Source: Vitrella brassicaformis CCMP3155 (taxonomy: Eukaryota; Protista; Chromerida). From it: a DNA stretch of 64,000 nucleotides. The position numbers were made by a program, and so were the translations under genes. The DNA lies in assembly GCA_001179505.1 (NCBI GenBank), contig CDMY01000223.1:98319-162318 (forward strand). The letters run 5' to 3'. How positions within the stretch are numbered: position 1 is the stretch's first letter; each line of letters opens with the position of its first letter. The notes beneath the pieces are model-generated. The model was not told where the DNA came from, ran no database searches, and saw only the letters and a program-made list of their open reading frames with translations. This document shows, piece by piece, positions 1-64,000 of the stretch.

Positions 1-1232
1 TCTGTGGCTGGCGGTGTCTCACCCGCCACTGTCCGTCATATTTGTTGAGAAGCTGCTGAGTGAGCGCACTCGAGGGGCCGTGGGCAGCCGACGGCTCCAA
101 GGGGGACGGCACACCGCTGCCCGCGGCATTCGGCAGAGACAGGACTTCCTCTCTCCCTTCGGCAGGAGGTTCTGATACATGGACGCGAAAAAGACAAATC
201 TCTCTGTTTTGTCGCTGGTGTCACCGACTTGGCTGTGGCGGGTCGCCCCATATGTAGATGCCCCGGCCGTGGGGCCTTCCATTGTACCACTCGCCTGCAT
301 GAACCAGCAGCCACCACGGCAGGAGGTAAGCCGCCCGCCCCAATCATAAGCATTGCCAGTCGGTTGTGTCTCACCCACCTTTGTACAATTCATTGGTTGG
401 CCACCACATGGCACCCTGGCCGCATTGCAGGCCGTCGCGCCACTCGCCTGATCGACCAGAGCGCATACACACGATGAGGATCCTTTTGTGTGCTGCATGT
501 GCCTAATACCGTTGTATATGCTGCCTGATGGATAGACCTGCCTGCCCTGGCCCTGCTTCTTCCCGTGGTACCACTGACCTTACAACCACCAACCACAGCA
601 CCAAGACACACACTTTTGAGGTGAAGGTGAAGCTTAAGAACACAGGGATGAATACCGTCGTATATGGCGGTTGGTGCGGCTTCGGAGCTCTGTGCCGACT
701 CGAAGTAGGTGAGCACGCCGCTGCCGTGGCGCTGGCCCTTCAGCCACCCGCCCACATAACGAATGCACCTGCATGTGAACGGCTTGCCATGCTCACTTCT
801 TCCTTTTTCGTGTGTGTCCAGCCTCACCCATCCGCTGAAGTGAACGTGCCCGTCCCATCTCGAATGCCTTGGACAAACTGCACAAAGACACACACAAAAA
901 CACCGTGTGCGCGTCAGCCGACCCCGCGCCACATATACCTGTCCTTGATACAAGCTGCCGTCGGGCCACCGGTAGACCCCTTCACCGTCGATGCAGTTGT
1001 CCACATAGCCTCCCTCGTACGTCGCGCCGTCTCCCCAGGTGTATTTGCCTTTGCCGCTGAAAGTCTTGGTGCCCAGGAATGTGCTGTGCAGGGCCCCCGT
1101 GTAGCGGCATGCGTCCAGCTGGGCGTCGGTGAGGGGCAGCTCATTGGTGAGGGCCGCACGGCGCTTCTTCTTACGGAGGGTGCGCAGACGGTCGTCCTCG
1201 AAGCGGCTGAGCTCACACCACACGTCTGTCAT
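1..1232 (-). CDS. MORN-repeat protein (spliced, 3' end runs off the window)
   Basis: Repeated Y-x-G-x-W/Y-x2-G-x3-G-x-G units across exons: GKGKYTWGDGATYEGGYVDNCIDGEGVYRWPDGSLYQG, YVGGWLKGQRHGSGVLTY, GEWRDGLQCGQGAMWW, GEWYNGRPHGRGIYIW. ATG at 1232; last visible exon ends NKYDGQWR at a GTGAG donor near position 22. Confidence 0.85.
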
Positions 1233-1383
1233 GGGGAGAAAAGGATTTCGGGGGAGGAAGGAGCCCGCAGACGCCCCCTGCATGCATTTGAGCTTGCGGA
1301 TCGCAATTTGCACTAATTTGCACGAATTCAGTGGCTGGGGACAAGCGCAGAACATTGCCAGCATGGCTAGCTTAGTATATCTA

Positions 1384-2042
1384 TCAACATGAGGTCCGTG
1401 CCTCAGTCACCGCCTCCCCGCCAAAAGCCACGACATCATCCAGGCCGTCTTCCTTTCCCACATCAAACACCCACCCCTCACTCTGCACCCTCACCCATGC
1501 ATGGCGCAGCTCCTCCCTGCCTCCCACACCCGCATGACCGCGACCGTCAGCCACGTACATGACCAAAGGGTCCAGCTGCAGTTGCTCGTCTGTACTGTGA
1601 CGCGGCACACGCAGGTACCTCTCGATGACAGCAAATGCCTTCTCCTTGTGCGGATAATGGCGCAGAAGGATTCCGATCTTGTGCACAGTGGGAATGACAG
1701 CCGAGCTGGTGGCGGACTGCAGGAGGCCCGCCAGCTCGAGCGATGTCAGGATGTGGCCGATGCGATAGAGGGACAGCAGCTTCATCGCTACCTCCACGGG
1801 CACGCACTCACTGTCCCCATTCACAGCCTCTGCTGAGAGCTGCCGATAGGCTGCCATCTCTCCAGCAGCAGCCCGAATGAGGAAGCGGGCAAAACCGGGC
1901 AGATCGACGCTGTTGTTCTCCTTGAGCTGAGCCTGGCAGATGGATGAGGGTGGCGGGTGGCCGTGGCGCGTTGCGATGGCTTTCAGATCCAACACCAAAA
2001 CCCGCAGCATGTCACGAATATTCAGAGCGTTGATCTGACACA

Positions 2043-2078
<36 letters not shown>

Positions 2079-2989
2079 CCGTATCAAAGAAACAGTATGT
2101 GTTCCTCATCCACACCCTTGCACTGACCCAGTTGTGATTGATGGCCATGCAGTCCGTTTCATTGCACACCTGGTGATACCACCCGCCAGGCACAAACACA
2201 ACATCGCCTCCACAGCTCTCAACCTCCACATACGGCGCACGGCTGACATCCGGGAACTTCCTCTTGTCGTAGCTCCTCAGGTCGGGCACGAGGGATGTCC
2301 CTGACGCATCCATGAGCATGTGGGCGTCGTCTGGATCGAAGAAGCGCCACCGTTTCCTGCCAACGATATTGGCTGACCAGCTGTTGCTTCCCAGCACATC
2401 CATATGGATCGGCGTCGTCGTCCCTGCCTTACCTGCATGAGGTGCAGGACCGAAAGCCATATGCGCAAGGCATACTTGTGAGTTATGTGCTGTGCTCACC
2501 CCAGTAGACGAATCGATAGTCCTCAGAAGGCTGCAACCGGTATTTGTTGAGCCAATCGTCAGCAAAGAAGCTCGGCACGGGATAGAGAGAAGAAGAGTCG
2601 CCCCTGAGCACCTCCTCGACGTAGCGCCAGTCCTTCAGATAGAGCAATGGATCGTCATCAGCCTCGCCGCGGCGCTCCCAGTAGTCCAGGAAGGCGTGCA
2701 GACCCATCTCCTCGCACTCAAACCCATCACCAATTCGACATCTCTCCACAGACACAGGCACATCAGCATGCTCACGCCGAAGTCGTTGGATGTCAGGCAC
2801 GCCATCCTTCTGCCACTTTGCAGCCGCCGGCCAACCCTCTGCAAGGCCACGCAGCACCACAGGCACCCGGGGAGCCATGAACTTTTGTACGAATGACTCG
2901 TAAGTGAGCCGGGATGGGTCGTCGACGACGTGAATCTGACGGGGAGTGCGTTGAGGACGAACGAAAGCGGAGATCTTTTTGGACCACAT
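1384..2989 (-). CDS. JMJD4: JmjC-domain 2-oxoglutarate/Fe(II) oxygenase, JMJD4-like
   Basis: LYLKDW, DDWLN..DYRFVYWG, TPIHMDVLGSNSWSANIVGRKRWRFF and VFVPGGWYHQVCNETDCMAINHNW give the HxD...H facial triad in JMJD4-type context. The 3' end is approximate. Confidence 0.85.
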
Positions 2990-3041
2990 CCCATCAACAA
3001 GTGCGTTTACGATGGGAGGGGGAGGCGAATGAGAGTTGACG

Positions 3042-6000
3042 ATGAAGGCGGTGGTCCGCTTGACGTCGGCGTCGGAGCCCGGTATCAGCCAGTGCACATC
3101 AGCGGATGGCAAGAGTCTCCATCTGCCGTCCGCTCATCAGCGGACGGCCAGCGACGTCGACAGGTGATAGTTGGATAGATGAATGCTCATGGCCGCGTTC
3201 GTGCACGTGTGGCCTTGTTGTTGTTGGTATGCAGGTATGACTTTGACCGGATATACAAGCCCTCGACGGACCTGGAGGTGCTGTATCAAGATGGTGTGGC
3301 GTCGCTTCAGCAGTTTGCACACAAAGGGGAGGTGAGCACATCTTTTCCATCCATCCATCCATCTGTGCCTTGATGCCTGTCAGCACAACGCTATCATCCT
3401 TATCGGCCCGCCGGGGCAGGACAGGGTGATGAGAAAAAAGAAAGACGGCACACACATCCCTCCCTCCGTGCATCGCAATGCTTGTCCTCTCCTTGCACAG
3501 GGATGGTTCGTAGAGGGCCAGGATGGCAGCGAAGGGCCAGGTAAAAAGGCCGTACTGACATTCCTCTATCAGCGTTTCAATTGCATTCATTCCTCCTTGT
3601 TTCCGTCAAGGTTTGTTCCGTCGGTGCCTGCAAGGCCTCATATCCGAATCGCAAACACAACAGACCGACGCACCACTCACCGTCACACTCACATGGTCCG
3701 CCAGCACACCACAACACACAGCGCAATGATGCACGGACACTCCAGATGCCGCCCTCTCTATGGTTCTGTCTGTTAGGTGTGGTTTCGTTGGCGAGCGCAT
3801 TGTGGACATTCTGGCGTCTCTCAACACGCAGCGGCCGCAGGGCCGCCTGCAGGTGGTGGAGGATGCGCAGAGGGGCACGGTGGTGGAGGGCCTAGAGGAA
3901 TACCTCGTAGACGACCTGGACGCCATCAGCGGAGCATTCGCCAGTAAGCAACGTGGAATAAGAGGTGCTGCATACCATTGCTCGGCATGTCGTCTGGTGT
4001 CAATATTCATTCAACTTATTGCAGATGTCCGTGAGGTGAGTGCGCTGGGGCACTGCAGCCATCACGTGCTGACCATTCACGTGTACAACCCCTCGGGCAC
4101 TCGGAGCCAACATGGGTCGCTGCGGTTCGCATCTATAGGAGAGGTCAGTCAGCCAGGCAGGCAGGCAGGCAAAGGGGTTGGCTTCTTGTAGGGTCTTTGC
4201 TCACACAGCCATGCTGTTCTGTCTGTCCTGCAGCAAGGTAGTGGTGCTGAGGAGTTCAGCTCATGTGAGCTTCCTCCGCCGTATCTGTATGAGTCCCAGA
4301 CGCCCCCATGGGCGTGTCTGCTGGCTGTCATCCCCTCCATCGCCCCCGACCTGCCCATCCCGCCCATCCCACTCACACACCCACTCACGAGGCTGCTCAC
4401 AAAATGGTCAGCAAAATCCCACAACACGCGCAAGACTCCAGGGCACATGAGACTGTCTTCCTGCCTTTCTGCCTGCGCGGCGCCTTCCTCTTCAGTTTCA
4501 GCGGCGGTTATCGGACTCTTCTGATCGTGTCGGCCCCTGACAGCCTCGCTCAGCTCCCCCGTAGCGCCCCGCTCCTCCGGGCGGGTGCAGCCCTCCGTCT
4601 CGCATACCGAATGCGAACACACGCCCGCCACCACACCGCCAAGGACCGACGCCCCAAGCCAGCAAAGGAGCAGCCGGCGGTCCACATGGCTTCGTCGAGC
4701 CAGAGCGAGACCGTGCAGCAGACGGACGTGACGTCATGTCTGTCGACCGCATCTGAGGACGTCATGAGTCGAGATGGCGCCAAGGGGCCGAGGGGGGAGG
4801 ACGGGAGGGCTATCGGGGGAAGAGGCGAGGGAGAGGCGTCGACGCAGCCGGCTGTCGTCGGTGGGGCTGAGGAGATAGCATCTGGCCATCGGTTCCTGAG
4901 GACGGAGGTGGGGCGTAGATTTCGCGTGGGGACGATTGAGACAGTTTCGCCAAAGAAAGAAGACCGCACACGGCCAGAGCAGGAGGGGGAGGAGTGCGAC
5001 AAAGGCGGCCAGCAACCATCGGAAGCGGCCAATCAGACGGCGAGCGACACCCCAGCTCCCGTGCCGCAATACGTGCTGCCCCCACGGCCGCCATCTGAGT
5101 CAAGAACACGTCTCCCTCTCGGCCCTCCCATCCCCAAGAGCCCCAGCTCTCCCGCGCAGGGAGACGCCCTGCTGGCCAGTGTGCATCGGCTGATCAAGAA
5201 GCACGATGCCGCCTACAGCCCCCACCACCAGATACCCCTCACGCCACCCGTCAAGAGCAATGGTGAGGACCAGCCCATTGGGCCCAAGCCCAGGAGCCGG
5301 CTGTCGCTGCCGGTCGCCAGGGGAGTGGATTTCACTGCACATGAGGAGCAAGGTGGAAAGGAGACATGGCCAGTGGTGGACAACGGCGGCCCTGTGAAGC
5401 TGCAACAGGGGACCCCTTCCATCCCACTCACTCCCCCCACCCTGCGCGACGGTCGACGCTTCTCCTCTCCCCCTCTCCCTGACGAGGCGGCCCATGGTGC
5501 CCAGGAGCCACCGATGTTTGCTCAGCACGGTGCCCTCCTGCCAAGCATGCCCGCTTTCACCTATTCTGGTGGTGATGGCGGGACAGCAGGGGCGTATGCA
5601 CGGCTGGTAGAAGCTGCTACTGCAAAGGGGCCCAAGGGGGATGAGGGCGGGTCGGAGAGGGCGGTAGAGGACGTGCTGCCCAAGGGCGCCCGGCTCCTGC
5701 GGGCGGCATCGGCTGACGGGTAAGTGCTGGCCTCATCTGTTCATGTGTCGATAGCAATTGTATCCGTGTCATTGTTTCATTGTATGTGTGTGTCAGTCGT
5801 CGGTCTCTGCCCCGCACGTATGCCGACTTCCAGAGGAGCAGCCCAGTGGCGTCTCAGGCCTCATCCACACCGCCCAAGGACGCACCAAGAGCACTTCCCA
5901 GACCCAAGACAGCTGCCCCACCCAAGTACACCAAAAAGCCTGCCTGCCACGTTCCATCACCCGATTGCTCTCCTTTGTCTGCGTGCAGGGCTGTGGTGTC

Positions 6001-8582
6001 TCCGAAGGTGACGCCCTTCGTGCCTCCTGGGTGGCATGTGCGGAGCACGGAGGGACGGACAGGGCCGCCATCGTGGTGACACAGACAGCAAAGGATAAAA
6101 GGTGATGGCATTGCGTCCTTGTGTTGGTTTGTGCAGCGCTTCGAGTGTAGTGGATGAGCTGCCCAAGCGTCGCGCGAGCGTGGGAGGGAACGACGCCGCC
6201 AAACGGAGTGCGTCCATCGGACCTGTGGGCGTAAGGCAAACACATCACCGTCGCATCACCGCCGGTACTGCGATCTTCATCTGTTTGTGTGTGGCTATCA
6301 GTTGCCGCCGCCCAAGGACACCAAGGCGGATCTGAAGGCCCAGCTGGCCAAGGCACACAAGGAGTTGAAGGAGTTTCATACGTACAAGGAGGCCATGGAG
6401 GCCACACTCACAAGAACCAACACACAGGTGACTTCTTCACAGACGCGACGCGACCCTCCACACATGATCACTCGTCTGTCTGCCTGCCTGTCTGTCTGTC
6501 TGTCTGTCTCCCTCATATGCAGCTGAAGGCCACCCGGCAGAGTCTGCAGGCAGTGCAGAAGCAGGTAGGCTGACGAGCGATGGCAGCTGTCAAATCAGTT
6601 TGCCCCGAACGCATTCACGTGCCCTGGCCTCTCTGTCAGGTGCATGAGAAGGGCATCGCAGTTCGCCGGCTGACCAAGGGCATCCAGGACAGAGACAAAC
6701 ACATGGCCGCACTCAAACTGGAGGTCAGGGGAACAAAACCAATCACGCTCCTTCCCTTGGCCAACGAGGGTCCTTCTGTCTCGTGTGTATGGGTGCAGTT
6801 GGAAGAGAATCTCGTTCTCCAACAGAAGATAGAGCGAGCGGTCAGCCGACAGCAGGCACAGAAGCTGCTCACGCCATGACTTGTATCCTCTACTCTCTCC
6901 CATGAAGGCCCAAGCTGAGATAGGGACCCTCCGTCGCGAGAAGGATGCCCAGATACGGCAGCTTCGCGAGCACCTGGCATCCCAGGGCCAAGACGTAGCG
7001 GAGAGGGAGGCCGCACTCGAGGTGCCCCGCGCACAAAGGGCAACCAGGAGAGGCACTGTGGCCACCGCCGGTTCTTGTCATTTTTGTTGGTGCAGGGTGA
7101 GCATGCGTCTCGGCAGGAGATGGTCGTGTCGATGACGGTGCAGATCGACCGACTTCAGAAACAAAACCAACAGCTCATGGTGAGACGAATGGAAGAGCCG
7201 CCTACAGGAGGGGCATTGCTGATCTCTTCATGCGCCCATTCTGCCCTGTAGGCCGCTCTCCACATCCGAGAGCAACAGCTCAAGTAAGCATACTAGATGG
7301 CCCATCAGTACAATGATGGAATGCGCATTTCTGTTACTTCAGTTGGCAGCAGACGATGTCTCAGTATCTGCACGACCAGGTACATGCCCTCAAGACGGGC
7401 CAGCCAGCCCCACCATCCCCTGCATTCCCGGCACCGCCATCGCTCCATGGCTTGCCCTCACACTCCAAACTTCCAATCGCCTCTCTGCTCGACGTAAGAC
7501 CAGAACAATCCACAAAGGATACGGCATCTTAGTGTCTCCTGTACGGCTTTCAGGTGGACCAAGAGTTGTCGGGTATAGCTGCGCCTGTCGACCCCACGCT
7601 TTCCCACTCCCACTACTCCCGTCACAGCACTCCCGCGGGCCGTCGGGCGTCCCTCCCAGCCAGCCGCAGACCAGCAGTCGCCAAAGTGCCCCTGCCACCA
7701 GCAGGGCCCAGCAATCTCATCCCATCAGCAGCCGCCCGCCGATCGGTCACTCCATCTGCTGCTGCATCCAAGAGAGCCATTCCTCCGGCAGCAGCCAAGG
7801 CCAAAGGGGCAGCGGGGAAGGCCACGGCGGCCGCTCGATCCAAATCTGTCGGTCCAGCTGCGCGGCGAGCTGCGTTGAGGGCGGGAGGGATGCGGCCGGC
7901 TTTGCCGAGGGACATTCCGGTGCAGGTGCTGGTGCCTCCAGTGCGGCAGATGGGGCCATCCGTAGAGGCGCCATCCCACCAAGACGAACGAGCGGAGAGT
8001 GCCGAAGCGGCTGGAGCAGAGCGAGAGGATTACCTGGCAGCAGATCAGCCTGTTGCTGCCCTCCCCCCTTCTGCGGCGAGTGTGATCGAGGCGCATCCCC
8101 TCGTCCCACCAATTGTCGTCGGCTCGGGCACCACGAACATCAGCGGCGCAACACAAGCCAGCGCCACCCAGACGACCGGCGCCAACACGCCCCAGGCCGC
8201 CGCCCCGTCTCTGCCACCAGTCCCTCACGGCCAGCCTTGCCCTGTAGCTCTTGCAGTGGATCGGTCCGCAAGTCCCCCACCCCTTTTGTTTCAGCGAGTG
8301 GACACCTACACCCAGCCGCGGATGGAGGTGAGGCTCACGCCACGAGGGCCGCCCAGAGAGAATGACGAGGGGAACGGGAGGGAGGGTGGGTCGGCTCGCG
8401 ACCTTGCGCGTGAGATGCCCGACTCAGGGGGATCTCCGCTGTCTGAGCGGCGGGCCATGCGGAAGAGGGAGATGGCCATGGCGGCAGCACAGAGGGCTGC
8501 TGGTGGGGAGCTGAGTGAGGCGGGAGGGAAGGACAATGGCGAGGCGTATCGCACCAGAGATGTCGAGGACATGGCGCTCTGA
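3042..8582 (+). CDS. Divergent kinesin-like protein (motor-like N-terminus, low-complexity middle, coiled coil, P/A-rich tail)
   Basis: Spliced reading MKAVVRL...RYDFDRIY...HNAIILIGPPGQ...GLFRRCLQGL...WCGFVGERIVDIL...LQVVEDAQRGTVVEGLEE...HCSHHVLTIHV...LRFASIGE...LTRLLTKCFSGGYRTLLIVSAP follows kinesin motif order. GT-AG junctions join it in frame to the 4308-5723 ORF, the coiled-coil exons at 6300-7380 and the 7554-8582 exon. Confidence 0.7.
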
Positions 8583-8756
8583 TGCATGCTCGTGACTGAT
8601 GAATCAATGCGTGATGAATCAATGCGTTTGCGTGAACCGTAGAGACGGATTGCAATTGACGGATTGTTTCCCTTTTGCTCCGCATGCAACGTAAATCTCC
8701 ACACTCTAAGCTCGCGTCAGGCGGAGGAGGAAGGGAAAGGAGAGGAAGGCGCGATG

Positions 8757-11700
8757 GCCTCCGACGAAAACCTCTGGCAGCCGACAGAGCGGCGCAGGCA
8801 TGATTCATCATTGACTCTCTATCTTCTGGTGTCGGCCCCCCACTCGCTGCTGGTGGCCTCTACACCATCTTGTGCTTGAGATCCAACAACGGTGAGCGCA
8901 TCACACGGTCAATGACGCGACCCTACAGACAGCCACTGCTTGTGCTCTGTCGTCTGTGCCGTGTTTGACTCAGATCCGTCGCTTGTCGCATCTTCTCCTT
9001 CGTCTCTCAGGAGAGCTCAAGGCCAGTGCGAGGGCGATGAGTGCGCTGAGGGCGAGCAGAGCGTCCTCCTGTCGGTCTCTGGCTGCCGATGCATCGACGA
9101 GACCTGTCAAGAGGTGGAGCTTCTGAGCGGCGAATTCGAGCGCTACTGCCGCGTCGAGAAGGAGGACTGTTACGTGGACGGCTGCACATGCCAGGGGCCG
9201 ATCTTCGGCCAGTACATCGATGCGTGCGGCTTGACAGCCTTGACTGGGCCAATCGGTGCGGCGGATGAAGCAGAGGAGCTGGACCATCCGACTGTCTTGT
9301 TCTCGTTGACCGGCTGTCCATGCATCGAGAGGAGCTGCCAGAAGGAAGGCCTCGACATCCCCGGTCTGGAGCGATTCTGCATGGTTCGACAGGAGGACTG
9401 CAACAAGGGTCCATGCAAGTGCATAGGGCCCACGCTTGGCCAGTACTACGACGCGTGCGTCGAGGGTGGCATCGAGCAGGTATTAACCAACGGCGGCTGC
9501 CGGTGCATCGACGAGTGCCGGAAGCGGTCGTCAGACGATAAACCCACGTGCCGGATCCATCCAAAAGAGCATTGTGAGGACCAGTCGGAGAGTGGCTTGT
9601 ACACATTGCCCGAATGCGACAGTCCCGCGTGGGAGTACCAGCTGAGGCCGCCCACCTTCTGTGCGGGAGTGGCAGAGCGCCTCAGCGGCACAAGGAAGGC
9701 ACACTGGACGCATCTCGTGTATATGAACGCGGTGAGAGTTGCCAGAGAGATGCGCGCGCTCCCTCCCTCCCACGTGTTCATGTGTGTCTGTGCGGTCGTC
9801 ATCAGGACAATAAGTTGGAGAGCTATGCCATGAGTGACTTGAAGAAGATGCTTCAGATCCCCGAGGGCGACATCAACCTGCTTGTGCTCGTCGACCGCGC
9901 CGACCCTGAAGTCGAGGACTCATCCCACCGGGCGATTCACGATATGGTCATCTGTCCAAATGCCACTCCCGGAGAGGTCACTGCCAGAGACGTATGCATG
10001 CACACGCGCCCAGGCATCTCACATCGACCGATAGACGAGCATGAATACCTTGTCCCTTCTGTATTTGGGTGGCGTCGGTTTGTTCAGGCAAGGCAGCAGT
10101 TTTCCGGGGCATATGAGCTGCTGATGATCGGCGATCCATACGAAAACGAGAACAGCACCAGCCGGCGCCGCTGGCTTCTCAAGAGGGACTTAGGCGAAAT
10201 CAATATGGACGAGGGGCAAGTGCTCCGGGTGAGTGACACGACAAGCCGTCAACACGTGCCCGTTCCTTCTGCATGTGTGTGTGGTGTATGCAGGAGTTTA
10301 TTGTGGGAAGCTTGAAGGATTTTCCCGCAGAGCACTACGCCCTCACTTTTTGGGATCATGGCGTCGGCCGGAAAGGGTGGACTACCGCGGACAAAAAGAA
10401 ATGCATGTATCAAGAAGCATGGGTGGACCGTGTGTGTGCAGTTTCGGCGGCGATTCTAGCCATGGTAACTGGGATTCGCTGATGAGCCTCTGGGATCTAG
10501 AGACGAACATCAGAGTAAGCAACATAGACCATTTTACGCCATGGATCTTTCTTTCCTCTTACATCGAGCTTGTCTTGTCTTGTCTTGTTTCGTTATCCCA
10601 GGAAGGCGTTAAGGACGCGGGCATGCCTGACGACTTCCGCTTCGACCTGCTGTCATTCGACGCATGCCTGATGGCATCGTACGAAGTCACAACGGCCCTC
10701 GCATCGCAAGGACACTTCTTTCTCAGTCGGTGAATAGCACCCATATCATTCACAGACAGTTAGTCAGAATCATGTCTGTTTTCAATACCAATCATGGCCC
10801 TCCTTCTCTTCTGCCTGTTCGCATGCAGGCAGCGAGACCCTTATCAGCGGCACTGGCTGGGACTGGAAGTCGCTGAGACCCACACAGCCGAACGGCCAAG
10901 CGACTCCTCCGTTGGAGTACGTCAAAAAGATCGCCCTAGCGACGATGGACTACTACGTGCGCAACGAACGCCTCATGAATCTCGCCATTGTGGACCTCTA
11001 CAAGATCCTTGAGTTCCGCCAAGCCTTTTCCCAACGCCAGAAGACGCTGACCAAACGCCTGCACGATTGCGTCGATACGAAGGAGGTCGATCGCATCCGG
11101 ACGGCTTACCAGAGGGCCGACGACAGCCTGCGAGGCCGCCAGGCGTCGCTATTTAGCGGGGAGATAGTGAATCCGGTGGACATGGGTATGCTGCTGCAGT
11201 ATCTGGAGGCCGAGGTGGAGCGGGTGATGCCTGCCGACGAGCTCGATTCTTTCTCTTTCAAGGTACACGAAGTAGAGTTAGTGTAGAATGCATGGGTGAA
11301 TGGACAAATGTGTTCTCAGGACGCCATCAAGAAGTACACCGAGAGCATCGTCTACTTCAATGGCTCGGACAACTTCGGCAACATCCCCCTGACCGGTGAG
11401 GGAGTGGGGATATGGGTAGGTTCATGAAGCAAGCTGCAGTGTAGATTGTCATTCATGTCTCGTGTTTGTCAGGTTTGCACGCTGATTTGACTCTGGAAGA
11501 GCCGGTCACTTCCCGCTTGCTTGAGGCAGATGAGCATTCCACCAGCGAGGCGCCGGCATCTGATGCTCGCCAGCTGCAGGACGACGACGCCAAATGGGGA
11601 GCAAACATCGTAAGACACCACCACGTGCACTGGACAGGAAGCGAGAGCACGTTCTGATTTGCTCTTCTTTGTACCTCGCTTCACAGACCGACGACCCGAA

Positions 11701-13221
11701 CTGGCAGAAGACCGGCACGCCGACTGACCTGAGGGTCCTCCTCGAGCCCATCCGCGACACCAAGCGCGTAGTGTGCCGTGCTACAGTGGGCCCACCAGAG
11801 GCTCAGCCTACGTTCGAAATCATCAATACCACCCTCTATCTCATGACTCCGCCACGCTATCGGATCGAGATCTTCAGGAACACAACCAGTGGGGCAGCCT
11901 CATACACGGTTAGGCCAAGAGAATGAAAAGACCTTCCTATGCAGGGGCTGAATGAGTGCGTCGTTGTCTCGCTTCAGGCGCTAAAAGCAATCATGATCCA
12001 GCCCAGATCCGAGGGCGCCAGGTTCCGCAAGGCCTTTGTGGTGACGGCGGAGGAGTCGCTTGAGACCGAGGAGATTCGGGAGGAGGAGGGCGCTCATCCT
12101 GTAGACCGCGTGGCGGCCGAATGGGAGGGCGAGGGGTGGATCCTCCATCAGAACATCTGGAAGGGCATCCGGGCCTCCCTGACACGGCACGACTGCGACA
12201 TCACACCTGGGATCAAAGGATGTCCCGCAGGATTCGCCCGAGTAGTGCCCCCACGATCGAGTCCGGCCATCAATGAAGGCACCGACCGCACCTTTACCCG
12301 CCGGTGTGTGTGGCTGACTGCGCTGGCGCCTCCTCAAAGACAGGGCGCGACTCGACGACCCCTGCAGATCCCCGCCCGCCTCTATCGGAGTTTCCTCGAC
12401 TTCATGCGCGTGAAGGACGCTCGTAACGCCACTTTGGTGATTGACTACGATGCCAAGAGTCCCGACAAGAGCCGCCTGTCTCTCTTTGCTGCCAATCGCT
12501 TTGGCGTTGAGGCGGAGGTGTCTTCGCGTGATTGGGGGCTGATCGAGCCGCTGCACACGTACGTCAATCTCACCGAGGTGGAGGGGCCGGGTCGATACGA
12601 CATGGCCGGCAACGGGGGCCTGCAGCGGGGTCTGCCGTCATGCGCGGCATTCATGTAAGCGGAGGGAGGGGGGGAGGGAGAGAGAGGCAGATGCACAACA
12701 CAAGTGCACACATCGCTGCAGGTGGGGCTCTGATTCTGAAGCGACGCATCCTGAGGCCGACGAGATCGAGGTGTTGCAATGGCCGCCCACGGGCAGGGAG
12801 ACGACTGAGGGTCAGTCAGACAGACAGACAGACAGATGAACAAGTGGCTGCATGCGGTTGTTCATCTGTGCATGTGGTCGTCAGGGCGTGTGCTGGGCAT
12901 CACAGCCGAGGAGCAGCTGGCCAATCCAAGGATGGTCGGTGCGTTCGCGGCCGTCTCCCCGGCCAACGCTCGATGCGAAGAGTTCGAGAAAGCCCCGGCT
13001 ATGTATTGCAAGATATGCGACACACTGTCGGAGCTGGACGAGTGTGAGAAAGAGGAGGGCCTATTTGGGTGTGAGGGCATCTGTGCACACAAATGTGACG
13101 GGAAGCCGTGTGCGTGAGTGCGTCTCTGTAGCTGTGTGGCGAAGCGAGCGGTCCCCATCGGCACTCACGCAAAGCAACCGCTGCTGAGAGAGTGCCTTCT
13201 TCGGCGAAGGCGACCGTCTGA
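8757..13221 (+). CDS. Clostripain-family (peptidase C11) protease with N-terminal Cys-rich repeats
   Basis: Spliced motifs HWTHLVYMNADNKLE, LLVLVDR, YALTFWDHG (catalytic His), FDLLSFDACLM (catalytic Cys) and SETLISGTGWDW. Cys-rich modules at about 9020-9630 and a Cys-rich C-terminus. The start codon is unresolved. Confidence 0.8.
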
Positions 13222-13607
13222 ACCGCCATTCTTCGTCACCGCGTTATGGTGCGTTATTTTTCGCGGTTGTGCTCCATCATTTAAATGAGAGAAGAGGTGT
13301 GTCGTGTGTGGTGTGTCGTGGGCGGTTGTGCCGCGTTTAAGTGAAGAGGTGCCATGTGCTATATCGCCGATCGCGTGTTGTGTGTGTGGTATTATCGCAT
13401 CTCATTATGTTTTGGCTGCCGCAGAAGAGCCGTTGGTTGCCACGTGACTTTGTTTTCATCCATCCATACATGAATGCATTTGTGCGTGTGCATGTCATGG
13501 ACACACAAGGGTCTCAGAAAAGCAATCATCTGTCTGTCTCTCTCTGGACAATACCGGGATCAGTGTACACGCAACCCACACGCACCGTCAGTCGCCCGCT
13601 CATTCAC

Positions 13608-15143
13608 TCACTCACTCATCATACTTGACCTTTTCTTCCTCTTTCTCTTTGACTTGCTGCCCTCATTCTCCTCTGCCTCCCACGAATGCACGCTACCTGG
13701 GTCATCCACAGCACCCTCACCCCTCACCCCCGGAAGCCTCAAAGTGAAGCCTAGGTCATTCGCAAGTGCATCACGCTTCTGCACGGCGAGGATGATAGCC
13801 GTCCGCACGCCCTCCACCGTCATCTCTGTAATGCGGATCGACCCGCCCGGCACGTTGTTGGCCTTCCTCTGTTGACCGTACTTGTTGACGATCTCACGCG
13901 ACAGGTCGGTGGTCGATATGCGGATCTGGAGGTAGAAGTAGGAGGTCGTGCCTTTGGAGTCTAGGTTGATCAGCTGCACGCCCCTCTGGCCCGTCTTGCG
14001 CCCCGCCGTCGGCTTGCCGATTCGCGGCATCAGGTCAAGCAGGTGTCGCGTCAGAGTCGACATCTGGTGGGGGTCGAGCTCCGTAGACTTATTGACACTG
14101 CTGCAGGTGGTGGTGTTGACGAAACTGACCAGCTCCTCGAGCGGCGGCGCCCAGTTTCTTGGCGGGGGCTGAGAGGGGTGGGACGGCTGGGGGAAGGGGG
14201 ACGGCCGAGAAGGGGGCGGGGGGGTTGGCTGGGGGAGGTGTGGGAGGGAGGACGCACCCAGGGAGAGGGGAAGGGGGCCCCCCGTCTGAGCCGGTGGCCA
14301 AGGGCTGAAGCCGTCGGGAGGTCCCGCCACCCACCCATCGATGGAGCCACACGGCCACAACTCTGAGAAATTCATGGACACAAGCGGGGATGGTGTTCCT
14401 GCATGCGGCCCATGTTGTTTGTTTGTTTGTTTCCCACTCACTCACTCACTCACTCACTCACCTGGCGGCAGTCCTTCCGGCCATCCACCGAGAGCAGCCC
14501 ACGCGCTGGCGAGCAACTTCATCTTCTCCGGATCCTCGTCCTCACCCTCACCCTCGTCGCCGCTATTCTCGCCAGCCTCCAACGGCACATCCGTGTGCAC
14601 CTTGAGATCTCCAACTGCCTCGGCAGGGAAATGATCCAACAGCCTGTCCGCTGCCGCCTTGGCTGCCCGTCTCCGTCTGACGGGCACCCTGTCCGAGCCG
14701 CTCCTGGACCTCCCCACGCGCCGCTTCTTCTTCTCTGGCATATCATCGTACCACAGGGGCCGCACCGACACGTTGCGGCGGGACCGGCGACGCTGACCCT
14801 CCTGGTGGTGGGTGTCAGGCTTATCGTGACGCTCCATTTCTGCATCCACAGGGTCGACGGGCGAGGCTACCGGCAGCGAGGGGGAGGGCCCCGACTGCTG
14901 CTGCTGATGCTGCTGCTGCTGCTGCTGTTGGCTATGCGAGCAAGATAGATCAGGCGATAGTGATACAGACACACCTGAACAAACAGCATACAGCAGACAG
15001 ACATGTCCATCAGTGGACCCTGACTGTCGCAGTGCGTTGTGTGGCTGACCCGGGATGTTGGTATCGGTGTTCGTGCTGCATGTCATGTGGTTGTGCAAGG
15101 CCGGAGGGTCGTTGATGGACCCCAATCGAGGAATGCTGGCCAT
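13608..15143 (-). CDS. Hypothetical nuclear protein with Q/P-rich regions and a possible AP2-like C-terminal domain
   Basis: Open spliced exons with poly-Q, basic NLS-like runs (KKKRR, KRKRKKR) and an ordered C-terminal segment RGVQLIN..YFYLQIRI..SIRI..VRTAIILAVQKRDAL. The domain call is tentative. Confidence 0.6.
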
Positions 15144-15550
15144 CGGCAAGAAGAGAGCTACGAGGAGAGCTACACGCACCTGCGGCAGTCACAATCACAA
15201 CACACACGGACGCATGTGATGCGCCATTGTGTTTGAGTGCACTGGTGCTCTGGCTGTTACCTGCTAGACGTACGCGGCTGTTCTCTTCGACAGTAAGCCA
15301 CTGCCGTGCGAGAAACCAATATGACGCCTCGAACCCTCTACTCTCGGAAGCCAAGACATTTGTGCTGCCAAGCAGTCATCGCAATCGTCATCATCTGTGC
15401 TCCGATGGCCCGTTTTCGCCACCTGTGTGCTCAGCGATCCGTCAGAAGCTCGCAAAAAGAGAGGAGGGAAACGGCGGAAGAAAAAGGGGAAGAAGAGAGG
15501 CGCCCTAGGAGATCCATATGGCTTGTTATCTATAAAAAAGTCGAACAGCG

Positions 15551-18151
15551 ATGGTCCGCAAGCGTCGCCGCAACGATGACGACGAGGAGGACTTTGCGAG
15601 TCTCGATGCGGCGTCTGAAGAGGAGGACGAGGCACCCGACACCGAGGGAGACGAAGACGACGATGACGAGGTCAGAATCTCAGCAAGCACGGCAATTCAT
15701 GTGTATCTCGTTGCATGTCTGTGGCTGTGCCATGACTGTCTGTGATCAGGATGAGGAGGAGGATGACGACGAGGAGTCCGAGGCAGAGCCTGAGAAGAAG
15801 GAGCTGCCTGAGCGGGGCACGCGAGGGAAGCGCATGGTCGCACTCCTCGGCGAAGCACTCGACAAGGACCAACAGGTCAGTCAGTCAGCCAGCCAAATAC
15901 CAACACGCCCATACACTCGTTAACCCCACCCACCCACTGCCTTGTTGCTGTCTGCCTCTCTATCTGGTTGTGTACGTATCAGTTTTGGCAGCACGACACT
16001 TGGCGGGAGGAGAATGACGCGGAGGACAGTGAGTACGACAAGAAGGATGACGAGAAGGAGTTCAAGGAGGACCTCAGCGACAGCGACATCGACGAGCCCG
16101 AAGACGAAGATGAGGACGAGGACCAGGAGCCCGTCGAGGAGAAGGTCAAGAAGAAGTCCAAGTACGTCGACCCCGCACTCCTCAGGAAGAAAGCCGCCAT
16201 GGCCAAGGCAAAACCAAAGCCCAAGGCGCTGGCTAGGGGAGAGAAGAGGAAACCCAAAGCAGGTCAGGGAGGCAATGCATGATAAAGACAGGCAGGCAGA
16301 GAGGCAGGCAATGACGCGTGTGTGTGTGTGTGTGTGTGTGTGCCAGCCCGTGCTGACTCGTCGCAGTCTCAGTCGGACTTGCTGGCGATGAGTGCGGACC
16401 GTGCGAAGCGAGCCACCACCAAGCAGCAGTCAGAACTGCTCAACGAGGAACTCAAAATGAGAGAGGAGGAACAGGTACACACACACACACACACACGTGC
16501 ATCCATGGCTCTCTCTCTCTCTCTGCGTGTACAATTGTTGTTTAGAAGTGGCGCACTCGTCGGAAGAAGGTCACTCCCGTGAAGCGTGTGTACGTCCCCA
16601 CACAGGAGGAGCTGCTGCGGGAGGCCAAGATCACCGAGGAGTACAACACGGCCTCACTCGAGGCCCTGCGCAGGATGGTACGCACAGACACAGCAGGGCA
16701 GGCCTGCCCAGGCCGGGCACACACCGACACACACTCGGGGAAGAATGGGCTCTGTTTCTGCACATGTGTGTTCTGTGTGTCTTATGTACTGCTGCCTGCA
16801 GGAGGAGGTCAAGAAGCAGAAGATCATGGCCCAGGCCAAGAAAAAGTAAATAACCACACACACACACCACACAAACCACAGACGACTGACGAGTGACGCT
16901 TGATTCTCACTTCTTTCTCCCCTCCTCTGCCTGCCTGTCTGCGCTTCAGGCAGCACCGGGGCCCCAAGATCATCTTCACATCGTCCTCCAAGATCCACCA
17001 TGACAGGCGCAAGCCGCACCCCAACACACACATGGCCAACGGGCCCTCCGCACCGGCAGCGGCACCGGCACCTGCTGCTGCTGCTGCTGCATCGACGGAG
17101 CCCGGTAGCCGCGAGATAGTGTTCTTCCAGCGGGGAGCGCTGCCCAAGTGGCTGGATGCCATCGGTGCACCAACACGTGAGCCAACGATAGAGAAGGGGA
17201 GGGACGGAGGGGGAGAGTGCGTCTTGATCATGCGAGCATCTGTGCCTGTGGGGTGTGCCTGTGGTGGGTGCCTGTGGTGGGTGCCTGTGGTGTGTGTGTG
17301 TGTGTGTGTCTTTGTGTGCCCAGAGCCCAAGGCCAAGCGTTGCAAAGTGACAGGTGTGGCGAGAAACAAATTGTCTGTCTGTGCACTACCGCAGACACGT
17401 GTCTGTCTGTGCATCTGTCTGTTTGTGTGCGCAGGTCGTCCTGCGAGGTACCGTGACCCCAAGACTAAGGAGTATTTCAGCGACGCGAAGGCCTTCAAGG
17501 CCCTGCGCACCCACCACCACCTGCAGGAGGACAAGACCTTCGTCACACAAATGCTCCACATACGGGTGGGTCAGCCGACGACCGACAAGCCAGACATCAG
17601 AGACATCAGACGCACTGTGTGTGTGTTCACACATTGTGTCTGTCGTCGGTTCTGTTGGCTGCCTGCAGGACTTGATTGAGGCCAAGCGTAAGGAGGTGCA
17701 GCGCTTCGAGGAGAGGCAGGCCGAGCGCAACAGACAGCTGGGCCTCAGCGCAGACGGCCAGATACAACACCCCATGGAAGCACCACCACCACCGCCACCA
17801 CCACCAGCAGCCCCCGTCATCAAGCAAGACCCCTCGCCCCTCCCCGCCCCTCCCCCTCAGGAAGAGCCCAGCCCCCGCCCTTTTGCCGGCATGGCACCCA
17901 TGCAGACGCAAGCCCAGTACACGCAGCTTCTCCTGCAGCAGCAACAGCAACAGCAGCAGCAGCAGCAGGCCTTCCCTGCCGCTGTTCGTCCACCTTTTGT
18001 GCATCCCTTCCTGGCGATGGGTGCGGGTGGACCGTTTGCAATGCGGCCGGTGATGAGGCGAGATGCGGCTGGTGCTGGGGGTGGGGGGCAGGGTCAGGCA
18101 GGGCTGCGCCAGGGGGTGCAGAATGGTGGGTTGGGGATGGGCATGAGATGA
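15551..18151 (+). CDS. VPS72: YL1/Vps72/Swc2 (SWR1 complex H2A.Z chaperone subunit)
   Basis: Acidic N-terminus, LPERGTRGKRMVALL..FWQHDTW YL1 motif, and YL1_C motif CKVTG|RPARYRDPKTKEYFSDAKAFKALR, followed by a P/Q-rich tail. Confidence 0.85.
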
Positions 18152-18607
18152 GACTCAATTGCTCGGTTCGTTGGTGTGGTTGTCTGTGTTGTGCATACCG
18201 ATCCGTGACCATCAAGTCGATGAGAGGCGGGGGCGTGAGTAGCTACTCAAGCCAGGCCCCTCGTCTGCTTGCTGGTCACGGGTCGGATGCACAACAAATC
18301 AATGCCGCCACCAGGGTAACACAAATTGGAGGTCGTCTTCTCTCTGTGAAGCGTCCGTTCGATTCTCGAGGCGCCCCACGTTCACTCATCAGCTACTGCC
18401 AGCCCTCACTATCGACTCAGCACGTACACCCGCACCCACCCCTACCCCTCCCCCTCACACCCCGTCAGCTGGTCATCGACAGCAGAGCCCATCTGTTCTG
18501 TCTATCCACACATGCTCGCTCAAGCACTCACTCCCCCACTCACTCACTCACAGGATCACTGCACGTGACGCATCGGTCGGTATCCGTCACGTCAAGGTGG
18601 CGCCGTG

Positions 18608-19948
18608 TCATGATGGGACAGGTTCTGCGGTGCCCCACAGCTGCTTGAGCCTGGCGTCGCGGCCACACGACCTCCTGTAAAACTTGTACAGCTCGGAACT
18701 CTTCTTGTAGTAGTCCTGATGATAATCCCTGCACACACACAACACCATGTGCTGTTGGCCTCTCCCTCTCTCCTTTCCGCCCTCCTCACTCGGCAGGGAA
18801 GAATGTGGCGGCCGGGAGTATCTCTGTGGCTATGGATCGGCTGCCGAGGGCGCCTGAGCTCTGGAGCTTCTTCTTGCTTTCCTCAGCTATCCGACGCTCA
18901 GCATCGGTGCGCACAAAGATCGCAGAACTGACGACAGACGGACGCAGATAAACGTGGCCTGTGCTGTGTCTGCCATGTGGGCTTCTGTGTGTTCGCTTAC
19001 GTGTATTGTTTGCCCTTGTCGCAGAACTGTCCTGCTCTGTCGGTGGGGTCAATAGACCGCCAGAAGAAATCCACCAACGACTCGTACGATGTCTGCACAC
19101 AGGCAGGGCAAATAGATGTCCCGGCAATTAGGGCAAACCTTCCTTGTGTGTGTGTGTGTGTGTGTGTTGTGTGTTCGCATACCACTGATGGGTCATATAC
19201 GACGAGCACCGACTCCCGGTGCCCCGTCACGCCCTTGGACACCTGCAGGACGGGCAGAAAGACAGACACACAGACGCATCCATTGCCTCGGCCACTGGCC
19301 CGCCCTGGGCTCACTGACTGACACACCTGTTGATAAGACGGATTGGCCACATTGCCTCCAGTGTACCCAGACACGACAGAGTTCACCCCCTTCAAGGCCT
19401 CAAAATCTGCACCCGCCCGCGATGTGAAGAGACAAGCATGGGACGTTCCTCCCTCTCTCTTTCGCTCTCCCACTCTCCTCGGCGCACGCACCTTTCTCGC
19501 TGCACCAGAAGCATCCTCCAGCGAATGCCGCCACCTCATAGCCATAGCCCTTCACAGCGGCCGCCAGGTCATCGGCTGACGGCACGTCGCCCTGAAGCGA
19601 CTCCCGGCTGAAGTCAATCTTCTTAGTCCTGCTGTCGTAGATGGGCAAGCCACCCGCATCTGCTGCATCTGCCGCACCAGCTGCTTGCAGGAAGGAGAAG
19701 GGAACCTCACGCAGGGAGACGGGCCGCCGCTGGAGCAGTTGACGCGAAAGATCGTCTGCCGTCCTCACTATGGCTGGCGGATCTTGCAAGGGAATCAGTG
19801 GTGGGGCGTCCGCAAGGGCAGCCAGCGCGTGAAGCGAGGGAGAGCCAGGCGGCCGTCCTCTTCTTGCCTGTTGGTGTGGCGATGAAGGTGGCTGCAGGAA
19901 TGCATCGGCAGCAACCAGCAGTGCCTGGCAAATGGCAAACAGCTTCAT
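18608..19948 (-). CDS. MSRA: Peptide methionine sulfoxide reductase A with signal + transit-like leader
   Basis: AAFAGGCFWCSE, VVSGYTGG..NPSYQQV, GHRESV, DPTDRAGQFCDKGKQY, FFPAE|DYHQDYY. The leader MKLFAICQALLVAADAF is followed by an S/P/R-rich stretch. Confidence 0.92.
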
Positions 19949-20150
19949 TCTGCAGACCTCGTAGATCTGCAAAGCTCGCAAATGTCAAGCCCTAGGGTGC
20001 TCCCTGAAACCGCTGCTGCTTGCAGCAAAGGAAGTTCCGCTGAACCGCTGAAAGCTAAACCAGCGGATCTCTGTGGTGATCTTGGCGTGAGGTTGTCCAC
20101 ATCGCATCTCTTTGACAAGGCAGTTGGCACCGAATCGGGGAGGATTGAGG

Positions 20151-22210
20151 ATGGCGACGACACCTGAGGCTGCTGGCAGCAGCGGGTACCACCGCCTCGA
20201 GAGCGAAGATCCCGCTGCCGGGCCCTATCATGGTGAGGCGAACGGACGCCCTCCGCTGCAGCACAGAGGTGGGAAGGAAGCAAGGCACACACGCACACTC
20301 ACGACAAACACACACCTCCGTCGTGCAGGCAATGTGCTATTTATTGCCTGATTTCCTTCCTGTGTGCAACTAACTGGTCAGGTTCTGGCCCCATCCACAC
20401 GTTTGCCCGAGATGTGGCGGTTCGGATGAGTGCCACAGTGCGGAAGATTGAGGACTCCGGCGAGTCGATGAGGGTGGAGGTCATCGTCTTCTGCCTCTAT
20501 CACCTCCCGGTGAGCTAGCGCATCGTGAGCAAACAGAGAGAGGGATGGCGGAGAAGTGCTTCTCACTTGTGTCTGTGTGTGTGTGTGTGTGTGTGTGTTC
20601 GACCGGGCGTGGCTTGCCTTTGTGCGAAGGAGTGCTGCGACGGCGAGGAGCGTGTGCATTCCCACGGTCGGTGTCGCCACTGGAAGATCGTCAATGACGT
20701 GAGCCAGCTCCCGTGGCACCCACACCTCGTCCTCAGAGCCAGCGACACCAGGGACTTCGTTCCTGAGATGTGGTCAGCTCAACACACACACACAGACATA
20801 CGCACACCCACACAGACGCACACACACACACAGCCTCTCGGCAAACCCCTTTAGCATCCTTGTTGTGTTTCTGTCTGTCTGTCTGTCTGCCTGTCTGTCT
20901 GCCTGTCTGCAGCGCTTTCAATCTGTGCAGCGGTGTGTGTGTGTACCTCAAGTCGTGGTCGGCCGACATGTACGTTTCGCTGGACCTCAAGGCTTTCCCC
21001 TTCGACCAGCAGTTGCTGCCCATCCGCCTCTTCTGCACCAACGCACGCATGATGCCACAAATCGACCTCTCATTCGCCGCGTGGGCGGGAGGGCCCGGAT
21101 GGTATGTACGGTACACACAACACAACACACGTGATCGAGATACAGACAGACAGAGAGTATCCGATAGATGAGATGGAGCCAGCCACTCACCTCACTCACC
21201 TCACCTGGGCATCTATCTGTCGCATTACTGCATGGTACGGTGCCTGCCTTCCTTGTGGTGTGCAGGTGGCCCGACCTGCCGTTTGTGATTGACAGTTTGT
21301 GCGAGATGGCGGTGCAGACGAGCTCGTGGCATGTGGATGAGGTGGAGCCGCTGCGATTCAGCAGCAGCGACTTCAGCAGCCTCTCCACCACCTGGATGCT
21401 CGCGCACGTCCAGCGGAGCTCCCACTTCTTCCTCTGGAACATCATCATTATCATGTGAGCGACGTGCCTGTAGGTAGCTAATGGCCGTTTGGAGGCTTGT
21501 GTGTGTGTGTGTGTGTGTGCGTGTGTGTGTGTGTGTGCGTTGCGTAGGTTCCTGATCGTGTGCATTCAGTTTGCCTGCATTGGGATCCACTTGACCAACT
21601 TCGCCGACCGGGCACAGTTCTGCGTCACCCTCTTCCTCACCGCAGTCGCCTTCAAGCTGGCCGTCGCACAAAGGTGGGTGGGGAGGGAACACACAGATCC
21701 TCACAGTCAGCTGCGCCACCCTCTCCTCTCTCCATCTTTGTGTGTGTGTGTGTGTGTGTGCGTGTGTCGTGTTGGTTGGCCAACCACTCCAGCCTCCCCC
21801 CACTGAGCTACCTCACCTTCATGGACAAGTATATCATCGTGTGTTTCGTCGTCTTGTCCGCATTCATCGTCGAGTCCCTCATCGTCAGCCACATCGCCCA
21901 CGGCTGGGGAAGCGAAGCGCTCGCCCAACAGGTCGATTTCTGGTTCTACATCGTCTCCTCGGCATCCTGGGGCGTGTTCCACGTCTGGCTCTTCTGCAAG
22001 AGTGGGGTGGCTGACGTCTTGGCGGAAAGGAAGCACAGGCGGCTGTGTGGGGAGTCGGGGGGGGACGACGAGAGGGAGCCGCTCAGCAAGGGGAGGCATG
22101 CGGCCGTACGGCCCGTCAAGAAGGGGTCGCTCATGTCGTCGATGATGAAGCAGGACACGTGGGAGATCAAGGAGGAGCTCACGCAGAGGACAATGGACTA
22201 TGACACCTGA
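20151..22210 (+). CDS. Pentameric ligand-gated ion channel, Cys-less Pro-loop (ELIC/GLIC-like) type
   Basis: VSLDLKAFPFDQQLL Pro-loop; pre-M1 QRSSHFFLWNII; M2 ADRAQFCVTLFLTAVAF; M2-M3 LPPLSYLTFMDKYI; four hydrophobic helices with a short M3-M4 loop. Confidence 0.85.
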
Positions 22211-22661
22211 AGGGAAGGCCAGGCTCTTGCCTTGTATGTCTGTGTGCAGCGAGTGCATGCCCTTGAGTGTCTGTGTGTCTGTGTGCATGGCATGAGTCAG
22301 TCTTCCTGGTCAAGTAGGGCGTCCTAGGCTTTGTGTGGCCGTTCTTCGTACCTAATTTGTGTGCCGTGCCAGTCGAGTCGGGGATGGGTGTCGGTGTGGG
22401 TGTGGGCCAGCGGGCGGGGGGTGCGTGGACTTACCGTAACTTCAGATAGATAAACAGCTTGTCGCTATGTGGTTTTTATATCAGGGCGTTCCGTGCCGAA
22501 GGAGAGCGTTGCAGTGCACGGCTGCGATACGCACCCCTTTGCACACGCATCTTTTTCACCAGGGACGCGTGGATGAATCAGAACAGACATGGACAAACTA
22601 TTTACATGTCATTCATGTCAAGTGTCCGTCTGGTCCTCCGGGTCTGCTCACACGAACACAA

Positions 22662-23129
22662 CTATCTGACCCCTTCACCGCCCGTCATGGCACTTGCCAT
22701 GCCCGGGTGACCACTGGCGGCAGCCTGTCCTTCACTGCTCTCATCACCCGTTTCAACACTCTTATCGATTGGCATCTTGAGCCCCACACTCGCCGCCACC
22801 TTCTTGATCTTCTCAATGTCCTCCGCACTCTCGCCTATCTCGTACTTGTCCATCAGACTCGCCACAGCATTGATGCTGTCACGGTACTCCACAAACCCCG
22901 TCAGCAGCTCGGGCCGCTCGTGCGCAATCCGTGTGCCCCAATCATGCCACATGGGGTTGTCCCTCTTGTGGCACACGTCACGCTCGACGACCGTGAAGAA
23001 GTCGCGCAGCTTGGACGCGGGAGATGAGCCATTGAGCTGATGCTGCTTGGGCGCCGCCTTGGATCTGGCAGGATTTGAGGATGACGGAGACTGGCTGGCG
23101 CAGCAGCGGCGAACAGACCGACGCAGCAT
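22662..23129 (-). CDS. Small intronless hypothetical protein with a mitochondrial-presequence-like N-terminus
   Basis: Open frame from MLRRSVRRCCASQSPSS (R/S-rich, no acidic residues) into a helical-looking core, with coding-like codon pattern and no microsatellites. Confidence 0.55.
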   Translation of the reverse strand: MLRRSVRRCCASQSPSSSNPARSKAAPKQHQLNGSSPASKLRDFFTVVERDVCHKRDNPMWHDWGTRIAHERPELLTGFVEYRDSINAVASLMDKYEIGESAEDIEKIKKVAASVGLKMPIDKSVETGDESSEGQAAASGHPGMASAMTGGEGVR

Positions 23130-23197
23130 CGTCCTCGTCGTCCTTCTGCTCAGCGGTTTCAGGCCCCTTACACTGCGAGCTGGAACTGATGCGCGAG

Positions 23198-24834
23198 ATG
23201 ATGGCAACGGCAGTTGAGCAGGTGGTGCCGTCCGCGATGGGCGACAAAGTCGTTCTCAAAGACGCAGATCTGACGCTGCACGTGCCCATCTTCGATTTGG
23301 CCGAGGACAATGAGTCCCTGCGGATGGCGGTGCGAGAGGCGTGCAAGACCATCGGCTTCTTCCTTGTCAAGAACCACGGTGTGCCTGAAGAGGTGACACA
23401 GATGGCGAGCAGCAACAGAAGGAGAGGAGATGGTTCGTCGTCTTAATTTCATGAGTGCATCTGTCTGTCTGTGTGTGTCAGTTGCTGAGCCGCGCGTTTT
23501 CTGAGATGCGGCGGTTCTTCTCGCTGCCGATTGAGCGGAAGATGCAGGTCGCCGCGTCGACCAACGCCAACAACCGGGGCTACACTCGGTGGGCAGAGGA
23601 GACCCTCGATGTCGAAAAGTCAACGCAGGGCGACACCAAAGAGGGTCAGAGGAGAGGGACAGACCAACACACACGCGACAGACAGATATACACAGTCACT
23701 GCTGCATCTGTCTGTCCTGCGCGTCTGTGCTGTTGCTCTGCAGGGTACTACATTGGCCGTGAGGTGCCGCCCGACTCACCGGAGACGTCACTGCCACTTC
23801 ATGGTCCCAACATGTGGCCAGCGGACCTCCCCGGATGGCGAGAGGTGCGTAGGACAGACGAGAGAAGCAACGGCTGTGTGTCATATGCTGTGCGTGTGCG
23901 TGTGCGTGTCATTGGTGCAGACGATGGAGGAGTATGTGTCGGCGGTTATCACACTCAGCGTGCGGATCACACACCTCCTGGCGATGGCCCTTGACCTGCC
24001 AGAGGACTGGTTCGATCAGTACTTCACGAGGCCTCTCACTGCGTAAGACGCACAAGAGAGGCTAGATGAACGCAGGCTTGATGCTTGCAAGTGTGTCGGT
24101 GTGTGTGTGTGCAGCTTGCGGCCGCTGCATTATTCGGCAGAGCTGTCGGATCCGGCCAAAGGGAAGTTTGCTGCCGGCGAACACTCAGACTATGGTGAGA
24201 GCTCTAGCAGAGAGAGCCCCGCTGGCTGCCCTCCTACACTGCTTAGGTTCCCCGTGGTGTCTGTCTGTCTGTCTGTCTGTCGTGTGTTATGTGTCAGGTA
24301 TGCTGACTGTGTTGGCGACTGACGGCACGCCAGGTCTGCAGATCAAGCCGCGGGGCTGCGACAGGTGGATCGACGTGCCGACAATCCCTGGCACTTATGT
24401 CATCAACCTGGGGGACATGCTGCAGGTGTGAGTGAGGTGACCACAGGGATGCCTTGATGTGATGTGTGGATTGCATTGGTATAGAGGTGGACCAATGACG
24501 TGTTCATGAGCACCCCCCACCGGGTGGTGAATGTGACGGCCACCGAGAGGTACTCACTGCCCTTCTTCTACGAACCCAACTATGACACAAAGGTAGGTGT
24601 GCAGTGAGTGCATCCACACACACAGAGAAAGAAGGCAGGCGGACATAGACGTGTTGTTTTTTTAATCCATCCATTTGGCAGGTTGAGTGTCTGCCGTCGT
24701 GCTGCTCGGCCACCAATCCGCCCAAGTACGAGCCCTGCATCAGCGGCCAGCACCTGATCGGCAAATACAGCGCCACACACAAGGACTTCGCCAACGAGAA
24801 GCCACACACCATGAACGGCACGGGGGGACAGTGA
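23198..24834 (+). CDS. 2OG-Fe(II) oxygenase, isopenicillin N synthase/DIOX_N-like
   Basis: VPIFDL, ACKTIGFFLVKNHGV, NRGY, LHGPNMWP, LRPLHY, AGEHSDYG (HxD), NLGDMLQRWTND, STPHRV (distal His), RYSLPFF (RxS). Confidence 0.92.
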
Positions 24835-25212
24835 AGCTAGCTAGGGGGGTTTGTGACACTCAGATGGATGACATCCATGGCGCTTTGCCAGCCATTTTGT
24901 CCGTCTGAGTGAGTGAGTGGATGAGTGTGTGTGGGTCAGTCAGCATGGCATGGACGGGGGACCGGCTGGCGGGCTGTCTTTTTGCAGCTGGCTGGGTCGA
25001 TCGAGGCCGATGGCTGGTCATGTCTGTGCAGTCCATACAGGCATCATCGATGCTTTTTGAACCGACTGAGCGTATGTGCAGTGATGAGGTGATTGATGTG
25101 TCCATGACACTTACTTGGAGTGCCAATTCGACTCGTCGGTCAGTCACCGGTCAATACATGTCTCTCAGGCACACCCCCAACACACACACACATGCGTCCT
25201 CTCAGAACCGAA

Positions 25213-25413
25213 TCAACTTACATCATAATATAAAATGTAGACAGCGATGCACACACACACACTCTTGCTGCCCTTCCGAGCCGTCGTTCTACGTAGAAAT
25301 GTGGGAAGCGAGGTGGAGTAGCTGAGTGCCGTGATGATCGCCAGCGACAGCACCGCCACCAGCAGCCACATCAGCACCTTGCCCCACCGCAGCGGTCCCG
25401 GGAGTCGCCGCAT
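25213..25413 (-). pseudogene. Short ORF or gene fragment with a membrane-anchor-like segment downstream of repeat copy A
   Basis: MRRLPGPLRWGKVLMWLLVAVLSLAIITALSYS hydrophobic stretch that runs out into microsatellite sequence. It lies just 3' of a duplicated promoter module. Confidence 0.3.
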
Positions 25414-25475
25414 ACACCGCTTGCAGCATGTCGGCCCTGCGTGAACAGAAACGATAGCCGACAGAGGTCGTGATA

Positions 25476-25713
25476 GACAGAGGTCTCAGACCTCTCCCTG
25501 CTGCACAGCAGAGGGGCGGGCAGATAACAACGAAGCCTCTACTCTGTGGCTGTGCACACACACACCGGGCAGGCCAACAGACAGGAATGCGCACAGGAAC
25601 TTGCTCCCGAGGGCGTGAAAAGTGACGTGGGTGGCATCATAGAGACGAGAGCTTAACTGGTGGGCTCAGCACGTGGCTCAGCACGGCCAAGGTGATGACG
25701 CAAGGGAGCCATC
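25476..25713 (-). repeat. Copy A of the duplicated G3BP-like upstream module
   Basis: Its reverse complement aligns by eye to about 29720-29977. Shared blocks include GATGGCTCCCTT, ATGATGCCAC.CACGTCAC, CACGCCCTCGGGAGCAAGTTCCTG and GAGGTCTGAGACCTCTGTC. Confidence 0.85.
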
Positions 25714-25734
25714 ACGCTGTCGCATTCGCATTAC

Positions 25735-26188
25735 TCACCGGCCAATCCCAGAATGATGGGATTCTGAGCAGTGGTCCCGCGTAAGCGCCCAGGAACCTCG
25801 CGGCGTTCTGTGCCGAGCGGGGAAGTCGGTTGTTGAATGTGACGTCCTTGGTGTGCTGCACATACAACGACACACACAGCACTGTCTGTGTGCTTGATGC
25901 TGCTGTGGGTGTGGGTTTGGGTGTGGCTTACCCTCCAGCAGGTCGAACACCGAGCTGTCCAGCTTGACCAAGCCCCTCTCAGAGCGGCGCAGTGCCGCCT
26001 CGGCCTTGAAGCTGCCGGTGGTCGGTTGGTCCTCCTCCTTGTCTCTCTGACCTTTTTCCTGCCACTTTCCATGGCCTTCTGGAGCGGGTTGTCGAGGCAT
26101 GGCCTGCGACGGTCTCTGGGGCCTTGGACGTGGTCTCCAGGAAGTGCGTGATCGACGAGGCGGTCAAGTTCTCGTACGTCAGGGCCAT
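25735..26188 (-). pseudogene. Chimeric pseudogene: G3BP-like first ~26 codons fused to an unrelated intron-containing fragment
   Basis: MALTYENLTASSITHFLETTSKAPET versus MALTYENLIASWITHFLETTSEAPET at 29993; the reading stops at 25979. An out-of-frame fragment (LRRSERGLVKLDSSVFDLLE) retains a GTAAG...TGCAG intron. Confidence 0.7.
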
Positions 26189-26448
26189 GGTGCCCTCACC
26201 AACGCCTACAGTCTCGGCGCTCCCTGCTGCTCACGAGCAGAGGGGGCGGGCAGACGACAACGAACACCTCTCCTCTGTGTCTGTGCACACACACACCGGG
26301 CAGGCCAACAGACTGCGCACAGGAACTTGCTCCCGAGGGCGTGAAGTGACGTGCGTGGCATCGTACCCGAAAAATAAGAGAAATGGCGACAGCCTAACTG
26401 CGCTCAGCACGACCAAGGTGATGAGCGAAAGCAAGGGCGCAGGGGAGC
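26111..26448 (-). repeat. Copy B of the duplicated G3BP-like upstream + 5' coding module (inverted)
   Basis: Its reverse complement aligns by eye to about 29724-30069, including the ATG and first codons. Confidence 0.88.
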
Positions 26449-26499
26449 AGATGAGAGAGGCTCAGCGACGTCCTCATCAGACGGCTGCAGCTTCTCTCC

Positions 26500-27500
26500 C
26501 TTGCGTTTGCGCGATGGCGGGATGTGTGGTTCAGGTTGGGCAGCGGAGGCGGCGGGGTGCGAGGGCCTCCTGGAGCGGGGGCCGTCCTTGCTTTCTGTGA
26601 TGACATCAGGGGGAAATCCAGAGAGGGAAAGGCAGAGAAACGATGACGTCCTGGGTGAAAGGAGATGGAATGGCATAATCTGTTGGTTGTCCGTAGGGAA
26701 CTGCACTCTCTTGCTGCCCACTGTCTGAAGAAACGGTTTCTTTCAGAAAAATTGTTTCTCGTGAGACAGAGGGATTCTCGACACAACAGGAATTTACAGA
26801 AAGGACAGGAGACAAGAGGGGATCGTATTCATCGCTTTCCCACTCTGCCTTCCCCATCCGTGCCCCTTTAGGCCCGGCAGATGCGAATGGGCATGCCGGA
26901 GACAGCTCGAGGACGAACGAACGAAAATATGGCGGGTCGTCGAACCCGCTCGCCCCGCATCCATGCAGGCAGCCCGAAGGCTGATGCAGCCCACGACACG
27001 TGTGCCTCAGGCAATGCTCCTGCTGAAACAGATGCAATCCCCACACTTTTGCAATGTATGCCAAGAGGGAACGGGGGGGGACATTCTATACGCCACGACG
27101 CGAAGGTTTGACCATCATTTTATACGGCCCTTGACTGGGTCAGTCATATGAGGCGCAGCGGCTCAGGATCCCCGAATTCCACAGCACCACACAGTGGGTA
27201 CTTGGAGACACGAGGAAACACCAGCTGCATGTATGGTCGTAGACGGCAGACGGCTGCATCTACTGCCTCGGGAGGAAACTCTCCTCGGTATGATCGAATG
27301 ACGCCTCGAAACCTCGCCGCTGCATTCGCCTCCACCGAACGGCTACAACGATGTGCGATTTGCAGTGGAAAGGCCCACGAAACGACGGGGGCGTCCTCAG
27401 CCTGAGATAGAAGAGCCTTTCCACGACAGCCACGCGTCCCTGCAGAAGAACACACGAGTTGCACGGACGAGCGGAGAGAAGAAGGCATGCGCGCACCGAA
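26500..27500 (-). mobile_element. Probable decayed mobile-element or foreign coding remnant
   Basis: Lacks intronic microsatellites and appears less GC-rich than neighbours. Stop-interrupted minus-strand frame contains GCLHGCGASGFDDPPYF, weakly like the C-terminal Cys/His knuckle of non-LTR retrotransposons. Confidence 0.3.
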
Positions 27501-27556
27501 GAGGACGCCACACTTCTACGACATCCGTAAGCCCACGAACACGCTTGCATGCATAC

Positions 27557-27657
27557 GGGGCAACCCGGCATTCTCACATAGTGCGGGGCAACCCGATATC
27601 CTCACATAGCAAGGGGCAACCCGGTATCCTCACACATCACGCGGGGCAACCCGGCAA
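27557..27657. repeat. Minisatellite, 4 copies of a ~28-30 bp unit with GGGGCAACCCG core
   Basis: GGGGCAACCC at 27557, 27585, 27613 and 27643, mostly followed by a related TCCTCACATAG-like segment. Confidence 0.9.
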
Positions 27658-28363
27658 TTATACTGAGACACGATGCGACGGAGGGGTGTGCATGCAGCTC
27701 ATTTCTTATTGCGGGACCGGGAGGGTGAATGGGGGAGGGGGGAGGGAGGCAGGAAGGGGAGAGGGAGGAGGGAGACAGGAAGGGGGGAGGGGAAGAGAGA
27801 CAGGCCACCTGACACGACAAGAGAGACGAGGGCCACACACATCACCACACACACACACACAGGGCAGAGGGGAGAGGAAGGAGGGGAGGCAGACAGAGAT
27901 GACAGGCAAAGATGGACACTTACCTATACACACACAACGCGACCACGAAGCGCGAGACAGACGCGTGCACGCACCTCCACAACATATACTTGGCACACCA
28001 CCTCCCCTGGCCCGGGGAAGTATACAAGCACGGGCAGCCCCGCGCCATCGGGGTGAAAACGGACTGGCATTTTTCTCCGAAACCCAGGGGTAGCCAAGGA
28101 AAAGCTTGGTGAGCCGGACTCGCCGCCCTGGTCTCAGCCTCGTTTTTTGCAGGGCTGCTAGATCATTTCCATGGATGCATTTCATGCGATCACAGGAGAC
28201 GCTTGATGAATGAATGAATGAATAAGCTGCCTCCAGCTGGTTCAATGTTTTGCCAGCGACTTGACGACCGCCGGATGAGTCTGTAGTCTGCAATGTGGGG
28301 AGGGAGTCGCCTCACTCACTGCAGGTGGTGACGTGTTTCCTTCCCCATAGCAAGGCTGGACAA

Positions 28364-28622
28364 CTCGGAAGCTGTCGCAAGTAGAGAGCTGTACTTCTTA
28401 AGTGCATTGTGCGTGGCAAGGGTTTCGGTGCCATTGATGAGTAGCATGAACAAGTCTGTCACGCCAGCGAGCTCCGTCAACATGAGCGTATGCTGGCACG
28501 TCCTTTCAAGTTACGCATTTGCAGCCCCAGGCTGGTTCGTCCTTTCATTGCCGTTGAGCCATGAGCCCTCAACCAGTCAAACAGCTCGGCAAGGGTGAGA
28601 GCTCGGAAGCTGTCGCAAGTAG
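28364..28622 (+). repeat. 21-bp perfect direct repeat pair
   Basis: CTCGGAAGCTGTCGCAAGTAG at 28364-28384 and 28602-28622. Confidence 0.85.
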
Positions 28623-29469
28623 CGACACTATCAGTACAGACTGCACATACCAAAGCGAAGAGATAGTTGAGTTGAGGGTTGTGTGGACACGGGTATTTCA
28701 GCAGACCACAGACCATCTAGCTCTCCTCTCTGGGCCACTTGTCTCGCGGGATGGCCTGTACTCGGCAGCATCCGCCTGGACGAGGGTGCTATGCTGCAGC
28801 CTGGCCCGTGAGCTGCCGTAGCCTCTCGCCGATGCTAACAAGCCGTGATCTGGTCACGCTCAATTGCCTTGCCGACGAGTACTCGCTAAACTCCGCCAGA
28901 TGCGACTCTTGCTCAGTTGCCCTCTGCTGCCCGGCTGGCTGTTGAAGCCGTCGAAGGGGGCCTGGCGAACGAGTGGGCGGGCCGTTGTGGGAGATCCGGT
29001 CTTCTTGCACATGGGCTGCTGAGATGCGACTCGGCCTTAGACTCGACCAGCTGCTGCATCACCGCCAAGTTGGCGCGCCTCCTCCGAGATCTTCCATAGT
29101 ATAAATCAGCCTTGCCCGCAACGTCCCCCCTCGTCGGACCGCCTTGTTCCTTAAGCCGATGTTGACAAGATCCCCCAGTTGTGGCTCTTGGACAGCCGAC
29201 CTCTGCTGCAGCCGCCGCTGATGAGGCAACCGACTAAGCAGCATGGCTTGAAGATCTGGTCCTCTCTTCGTCGGCTGAAGTGAAGGGGCACTTTGCAAAG
29301 CGACGCTTTGTGGCAGACAGTCACCTCGGCGAGAAGCTGATACGCTGTCGAGACCCCTCTTCGTTTCCAACACCGCACCCACTACTCTGGCCACGCAGCT
29401 CCATTCTCCTCCCCTTCTCTTCTCCTCTTTTGCGAGCTTTGAACAAACAGCCGCTCCTGTTCTCGTTTC

Positions 29470-29528
29470 GATGGCTCCTGCCTTCCTTTCGCTCATCATC
29501 TTCGCCGTCCTGAGCGCAGTCAAGCTCT
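29470..29528 (+). repeat. Partial copy C of the upstream module
   Basis: GATGGCTCCTGCCTTCCTTTCGCTCATCATCTTCGCCGTCCTGAGCGCAGT resembles 29720-29775 and the outer end of copy B. Confidence 0.75.
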
Positions 29529-29992
29529 CCGCTTTCCTCTCCCAATCTTGCGAGCTTTGCAAGTTGCACCGCTGCTCTCTCCCACTAGCCGCAACCACTC
29601 CTCAAGCATTGTCCCCTTTCCGGCCCTTCGGAACGAACGAACGAACGAACGACGAACGGACGGAACGAACGCCCTGAAAAAAGCTCGCCCCTTCTGCGAG
29701 CTGAGACTTGCGACGGTCTGATGGCTCCCTTCCGCCCTTCCTTTTGCTCATCTTGCCGTCCTGAGCCAAGCAGTTAGGCTGTCTGTCGTCTTCTCTCTTT
29801 TTTCATTTTTCGGGTATGATGCCACGCACGTCACCTTTCACGCCCTCGGGAGCAAGTTCCTGCGCATTCTGTCTGTTGGCCTGCCCTGTGTGTGCACAGC
29901 CAAAGAGTAGAGGAGTTCCTTGTCGACTGACCGCCCCTCTGCTTGGGAGCAGCAGGGAAGAGGTCTGAGACCTCTGTCGCGTTGAGGGCGCC

Positions 29993-32305
29993 ATGGCTCT
30001 CACGTACGAAAACCTGATCGCCTCCTGGATTACCCACTTCCTGGAGACCACGTCCGAGGCGCCAGAGACCTGCGCAGAGATCTTCTACCACCCCGGTGAG
30101 CGGCACAGCTGCGAGACTGCCTCTGCGGGATGCATCGGCCCACCATTGACGTGTTGTGTTGTCTGTGTGTTGTCTGTCTGTTGCCAACAGGTTCTGAGAT
30201 GCGTTTGACCGACGTCGGTGGCGAGGTGCACGAGGCCCGCGGCATAGCTGACATCCGCCGCGTCTACGAGGCCTTCGAGACGCGCTTCAAGCACTCCCGC
30301 ATGTACGGCCTCCAGCTGGCGGTCTTCCGGGAGGCCGGCAGATGGTGCATGAGCGTCGAGGGCATGCACCTGCAGCTGAACGGGCACCTCATGGCCACCA
30401 AGCGCGTGTTTGTGTTGGCGTTTGTGCCCACGGTCGAGGGCGGCGGTCACGTCATTCTCGTCAGCAAGGACACTGGGGAGTTCCGCGATAGGGGCATGCT
30501 CCCGGCTGTGCCCGAGGGCGGCCTCACCCCGCCCAAATATGGCGGCCGTGCGCAAGGCCCTCGTTTCTTCCTCGCCGGCCCTACCAGCATCCGCTCCACG
30601 TCGGTCGGCCAGCCCAACACCAACGGGAGCAGCAACATGTCCTCGCCTCTGGAGCCCCTCTCCCCAGACGGCAGCAACGGGAGTGGCGGCGTTGGCGGCA
30701 GCGGGGATAGTGGCGGCAACAACGCGCCATCGTTCGAGCAGCCGCCGCAGCAGCAGCCACAGCAGCAGCCCGAGCAGCAGAAGGCACAGCAACAGCAACA
30801 GCAACCCGCCCCCCAGGAGGGAGACCACGATGGCCAAGTTGCTGACCCGCAGCAGCAGCCGCAGCAGCAGCCCGAGCAGCAGCAGGCGGCTGACATGGCC
30901 ACCCCTGCTGCACCGGTGCCTGAGGTTCCCGGGGCGCCCGCCAACGACAATGACGCCGACAATGACGAGGAGGAGGAGGAGGAGGAGGAGGAGGAGACGA
31001 GTGAGGACGGGGAGGGTGAGGGGCAAGGGGCGGCGGATGGCGATGGGGGCGAGGGCCAGGATGCCGCCAACAGGGCGGACGAGGCTGCTGGAGCCAACCA
31101 GGTCGGTAATGTTGTGGGCCGCCCGCCCGTCGTCGTTCAGCCACGTAAGCGGGAAGGGGAGGAGGCACGGCCAGCCAGACAGCCAGCGAGAGAGGGAAAC
31201 AAGGGTGCATTTAGGGATGTGCATGTATGTGCGTGATTGTATGTGTCGTCAGGTGTGGGAGGTGCCGTTGTCGCCGCGGCCCCGCTGGTCACACTCAACG
31301 ACACCGGTCCAACACTCGAAGAAAGTAGGGCGACGCACAGCATGACAAGGGGGGCGGGGGAATCACATCCTCCTGTCCCCGTGACCACCGTGTCTGTCTG
31401 TCTGTCTGTCTGTTCTTGTTGTCTTTCCAGGCGTTTCGATGGCGCGGGCCCGACACCCTCGCCCCCAGCAGCAGGCACAGCCAGCCCAGGTGACACACAA
31501 CACGCACAGACCGACCCCCACACCCCCAACCATGTATCTCATGACCTTTCTCTGCCTGTTTGTCCTTCAGAATGGTGCTGGGTCCGGCCATCAGGGGGGC
31601 GTGCGAGGGGGAGGGGCGCGGGGGCATCCCCACGGGCAGCGGTACTGGCGCGAGCGGCCGGACAAGGTGTTCCGCAACGGTGCCGGTATCGGAGCGGCCC
31701 CTAAGGTGGTGCAGGGGTCCGTTGAGCCCTCCCAGTGGCTCTTCTGCTCGGATACGCCTGACGACATCGACAATTTGAGCGAGAAGGACTGCGACACGCT
31801 TCTGAAGCGCCTCAACGAAGCCATCAAGTACCACATCCCGCACGGCAAGGTGTTGGAGATTGAGCAGCCCGCAGACATCCAGAGGATCCGTGACAAGAGC
31901 CGTCACATCCCCTACTACAAGCCGCCCACCTTCGTTTTCATCAAGATGGACTCGATCACCACCGCTGAGGCCTTCCTGCGCCTCGAGGCCCGCAGCAAGG
32001 GCCAGACCCCGTATCATCAGCGGGGGGCTGAGGGCAAGCCGACCGGGCCGTCGTCGCCGTATGCGGCGGTACTCTCGCCATTCGGTCGACTGACGTGGCG
32101 CAAGTCTGACCGGGAGAAGCGGTTCGGTGGGCCGTCGGGGAGGGGCGGGGGGAGCCCGGCCTCGCCAGGCAACCGTGGCGGCGGGCGTGGGTGGTGTGGT
32201 GGCGGCCCGCCTGCTGGCCGTGGCGATGCCGGCAGACGTGGCCGCGGTGCAGGGGCGGACAGAGGAGGGATGCGCGGGGCCCGGGGCGGGCCTCGCGGCC
32301 GATGA
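29993..32305 (+). CDS. G3BP/Rasputin-like protein (NTF2-like domain, Q/acidic linker, divergent RRM, RGG tail)
   Basis: The N-terminal ~130 aa follow the NTF2 pattern (IFYHP..S, ARGIADI, MSVEG, RVFVLA, VSKDTGEF). Poly-E and PxxP linker; RRM-like segment with TFVFIKM; terminal RGG repeats. Confidence 0.65.
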
Positions 32306-33800
32306 TCGATCGATCCAACACTACTATCCTTCCATCAAGCACGGTGAGCAGACACAGACAGACACGCACACACACACACACACGCACCCTCTCTCATGTT
32401 GTGTGTATTCTCTCCTTCTGTGCGTGTGCGTTCTGGTTGTCAGACCCTAGTAAAGGCGTTCTTCTCTATGCATTTTGTGTCGTCGCAAGCTGCCACGCAG
32501 TCAGGCGTCCAGGCAGGGTGGGCTGGTGCGTGAATGCAGGGTGGCGTGCATGAGTTCTGTCTGCGTGGCTGATCGGGTTGTGATTTTTCGGCAGTGTGTG
32601 GGCGGGTTTTGCTTTAAGCGCTCCACTCGCCCGCGTGAGGCCTATGGTCGGGCGTCTGTCTGCGGGCGAGTGAGCGGCTGGGTGTGGTGTGGTGTGTGGC
32701 GTGGTGGCGTGTACACATGCGTGCGTGAATAGGCAAGGGCAACACTTACACACACCAGCACACATGAGGGGAAGTTATTACTGCTCGCCATCCATCCACA
32801 CCGATTGTATCTCTCTCTCTCTCTCTACTTCCCTGCACACTCACACACTCTCGCACTCCCTCACACCTTTTCGCCTGCATGTGCGTGCATCACTCCACCT
32901 CATGCCTGCTTGCCTGCCTGCCTGCCTGTGATCGATCGGAACGGGTGCGTGTGTGTGGCTGTGGACTGACTGCCTTGAGCGTGACGTTGTGTTTTCGGTC
33001 GTGTGTTTGTGATGGATGGATGGATGGACGGATGGATGGGAGGGTGGACAGAGCGCAGTACGTATCACCATCAAGGCAGGTCTACGATGCTGTCTGTGTT
33101 GTATGTGTTCGATTTGGTTCCTTAAATCTCGCTCGCCTTGTGAGAGAGGAAAGCATCTATTGCACTTGACTGGTAGAGAGATAGAGTAGACAACCTGAGC
33201 TCACTGGAGAGTCAGCCGGCACCTAGTCAGCTGACCTGACTGACCTGACAGACAGATGGACTGACGATAGCCTCGGTCGCTAGTGTGCGTGGCTTTCATG
33301 GCGGTGTGTGTGGTGGTTGCAATGATGTAGGCACACATGACACAGCTTGGCAAAGACACACAAGGACTTGTAGGCAGAATGACTTGAACCAGTACAGAAT
33401 CCCCACACGCACACGCCCCCTGACAACCAACAGTCCCCCTCAAGAAACGCAGCACACCATCCCCCATCCATCCATCTGCGGCCGCCTCACGCAAATTCCG
33501 TCCGTCCTCGGCGCCCGCAGGGAAGCACACGTCGAATCAAAGTGTCCATTCTCTCTGCTGCCAATGGTGAATGACATATGAATGGGCATCGGATGCTGAC
33601 GAGGGTGATGGAGAGAAAAGGCGTCATGAGTTGGAGCCAACTTGGAGGAGATCTGCGTCCTCATGAAGATCGGCGGATCTCTGGTATGATTGATACGGTG
33701 GCGGTGCAGGCGGCGTGTGGGTCTCACCCCAACGCAGGATGGTAAATTAGTGATTTCGTCTCCTGAGACTGGGGGCAAGACGGGGGTCGAGACTTGTGAG

Positions 33801-36800
33801 ATGCCGAAGGGGACAGGCAAATCGAAGAAGAGGAGGCATGACACCGCCTCCGCCTCCAGCATCTTTGGCGCTCTCGGCTTCTTCACACAAGACGCGTCCG
33901 ACGAGGCAGGCGAGAAGAAGGGCAAGAAAGTGAAGCGATTCAACCCATTCGAATGGAGGCCGGAGGACGGGCTGGTGCCTCCTCGGGAGCAGTGGGGTCG
34001 GGCGACTGTGCTGGGCGTGGAGGCCATGACGGAGGAGGAGATCATGGCCGAGGCTGTCCGGCTGGAGGAGGAGCGCAAGAGAGAGGAGGAGGAGAAACGG
34101 AAGGCGGAGGAGGCCAGGAGGCGGGCCGGCATCGAGGAGAGCGAGGCTTCCGAGGAAGAAGAGGAGGTAATGGAGGAAGCGGAGGAGGTGGGCCCCTCTT
34201 TACTGCACTGGTGATGTTACATTGCATATGTGCACTGTCCTGCCCATCTATCAGGAGCTGACCGAGGAGGAGCTGGCCGCATTGCAAGCCATGAAGCTCT
34301 TCGACTTCGACATGTACTCACAGCCCTTCCGTCTTTTCCCATTCCACGCCGACATTCCCCATGCTTTGATGCAGGAACGGCAACCCAGTGATCGAAGAGG
34401 CCGAGAGGGCTACATACGGAGAGGACCAGCTGTACCTCGCGGACGCCAAAAACCGTCGGGAGAAGCTCCTGCTGCTCAAAAAGAGCCAGCGAGAGGAGCA
34501 GCAGCGGAAGGTTGAGGAGGCCCGGCAGCAACTGCGTGAGAAAGAGGAGGCCGAGAAGGCTCTCGAAGCCGGGTCAGAGGAGGAGAGTGAGGAAGAGGAG
34601 AGCGTGTCATCGGAGGCTGAAGAGGAGAAAGCTGAGGAAGAAGAGAAGAAGGAGGAGGAGATCGTGGATGTGTTCGAGGCCAAGGACTGGGCGGACCTGC
34701 TCAGAGTGACACATGCACAGAAGGGCTGACGAGGGGTAGGTGCAGACCGTGTGTGTGTCACCTTATATATATCAGAGGTTAGAGGAGCGGCGGAAGGTGC
34801 TCAAGGACCCCCACAAGCGTCCTCGGACCTGGGAGATCGCCCTGTATATCAATACTTTGCTCAACCTAGATCGCAAGGAGCTTCTCTGCTTCCTGGTCAT
34901 CACATTCGGACACATCAACCCGTGAGACATACATACACAGCGATGCGTCCAGTCGTTTTGTTGGTTCCCATCTTAATCAGGCGGAAGAATGGTGGACAGT
35001 ATCTGCGTCGGAAGAAGCTCTACTCTCCCGCCTTCAGCATCAAGCCAGGGGAGCCCCTCCAGCTGCCTGTGCCAAGTGAGACACCACCACATGCAATGAC
35101 GGCACTCCCCTCCCTGTCGTATGTCGTCAGTGTCGATGATCAAGCGTCAGCAGATCAAGCTGTCGTACGCCAACCTGCCCAACTACAAAGTCAGCTACGA
35201 CCTCTGGGAGATCAACCCCTCCACCTTCAACACTCTCTTCGCCGATAGCTCCATGACATTGCAGGAGATAGTCAACGACAGCAGCGACCAGCAGATCGCA
35301 CTGCACCGCCGACTCGCTGACCCCACACGCAAATCGTATGAAGCCGTGCTGCTCGAGGTGTGTATGTGTCTAAAGGGATGCAATCAATGTCGATCGGCAA
35401 TACAGAAAGACACAGAGAGAAAACTCTGTGTGTGTGTGTGTGTGCGTGCAAATATGATCAGGTGACGTGCGAGCTGGCTGAGGTGTTGGAGTTCATAGTG
35501 TCGTTTGATAGCTGGCAGTTCATTGGCCACCCCGACATGCCCAAGCCATGGCAGGAGCTGCCAAAGGCGCTGGAGATCATCTTCCCATCACGACCGAAGC
35601 AGAAAAAGCTCAGAGTAAAGAAGCAGCTGGCTGATGGATGAGACACAACGCAAATGAAAGACGGATGATGGATGGCATCTATCTGCTGATGCAATGCAGC
35701 ACAAGCGTGTGTTGAATGACTCCATCAACTGGTGGGCATTCCCCGCCAAATTCAAGTTTCTTGGGACTATGAACGAGTTCAAAAACTCTTACTTCACCGT
35801 CAAGGTCAGTCAGTAAACAAGACCCAACACGTGAGGTCTCGTCCACTGACCCGCACGTGTCTCTGTCTGTCTGGGCAGATCTACGGCAATTTTGGGTGGC
35901 AGGTGCCACAAGACCTGATGGGCGTCTGCTTCTTCAGCAACGCGTCAGTGCTCGACTACCCCATATGCAAGTGAGCGACGAGCCGTCCATCCAACACAAA
36001 TCACAATCACAACCATGGCGCGCACCTTCTTTCTCTGTTCAGGGGTACAGTGAAGAAGCTGACGACAGAGATCCACCTGTTTGCTCAGGGTGACGTCATG
36101 GGCAACATCCGGGTGCAGACGCACAGCCTGGGAGTGTCTGAGGCGGAGCCCCCCACACTCAGGCCGGTGCAGCCGCTGCGGGGGGCCTCACTCCTCACCA
36201 ATCTGGATGTCACATCGAGACATCTCATCATCAAGTGAACGACGGACGGGAAAAACGGTGTGCTTCATGTCATGTGTCTGGATGTGATGTGTGTGCCCTT
36301 TCAGGCTTCTCTCTTGTCAAAACCTCCCGGCCGCCAACTATGGCACTGGTGAACGAACACAAGTGACTCCTGCTGGCAGGCCATCCGCCTGCCTGTTGTC
36401 TCGCTAACTCTCCGTCTCTCGGCGTGTGTCAGGGTTCTCTGACCCGTATGTGAAGGTCATGTGGGACGGCATCCAGCAGAACGCCCTGGTGCAGGAGAAC
36501 ACCTGCAGACCCATATACAACCAGACCTTCTACTACCCCATTCGACTCATCGATCCAAAGAAGGAACTCAGCGATCGCCACTTCAGAGAGGTGAGCTCAA
36601 CTCAGGTGCGTACCAGTCCGTGACCTCATTTTGCGTCTCTCTCTCTCTCTCTCTCTGCGTGTGTGTGTGGGTGGGTGGGTATGCAGACGTGTTTGCCTCT
36701 CGATTTGCTGAACAAGGGGAGCATCATGTTTGAGGTGTGGCACCAGGACGACACTTTGGGAGAGTTTCTGGGCGGCTGTGAGGTCTCCCTTGCCGTCATC

Positions 36801-39800
36801 TCGTCCATCATCGACTACGAAATGAGATCACTCGCTGGCGTGAGTCAGCCAAAGTGACAATGAAAAGGCGACGAGAGCGACGAACACCACACGCATCCGT
36901 TTTCTTTGTCCATCAGCGTTCGGGCGAGGAGGGCATGACCAAGACGAGCATGACGGGCAAGCCAGTGAGGTTCAAGCGTGAAGATGAGGAGGAAGAGGAG
37001 GCCGAGAGCGAGGCAGAGACGGTCGACCTCGAGGTCTCCCCATACGAGCGGCCCTACCCCGTCAGGGTGTATCGCGCCGTGGAGCTGCCGCTGAGCGGCA
37101 CCACCGTCGCAGTGCTCAACGAGGCGCAGAGCACCATTACATTCGAGTTTTTTATCCTCCCCGACCTGCCACGCGACTGCGTCTTCACCCCAATACCCCC
37201 GTCAGAGCAGAACTTCGACATCATCGAAACGCTGAACCGCAGGCGCGTCAGAGAAGAGGAGACATGAGCTGGCTATGATGCATTTCTGTGTGTGCAGGTG
37301 GGAGCGTGACTTTCGTAACTGGATGAAGAAATACATGGCTTGGTTTCCCAAGGCGCCGTCGAATAGAAGGTGAGCGGCGCAGATAGATGCTTGTAGCCGC
37401 ATCTCTCTCTCTTTTTTCATACACACAGGTTCTATGCTGCCGCGGAGCGCCCGGTGACGCGCAACATCTACCCTCTGCCGTCGTTTCTGTCGCCTCTGTC
37501 TTTGCCCGAGGTGATCAACACGCACGCCAAGTTGTTCCACTGGGTCGGGTGCTTCAGCTACGTATACACACCCAGACAGCTCAGGACGGGCCAGTTCCCC
37601 AGATGGTGCCACATCGGACACCTGCTCATGTCGCGCAAGGGCGGCGTGAATGACCACGCTCTTCTGCTGTGTGCTGCATTGCTGGGCGCCAAAATGGACG
37701 CATACGTATGGAAAGGTAAGACTGACAAGGGGATGGGATGCTGCTGCCTGCTCATCTGCTGTGTGTGTGTGCAGGTACGATCAAGGGCGGGAGCGAGGAG
37801 CATTGCTGGGTCATGACGAGGGAAGAGGACGGCTTCGCCGTCTTCTGGGAAGTCACCACTCGGGAGAAGTTCCACCTGCCCTCCAGGCACCCAACGGAGA
37901 CGCACCTGACTTCGCCCACAGCCATTCCCTCCCTCCGCGTCTTTTGCAGGTGGGGCCACGGCCCTTCGGTTGTGATAGAGCCGCTCGAGGATGAGCTGTA
38001 CTATGACTCCTCATGGCTGCTCAGCCAGAGGAGGGGAGGAATCGTAAGGAAGACGATCAGTCCGGCTGACGATATATGCCACGCTCTGAGCGACTCGTGA
38101 CCCGTGTCTCGTGTCTGATGCACTTTTTGGCTGCCGAGCCGAATGAGTTGGTCTACGATGACCTCGGGAAGGACAACGAGGTGCCCGACCAGAAGGTGAA
38201 TGGTCCGGCAGCCGAATATATACGAGATGTTGTCTCCATATGTCATTCCTGTTTGCCTGTCGTCAATCAGATCAGTCTTGACGAGCTCGATCAGGAGTGG
38301 CTGCCAGACGTCGGATCCAAACGGACAGTAAGCTTCATACAGCAGACGGGGGGGAGACACACAGTGCAGTGCTGCTGTCTTCCCGTGCGTTTGGTTTGTT
38401 TGTGCAGCGTTCGAGCAAGATCGATCGCGAGAAGAAGGACAAGTACAGCACAGACTCCTGCCGCAAGATGCTGCAACGACACCTTGAGAGACCCCCGATC
38501 GCACCACAAAAGGTCAGATTGCCCCAACAAACGGTCGTGCATCCCATCAACTAACTCGTGTGTGCGTGCGCATGCAATGCAGTTTCTGCTGATCCCCGAG
38601 GAGACATTTGTGCCAGTGCCGTACTCGACTGTCGAGGTGGTCTTCAACCATGAGCAGCTGTGGGGCAACCTGCAGAATGCCAACCCAGGCGTCATCACAT
38701 ACGATTTCGAAGACGAGTGGAAATGGAGGTAGGTACACAAACAAAAAGGTGATCGAAAGCGAAAGCCCATGTGCCGTGCCCATGTCTCATTGACCGACCG
38801 GAAGGGCGTTTCTTGCCACCCCGGCCACACCGATCACCAGCGTCAATGAGCTGATCCTCCAGCCGCCACTCACGCCAGCCCAATGGTGTGTGTCCACAGC
38901 CAACAGGCACATGGCTGGATGCCATGCTCACACTGCATCACCATTGTCCTCTTTCCCCATTGTTGTGTGTCACCAGTTCCCGTATGGCGGATGCGCTTGC
39001 GCGTCAGGTGGTGGAGAGCATCCAGCTGGTGCGCAACAAGAGGGGCCAGGAGACGCTTATCGACGAGAGCGAGTCACTGCGGCTGAGGCTTTTTGACTAC
39101 ATCGACCTCCTGGAGTTCCGCATGTCTCTTGACTTCGACATGGACCCTGGTAGCATGCAAAGGGAAGGCATGCATATCAGGATATGCTATTTGTTCATCC
39201 TCTGTCAATGTCCGTGTGTGGTCAGGTCCGGACGAGGACCACATTGGGTGGACGAAGGCTGAGGATCGTGTCAAGTCGGAGCAACGGATAGGCGAGACCC
39301 TCGTGCAGGGGGAGGAGGCCAGAGAGCTGAGAGAGAAGGAAGAAAAGGGCCTGGTGGAGGTGAGATATTCAGTGCACTCACGGATGCATGGAACAGTGAT
39401 GCCATTCACCCATCCATCCATCCGTCCATCCATCAGTCCCCTGTGTGTGTCTCTGTCTCTCCCACCAGTATGATGCCTACGGCAACCCGATCATCGTTGA
39501 AGATGACGTCCAAGACTTCGACTACAACCAAATGTCAATGGCCTACCAGCAAAATCTCCAGGCCCTCCACGCCACCAACCCAAAGATACCCTTCTACCCT
39601 CAACAAGGAGGCAGCACACCCCTCGCCCCGCCCCCCCAGCCTCCCCCGATCAACCACGAGTACTTCGGCGACACGCCTATCATCCCCTCGATGGACCTGC
39701 AGCCGCCGCCTGCAGGAGTGGAGGGGCTTGAGGGTGAGGAGGAGGAGGGGCAGCAGGGCAACGAGTGGATGTCTCCCGAGGCCATGGGTGCTCAGTTTCT

Positions 39801-40602
39801 GGCGCCCCCGCCGGCGACAAGGAAGGAGCAGCTGCAGGAGGAGAGACAGAAGTGGTTCGAGTACTATGAAAGGGTAAGCAATCGATCGCTTGGTTCTTTC
39901 TTTGCACATCATGTGGTCAGTCAGGCTTACAGTGGTGTATATGTACGTGTGTGTATTCGCAGGAGAGCAGGTTGTACAAAGAGCAGAAGAGGTTCCCCTG
40001 CCGGCCGAACCACTCGTTCGTCGGGTTTCCCCTCCACTTATCCACAATCAGTAAGTACGCCACACGAAGAGCAACCAGATCGCCTGTCTCTGTCTCTAAT
40101 TCGCTGCTCCCTGCAGACAAGTCGGAGGTGACGAACTATCTGCTCACGTCTGTGCGCTTCCAGCGGTTGGTGGAGCTGGACATCCACGACATCGTCTTCA
40201 CTGTTGTGGGCAAGATGTTTCCCTGGGTGGGGGGCGTCTGCTCCGCGTGGCTTTTCATCGGATGCCAAGTGCCTTGGCAGGTGCGTGGCGTGCGTGAGTG
40301 GTGAAGGAAGGTTGACTGTACGATGAGACGACACCCACCCTTGATCTGTCTGTCGCGTGTGTGCAGGGTTCGCGTGACAAGTTGCATCGGATAACCAAGG
40401 AGAACAGAGGTCTACTCTTTGTAAGCAACCAGGCCATCGATCTCAAAGCCGCTGCTGCGGTGGGTGGGCCACACATGCATCCGCAAGGCCTTGACGTGCA
40501 TGTCTGTCGCCTTGCTGTCTGTTCATTCAGGAGGAAGAGGAGAAGAGGAAGGCCAAGCGAACGAAGAAGAAGCGGCTCGGGAAGAAACAGAGTGCATCAT
40601 AA
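33801..40602 (+). CDS. Large C2-domain protein with a CEP76/CC2D2A-type transglutaminase-like C-terminal region
   Basis: Acidic coiled-coil N-terminus; C2 motifs FSDPYVKV..RPIYNQTFYY..FEVWHQD..FLG; GGVNDHALLLCAALLG..DAYVWKGT..EHCWVMTR..FWEVTT; VPYSTVEVVFN..LWGNLQ; GFPLHL; VGGVCSAWLF. Confidence 0.75.
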
Positions 40603-40923
40603 GGAAGGGCTGCCTGCCTGCCTGTGTCGTTTTGTCTGTGTCTCTGGCTTTTGGCACACAAGTTAGTAGGGGATGTAGCTGGATGCTGTGTGGGTTGTGT
40701 AATGTAGTAGGCAGGCCTAGTGAGAGCCAGTAGACATTTGTGGCCTGCCTCATCCCTATCGATCCTACCTACAGGTATCGATGGTCATGAGCGAGTCCAT
40801 GCCTTCATGCCATGCCTTTTCGGTGCGATTCCTCAGACCACAGAACAACAGCAGCACACAAAGTCGACAGTTCGCTCAGACACACGCACACACAGACAAA
40901 TGACCAAGCGACAGCGAGTTTGC

Positions 40924-41981
40924 TCAGAAGACGGCAGCCAAAAGGCCGAGAGCAACCAGCACCACCCCCCAGCCCGCAGCCCCCCGCAGCGGGACCCCTC
41001 TGTGTGCGGCGCCCTTGAGCTCGACCTCCGACTCCATTCCGCTGATCTTGCGCCCCTGCAGGTCAAAGACCAGCCACCACTGGCTCTCCTCGCTGCTGCA
41101 GTCCTGCAGCTGCACCTTCTCCCCAGCAGCCTGCAGACACTTGTCGCCCTTGTCTGCTTTGATCTGAAAGAAGCCGGTGCCGGCCTTGGCGCCGGTGGCT
41201 GTGGGGATGTCGGCGACGTGCCATAGGAAGGGGGAGGCGTGGTCCTCGTCTTTGCACTCCTTGACGTCCACGGCGTTGGTCTCGCTGATCAGACAGCTGG
41301 CCTCGCGCCCCTGATCGCTGACAATCTTGTATGTGCCCGCTGCGGGATCCTCCTGAACACAAAGACAGACACGGCAGAAGCCGTCATGGGTTGGTTGATG
41401 TCTTGTGCTGTGGGGATGACGTATGTACCCACCTGCACGAATCTCCATCGTTGCTGTAGCTGGTCGGGGTCGCACTCGCGGAGTGCCTTGTTCTTATCCC
41501 ATGAGTAGAGGCACTTCATGGGCAGCCGTGACTGGATGACGGCCTCGCTCTCGCCGTCGAACCTGCCGTTGACGGGGAAGTCCCCCGGGCAGTCGCACGT
41601 GCCGCCGCTCTCCACCTTCTTGAACTCGTCGCTCTCAGCTGCACAGCACTCCTTCTCATCTGCATACACCCCCCAGTAGCAGCGAGAGGTGCGCTCCTTG
41701 ACGTTGACACACGACATCATGACGCCGTCGACCAGCGTGACGGAGGTGTAGAGGTAGGTGCGGATGCCCCAGGCAGTGCAGCGCAGCCTGTGGTTGCCGT
41801 AGGTGCAGTCGGCACCCAGGTCACCGATGTGCACCGTGTCGTCGTCTATCTTGAGGCTGGCGCGGTGGTGCTCGTTCTTGGACTCGCCCTCGACGGTGCT
41901 GCAGAGTGAGGGGGCCGCCAAAAAGGACAACTGCAATGACAGGACGGCCGCAGCAACCACAAGAGCTTTGTGGAAGAGCAT
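40924..41981 (-). CDS. Secreted or GPI-anchored ricin B (beta-trefoil) lectin-domain protein
   Basis: Signal peptide MLFHKALVVAAAVLSLQLSFLA; three C-x-x...C...QxW-like repeats (LQQRW, PFLW, ESQWW); hydrophobic C-terminal tail with no cytoplasmic segment; one intron. Confidence 0.75.
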
Positions 41982-42219
41982 TATGGTGGTGGGGCGTTGC
42001 TCAGGCAAGAAGGGGCAGCCGAGGTTGTTCTTCAGGCAAAGAGCCACGTCCCTTAAGGAAGGGAATTGTCTGTGCAAAGGTGGGTACCGAAGAAGGAGCG
42101 GCCCTGAGGCGATCGCACTGGGGCCCACAGGAGGATGGGAGGCGGCCCTGATACCGCCCGAAAGCTACGGACGTTGCCAGCATCCATCGGCCATCCCAGA
42201 ATCCATCCATCCATCTGCC

Positions 42220-43643
42220 ATGGGTGAATCTGAGCACTATTCGACAGCCGTGTTGGGAGAGGGCCAAGATCCCGAGTACCTGCAGTACAAGGTGTACTGA
42301 AACATCCTCAAGATCTGTCCATTCCTGATGTGATGTGCTTGTGTGTGTGCTGAGGTGTGGTGTGTGCAGGTGATCATCCTGGGTGATGGTGCGGTAGGCA
42401 AGACGTCGCTGGCGACGCGCTTCACGGAGGACCAGTTCTCCAAGTCGTACAAGCAGACCGTCGGCCTCGACTTCTTCATCAAGGCACACGCACACGCACT
42501 CACACAGCTTCCTGGTCCACTCTGTGCTGTGTGTTCCATCCGTCCATCGATTGATCAGAGGTTGGTGCTGAAGAACGACATCAACACTTGTCTGCAGATA
42601 TGGGACATCGGGGGCCAGTCCATCGGCAGCAAAATGATCGGCAACTACATCTTCGGCGCACACGCAGTGAGTGCAGTGCGAGGAAGGCGAGGCGCCGCAG
42701 GCAGGGCACCCTACCCACGGGCTCTCCCTGTGGCTCGACTCTCTGCCAAACCGTGTGTGTGTGCAGGTGGTGTTGGTGTACGACATAACGAACATCCAGA
42801 CGTTTCAGAACTTGGACGACTGGTTCTCGCTGGTGCAGAGGACCTTCCAGGGCCAACCCATGCCGTCAGTACCTAATGCACACATGACATGACATGCGGC
42901 CGGCCACTTCCACTTCACCTACCTACCTGTGTGTGGTGTGCATCTATCTGCCTGTGTGTGTGTGTGTGTTGGCGGCTGGGCTTTGTGCAGTAAGTGTGTG
43001 TTGGTTGGCAACAAGATGGACCTGACGCACCTGCGCAGCGTCAAGACGGACAAACACAATGAGGTCGATATCTTAAGACACACAGGCAGACAGACAGTCA
43101 TCATATCTATCGGCAGACACACTGCTAATTGCTATTTCCGTGTCACTGCGTCAAGTCAGTTCGCCATGTGCCACAGTATGAAGTCCTACTTTGTGTCGGC
43201 CAAAACAGGCGACCAAGTACCTACCTACCGCTGCACTCAGCCAGAGACCAGAGACCACACTCTATCATTTGCAGGCAGGCACCAACGGGTGTGGTTCGTG
43301 TTGCCTGGCTTGGTTTGCCTTGCAGGTAGCGAGTACATTCTATCGCATCGCGGCTGACCTTGCCGGTGTAGAGCTGCAGCGGCCCGAGGTGGAGGTAGCA
43401 CAGAGGGCCGTCAAGGCGGAGCTCATCAACCACCCCAGAAACGACAACACACTGCCGGAGGTAAATGAATGCCACACATACGGATGACACGACACACACA
43501 CACGAGTGCACCTCACCTCACCTGCATCCGTGTGTGTGTGTGTGCGTGTGGATGCGTGTGGGTGGGTGTGGTGTTTGTTTGTTCAGGTGACGGCTGACAC
43601 GATAGCTAGGAGGCGGGGCAGCAGGAGGTGTATTGTCATGTGA
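42220..43643 (+). CDS. RAB28: Rab28 small GTPase
   Basis: [19 protein letters not shown], the Rab28-characteristic WDIGGQ (not WDTAGQ), GNKMD, SAKTG, and a C-terminal CaaX CIVM. Confidence 0.93.
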
Positions 43644-44274
43644 GGGGAGATTTCTCCATGTCATGTGTGTGTGTCCATGTGATGTGGTTGGTGTGCGGAC
43701 CGACGTGTGAATATGAAGCCGACAATGTGTGTGCGCGTGTGTGGGTGGGTGGTGTGTGGGTGTTGTTCATGTCATGTCATGTTCGTGAGTGAAGTGAGTG
43801 ACCCTCACTCTGTACAGGTGGGTGATTGATGCCCCTGTCCTTCGTCCATCCGAATTATATAATAGTATGACGTGCGTGTCTATACAGAGCAAACCGTCAG
43901 TCCAGCCATTTCATGTGTCTCTGCATCGACCGACCGACCAACCACTCCTCAGGCGGGATGGCCTGAAAAATGGCGGGTCAGGTAGAGGAGAGAGAAACAC
44001 GGATTGGCTGAACGCTTGCCGGAAGCCGTCTGGCATCATACAAGCACCCCTTCATGCAGCCGACACGCCCCGCTGCTCCCCCCGGTGTCAAAAATGTGCC
44101 ATCCATCGGTAGCTCAAGCAAAAAGCCCCCATTCCCTCCCTGTAGTGGAAACTACTACCCACTGTTTGTCGTAGGCCCACACACAAAAGTCCAAAAAGCC
44201 AAGACCCCTACCACACACACACGCCAGGGTACTGTACTGCCCTGCCCCCCTCCTGACTGATAGCGCCTCTCATC

Positions 44275-45177
44275 TCACTCCTCCACCCTGCTGACAGTGG
44301 GGGTGGTGGGGGTAGTAGTCCGAACCGTCCCACCAGCAGCATCCGCCGCCGCCCCAGGCAGGTCCACCACCCGCCCGCTGATGTCGAGTTCGCTCGTCGT
44401 GCCCTCAACCACCAAGGCGCCACTCGCCGTGGAGGGGGTGGGTGTGGTCTCCACGCCGACACTCTGCGGCATGTATCTTGCTTTGAGATTCGTGATGCTC
44501 CGCTGCGTCGGCTTGACGACATAGCGGTCCATGTAGGGCGCCCCGGCGAGTGCCCCGAAGATGCGCAGAGGGCGGAGGCTGTTGTTGAACAGCCACATCA
44601 TGCCCAACACGGTGGGGAACACCTTCCAGTGCAGCTGGCCGCTGAACAGCAGGGCGATAGTCAGCGCCTCCCCCGTCGTCTTGCTGTAGGTCGCCAAAGC
44701 GATGAGGAAGGCACCCGAGTAGGTGATGAGATCAAACACCCCTGTACAGTACACCCAAACGCACCAACACATAAGTGAGATAGATCACAGGTAGGGAAAC
44801 CCAGACAGTCCAGTCCATCTGCATGCGGTGGTGCGTGTGTCCACTCACTCACCATAGCACAGCACGGCCGACACGCCGTAGTCTCGCAGCTTGGCGAGGG
44901 TCTCCGCCCGCTGTTCTCGCAAATCCGCCATGCGCCGCTGAACAGCAAGGGCGAATCTCTGCCGCTTTGACAGATCATCACCCTCGGCGGACTGCTGGTC
45001 AAGAGGGACGGCCGACTGCAGCCACCGGTGAAACCGCAGCGGTTGTGGCGGCCGCAGAGCCGCTGGGCTGTCAACACGGCTGCCGAAGAGAGGCGATGAG
45101 TTGATAGTGGGCTGGAATGCCGCAGTCAGGCAGCAATGGGTGAAACTGACGACCAGGAAGAGGATAAGTGACCTCAT
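44275..45177 (-). CDS. DUF1279/FAM210-like membrane protein with a bipartite plastid-type leader
   Basis: Signal MRSLILFLVVSFTHCCLTAAF plus an S/P/R-rich transit-like region; LRDYGVSAVLCYG|VFDLITY and NNSLRPLRIFGALAGAPYMDR pattern. Confidence 0.6.
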
Positions 45178-45426
45178 CGGAGTCAGGTGCATGGAATGCC
45201 TGACCAGCCGGGACTCTCCTCGCCAGCAGACGACAGTAACTGTCGGGTTCAGCGAGCAGCAGACGCCCAGATCTCCATACCAAACCCGGCAACCCCAAAC
45301 CCTACCGATTAGCTCGCACAACCCTACCTTGAGCTTGCAGTTTACAGGAGATTCTAAACCTTCTTTGCGCTTTTTTTCCGAACCGACAGTCATTTCCCTT
45401 TCTTCATGCCTGCTGGTTGTTTTCCG

Positions 45427-47103
45427 ATGTCGAAGTTCGAGCTCACAGAGGCCCACCTGGTCGGCGAGCGGGGACTCCTCCAGCTCAGCAGCAGGGAGGC
45501 CGCTCAGATGTCCGAGCAGCTCAACGGCACCCCGTTCCGCTTCGCTGAGGACAAGGAGTCCGTTCGTCAGCATGCAAGGGGCAAGAGCGGCCGCTCGGGC
45601 AGGTTCGGCGTGGCACAGTCGGTGACCGGCGCTCTGCCCGTCGATTTGGGCGTGAGTGGGAGCAGTGCCACGGCGGGAGTGGCGTTTGAAGTGGCCAGAG
45701 CAATGACCGTGCCTTCAATCCCTGCGGTGAGCCAAAATGACGAGGGACTCTGGGGGAATTGAAGAAGTGCCTTAAGGCATGCAAGTACGTCCGCTTGACG
45801 CTTCCTGTTGCTTTGCTCCCCTGTCAGGTTCAACCGCGCCCTGCTGGTCCGCCGCCCCGTGCACGTCCGAAGGCGCTGGCCCGTGGGCGCACCAGGGCCA
45901 TCACGAAGCCTGTGCTGGACCCCGATGACGACCCCAACGACGGCAACTACGAGCCGGTCAAGGGCATGGGCGGCGACATCCGGCGCACCGCCCGGGACCG
46001 CAAGAAGTCGAGCCTTCTGCAGGGTGATGATTTCTTTATGGACGAGGAGGAGTGGGAGGGGATGGGCGTGGAGGGCGGCCAGCGGGCCGCTGCTCGGGCG
46101 GTGACTCGCAAGAGGAGCAAGAGGGGGGTGAGGTGTCGGTATGGCTGGAAGAGGAAGTGCTCCGAGGTGCTGGTCAAGCTGGCGGCCGACCCCTCGGGAC
46201 AGGTGTTCCTGCTTAAGGTGAGCGAGGGGAACAAGCGAGATGGGCTGACGGGTGGGGGGGGGGGNNNNNNNNNNNNNNNNNNNNNNNNNNNNNNNNNNNN
46301 NNNNNNNNNNNNNNNNNNNNNNNNNNNNNNNNNNNNNNNNNNNNNNNNNNNNNNNNNNNNNNNNNNNNNNNNNNNNNNNNNNNNNNNNNNNNNNNNNNNN
46401 NNNNNNNNNNNNNNNNNNNNNNNNNNNNNNNNNNNNNNNNNNNNNNNNNNNNNNNNNNNNNNNNNNNNNNNNNNNNNNNNNNNNNNNNNNNNNNNNNNNN
46501 NNNNNNNNNNNNNNNNNNNNNNNNNNNNNNNNNNNNNNNNNNNNNNNNNNNNNNNNNNNNNNNNGGGGGGGGGGGAGAGTGGGCAGAGGCGCATGGGATG
46601 AATGCTTGGTTGCTGTTTGTTGTGGTGCAGGTTGATCCGCTCAAGGATAGCGTGCCTGACTATGACGATGTCATCGAGCGCAAGATGGACTTCGGTAGGT
46701 GAAGGCAGTTTCTTAAGTGAAGTGACCTGACGTGCACTCACCTCACCCCCTATGTGTGATGGCGGTGCTCTGTCCTTTTTTTGATTCATTTATTCATCAT
46801 CAGAGACGATAGCGCGCAAGTTGGGTGGCTTCCAGTACACGGGGCCCCGGCAGTTTCTGCACGACGTCCGACAGATCTACTACAACGTCCTCAAGTAAGC
46901 AGACACCCTACCCTGCCAGACAGACAGACAGGCAGGGAGGGAGGGAGGGAGAAAGACACCCACAGACACAGCCTCAACGGCGTGTGCTTCTCGGCTGCCA
47001 GGTACCACCACCATGTGCACGGTGCTGGCCAGCACAAGGCAGCCGCCTGTGTGGAGCTCGCCAAAAGCAACTCGGCTCTCTTTGAGAAACTCGCCAAGGT
47101 ACA

Positions 47104-47137
<34 letters not shown>

Positions 47138-48770
47138 TGCACACAACCTCCCCATTCACTGCACACACACGGTCGGCTGGATGCTGTCTGTCTGTGTAAC
47201 CTGCCTGCCTGCAGGATGTCCCGGGTGAGTTTGACGTCTTTAGCGGCGACTCGATCGACACGTCCGAGGACAAGCGTCAGGTGCAGGACAACTGCAGCGT
47301 CATCACAGCCAACGTCTTCCACATCCGGCAGCAGCAGAACCACCGCGTCACCTGGGACAAGATACTCAAGAACATCGCAAAGCGCGAGAAGGGCATCGAG
47401 ACCTCACCCAAGGGCATGGACCTCAGCATGGCCGAGGCGCTCCTGGCCAACAAGCGGCCCCTGGAGGACACCTTCCCCTCACTCATGGGCGGTGAAGCCG
47501 ATAGCAAGCGCATCAAGACTGACGGGGGGCTGGGGATGGAGATGGGTATTGGGATGGGGGCCGTGCTGCCGCCGGTCGTCAGCCCTGACGTGGTGGACGT
47601 GACGACGGAGGAGATCAAGTGGGCCATCACCACATACCAGAGCATCGGCGCCCAAGGCAAGACTGAGATAGACAATATCGTAAGACGGCAACACACACAC
47701 AAGGAAGACACAAACAGGGAGGGAGGGAGGGAGGGACTTGCTTCGGTGTGTGGCTGCAACATGGTCAGGGAAAGGATTTCGCTACCCGGTTGTGTTTGGA
47801 CTCCATCGAGGAGATCGAGTTTGCCGCGGCCCCTGACAAGCGGGCCTTCTTCGACGCCGTCAAGGATGTGGCTGCTCCCCTCGGCCAGCGCCCCCCCGAG
47901 CGCATCCCACCCCCGCCAGCCGAGGAGGCCGGCCCTTCTGGTGGCCCTTCTGGCGCTGCTTCTGTAGTTGCGGCTTCTGCTGCCGCTACTGTCGGTGTTG
48001 GTCCTCGGGATCAGTCAGCAGCTGATCGTCAGGCACGGGAGACGCAGGCTGCCGTGGACAGGGAGCTCCTGGGGGCGATTGCCATCCCGAGGCCAGACGT
48101 GGCGGTATGAAATGAGCAAGGGGGAGGGTTGGGGGAGGGATAGCATTGACTACTTAAACAAACGTGTGTGTGCAGAGGATGCCCCAGTACTCGTCGTCCT
48201 CAGGCTCATCGTCAGGCAGCTCGTCAGAGAAGGGTAAGGACGCATAGCGTACAGAGGGCGATCGATGGATGATACATTCATGTGTCCCGTGTGCTGTGCG
48301 TGTCTGCAGCCGACTCAGACGATGACGAGAAGAATGCCGCCGGCAGGGATGCCGGCAAAGGCCAGGACATGGGCGATGATGATGATGACGATGACGACGA
48401 CATCCTCAAGCCTGCAGCTGCAGCAGCATCAGCGGCGGCGGTAGCTGACGGCCCCGCTGCCTCTGGCACCGAGACGCGCATGGACACCGAGCAGCTCGAT
48501 GCCGCCCCCTCAAAGCCCCTTCTCAATGGCGTCGACGAAGACGACCACATGGCGGCCGGAGAGGGAGATGACGCTCATGGTGAGGCCAAGACCAATGGCG
48601 TGGAGGACGTCAAGATGGCGGCTGAGAGGGAGAGGGCAGATGACGATGTGGACATGGCGGCCGGTGAGGGCGCCAGTGCCGCCGCGATCATAGCCAACAC
48701 CAAGGGAGCTGCGGCGGCGGCGGAGAGCACCCAACACGACGAGATGCTGCAATTCGATGACGACGAGTGA
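45427..48770 (+). CDS. Bromodomain protein (atypical), possibly with an ET-like segment and acidic tail
   Basis: Spliced WKRKCSEVLVKL..VFLLK|VDPLKDSVPDYDDVIERKMDF|ETIARKL..YTGPRQFLHDVRQIYYNVLK|YH..LFEK. The gene spans assembly gap 1, which appears intronic. Confidence 0.8.
46265..46564. other. Assembly gap (300 N) flanked by poly-G
   Basis: N run with G homopolymers on both sides. Confidence 0.99.
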
Positions 48771-51155
48771 CAAAATGAATGACCAGACCAATGGGGATGA
48801 ATGAGATGACGGAATCAATAGCATGAAGCCAAGGAAAGGATCCATATGGATCCGCCAAGTCCGACGGCCGCTGCCGGCCGTGTAGACGTACTGATTGTAC
48901 GTGGGATGGATGCGTGGACGCCCGGATGGATGGATGGGTGGGTGGGTGGAGAGATGGTGGACGGAGGCAGGCAGGCATTTTTAACGGAGGATGGCTGGCT
49001 GGTTGCAGAGAGACACATCAGTCACATCACATGACATCACATCACATCACATCACATCACGGCGGCGCAGTGGTTTGGTGCATTCTTCTTCATTCTTGGC
49101 GTGAGCGGCTGGCTGGCTGCATACATACTCATTTCATCGGTGTGTGGTGTGGTGGTGTGTGTGTAGTATACGTCGCCCGTATGTATGTGTGTAGCCTGCA
49201 ACGCCGAGGAGATGATGGGGCGAGTGTGTGAGAGATTGATTGCCTGAGAGAGAGAGTGCGGAGTTTTCATCTGGTTGTTTCTTTTTGACTGATCGACTGC
49301 TGACGGCATGGATCCACACATCGATGGTGGCATGACTGACTGGATGGATGGATGGATGACGGTGAAGGACACGGAAGGACACGAGCCATCATCGCAACTT
49401 AATGGTTAACGCTCATCAACACGTACGGAGAGATTGGTCGATTGACTGATGTCTAGACAGACGTGGGTGGAGTTGTTTATGCATACGCACATACACACAG
49501 ATACAGACAGTCAGACAGTCAGACAGACAGGCACCAACCAACGGCCGTGACACACACACCCCACAGAAAGGGCACGCTCACACCATCCTACCACACCACA
49601 CCGCACACCATCCAGCCAGACATCAGGCCATCCATCCATCCAGACGAACAGACACTTCTGTGTGTGGCGACAAAAAAAGGGCGAATCTTCCATCCATTTT
49701 AGGCAACCATGCATTCATTATACAGAGACGTATATACTTACACACACACACACACACGCGTGTGAGACAAGGCCATCCATCAGTCATCGGCCGCCAGCGA
49801 TATATGCTTTGTTACCCAGCCACCCACCCTGTACACACATCGACCCGTGTCGAGAACCGGATACCGTCCGTTCAAGCGCTCTCTGCTCCTCTGTGCCGCT
49901 CTCTTTCTCTCTCAGCTTAATCAATAGGTTAACCAATCTGACTGTGTCGGTCCGTGTGACGGCTGTGTGTGTTCTGTCGTGTTGCCCCGTCATGGCGAAC
50001 GGCACCGGGAGTCAGGGGGACGACCCGACCACCCATGGTGACGTTCCCAACTTCAGAGGGACACGACAGCCCACACGTCACGTCACATCCTATTCACAGC
50101 AGTTTCCCCCGCTTCTATCTTGGTTCCGTCCGTGTCGATCGACGACTGTCCTCTCGCTGAATGCTCATCCCGACGCTGTGCACGACGCCCTCGCCAGTCG
50201 TACAGAACCAACGAGAGCACCCTGCACATTCTCAAGGACAAGCATCCAGCGTGAAGACTGTCCACACACCACCAAATGCAGGTCTTGCCCCTCCCTCCCC
50301 TCCTCCCGGTTCATCGCAGCCAGTTGGTTGACTCACTCACTCACTCACTCTACCTCTCAGTCTCTCTGCCTGCCCGTCTGTCTGTCTGTCTGTCTGCCTG
50401 CCAGTAAGCGGACCCAGCCTCTCTTCACTCACACCAAGCTCACAGAGGTAGGCATATCGGTGACATACATTGATGATAGATGGGCGATGTCTTAGGTCTT
50501 ACCCACGTGGTGTCAGACTACTCACACACACACACACACACGGACCGCCCCACCCCACCCCAGCCCTCAGCCAGCCAGTCAGCCACCCAGAAAGAAAGAC
50601 AGACAGACAGCCACCCTCTCGCTCCCGCGCCTCACCACCCCAGGAGCAAGGAAGACGGGCGGATGGTACACAGCTGTGTACTGTACCTGTGGTGAAGCGT
50701 GTGTGTGTGTGTGTGTGGATACGAATGGAAAAACGGAACAACGAGGGAGGGTGTGGTGTGTCATCATGCGGGGTTGAAATCCATCCATCCCTCCAGGCCA
50801 TGCAGGTAGGTAGGTATGCATCAGAGGCGTCGGAGATTCTTTGACTCCCAAGCTTGCAGCAATTGCAGACATCTTTGGCAGGCAAGGCAAGGAGAATGGG
50901 AAAGAACAAGAGAGAAGGGGGGATGGAGGCAGTGAGGGAGAGAGGGAGGAGTGAGAGTGGTCTTCATGGGCAGAAAAGACGGACGGAAAGCAAGCCACAC
51001 ATCACTCACTCACTCACCCTTGCCCTCTCTCGGTCCTTCCTTGAAATGTGCCGACCGAAACACGCAGCCACGCACACCCCCGCCAAGCCTTCCGTCCAGC
51101 CCATCTACCTTACCACCCCATCTACGCAATCGGCCAATCGAATCGACCAAACAGG

Positions 51156-54100
51156 TCACGACGTATGTCGTCTGTCCATCCACCCCGCCCCCTCTCGCCC
51201 CACATCCACCCCAAGCCCCCCCTCCACCGGCGCCTCATCCTCCGTCTTGACCACAGGCGCCTCCGCAAGACCCGCTAGCGCCTCAGCCAGGTCCTCCAGG
51301 TCATAGTCGGCTGATGTCTTGGGCATTTTGCTGGGCGGCTCGTCGCTCCCGGGCGGCGAGGTGACGTTGATGGTGGGTGCGGGTGCTGAGGCCTTTGCTT
51401 CGGGTGATGAGTCAAGGTCCATGAGAGCGTCGAAGCGCGTCTTGATGTCGCCTGCTGGGAGGGTGGCGGCGGCGGCGGTGGCCATAACCTCCTGCTTGCG
51501 CTTCTGCCGGACCATCTGACGCTCCTGACGCACCTCACGCTCAGTGTCCTGCACACGAGAGAGAGGGACACACACAGCGCAGCGGTCAGGGCGCGTGTGT
51601 GTCACATCACCATCAGATGCTGTCTAGTGCTGACCGACCTCCAGGTAGCGCAGGAGACTGAGGTCGTCCTCAATGTCCCGTGTGTCGAGCTTCTCCATCT
51701 CATTCACGTCCAGTCGCTCCGGGTTCTGAGCCACACCACGCCGGCCGCGGCCACCACGCGCTCTCCCCCGCCCTCTAGCCGGCAAAGTGGGCGATGTGAT
51801 CGTCCCCCGGCTGCCACGCCTTCCCCGCCCGCACCCTCTGCCGGGTCTCCTCACCGTGTAGAGCTCGTCATACTCTCGCTCCAGTGCGTCTGCGTCGGCC
51901 GCCGAGCGGCTGAAGTGAATGCCGCTGGGGCGGTCTCTGCGCACTTGCACTTGGTTGGGGGGGTTGCGGGTGAAGACGGCCAGGGGTCTGGGAGTGTTGG
52001 CTTGGTGGGCCGACAGCACCAGGTCGACCCAGCTTTTGAAGGCCTCCTCGCCTGGCCCGCCTGGCATGTCCAAGTCGGTGTCCCGCCGCGACTCGAAACC
52101 CCCGCGGCTGGCCCGGACGCTGGAGCCGCGGGAGGGCACATTGCTCCACTCTCCGGCCAGGTCTCGATCTCGCCCTCGCCCCTCCAGCACGAAGTCCTCG
52201 TCCGTGTCCTTGCTAGGGTACCGCTGATGGCTCTTGCTGCTGCGCTGCTCCTCCAACCTGATGATGCGGCGCATCTTGCTCGCCACCCTCAGACCGTTGG
52301 CACTCCGCGTGACCCGCTTCTCCACCACACCAGCTGGTGGCGGGGACAGGTACTTGCCCCTGCCCGCCGGGCTGTCGTCGTGGTCGTGAGATCTGTTGGT
52401 GCGCTTCCGGTGCCGGTGGCGTGTGGGAGGGGAGAGGGAGCGGGAAGACGCCGACGCCGAGTCGCGAAGAAGCGACCTGTCTGAGAGGGAGAAGCTGTCG
52501 TAGGGGTCGTGGAGGTTGCAGAAAGCGGGGTGGCGCGTGTAGAGGTGGCGGGAGGGGGGCAGGGGGCCGCATGCGTACAGGCCATAGGGGTCCACCTGGG
52601 ATGCCGGCAACGGTTGCCTAAGGGAGACCAGGCAGCGGGCACAAAGAACAGTCAGTAAGGAGGGGGCGGGGCGTCTGTGTGCACTGCATGTGGTGGTGCA
52701 TTGCTGGTCTACCCGATGGCTGTGTATGGCGTTTGTTGCGGGAGCTTCTCTTGGGTGGCCTTTGCGAGGATAGAGGGGATGACAAGGGGCCTGACAAACA
52801 AACACCAAGCGAGCGACAAATGCGACTGAGTCGTCGGACGGTGTCATTATCTATCTGTATGTCCGTCTGGTACCTCTTGCTGGCCTTCTGTTGGGCTGTG
52901 TTCTGTATGCCCTTCACCGTCTTGTCCAGGACCTCACGAACCGGCGCAGCATTGACCCCCGACGATGCCGAGGAGCCCCACAACCTGACACAAATCGCAC
53001 AGAGAGACAACCACAGGTGAGGTGGTGACCTGCCTGCCTGTTCTTCGTTCCAATTGCCCTCTGCCCTCCTCTGCCCTCACCGTTCCATCTCGGTGTAGAG
53101 GCCCTGCGCATGCTTCCACCGCCACTGGCTGCCCACCGGCCCAAAATTGAGGGCTTCCTGACCCTGCTTCCCGCCACCACCATCATTGCCCCTGTCGGGG
53201 GGCCACTGCCATCTCAGCGGACATGAGGGGCGGGGGCGCGGACGACGCTCGACAGTGTGGCTCCGCAACCCTTTGGCTTTCTCAGATGGAGCTTGCTGCT
53301 GGTGTGCGGTGGTGTGGCTGGGCTTGGGTAGTGGGTTAGGGGGAGATGACGATGCGCATCGACGAGGGGCCGAGTGGCACATGGCGAAATAGCTCGACGT
53401 GAACAATTCCCTGGGCACAAACAGGCCGAAGGAGACTGTTAAACCGGTCCCTGTGCGTGCGTGCGTGGTGTGCGCTCACTTGTCCTCGGCTGCTATGGGA
53501 GGGAAAAGGTCCGTCCTGCTCTTCTTGTCGCCCGTACTGGCTGCCTCCTTGGCTGCAGCTGCTGGATTGGCACCAGTCATCGGCCGGGGCGGCGAGGTGC
53601 CGGCCTTGACGAAGATGTCGTCGTATGTCAGCCCCTCAGTTGGCTGCTGCTGCTGCTGCTGGTGCTGCGTGTGCAGGGGGTGAGAGGTGGCGGGGTCAGG
53701 CTTCTGGTGCTTCCCTCCCATGCTCAGCTCCTTCCAGGCCTCCGCGCCCCTATCGACATCCATCAAACACACAGAACATGCCGTATGGTATGCATCATCG
53801 AGCCAGCCGTCCACAGGCGCCTCGCCTCCCGTCCGTCCCGTGACAAGCTAAGCCGACCAGTTGTTGTGTCTGGGCATCCCGCCCTTATCGGCGCCCTTCT
53901 TCCTGTGCCGCCGTTTTGGGGTGTTCTTGACCACATGGGTGGGGTGGCCGATGGACGCAATGAGCTCTGGCTTGATGGTGACGGGCGGCCGCGAGCCCGA
54001 CTCGATGTCCCTCAGCCACTGGTCCTTGCTGCTCTCCAGACGCATCATCTGACGCCGAACCGTCGACACATCACGACCTGTGTAGACACACCAGAGCGAC

Positions 54101-55462
54101 CACAAACGAGAGCTGGACGGTTCGCTTGTTCTCCGTCGTGTGAGTGTGGTACCTACCCATTTTCTCGGCAATGTAGTTCCAGTCGCGTCTCTGTATGATG
54201 AAGGCCATCATCTTGACGTCGTCCTGGTCGGTCCAGCTGGGGTCTCTGTCCTCCTCTACTCTCTCCTCTCTCTTCACGACAGCTGTCGGACACGGAGGAC
54301 CGGCCCCTGTCCACACACACAACCAACACCACATCACACCCCCACACACAGAGATCTCGATAGGAGATGGACCCGTCAGCCATCATCCTCCCTCCCCTCC
54401 CTGTTAATCTTGCTCACCGATGGTCGCCGCAGTACCGGCGAGCTGATTCTGCGGGCAGAGAGGCGGACCGACGGACTCAAACAGCTTCTTTGGCTCCTGC
54501 TGCTGCTGCTGTTTCTGCTGCTGCTGCTGCTGGGGGTGCTTTTGCTGGGGTTGGGGATCATCTGTGTTGTGTGGGGCGGGTGTGCCGAAGGTCTTGACAG
54601 GCTGTGGGAGTGGCGGAGGGGCCATGATCAGCTGAGGGACCTCTTCCGACTTTTTGCGCTTCAGGGCAGCGATCAGCTGAGGGACCTCACCAGACTGACT
54701 CCGCTGCAGGAAGTGACACACGACGGCACACACAGTAGTGCGAGAGATAGCCTGCCTGTGTTTGTGCGGTGGTTGGGCCCGCCCCACCTGCAGACGGCTG
54801 GATGTCCTGCGGAGACTTCTGTTTCCAGATACTGGCTCGGCAGCATCGCCGTTCGCCTGACATGCCACACCAACACAACACAGACAGACATCAAAAGGGC
54901 CAATATCGTGCGACAGAACGGCCGGCTGCCTCACACACGAAGCACGGTGCACAGAGCACCCCTTTGTGAGCCAGCCGCTGTGGTGCGCGTTGCCCTCACC
55001 ATGCCATGTGTAGGCGGCTCCACCTGGCTCGACGCCATCCGGAGGCGCACACACGTGACGCGATCCGCACCTGAAGACGCACACCGACAGCATGCCCCAG
55101 TGCCGAGTATATGGAACAAACACCCCTCTACTTGTGCACATCTGTCCACCGGGACCCTTTCTGTCCATGTTCACGGCAGAAACCACGAGACAACCGTCGC
55201 AGTCCGGCCACCCACCTGCGGAGCCGTCTCCGGCGTTGGCACGCTCGGCTGTCTTGCCCAGCTAGGACAGATTCAGACGCAAGAACTGGTGCCCTCTGCT
55301 TGCGGTGCGGGGAGGTGCGGCCGCACGGGTGTCTCCCCGACTCGCTCTGCTGCCGTACACTCACCGAGTGCTTTCTACAAAATTAACCGACAGAGGCTGA
55401 TCCCGAGAGGGAAGTGGACGACCACAAGGCTGCGCTAGCGAAGAGACGTTCTCCGTGCCCAT
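51156..55462 (-). CDS. Hypothetical low-complexity nuclear protein with a Myb/SANT-like motif
   Basis: SWTDQDDVKMMAFIIQRRDWNYIAEKMG|RDVSTVRRQMMRL fits Myb W-x(~18)-W-x2-IA spacing. Poly-Q, S/R-rich exons and scattered CxxC motifs. Exon chain only partly resolved. Confidence 0.55.
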
Positions 55463-55471
55463 CCTCTTCTC

Positions 55472-55492
55472 AGCTCGCAGCTGCTGCGAGCT
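55472..55492. promoter_or_regulatory. Dyad element in a 53-bp bidirectional intergenic region
   Basis: AGCTCGCAG-ctg-CTGCGAGCT, a perfect 9-bp inverted repeat between two divergent ATGs (55462 minus, 55516 plus). Confidence 0.5.
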
Positions 55493-55515
55493 AAGCCGAA
55501 AACGCGAAGGCAGAG

Positions 55516-58500
55516 ATGGGGCGAAATGTTGTGATCTGCCACCTGTGGTGCTTCGTCTTGCTGGTATGTGGCCGTGTGTGGGGTGAATCTCCAATATTGA
55601 CGAACGATGACGACGCTGTGTACACGAAGCTGACGTACACGGAGATCACGGAGGCCTTCGAAGGGCTGGCGGAGAAATACCCCAAGCTGGTCAAGCTGGA
55701 GTCAGCTGAAGAAAGATACGGCAAGTACAATGTCAAGACCTCGCAGTGGAAATGCGACGACCTCCCGTGAGTGAGAATGGAGAGAGGATGACAAAGGGAG
55801 GGCCCGGTGATGGAGGCAGATGCAGTGTTTGTGCTGGTTTGTGTGTGTGTTGGGCATGCAGGTGTGACATAATGATTGTTCGACTGGGGAATAACGAGAC
55901 TCTCACGGCCAAGACTCCTGAGGTCACAGACAGACAGAGGCAGAGAGGCATCGACGGCGGCATGAGTGGAGGGAGACCCGCTCCCCGTTGCATTGATTGT
56001 GCAGGTGTATGTCAGTGGTGCGCTGCATGGCAATGAAAGACTGGGTACGGTCCGCAGGCAGACAGGCAGGCCGATAACGCGGTGAGTGAGTGATTGTGAT
56101 GGTGTGTCCACCAGGTCCCCCCGTGTGCACATACCTGGCGGAGTTTCTGTGCGAGCGGTACGGCAAGAATGACAAGGTCACATGGCTGGTGAGTGAGGCC
56201 TCTCACACAAGGCAGGCAGCCAGGGAGGGAGGGAGGGAGGCACAAATGGGTGCATGGGCCCCCACCTCAATCTCCATTGGGTTCGCTCGGCGCCGTCTGT
56301 CTGCCTTTCCGTGCGAATCTAAGTACGATTGAGAAACAGACACTGTCTCGGTCTGCCACTACTCACGGGGGTGTCCACATCAGTCTAGCGCTAGACACGG
56401 CCGCCCACCCAGCTGACCGAGATACATACCATACACACACGTGTTTCCTTCCTGCACGCAATGCCTGGCTCGTTCACCCGTTGTCACACACATGTCTGGC
56501 TGGTTGTCTGTCTGTCTGTCTGTCTGTCTGTGTGGTGTGCTGTGCACGTGTGTGTCTTGTTTGTCCAGATGGACAATCGGGTTTTGTGGATGACGCCCAT
56601 GACCAATCCCATCGGCGTGGCCAACGACCAACGGGTGTGCGTCGCCAGGACAGACAGGAGAATCCCATAGCCAGAGAGAGGGATTTTGGTTGCGCTTGTG
56701 TGTGGTGTGTGAAGGAGGAGAACAACATCGACCCGAATCGTGACTTCCCCTACAGGGCACCCCCAGACGCCTGCATGGCCACCATGACGGTGAGCTTGCA
56801 AGCACGGAACGGCACCTCAAGCACAAACTCCATCATCGGTCCTCTCTGCCTTGTGTGTGCCAGGCCCGGGCGGTGAATGAGCTCTACCGCGAGCACCTCT
56901 TCCGTCTGGGCATCACTTTCCACGGAGGTGAGGTACCCACCACACCACACTAGCTAGCTACCACACGCCACGGTGGAAAGTGTGATGGTCTGTCTGTCTG
57001 TCTGTCTGTCAGGCCAGCGTGTGATGGCGTACGAGTGGGGCTCCTTCGACCATCTGGAGCGTGACCCATCGGCTCCCTCGGGGTACAGTTCCACCGAGCC
57101 GCCCGACGAGCAGACTCAGGTGGCCATCGGCAAGGCCATGCAGGCCGCAGCGGGCAGGGAGAAGAATGGCGACTTCTGGTACCCGCTCGGGGCCATGACC
57201 GACCTTGTCTACGCTGTCGACGGAGGTACACACAGAGGTGGTTGGCTGACGCGGGAGGCTGTCATTTGTGTTGGGTGTTGTGTGTTGGCAGGGATGGAGG
57301 ATTGGTCATACGCTGCCAGCTGGAAGCCATCAGGGGACCCTATCACGGTAGGTGCACGAGATGACACACACACGGCATGGGACTCTCGGCGGTCCGAGTG
57401 AGTGAGTGAGTTGTGCTGTGTGTGTGTGTGTGTGAGCAGGTATGCGATCCATCGGCGAATGGTGGGTACGACAAGGAGCGGACAAAGTACAACGAACACA
57501 TGGTTCGGTAAGTAAGCCATCCAACCTGCCAGCCACAGGCACAGCGCACAGAGAGACAGGCACCCCACCCTGTAGGTAGAGTAGAGCGGTCACTGGGCGG
57601 GCGGTCAGTCGGTCAAGTTGCCATTGACTGATTCCGTCGTTCAGGTGTCTGCTGTTCTTGTTTGAGATGGACAAGAGCAAACATCCGGAAGAGAGCACAT
57701 ACGGTGGGTATGCACACACACACTCAGGCCAGGAAGCCACATACGGAAGCAGAGAGGGTGGGGCGTGCTCATCACTTCCCACAATATGTGTGTGTGTGTG
57801 TGTGTGTGTGTGCTGCCCTGGACCGACCGACGGACACTGCAGGCAATCGGGCAGAGGTGGTCAAAGCGTCGGCGTAAGATGACTGACGGCGCACTAAGCC
57901 CTTTGTCTTCGTCCGCAAAGCACTTTACTTATCTCTTTCTCTGTTGTCTGTCTTTCATCAGCACTGACGGCCACATTGCCCGGAACATGAGATCGGTCCT
58001 CAAACTCATGGGTAAACCCACACACCAAAGCCACACACACACCTCGGTGGCTCTCGTGTGTTTCATTCATCTGACTTGTCAGAGTTGGTAGATCCGTATG
58101 TGGTGTTCACCCAGCTGCCCCCCAAGGAGGTGCAGCCCAACGACCCGGCGTCCATTGCCCTCCTGCCCATAGGGTGCGTCAAGGCTACATCACTCAGACT
58201 GCGAATGGTCAAGGCACCTTGCCACGAACTCACAGGTAGGTAGAAACAAGAAAGACATACCCGGGCCACAATCATCCACACGCATCCCCCACTCTACCTT
58301 CCTCATTGAGGTGTGTGGTGTGTGTCAACCACACAGAGGGAGCATTTATGGGCGAAGGCAGTGACGTCATCGACCTCTCGTCGACCGGCGGCACGTCCAA
58401 TGCACAGCGGTCCGGAGAGCAGGGCTCCACTGGCGGCACCGGCGGTGCTGCAGATGAGGCGGCTTTGTGGCAGCTGGCCGCTACAGAAGAGGAGACCGAC

Positions 58501-61026
58501 TGCCGCGGGCTTGGTGTGTGGGAGGAGGAGGGCGACAAGGGGGAGGTGGTGTTTGAGTTCACCCTGCCCCAGCAGCTGCAGGCCGGCCAGTACTGCGCCG
58601 CCGTACTCGCAGAATTCGACCAGGTGCTTGATTAACATCAGCCACTTCACGTGTGTCTCATGTGTTCTCAGCTCGCTCATCTGCATGTTTGTTGTGTTTG
58701 TTTTGCAGGGCTGGGCGAAGCAGGAGGAGCCCGACCCTCCCTTGAAGCCCCAGGCGCACATATCTCAGGCCCGTCTCTACGACAACTACACGGCCGAGAA
58801 CGCCGGCATCATCATCGAGGGCCACAAGACCTGGCTCTTCCCCAGGGGTACCGCCAGCGAACTCGCCATCCCATCAGTGCCCGGCAACAAAGTCGTCTAC
58901 GGCTTCTCGCTCACAGTGTCGTTCCTCTCCTCCCGGGCCATCATGGCCGTCTCGTCGGTGGCCCTTCCGCTGATCGGGACGCCCCTATCTGCCGCCGAGC
59001 AGGGCAACCCTGTGGACCTCTTCACGGTGACGTTCAACCTGCGCAACGAATCGCGAGTGTCTGATGAGCCGCTGGCTGACACGGGGGGCGCTGCCAAGGG
59101 ACATGACGCAGTGGATATTCTCATCGCCTCTGTGGTCAGTCAGTGATTGAACAAGGGGGCGTGGGGACAAACAGATAGTCGGATGGTCTCTCTCTCTCTC
59201 TCTTTCTCTCTGTGTCTGTGTGTGTGTGTGTGTGCAGCGGCCAGTTGAGCAGGTGTCCCAGGGGCTGTATGTGTTGCGTGTGAGGGAGTATGGCGACCTG
59301 CTCAAGCCTGGCAACACCTTTGAGGCGGGAGATGCAAGTATGGAGGGAGGCAACAAGGCAGGCAGATCGGCCGGCCTTCTACATGCATTGACTCTGATTC
59401 GTGTTCACCACTCAGAGTTGGAGGAGGGCGTGTTGGCTTCCTTCCAAGTGGGCGAGCCCAAGTCACGCGCCAAACCTCTCGAAAACGCTCACGTCGTCTT
59501 CGAGACCAGACACAAGGTGGGCAGACGAACAGCTTACACGCATGCACATGACATCGATGGCACTCATCAATCACATCGCCCCGCCCTCTCTCTCAGATTG
59601 ATGCATCTCTCGGTGACCTGGTGGGCCGTGGGCTGGCACTCGAAAGATATGCGTCTCTTGAGGAGCAGGAGTACCTCGGCGAAGGCCACGCCGTCGTCCC
59701 TCTCCCAATGTCGCCCTCCGCCAGCTCCGACACAGACACAAACAGCACGCAGAGCGCGGTGGTGTTCAGCGACCTCTACCCCACAGCCAACACACCGCCA
59801 GCCGACGCATCCTCCCTCATCTGCTACATGCGGGACACCTCACACCAGCTGGTCGTCACGCGGGCCAAGGACCTGAGCCCCTTCAGGGGCTACCTGGTGT
59901 ATCGCGACGCGAGCAAGGAGAGCGGGTCGGCTGGGAGCGGTCAGGTGCATGTGGATGGGGCCTTGTGTGGGATAGACAGCGGCAAGGGAGCCGAGATGAC
60001 GGTCAGGAGTGCGTCTGGATGCTGCAAGGCTGTGGAGGTGCAGAGGCCGCTGCCGACCGTCACAAACCCGACCCTCGATAGGGTCATTCCCGTCAAGGCG
60101 AGATTCGACCCCAAGGACTGCCATTGCGGGCCAGGTGTGTATCCTATGCGCCTGAAATTGGGAGAATGGCGATAGATGTTCTGATAATTTGCTTCCTTTG
60201 TTCTTTTGCCTGCAGGTGATCAGCTGACGCTCAATCACGCCAAAACCCTCTACACGGTCAGCCGGCAGCAGCACCAAGGACACCACACCAGCACTTTCTG
60301 CTTACACATCTCTCTCTCTCTCTCTCTCTCATGCAGTGCACTCTGGGGTACCGCGACCCCGAGTCTGACACGAGTCACCTGACGAGCACGGTGTGTCCGG
60401 TGGAGGCCCTAGCGCCTCCCTCCTACCGCGAGTTCAACTGGTGGCAGCAGCTCGTCGTCTTTCTCATATTCGTCGTCGCATCGGCCTGCCTCATCACCCC
60501 CTGTGTGCTGTGGAGGTACAAAAATGCCGGCGAGCGCAAGGCCACATACCAGTCGTACCGACTCAGCGGGGAGTCACCGGGACCCACCATCGAACTCCCG
60601 CCACTCGACAAAAGGGTCCCCAAAGGTGAGAAGCCATGGATGGATGGATGGATGCCACACAGAAAGACACACCTGTACTTACTGTGAATGTTGATCGATC
60701 TGTCAGATCTGCGCACTTATGTGGACAAGAGTTCTGAACCCAACGAGCTGCACACGGTGGGCATCCAGCGGGAGTCACACGATGCCGCGCAGCCACGTGC
60801 CGAAACCAGGGCAGCACCGGGCTCAAGGTCAGGGCGCGAGAGCGTCCGCAAGGAGGGGGGCCGGAGGGAGACCCGCCGCGATGAGAGTGAGACCCCCGAG
60901 AGCCGGGAGAGGGATCGTAGTAGGGCAGAGGGTGTGGGGGAGGGGGGCGGGGGCGACGCTGTGGGGTATGAGGCTCCACCCATGATCAATCTCGAGGAGG
61001 AGAAAGACTCGGTGACGCTGCTGTGA
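55516..61026 (+). CDS. Type I membrane zinc carboxypeptidase (M14)
   Basis: Signal peptide; SGALHGNE (HxxE), IDPNRDF, ITFHGG (third Zn ligand), YAVDGG|MEDWSY, LFEM (likely catalytic Glu); long ectodomain, TM WWQQLVVFLIFVVASACLITPCVLW, and a charged cytosolic tail. Confidence 0.85.
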
Positions 61027-61531
61027 GTGATGGGTGGTGGATAGTCGTTGATCCATGTGATAGCCAGGCCGAACAGGCTGAGTGCAGCTGTGCTGTTGAT
61101 TCATGCGCACGCACCTAATTAAGGGATGCGTGGGCGGGGGCGGGGAGGTCTGTCGTGAATGAAGCCATGACGCCGTTGTCGTCGATTGCTCTGAGGAGAG
61201 GTGCGTTTTTACTGTTCTGTCTTGGTGAGTGTGTGTGTGCGCGTGTGTGTTGTCCTTGGTAGCTGACTGCCTGTGAGTGAGAGCAGGCAGGCAGTCGGGC
61301 CTCCTGTGAGTGTGTCTTTTGGATTGCGTGTAGAGGTTGGCTGCTGAGAATGTATGTGTCTTGAGACATGTGGAGTGAGACCGATGGATGGATGGATGAT
61401 GTGATGTCAGCCAAGGACCTTTTTGCCATGTATTCTGTCTGCGGCTGTACAGCTGGATACATGGAAGGCACGAATCTGTCTGTCAACCAACATGCACACA
61501 CCACCCCCAGGCACATGAGTGCACAACCCAG

Positions 61532-63232
61532 TCAGTCAGTCAGCCCTTTGTCTGTCTGTCTATCTGTAGCCCTCTCTGCCGGACAGCAGCAGCCCCTCCC
61601 CCTTCCCCTCCCCCTTCCCCTCCCCCTTCCCCTCCCCCTNNNNNNNNNNNNNNNNNNNNNNNNNNNNNNNNNNNNNNNNNNNNNNNNNNNNNNNNNNNNN
61701 NNNNNNNNNNNNNNNNNNNNNNNNNNNNNNNNNNNNNNNNNNNNNNNNNNNNNNNNNNNNNNNNNNNNNNNNNNNNNNNNNNNNNNNNNNNNNNNNNNNN
61801 NNNNNNNNNNNNNNNNNNNNNNNNNNNNNNNNNNNNNNNNNNNNNNNNNNNNNNNNNNNNNNNNNNNNNNNNNNNNNNNNNNNNNNNNNNNNNNNNNNNN
61901 NNNNNNNNNNNNNNNNNNNNNNNNNNNNNNNNNNNNNNNCTCCCCCTCCCCCCCTCTCTCAACACCCGTGGCTACATGTGCCTGGCCATGCTCGGCCGTC
62001 TCCCTCCGCCACACCCTTCGCTGCCCTTCGTCCTCCTCGATCGCCTGGTAGTCCACAGTCACAGCGGCAGCCGGCTGCTCAGACAGAGGAATGTCGTCAT
62101 CCTGGAGGGCCGGCTGCTGGTGCACCATGTGGTCTTCTGCATCAGCGTCCATGTCCTCCCCTTCCATGAGGTCTAGCTGGTCGGCTGAGAGCTCGGCGAT
62201 GTAGTACAGGGCCATGCCGAGGGTGATGATGCCGAACACGAAGGCGAGATACGGCCAGGAGGAGTACAGCACCGACGTGTGCGGGCCGCCGGAGGGCACC
62301 GCGCCTGCAGACACGCACTCAATGAATCAATTCCACTTCACCCAGGCCAAAGTACTGGGTCGGCTACCTGGGTTAAGTGGGAGAGGCTTCTCCTCATGCC
62401 GCAGCAGCTCGCTAATATCCCCCAGGATACTCCCCAGGTAGCAATAAGCCAGCATGATGGGGGCGAAGAACAGACTGCCGACCAGGTAATCGTGCAGAGT
62501 GACCGACGTGATGCCCAGCAAGTAGCTCAGCGCCGTGAAGGGGATGATAGGCGCGAGACGCAGCAGCCCCACCACCCTTATCCCTCTCAGCATTATTGCT
62601 CGGTCCACTATGTTAAACACGGAGAAGGTAGAGAGGTAGTGGTGCACCACGCCGTAGAGGATGTATCTGGCGATGAGGAAGCAGCATGTCAGCGACCCGT
62701 ATGCACCGAAGAGGGAGGCCAAGAAGGCCACGGTGAGGCCTGGGAGGTTGCCGAAGACCTGGGTGAAGATGTAGCCGCCGCCGATCGTGAGCACCTCGGC
62801 CGGGACGAACACAATGGTGGATACGGCATAGACGAGGGCGAAGGCCACAGGACCCCAGGCACCTGAAAGCGCAATAATGCGTGGGTTACAGCGCAGCCTC
62901 AGGGGGCTCATCTTGCCTTGGTTCTTGACCCATAGAAGGAAAGCCTCCGTGTAATCCGCCACCTGCACACACGTGGAGAGATGACAGAGCACCCGATTCA
63001 TCCATCCATCCATCCATCCCCACGCATTTGGCGCCTTCCACGGCGGCCTGTAGCTCACCACATCAGACTGGATGAAGGTCCACAGAAGGAGGGCGACGAC
63101 GGACGCGCCGACGAGCAGCTTACAGAGAACGCCCGCATAGAAGGTCCACGAGATGGCCACACGGCTTTGCCTACGCTTCCGACCCTCAGCAAACGCTGTC
63201 CTGCTCGCCTCAGACTCTGTGTCCATCATCAT
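61532..63232 (-). CDS. SNARE-associated Golgi protein / TVP38-TMEM64 (VTT/DedA) family
   Basis: VFVPAEVLTIGGGYIF, FLIARY, VVGLLRLAPIIPFTALSYLLGIT, DYLVGS, YCYLGS. The true stop lies in or beyond gap 2, and an upstream ATG at 63325 is possible. Confidence 0.85.
61593..61639. repeat. Tandem 12-mer CCCCTCCCCCTT (G-rich on the minus strand) abutting gap 2
   Basis: About four visible units before the N run. Confidence 0.85.
61640..61939. other. Assembly gap (300 N)
   Basis: N run flanked by C-rich repeats. Confidence 0.99.
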
Positions 63233-63506
63233 CTTTGTTGCGGGAATGTGCTCCCCTGGCCGGAAAACGTGAAACCTGGCCGTGTTTTGAAGATTAGCCT
63301 TACGCATGCATTGCTTTGAGCGCATTTTCTGACAGGAGGGTCCCGATAGATAGCATAGCGATATGGAGGGTCCTCCCCGCCCCTCACCGTCACTCGCCCC
63401 ACCTCAAACGGCAGTTGCTGCCTCGTTCGATGCATCTGGTGCATCCGGTGACCGCACACCGCCCCGCCCGACGCGCCGCGCCAGCCACGAGAAGGATGGT
63501 GACGTG

Positions 63507-64000
63507 ATGCACCACTCGGCGCCCGCCCGGCAGAGCTGCAGTGGAGGGGGCGGCCGGCGCGGCAATGCCAAACCGCAGTGGCATCTGCCCACCTGGCACA
63601 CACACGACTGCCCCGACGACAAACGCAACCTCATCTTCTTTGACTGGGTGAGAGAGCAATGGAGAGAGGGAGGGAGATCGTCGCACAGAGGCGTGTTTGC
63701 AATGGCATCCCTTTTTTCTCTGCCTTCGTTTCAGGACGACACTTTGTGCCACACGGCGGCGTTGCGGGGGATGGTTGGGCGCGGCAGCGACGACCCTCAG
63801 CTGGTGAGGCGGCTTGACGAAGTGGCGAGTCGGCTGCTGCGCGTGGCGGTCTCTAAGGGCAAGGTCATGATAGTCACGTCGGCCAATGTGGGCTGGGTGG
63901 AGACCAAAGCCATCGAGCACTTCCCCCAGCTCACGAAGCTCATCGACCAGCACCAGATTGAGATCCTCTCAGCCACTGAACGATTCCCCGACCCCAAATT
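63507..64000 (+). CDS. HAD-like hydrolase (IFFDWDDTL family), 5' part only
   Basis: Spliced LIFFDW|DDTLC (DxD motif I), then KVMIVTSANVGWVE (motif II-like) and IEILSA. Runs off the window. Confidence 0.7.
   Translation, partial: MHHSAPARQSCSGGGGRRGNAKPQWHLPTWHTHDCPDDKRNLIFFDWVREQWREGGRSSHRGVFAMASLFSLPSFQDDTLCHTAALRGMVGRGSDDPQLVRRLDEVASRLLRVAVSKGKVMIVTSANVGWVETKAIEHFPQLTKLIDQHQIEILSATERFPDPK

Follow-up and report, generated by a model that had tools for sequence, protein, structure and literature searches.

A probable cysteine-free pentameric ligand-gated ion channel subunit encoded in the genome of the chromerid alga Vitrella brassicaformis

The pentameric ligand-gated ion channels, or pLGICs, represent the most thoroughly studied of the fast neurotransmitter receptors. 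To our knowledge, every characterised member of the family is made with a signal peptide and holds its ligand-binding domain (LBD) outside, and we know of no pLGIC from a protist whose ligand, location or physiology has been established. Vitrella brassicaformis is the closest photosynthetic relative of the apicomplexan parasites. Eukaryotic Cys-less pLGICs were catalogued in 2016 in stramenopiles, chlorophytes, haptophytes and Alveolata, none of them characterised (Jaiteh, Taly and Henin 2016, PMC4795631). Signal peptides and C-terminal tails are not taken up in that survey, and no mention of Vitrella or Chromera was found in its text or in the supplements examined (PMC4795631). A literature search for a Vitrella pLGIC likewise returned nothing relevant.

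The window analysed here, a stretch of 64,000 nucleotides from V. brassicaformis, contains an expressed, seven-exon gene of this chromerid alga. We consider it very probable that the locus encodes a divergent, cysteine-free pLGIC subunit, single-copy, expressed and nuclear, of the eukaryotic Cys-less ('Pro-loop') group. As listed in Table 1, the reading frame runs from an ATG at 20151 to a TGA at 22208-22210, and its six introns, all GT-AG and 93-164 nt in length, each carry a (GT/CA)n run. All six junctions are present, in frame, in spliced transcript contigs from runs X1, X2 and X7, which belong to two studies; in run X3 the locus occurs in its unspliced, genomic form. A GT at 20233 was rejected as the exon 1 donor, since the transcripts splice at 20268/20269, in the same phase and with 12 additional residues. 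The 5' untranslated region contains an in-frame TGA at 20088-20090 and no other ATG; the true transcript start may lie further upstream than 20025. On the 3' side, the X7 contig continues past 22550.

Table 1. Coordinates in the window of the gene, its exons and the predicted parts of its protein
Feature	Position	Strand	Basis or remark
Coding sequence of the putative pLGIC gene, start to stop codon	20151..22210	+	Frame-consistent GT-AG model; 7 exons, 436 codons; junctions in X1, X2 and X7 contigs
Minimum 5' UTR	20025..20150	+	Transcript contigs, which end at a dispersed repeat
Exon 1: hydrophilic N-terminus, residues 1-39, without hydrophobic signal-peptide core	20151..20268	+	Donor 20269 from transcripts; hydropathy
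Exon 2: first beta strands of extracellular-type domain	20382..20509	+	Weak family-profile match, 2.5 bits
Exon 3: variable part of ligand-binding-type domain	20630..20772	+	Similarity to relatives undetectable
Exon 4: beta6-beta7 with Pro-loop (20974-21018)	20913..21101	+	Family profile 21.2 bits; matches GLIC 98-133
Exon 5: beta8-beta10, pre-M1 Arg243 (21414-21416), start of M1 (from 21426)	21266..21454	+	Family profile 16.3 bits
Exon 6: remainder of M1 (to 21590), M1-M2 turn, pore helix M2 (21606-21671)	21548..21673	+	Family profile 29.9 bits; aligned to ELIC M2 via profile
Exon 7: M2-M3 loop, M3, M3-M4 loop, M4, tail, stop	21793..22210	+	PDB matches DeCLIC, GABA-A, sTeLIC, GluCl; Pfam E 0.022; profile 86 bits
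M2-M3 loop LPPLSYLT	21794-21817	+	Within exon 7
M3	21827-21892	+	Within exon 7
M3-M4 loop, acidic, 14 residues	21893-21934	+	Within exon 7
M4	21935-21997	+	Within exon 7
Hydrophilic tail after M4, 70 residues	21998-22207	+	Within exon 7
Minimum 3' UTR	22211..22389	+	X1 and X2 contigs end at 22366 and 22389

In a Pfam scan of the seven single exons, none reached the gathering score (the highest value was 15.4 bits, the cut-off being 28.1). The sole match was the sub-threshold one between exon 7 and positions 48-84 of Neur_chan_memb (PF02932), and across the genome the pLGIC locus is the only candidate for this profile, again via exon 7 (E 0.05). Neur_chan_LBD (PF02931) found no match in the exons or at the locus; its single match in the whole genome lies on another scaffold at chance level (E 0.75) and was discarded. 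Most relatives of the clade likewise fall under the Pfam threshold. When the exons were compared with the PDB, 42 of the 44 matches of exon 7 were pLGIC chains, the best being DeCLIC (E 4.7e-5), and all 60 matches listed for exon 4, out of a total of 70, fell on residues 98-133 of GLIC, which form its Pro-loop stretch. Agreement of this kind goes beyond chance. The matches of exons 5 and 6 (coronavirus spike, spermidine synthase) were due to chance only and were set aside.

The gap between the exons and the solved pLGICs is bridged by a family profile, A1, built from eight relatives. Its best solved match is ELIC (E 4.6e-30), aligned over profile positions 31-284, a range that takes in both the extracellular domain and the membrane domain; the pLGIC chains matched number 309 in all. 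The ligand-binding part of A1 aligns with ELIC residues 9-205, and the profile also covers M1-M3 of ELIC. Applied to the exons individually, A1 recognises exons 4 to 7 in the correct order and with the scores given in Table 1; applied to the joined frame in a local check, it gives a single collinear domain scoring 193.5 bits. No measurable similarity to anything was obtained for exon 3 or for the greater part of exon 2. Homology of the LBD is indicated through the bridging profile rather than directly, with exon 2 weak and exon 3 unmatched. That of the four-helix transmembrane domain is indicated by the PF02932 and PDB matches of exon 7 and by the A1 scores of exons 6 and 7, together with the Arg at 0' and the Leu at 9' of M2 and the Pro of the M2-M3 loop. 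A search of the genome with A1 returned matches at the pLGIC locus only, and the gene appears to be single-copy.

A search of 1.84 billion representative sequences with exon 7 yielded 12 relatives, 30-48% identical, of which the best reaches just 48% identity over 70 residues; the Vitrella protein itself was absent from the matches. Nor was it among the five to six relatives found by each of the word-index searches made with A1 and with A2, a profile from an alignment that includes the Vitrella exons as rows. The nearest relatives are eukaryotic, comprising a transcript of Chrysochromulina rotalis and TARA scaffolds on which Bestrophin, Kelch and PPR-DYW genes are neighbours, and the sole bacterial relative, P0022, scores below them. 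The neighbours in the ESM Atlas are similarly eukaryotic pLGIC-like clusters, including those of diatom, mollusc and rotifer. The closest full-length relative, P0010, is 24% identical to the Vitrella protein, and its AlphaFold model, of moderate confidence (pLDDT 67.9), matches at least 500 pLGIC chains at a Foldseek probability of 1.00 with 330-370 aligned columns. P0010 is therefore predicted by this model to adopt the fold of a pLGIC subunit. By its nearest neighbours, the Vitrella protein would be placed in the eukaryotic Cys-less clade of Jaiteh et al. 2016.

The Pro-loop of the protein, VSLDLKAFPFDQQLL (residues 151-165, exon 4), has the motif (F/Y)P(F)D in the loop between beta6 and beta7 as F158-P159-F160-D161 (nt 20995-21006), and this FPFD aligns with the FPFD of the relatives, ELIC and GLIC. 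V151 and L165 occupy the positions of the Cys-loop cysteines, such that the C-x13-C spacing is kept and the cysteines are absent. M2 and the M2-M3 loop read DRAQFCVTLFLTAVAFKLAVAQ followed by SLPPLSYLT (residues 276-306; nt 21606-21671 in exon 6, then 21672-21817 across intron 6), which gives the pore residues D-1', R0', Q2', T6', L9', A13', L16' and Q20'. R277, L286 and P300 provide the 0' Arg, the 9' Leu and the M2-M3 loop Pro of the transmembrane signature. Furthermore, every family-invariant residue of the relatives is retained, namely the pre-M1 Arg, R0', the L-T of M2, the P/Y/T/D/Y of the M2-M3/M3 motif, and the Asp and His of M4.

An earlier note on this locus, made from the sequence alone, had proposed a Cys-less Pro-loop pLGIC, an identity that is borne out by the exon and bridging-profile matches. 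Its start and stop codons are exact, the peptides that it quoted lie where it placed them, and the V and L that it saw at the C-x13-C sites are separated by exactly 13 residues. The M2 of ELIC that it had cited agrees with the computed alignment; M2 and the M2-M3 loop are indeed ELIC-like, and the Asp at -1' is aligned to the Glu of ELIC through the family profile. Its description of an integrated host gene with host-style introns is in agreement with the host-like GC content and the spliced transcripts. The HMM search that it suggested gave a divided answer, the direct Pfam scan of the exons remaining under threshold and the profile and fold matches being obtained through relatives. Two outcomes that it had named as contrary to its proposal, the lack of any profile or structural match and the splicing of the extracellular-domain exons out of frame with the transmembrane exons, were not encountered: matches of both kinds exist through relatives, and the transcripts join the two sets of exons in frame.

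By analogy with characterised members of the family, five subunits would be arranged around a pore whose wall is formed by M2. A ligand that binds in the beta-sandwich domain, between subunits, would move the Pro-loop and the M2-M3 loop, and this movement would open the gate at L9'. A ring of Asp at -1', together with the lack of a Pro-Ala anion signature, would make the pore cation-selective, as in ELIC; this selectivity is suggested by a single residue, at a position where the relatives have D, E, S, N or H.

The orientation of such a subunit in the membrane is less straightforward. A simple hydropathy scan found no hydrophobic signal-peptide core in residues 1-48, and the N-terminus is firmly placed by the upstream in-frame stop, by a divergent gene that starts ~200 bp upstream, and by transcript coverage. 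About 13 non-redundant relatives from eukaryotes extend as far as the first beta strand, and they are all without a signal peptide as well. In 20 of 20 eukaryotic relatives examined, a hydrophilic tail follows M4 (33-130 residues, as taken from an alignment-based table), and in many of them it carries a conserved WF..SW(D/E)xV motif; the loop that joins M3 to M4 in these relatives is short and acidic, with 0-2 K/R. The pattern is reversed in the bacterial relative P0022, which starts with a signal peptide, is without a tail and has a basic M3-M4 loop. The tail of the Vitrella protein contains a cluster of basic residues (ERKHRR) as well as a KKGS site, and no N-X-S/T sequon occurs anywhere in the protein. 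Literature searches for pLGICs without a signal peptide or with inverted topology returned nothing relevant, and the combination of a missing signal peptide with a tail after M4 appears to be an undescribed feature. Targeting to mitochondrion or plastid was set aside, the N-terminus being acidic and without a complex-plastid signal peptide.

Two orientations have to be weighed. In the first, to which we would give an even chance, the beta-sandwich lies outside the cell or in a lumen, where it would respond to an external chemical or to external pH; M1 would serve as a reverse signal-anchor that is not cleaved, and the tail would be extracellular. This is the established orientation of the characterised channels, and the homology to ELIC, GLIC and DeCLIC spans both domains. 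Long N-terminal domains are translocated without a signal peptide in rare eukaryotic proteins, such as some isoforms of neuregulin-1. However, a domain of 246 residues before the first membrane helix normally stays cytosolic, and the firm N-terminus without a hydrophobic stretch, the same lack in the eukaryotic relatives but not in the bacterial one, the ERKHRR cluster and KKGS site of the tail, and the absence of sequons all argue against an outward-facing domain. The earlier note's suggestion of a chemosensory or pH-gated channel, perhaps of the flagellated stage, gained no support from the present analysis, and the lack of a signal peptide and the length of the tail behind M4 complicate the idea of such an outward-looking sensor.

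In the second orientation, whose probability we place somewhat short of even, the LBD and the C-terminal tail are cytosolic, and an intracellular ligand would gate the channel in the plasma membrane or in the membrane of an internal store. A cytosol-facing LBD is possible because the signal peptide is missing, the tail is shared and the bacterial relative shows the opposite pattern. Four membrane helices put both termini on the same side, and the short, acidic M3-M4 loop of the relatives points in the same direction. On the other hand, the family offers no known precedent for this orientation, the bias in charge is modest, the tails are nearly neutral overall, and the N-termini of those relatives that come from transcriptomes and metagenomes may be mis-called. 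With the same reservations, the Vitrella protein and its protist relatives can tentatively be viewed as a pLGIC clade of inverted topology, in which the signal peptide was lost, the M3-M4 loop was acidified and a conserved tail was gained; a role as a release channel of internal stores is possible for such a clade.

That the gene is instead a decayed or co-opted relic, which no longer forms a ligand-gated channel, would fit the divergence of exons 2 and 3 past recognition and an LBD invisible to Pfam, but this is very unlikely, as the 436-codon frame is intact through six introns, transcripts occur in independent studies and the family-invariant residues are all retained. Contamination of the assembly with bacterial DNA, or a transfer from bacteria in the very recent past, is suggested only by the prokaryotic look of the ELIC-like pore and of the short loop between M3 and M4, and can be dismissed as exceedingly improbable in view of six spliceosomal introns with the same (GT/CA)n style as those of the neighbouring genes, a GC content of 0.577 at the gene versus 0.55-0.60 in the flanks, the presence of spliced mRNA, the eukaryotic origin of the closest sequences and the remoteness of even the best representative.

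Accepting a probable pLGIC subunit, the locus offers a clean test case, since it is single-copy and expressed and has a firmly defined N-terminus and splicing. The clade is largely invisible to Pfam, and Pfam-based catalogues therefore probably undercount it. Should the sensing domain prove to be cytosolic, the superfamily would gain a branch gated by intracellular ligands, a mode not described for it, and orphan Cys-less channels of protists and invertebrates would need inside-out patches as opposed to bath application.

Among the known systems, the Vitrella protein resembles ELIC in its Cys-less FPFD Pro-loop, its short M3-M4 loop, its identical pore residues at 0', 2', 6', 9' and 13', and its acidic -1' position. 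Yet ELIC is a bacterial protein that carries a signal peptide and stops directly after M4, whereas the Vitrella protein is eukaryotic, is encoded with introns, and has a tail of 70 residues and no signal peptide. The two also differ at -1' (Asp, as opposed to Glu in ELIC) and at 16' (Leu, as opposed to Phe), and their pairwise similarity is under the level of a direct Pfam call. DeCLIC, the Desulfofustis pLGIC (PDB 6v4a/9ftg), is matched by exon 7 from the M2-M3 loop to M4 and has an equally short M3-M4 loop, but it has an additional periplasmic domain at its N-terminus and lacks a C-terminal tail; both DeCLIC and sTeLIC (6fl9) are, unlike the Vitrella protein, bacterial and secreted via a signal peptide. 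The gene thus departs from the prokaryotic ELIC/GLIC type, which is intron-less, has a signal peptide and ends shortly after M4.

The metazoan Cys-loop receptors (nAChR, GABA-A, GlyR, GluCl) share the fold and the domain order, with A1 matches at E 1e-22 to 1e-26 and Foldseek matches of the P0010 model at E ~1e-14. Unlike them, the Vitrella protein is without the C-x13-C disulfide, the long basic M3-M4 domain, the signal peptide and the N-glycosylation sequons, and its hydrophilic extension is located after M4. The protist Cys-less Pro-loop receptors (PMC4795631) are proteins of the same kind, and the relatives found here are protist sequences; the Vitrella gene adds a member to this already known group.

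Three-frame reading of 20100-22260, combined with a splice-site check, yields a gene of 436 codons ending in a TGA stop, the exons of which are listed in the table below; the limits proposed in the earlier note, 20151 and 22210, proved exact. All six introns are GT-AG, measure 93-164 nt, and carry an internal (GT/CA)n run of 10-24 nt. A run search located the sequence in eight sequencing runs, several of which contain approximately 0.57 of the sampled words, the exon fraction of the stretch. When contigs of the runs X1, X2 (study P1), X7 (study P4) and X3 were mapped onto window 19950-22550, all six junctions were found in single spliced contigs of X1, X2 and X7, with zero differing letters, while the X3 contigs represent the unspliced genomic form. 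The transcript contigs place the exon 1 donor at 20268|20269, and they join the exons of the ligand-binding domain (LBD) in frame with those of the transmembrane helices.

Exons of the channel gene and pore-lining positions of its second membrane helix (M2)
Feature	Position	Strand	Basis
Exon 1	20151-20268	+	frame and splice sites
Exon 2	20382-20509	+	frame and splice sites
Exon 3	20630-20772	+	frame and splice sites
Exon 4	20913-21101	+	frame and splice sites
Exon 5	21266-21454	+	frame and splice sites
Exon 6	21548-21673	+	frame and splice sites
Exon 7	21793-22210	+	frame and splice sites
M2 -1'	D276		profile alignment to ELIC
M2 0'	R277		profile alignment to ELIC
M2 2'	Q279		profile alignment to ELIC
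M2 6'	T283		profile alignment to ELIC
M2 9'	L286		profile alignment to ELIC
M2 13'	A290		profile alignment to ELIC
M2 16'	L293		profile alignment to ELIC
M2 20'	Q297		profile alignment to ELIC

Among photosynthetic organisms, the chromerid alga Vitrella is the nearest relative of the Apicomplexa. The introns of the gene, its GC content (0.577, versus 0.55-0.60 in the surroundings) and its spliced mRNA agree that it is integrated, as had been claimed, and together exclude contamination. In a profile search of the genome, A1, a profile built from eight relatives of the protein, finds this locus only, a count that is a lower bound.

The transcript contigs start at 20025-20034, immediately past a dispersed repeat where the assembler breaks, so the actual 5' end could be slightly further upstream. 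Ahead of the ATG at 20151 stands an in-frame TGA, at 20088, and the known 5' UTR contains no second ATG, so the protein N-terminus is firm. The repeat stretch itself comprises 34 nt (window 19991-20024, core CCTAGGGTGCTCCCTGAAACCGCTGCTGC) between two divergent genes, and contigs break there in RNA and DNA runs alike, hiding the true transcript 5' end. This stretch has at least 37 genomic copies on both strands, versus 0 for a reversed control. Other copies conserve a further ~70 nt upstream, forming a unit of ~95 nt beyond which they diverge, as at the end of a dispersed element; the window retains only the last 34 nt. On the plus strand, 19982-20167 holds an upstream ATG and a 61-codon frame overlapping the channel start codon in a different frame, which would amount to a uORF only with a transcription start upstream of the repeat.

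The divergent gene (minus strand, window 19400-19948) begins at ~19948, such that ~200 bp separate the two start codons. Its N-terminus, MKLFAICQALLVAADA..., resembles a signal peptide, and its first exon contains GCFWC, a motif suggestive of methionine sulfoxide reductase A; the exon piece gave no match in Pfam. At the other end, the X7 contig extends at least 550 nt past those of X1 and X2 (window 22390-22550 and beyond) and enters a convergent minus-strand ORF at 22662-23207, which may mean that the two 3' ends overlap or that the assembly has merged them.

The protein was searched exon by exon, the joined product being used in local frame and collinearity checks only. These direct tests of family membership are weak to moderate. 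The profile check proposed earlier gave a sub-threshold match for the membrane domain (Neur_chan_memb on exon 7, E 0.022, 15.4 bits, cut-off 28.1) and none for the LBD: no other exon matched Pfam, and Neur_chan_LBD (PF02931) was not found at this locus. Against the PDB, exon 7 retrieved DeCLIC best (E 4.7e-5), followed by GABA-A, sTeLIC and GluCl; 42 of its 44 matches were ligand-gated ion channels of the pentameric type (pLGICs), with the alignment running from the M2-M3 loop through all of M4. For exon 4, each of the 60 matches listed, out of 70, was to residues 98-133 of GLIC, its Pro-loop stretch, at E 0.05-0.15, and exons 5 and 6 found nothing directly. Genome-wide, the sole Neur_chan_LBD candidate (G000:C666:144336-144530, E 0.75, 14 bits, in an 820-codon open frame) is most likely due to chance.

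The family question is settled by A1, which links the exons to known channels. Exon 7 found 12 relatives (identity 30-48%) among 1.84 billion representatives, and word-index searches supplied more; the relatives were picked without any use of exons 4-6. Against the PDB, A1 matches 309 pLGIC chains in total, including ELIC at E 4.6e-30, with profile positions 31-284 on ELIC residues 9-275 (LBD and M1-M3). On the exons themselves it scores 86 bits for exon 7, 29.9 for exon 6, 21.2 for exon 4, 16.3 for exon 5 and 2.5 for exon 2, with no score on exon 3. The local frame check gave one collinear domain (193.5 bits, residues 49-401), and in a MAFFT alignment every exon falls in its proper block. Furthermore, the AlphaFold model of P0010, the closest full-length relative (24% identity over residues 44-397; pLDDT 67.9 overall, with the membrane helices above 90), finds no fewer than 500 pLGIC chains in Foldseek at probability 1.00 over 330-370 aligned columns, so that the anticipated structural and profile match was obtained via relatives. 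The Vitrella protein retains every column that does not vary among the relatives, namely the pre-M1 Arg, the Arg at 0', the M2 Leu-Thr pair, P/Y/T/D/Y of M2-M3/M3, and the M4 Asp and His. The locus is thus very probably an expressed gene for a Cys-less pLGIC subunit. The Pro-loop quoted earlier, VSLDLKAFPFDQQLL, is residues 151-165 (nt 20974-21018), and V151 and L165, 13 apart, indeed occupy both cysteine positions of the Cys-loop.

The quoted M2 to M2-M3 stretch corresponds to residues 276-306 and is interrupted by intron 6. Through A1, F-A-D-R-A-Q aligns to F-S-E-R-L-Q of ELIC, whose M2, given correctly in the earlier note, carries the same residues at 0', 2', 6', 9' and 13'. An acidic -1' ring without Pro-Ala at -2'/-1' is an established marker of cation-selective members, so cation selectivity is a reasonable inference, and the pore is plausibly predicted to be of this type. 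That position is, however, variable among the relatives, being D, E, S, N or H.

The proposed role as a chemosensor is made less straightforward by the lack of a signal peptide. Residues 1-48 are hydrophilic, a hydropathy scan revealing no signal peptide (12-residue maximum <0), and none of ~13 non-redundant eukaryotic relatives reaching the first beta strand has a hydrophobic N-terminal stretch. The canonical topology, with the LBD on the non-cytosolic side, has about an even chance of being correct; it would require M1 to work as a reverse signal-anchor, and there are rare precedents for such placement of an N-terminal domain. Under ordinary biogenesis, a 246-residue domain that lacks a signal peptide and precedes the first membrane helix remains cytosolic, and the four helices would bring the tail to that same side. 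An inverted topology, with LBD and tail cytosolic, is therefore given appreciable weight, short of an even chance. The charge bias, however, is modest. The 70-residue hydrophilic tail after M4 has a membrane-adjacent basic cluster, ERKHRR, and a KKGS site, and the 14-residue M3-M4 loop has zero Lys/Arg. The entire protein contains no N-X-S/T sequon. A literature search on an inverted topology or on pLGICs without signal peptides found nothing, and signal peptides go unmentioned in a 2016 survey (PMC4795631).

The relatives are eukaryotic apart from one bacterial protein; they include a transcript from Chrysochromulina rotalis, a haptophyte, and sequences on TARA scaffolds with genes for Bestrophin, Kelch, PDZ and PPR-DYW proteins alongside. 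Between M3 and M4 the eukaryotic relatives have a short, acidic loop, and a post-M4 tail of 33-130 residues is present in 20 of the 20 examined. Many share a WF..SW(D/E)xV tail motif that the Vitrella protein lacks. A conserved segment, approximately G-x-(R/K)-F-x-W-F-x-x-x-W-(D/E)-x-V, directly follows M4 in many relatives (P0001, P0011, P0024-P0033), is likewise absent here, and may be a clade interface helix. Conversely, the bacterial relative (P0022, from a Rhodobacteraceae MAG; LBD and membrane domain confirmed by Pfam) has a signal peptide and a basic M3-M4 loop but lacks a tail, the opposite of the Vitrella protein.

ESM Atlas neighbours of P0010 form eukaryotic clusters of diatoms, molluscs and rotifers, of whose members Pfam sees 12-31%. 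This neighbourhood fits the Cys-less eukaryotic group catalogued in 2016, and shows that Pfam overlooks most of it. P0002, P0003, P0013, P0020 and other relatives mostly have no Pfam family, or sub-threshold Neur_chan_memb only. Pfam-based inventories of protist channels thus probably miss members of this clade. Jaiteh, Taly and Henin published a catalogue of protist Cys-less pLGICs, Alveolata included, in 2016 (PMC4795631), and such channels were again noted in diatoms in 2024 (PMC11085791); no member is known to have been characterised. Neither Vitrella nor Chromera is named in the 2016 paper or its available supplements, and the present gene therefore adds to a known kind of protist channel.
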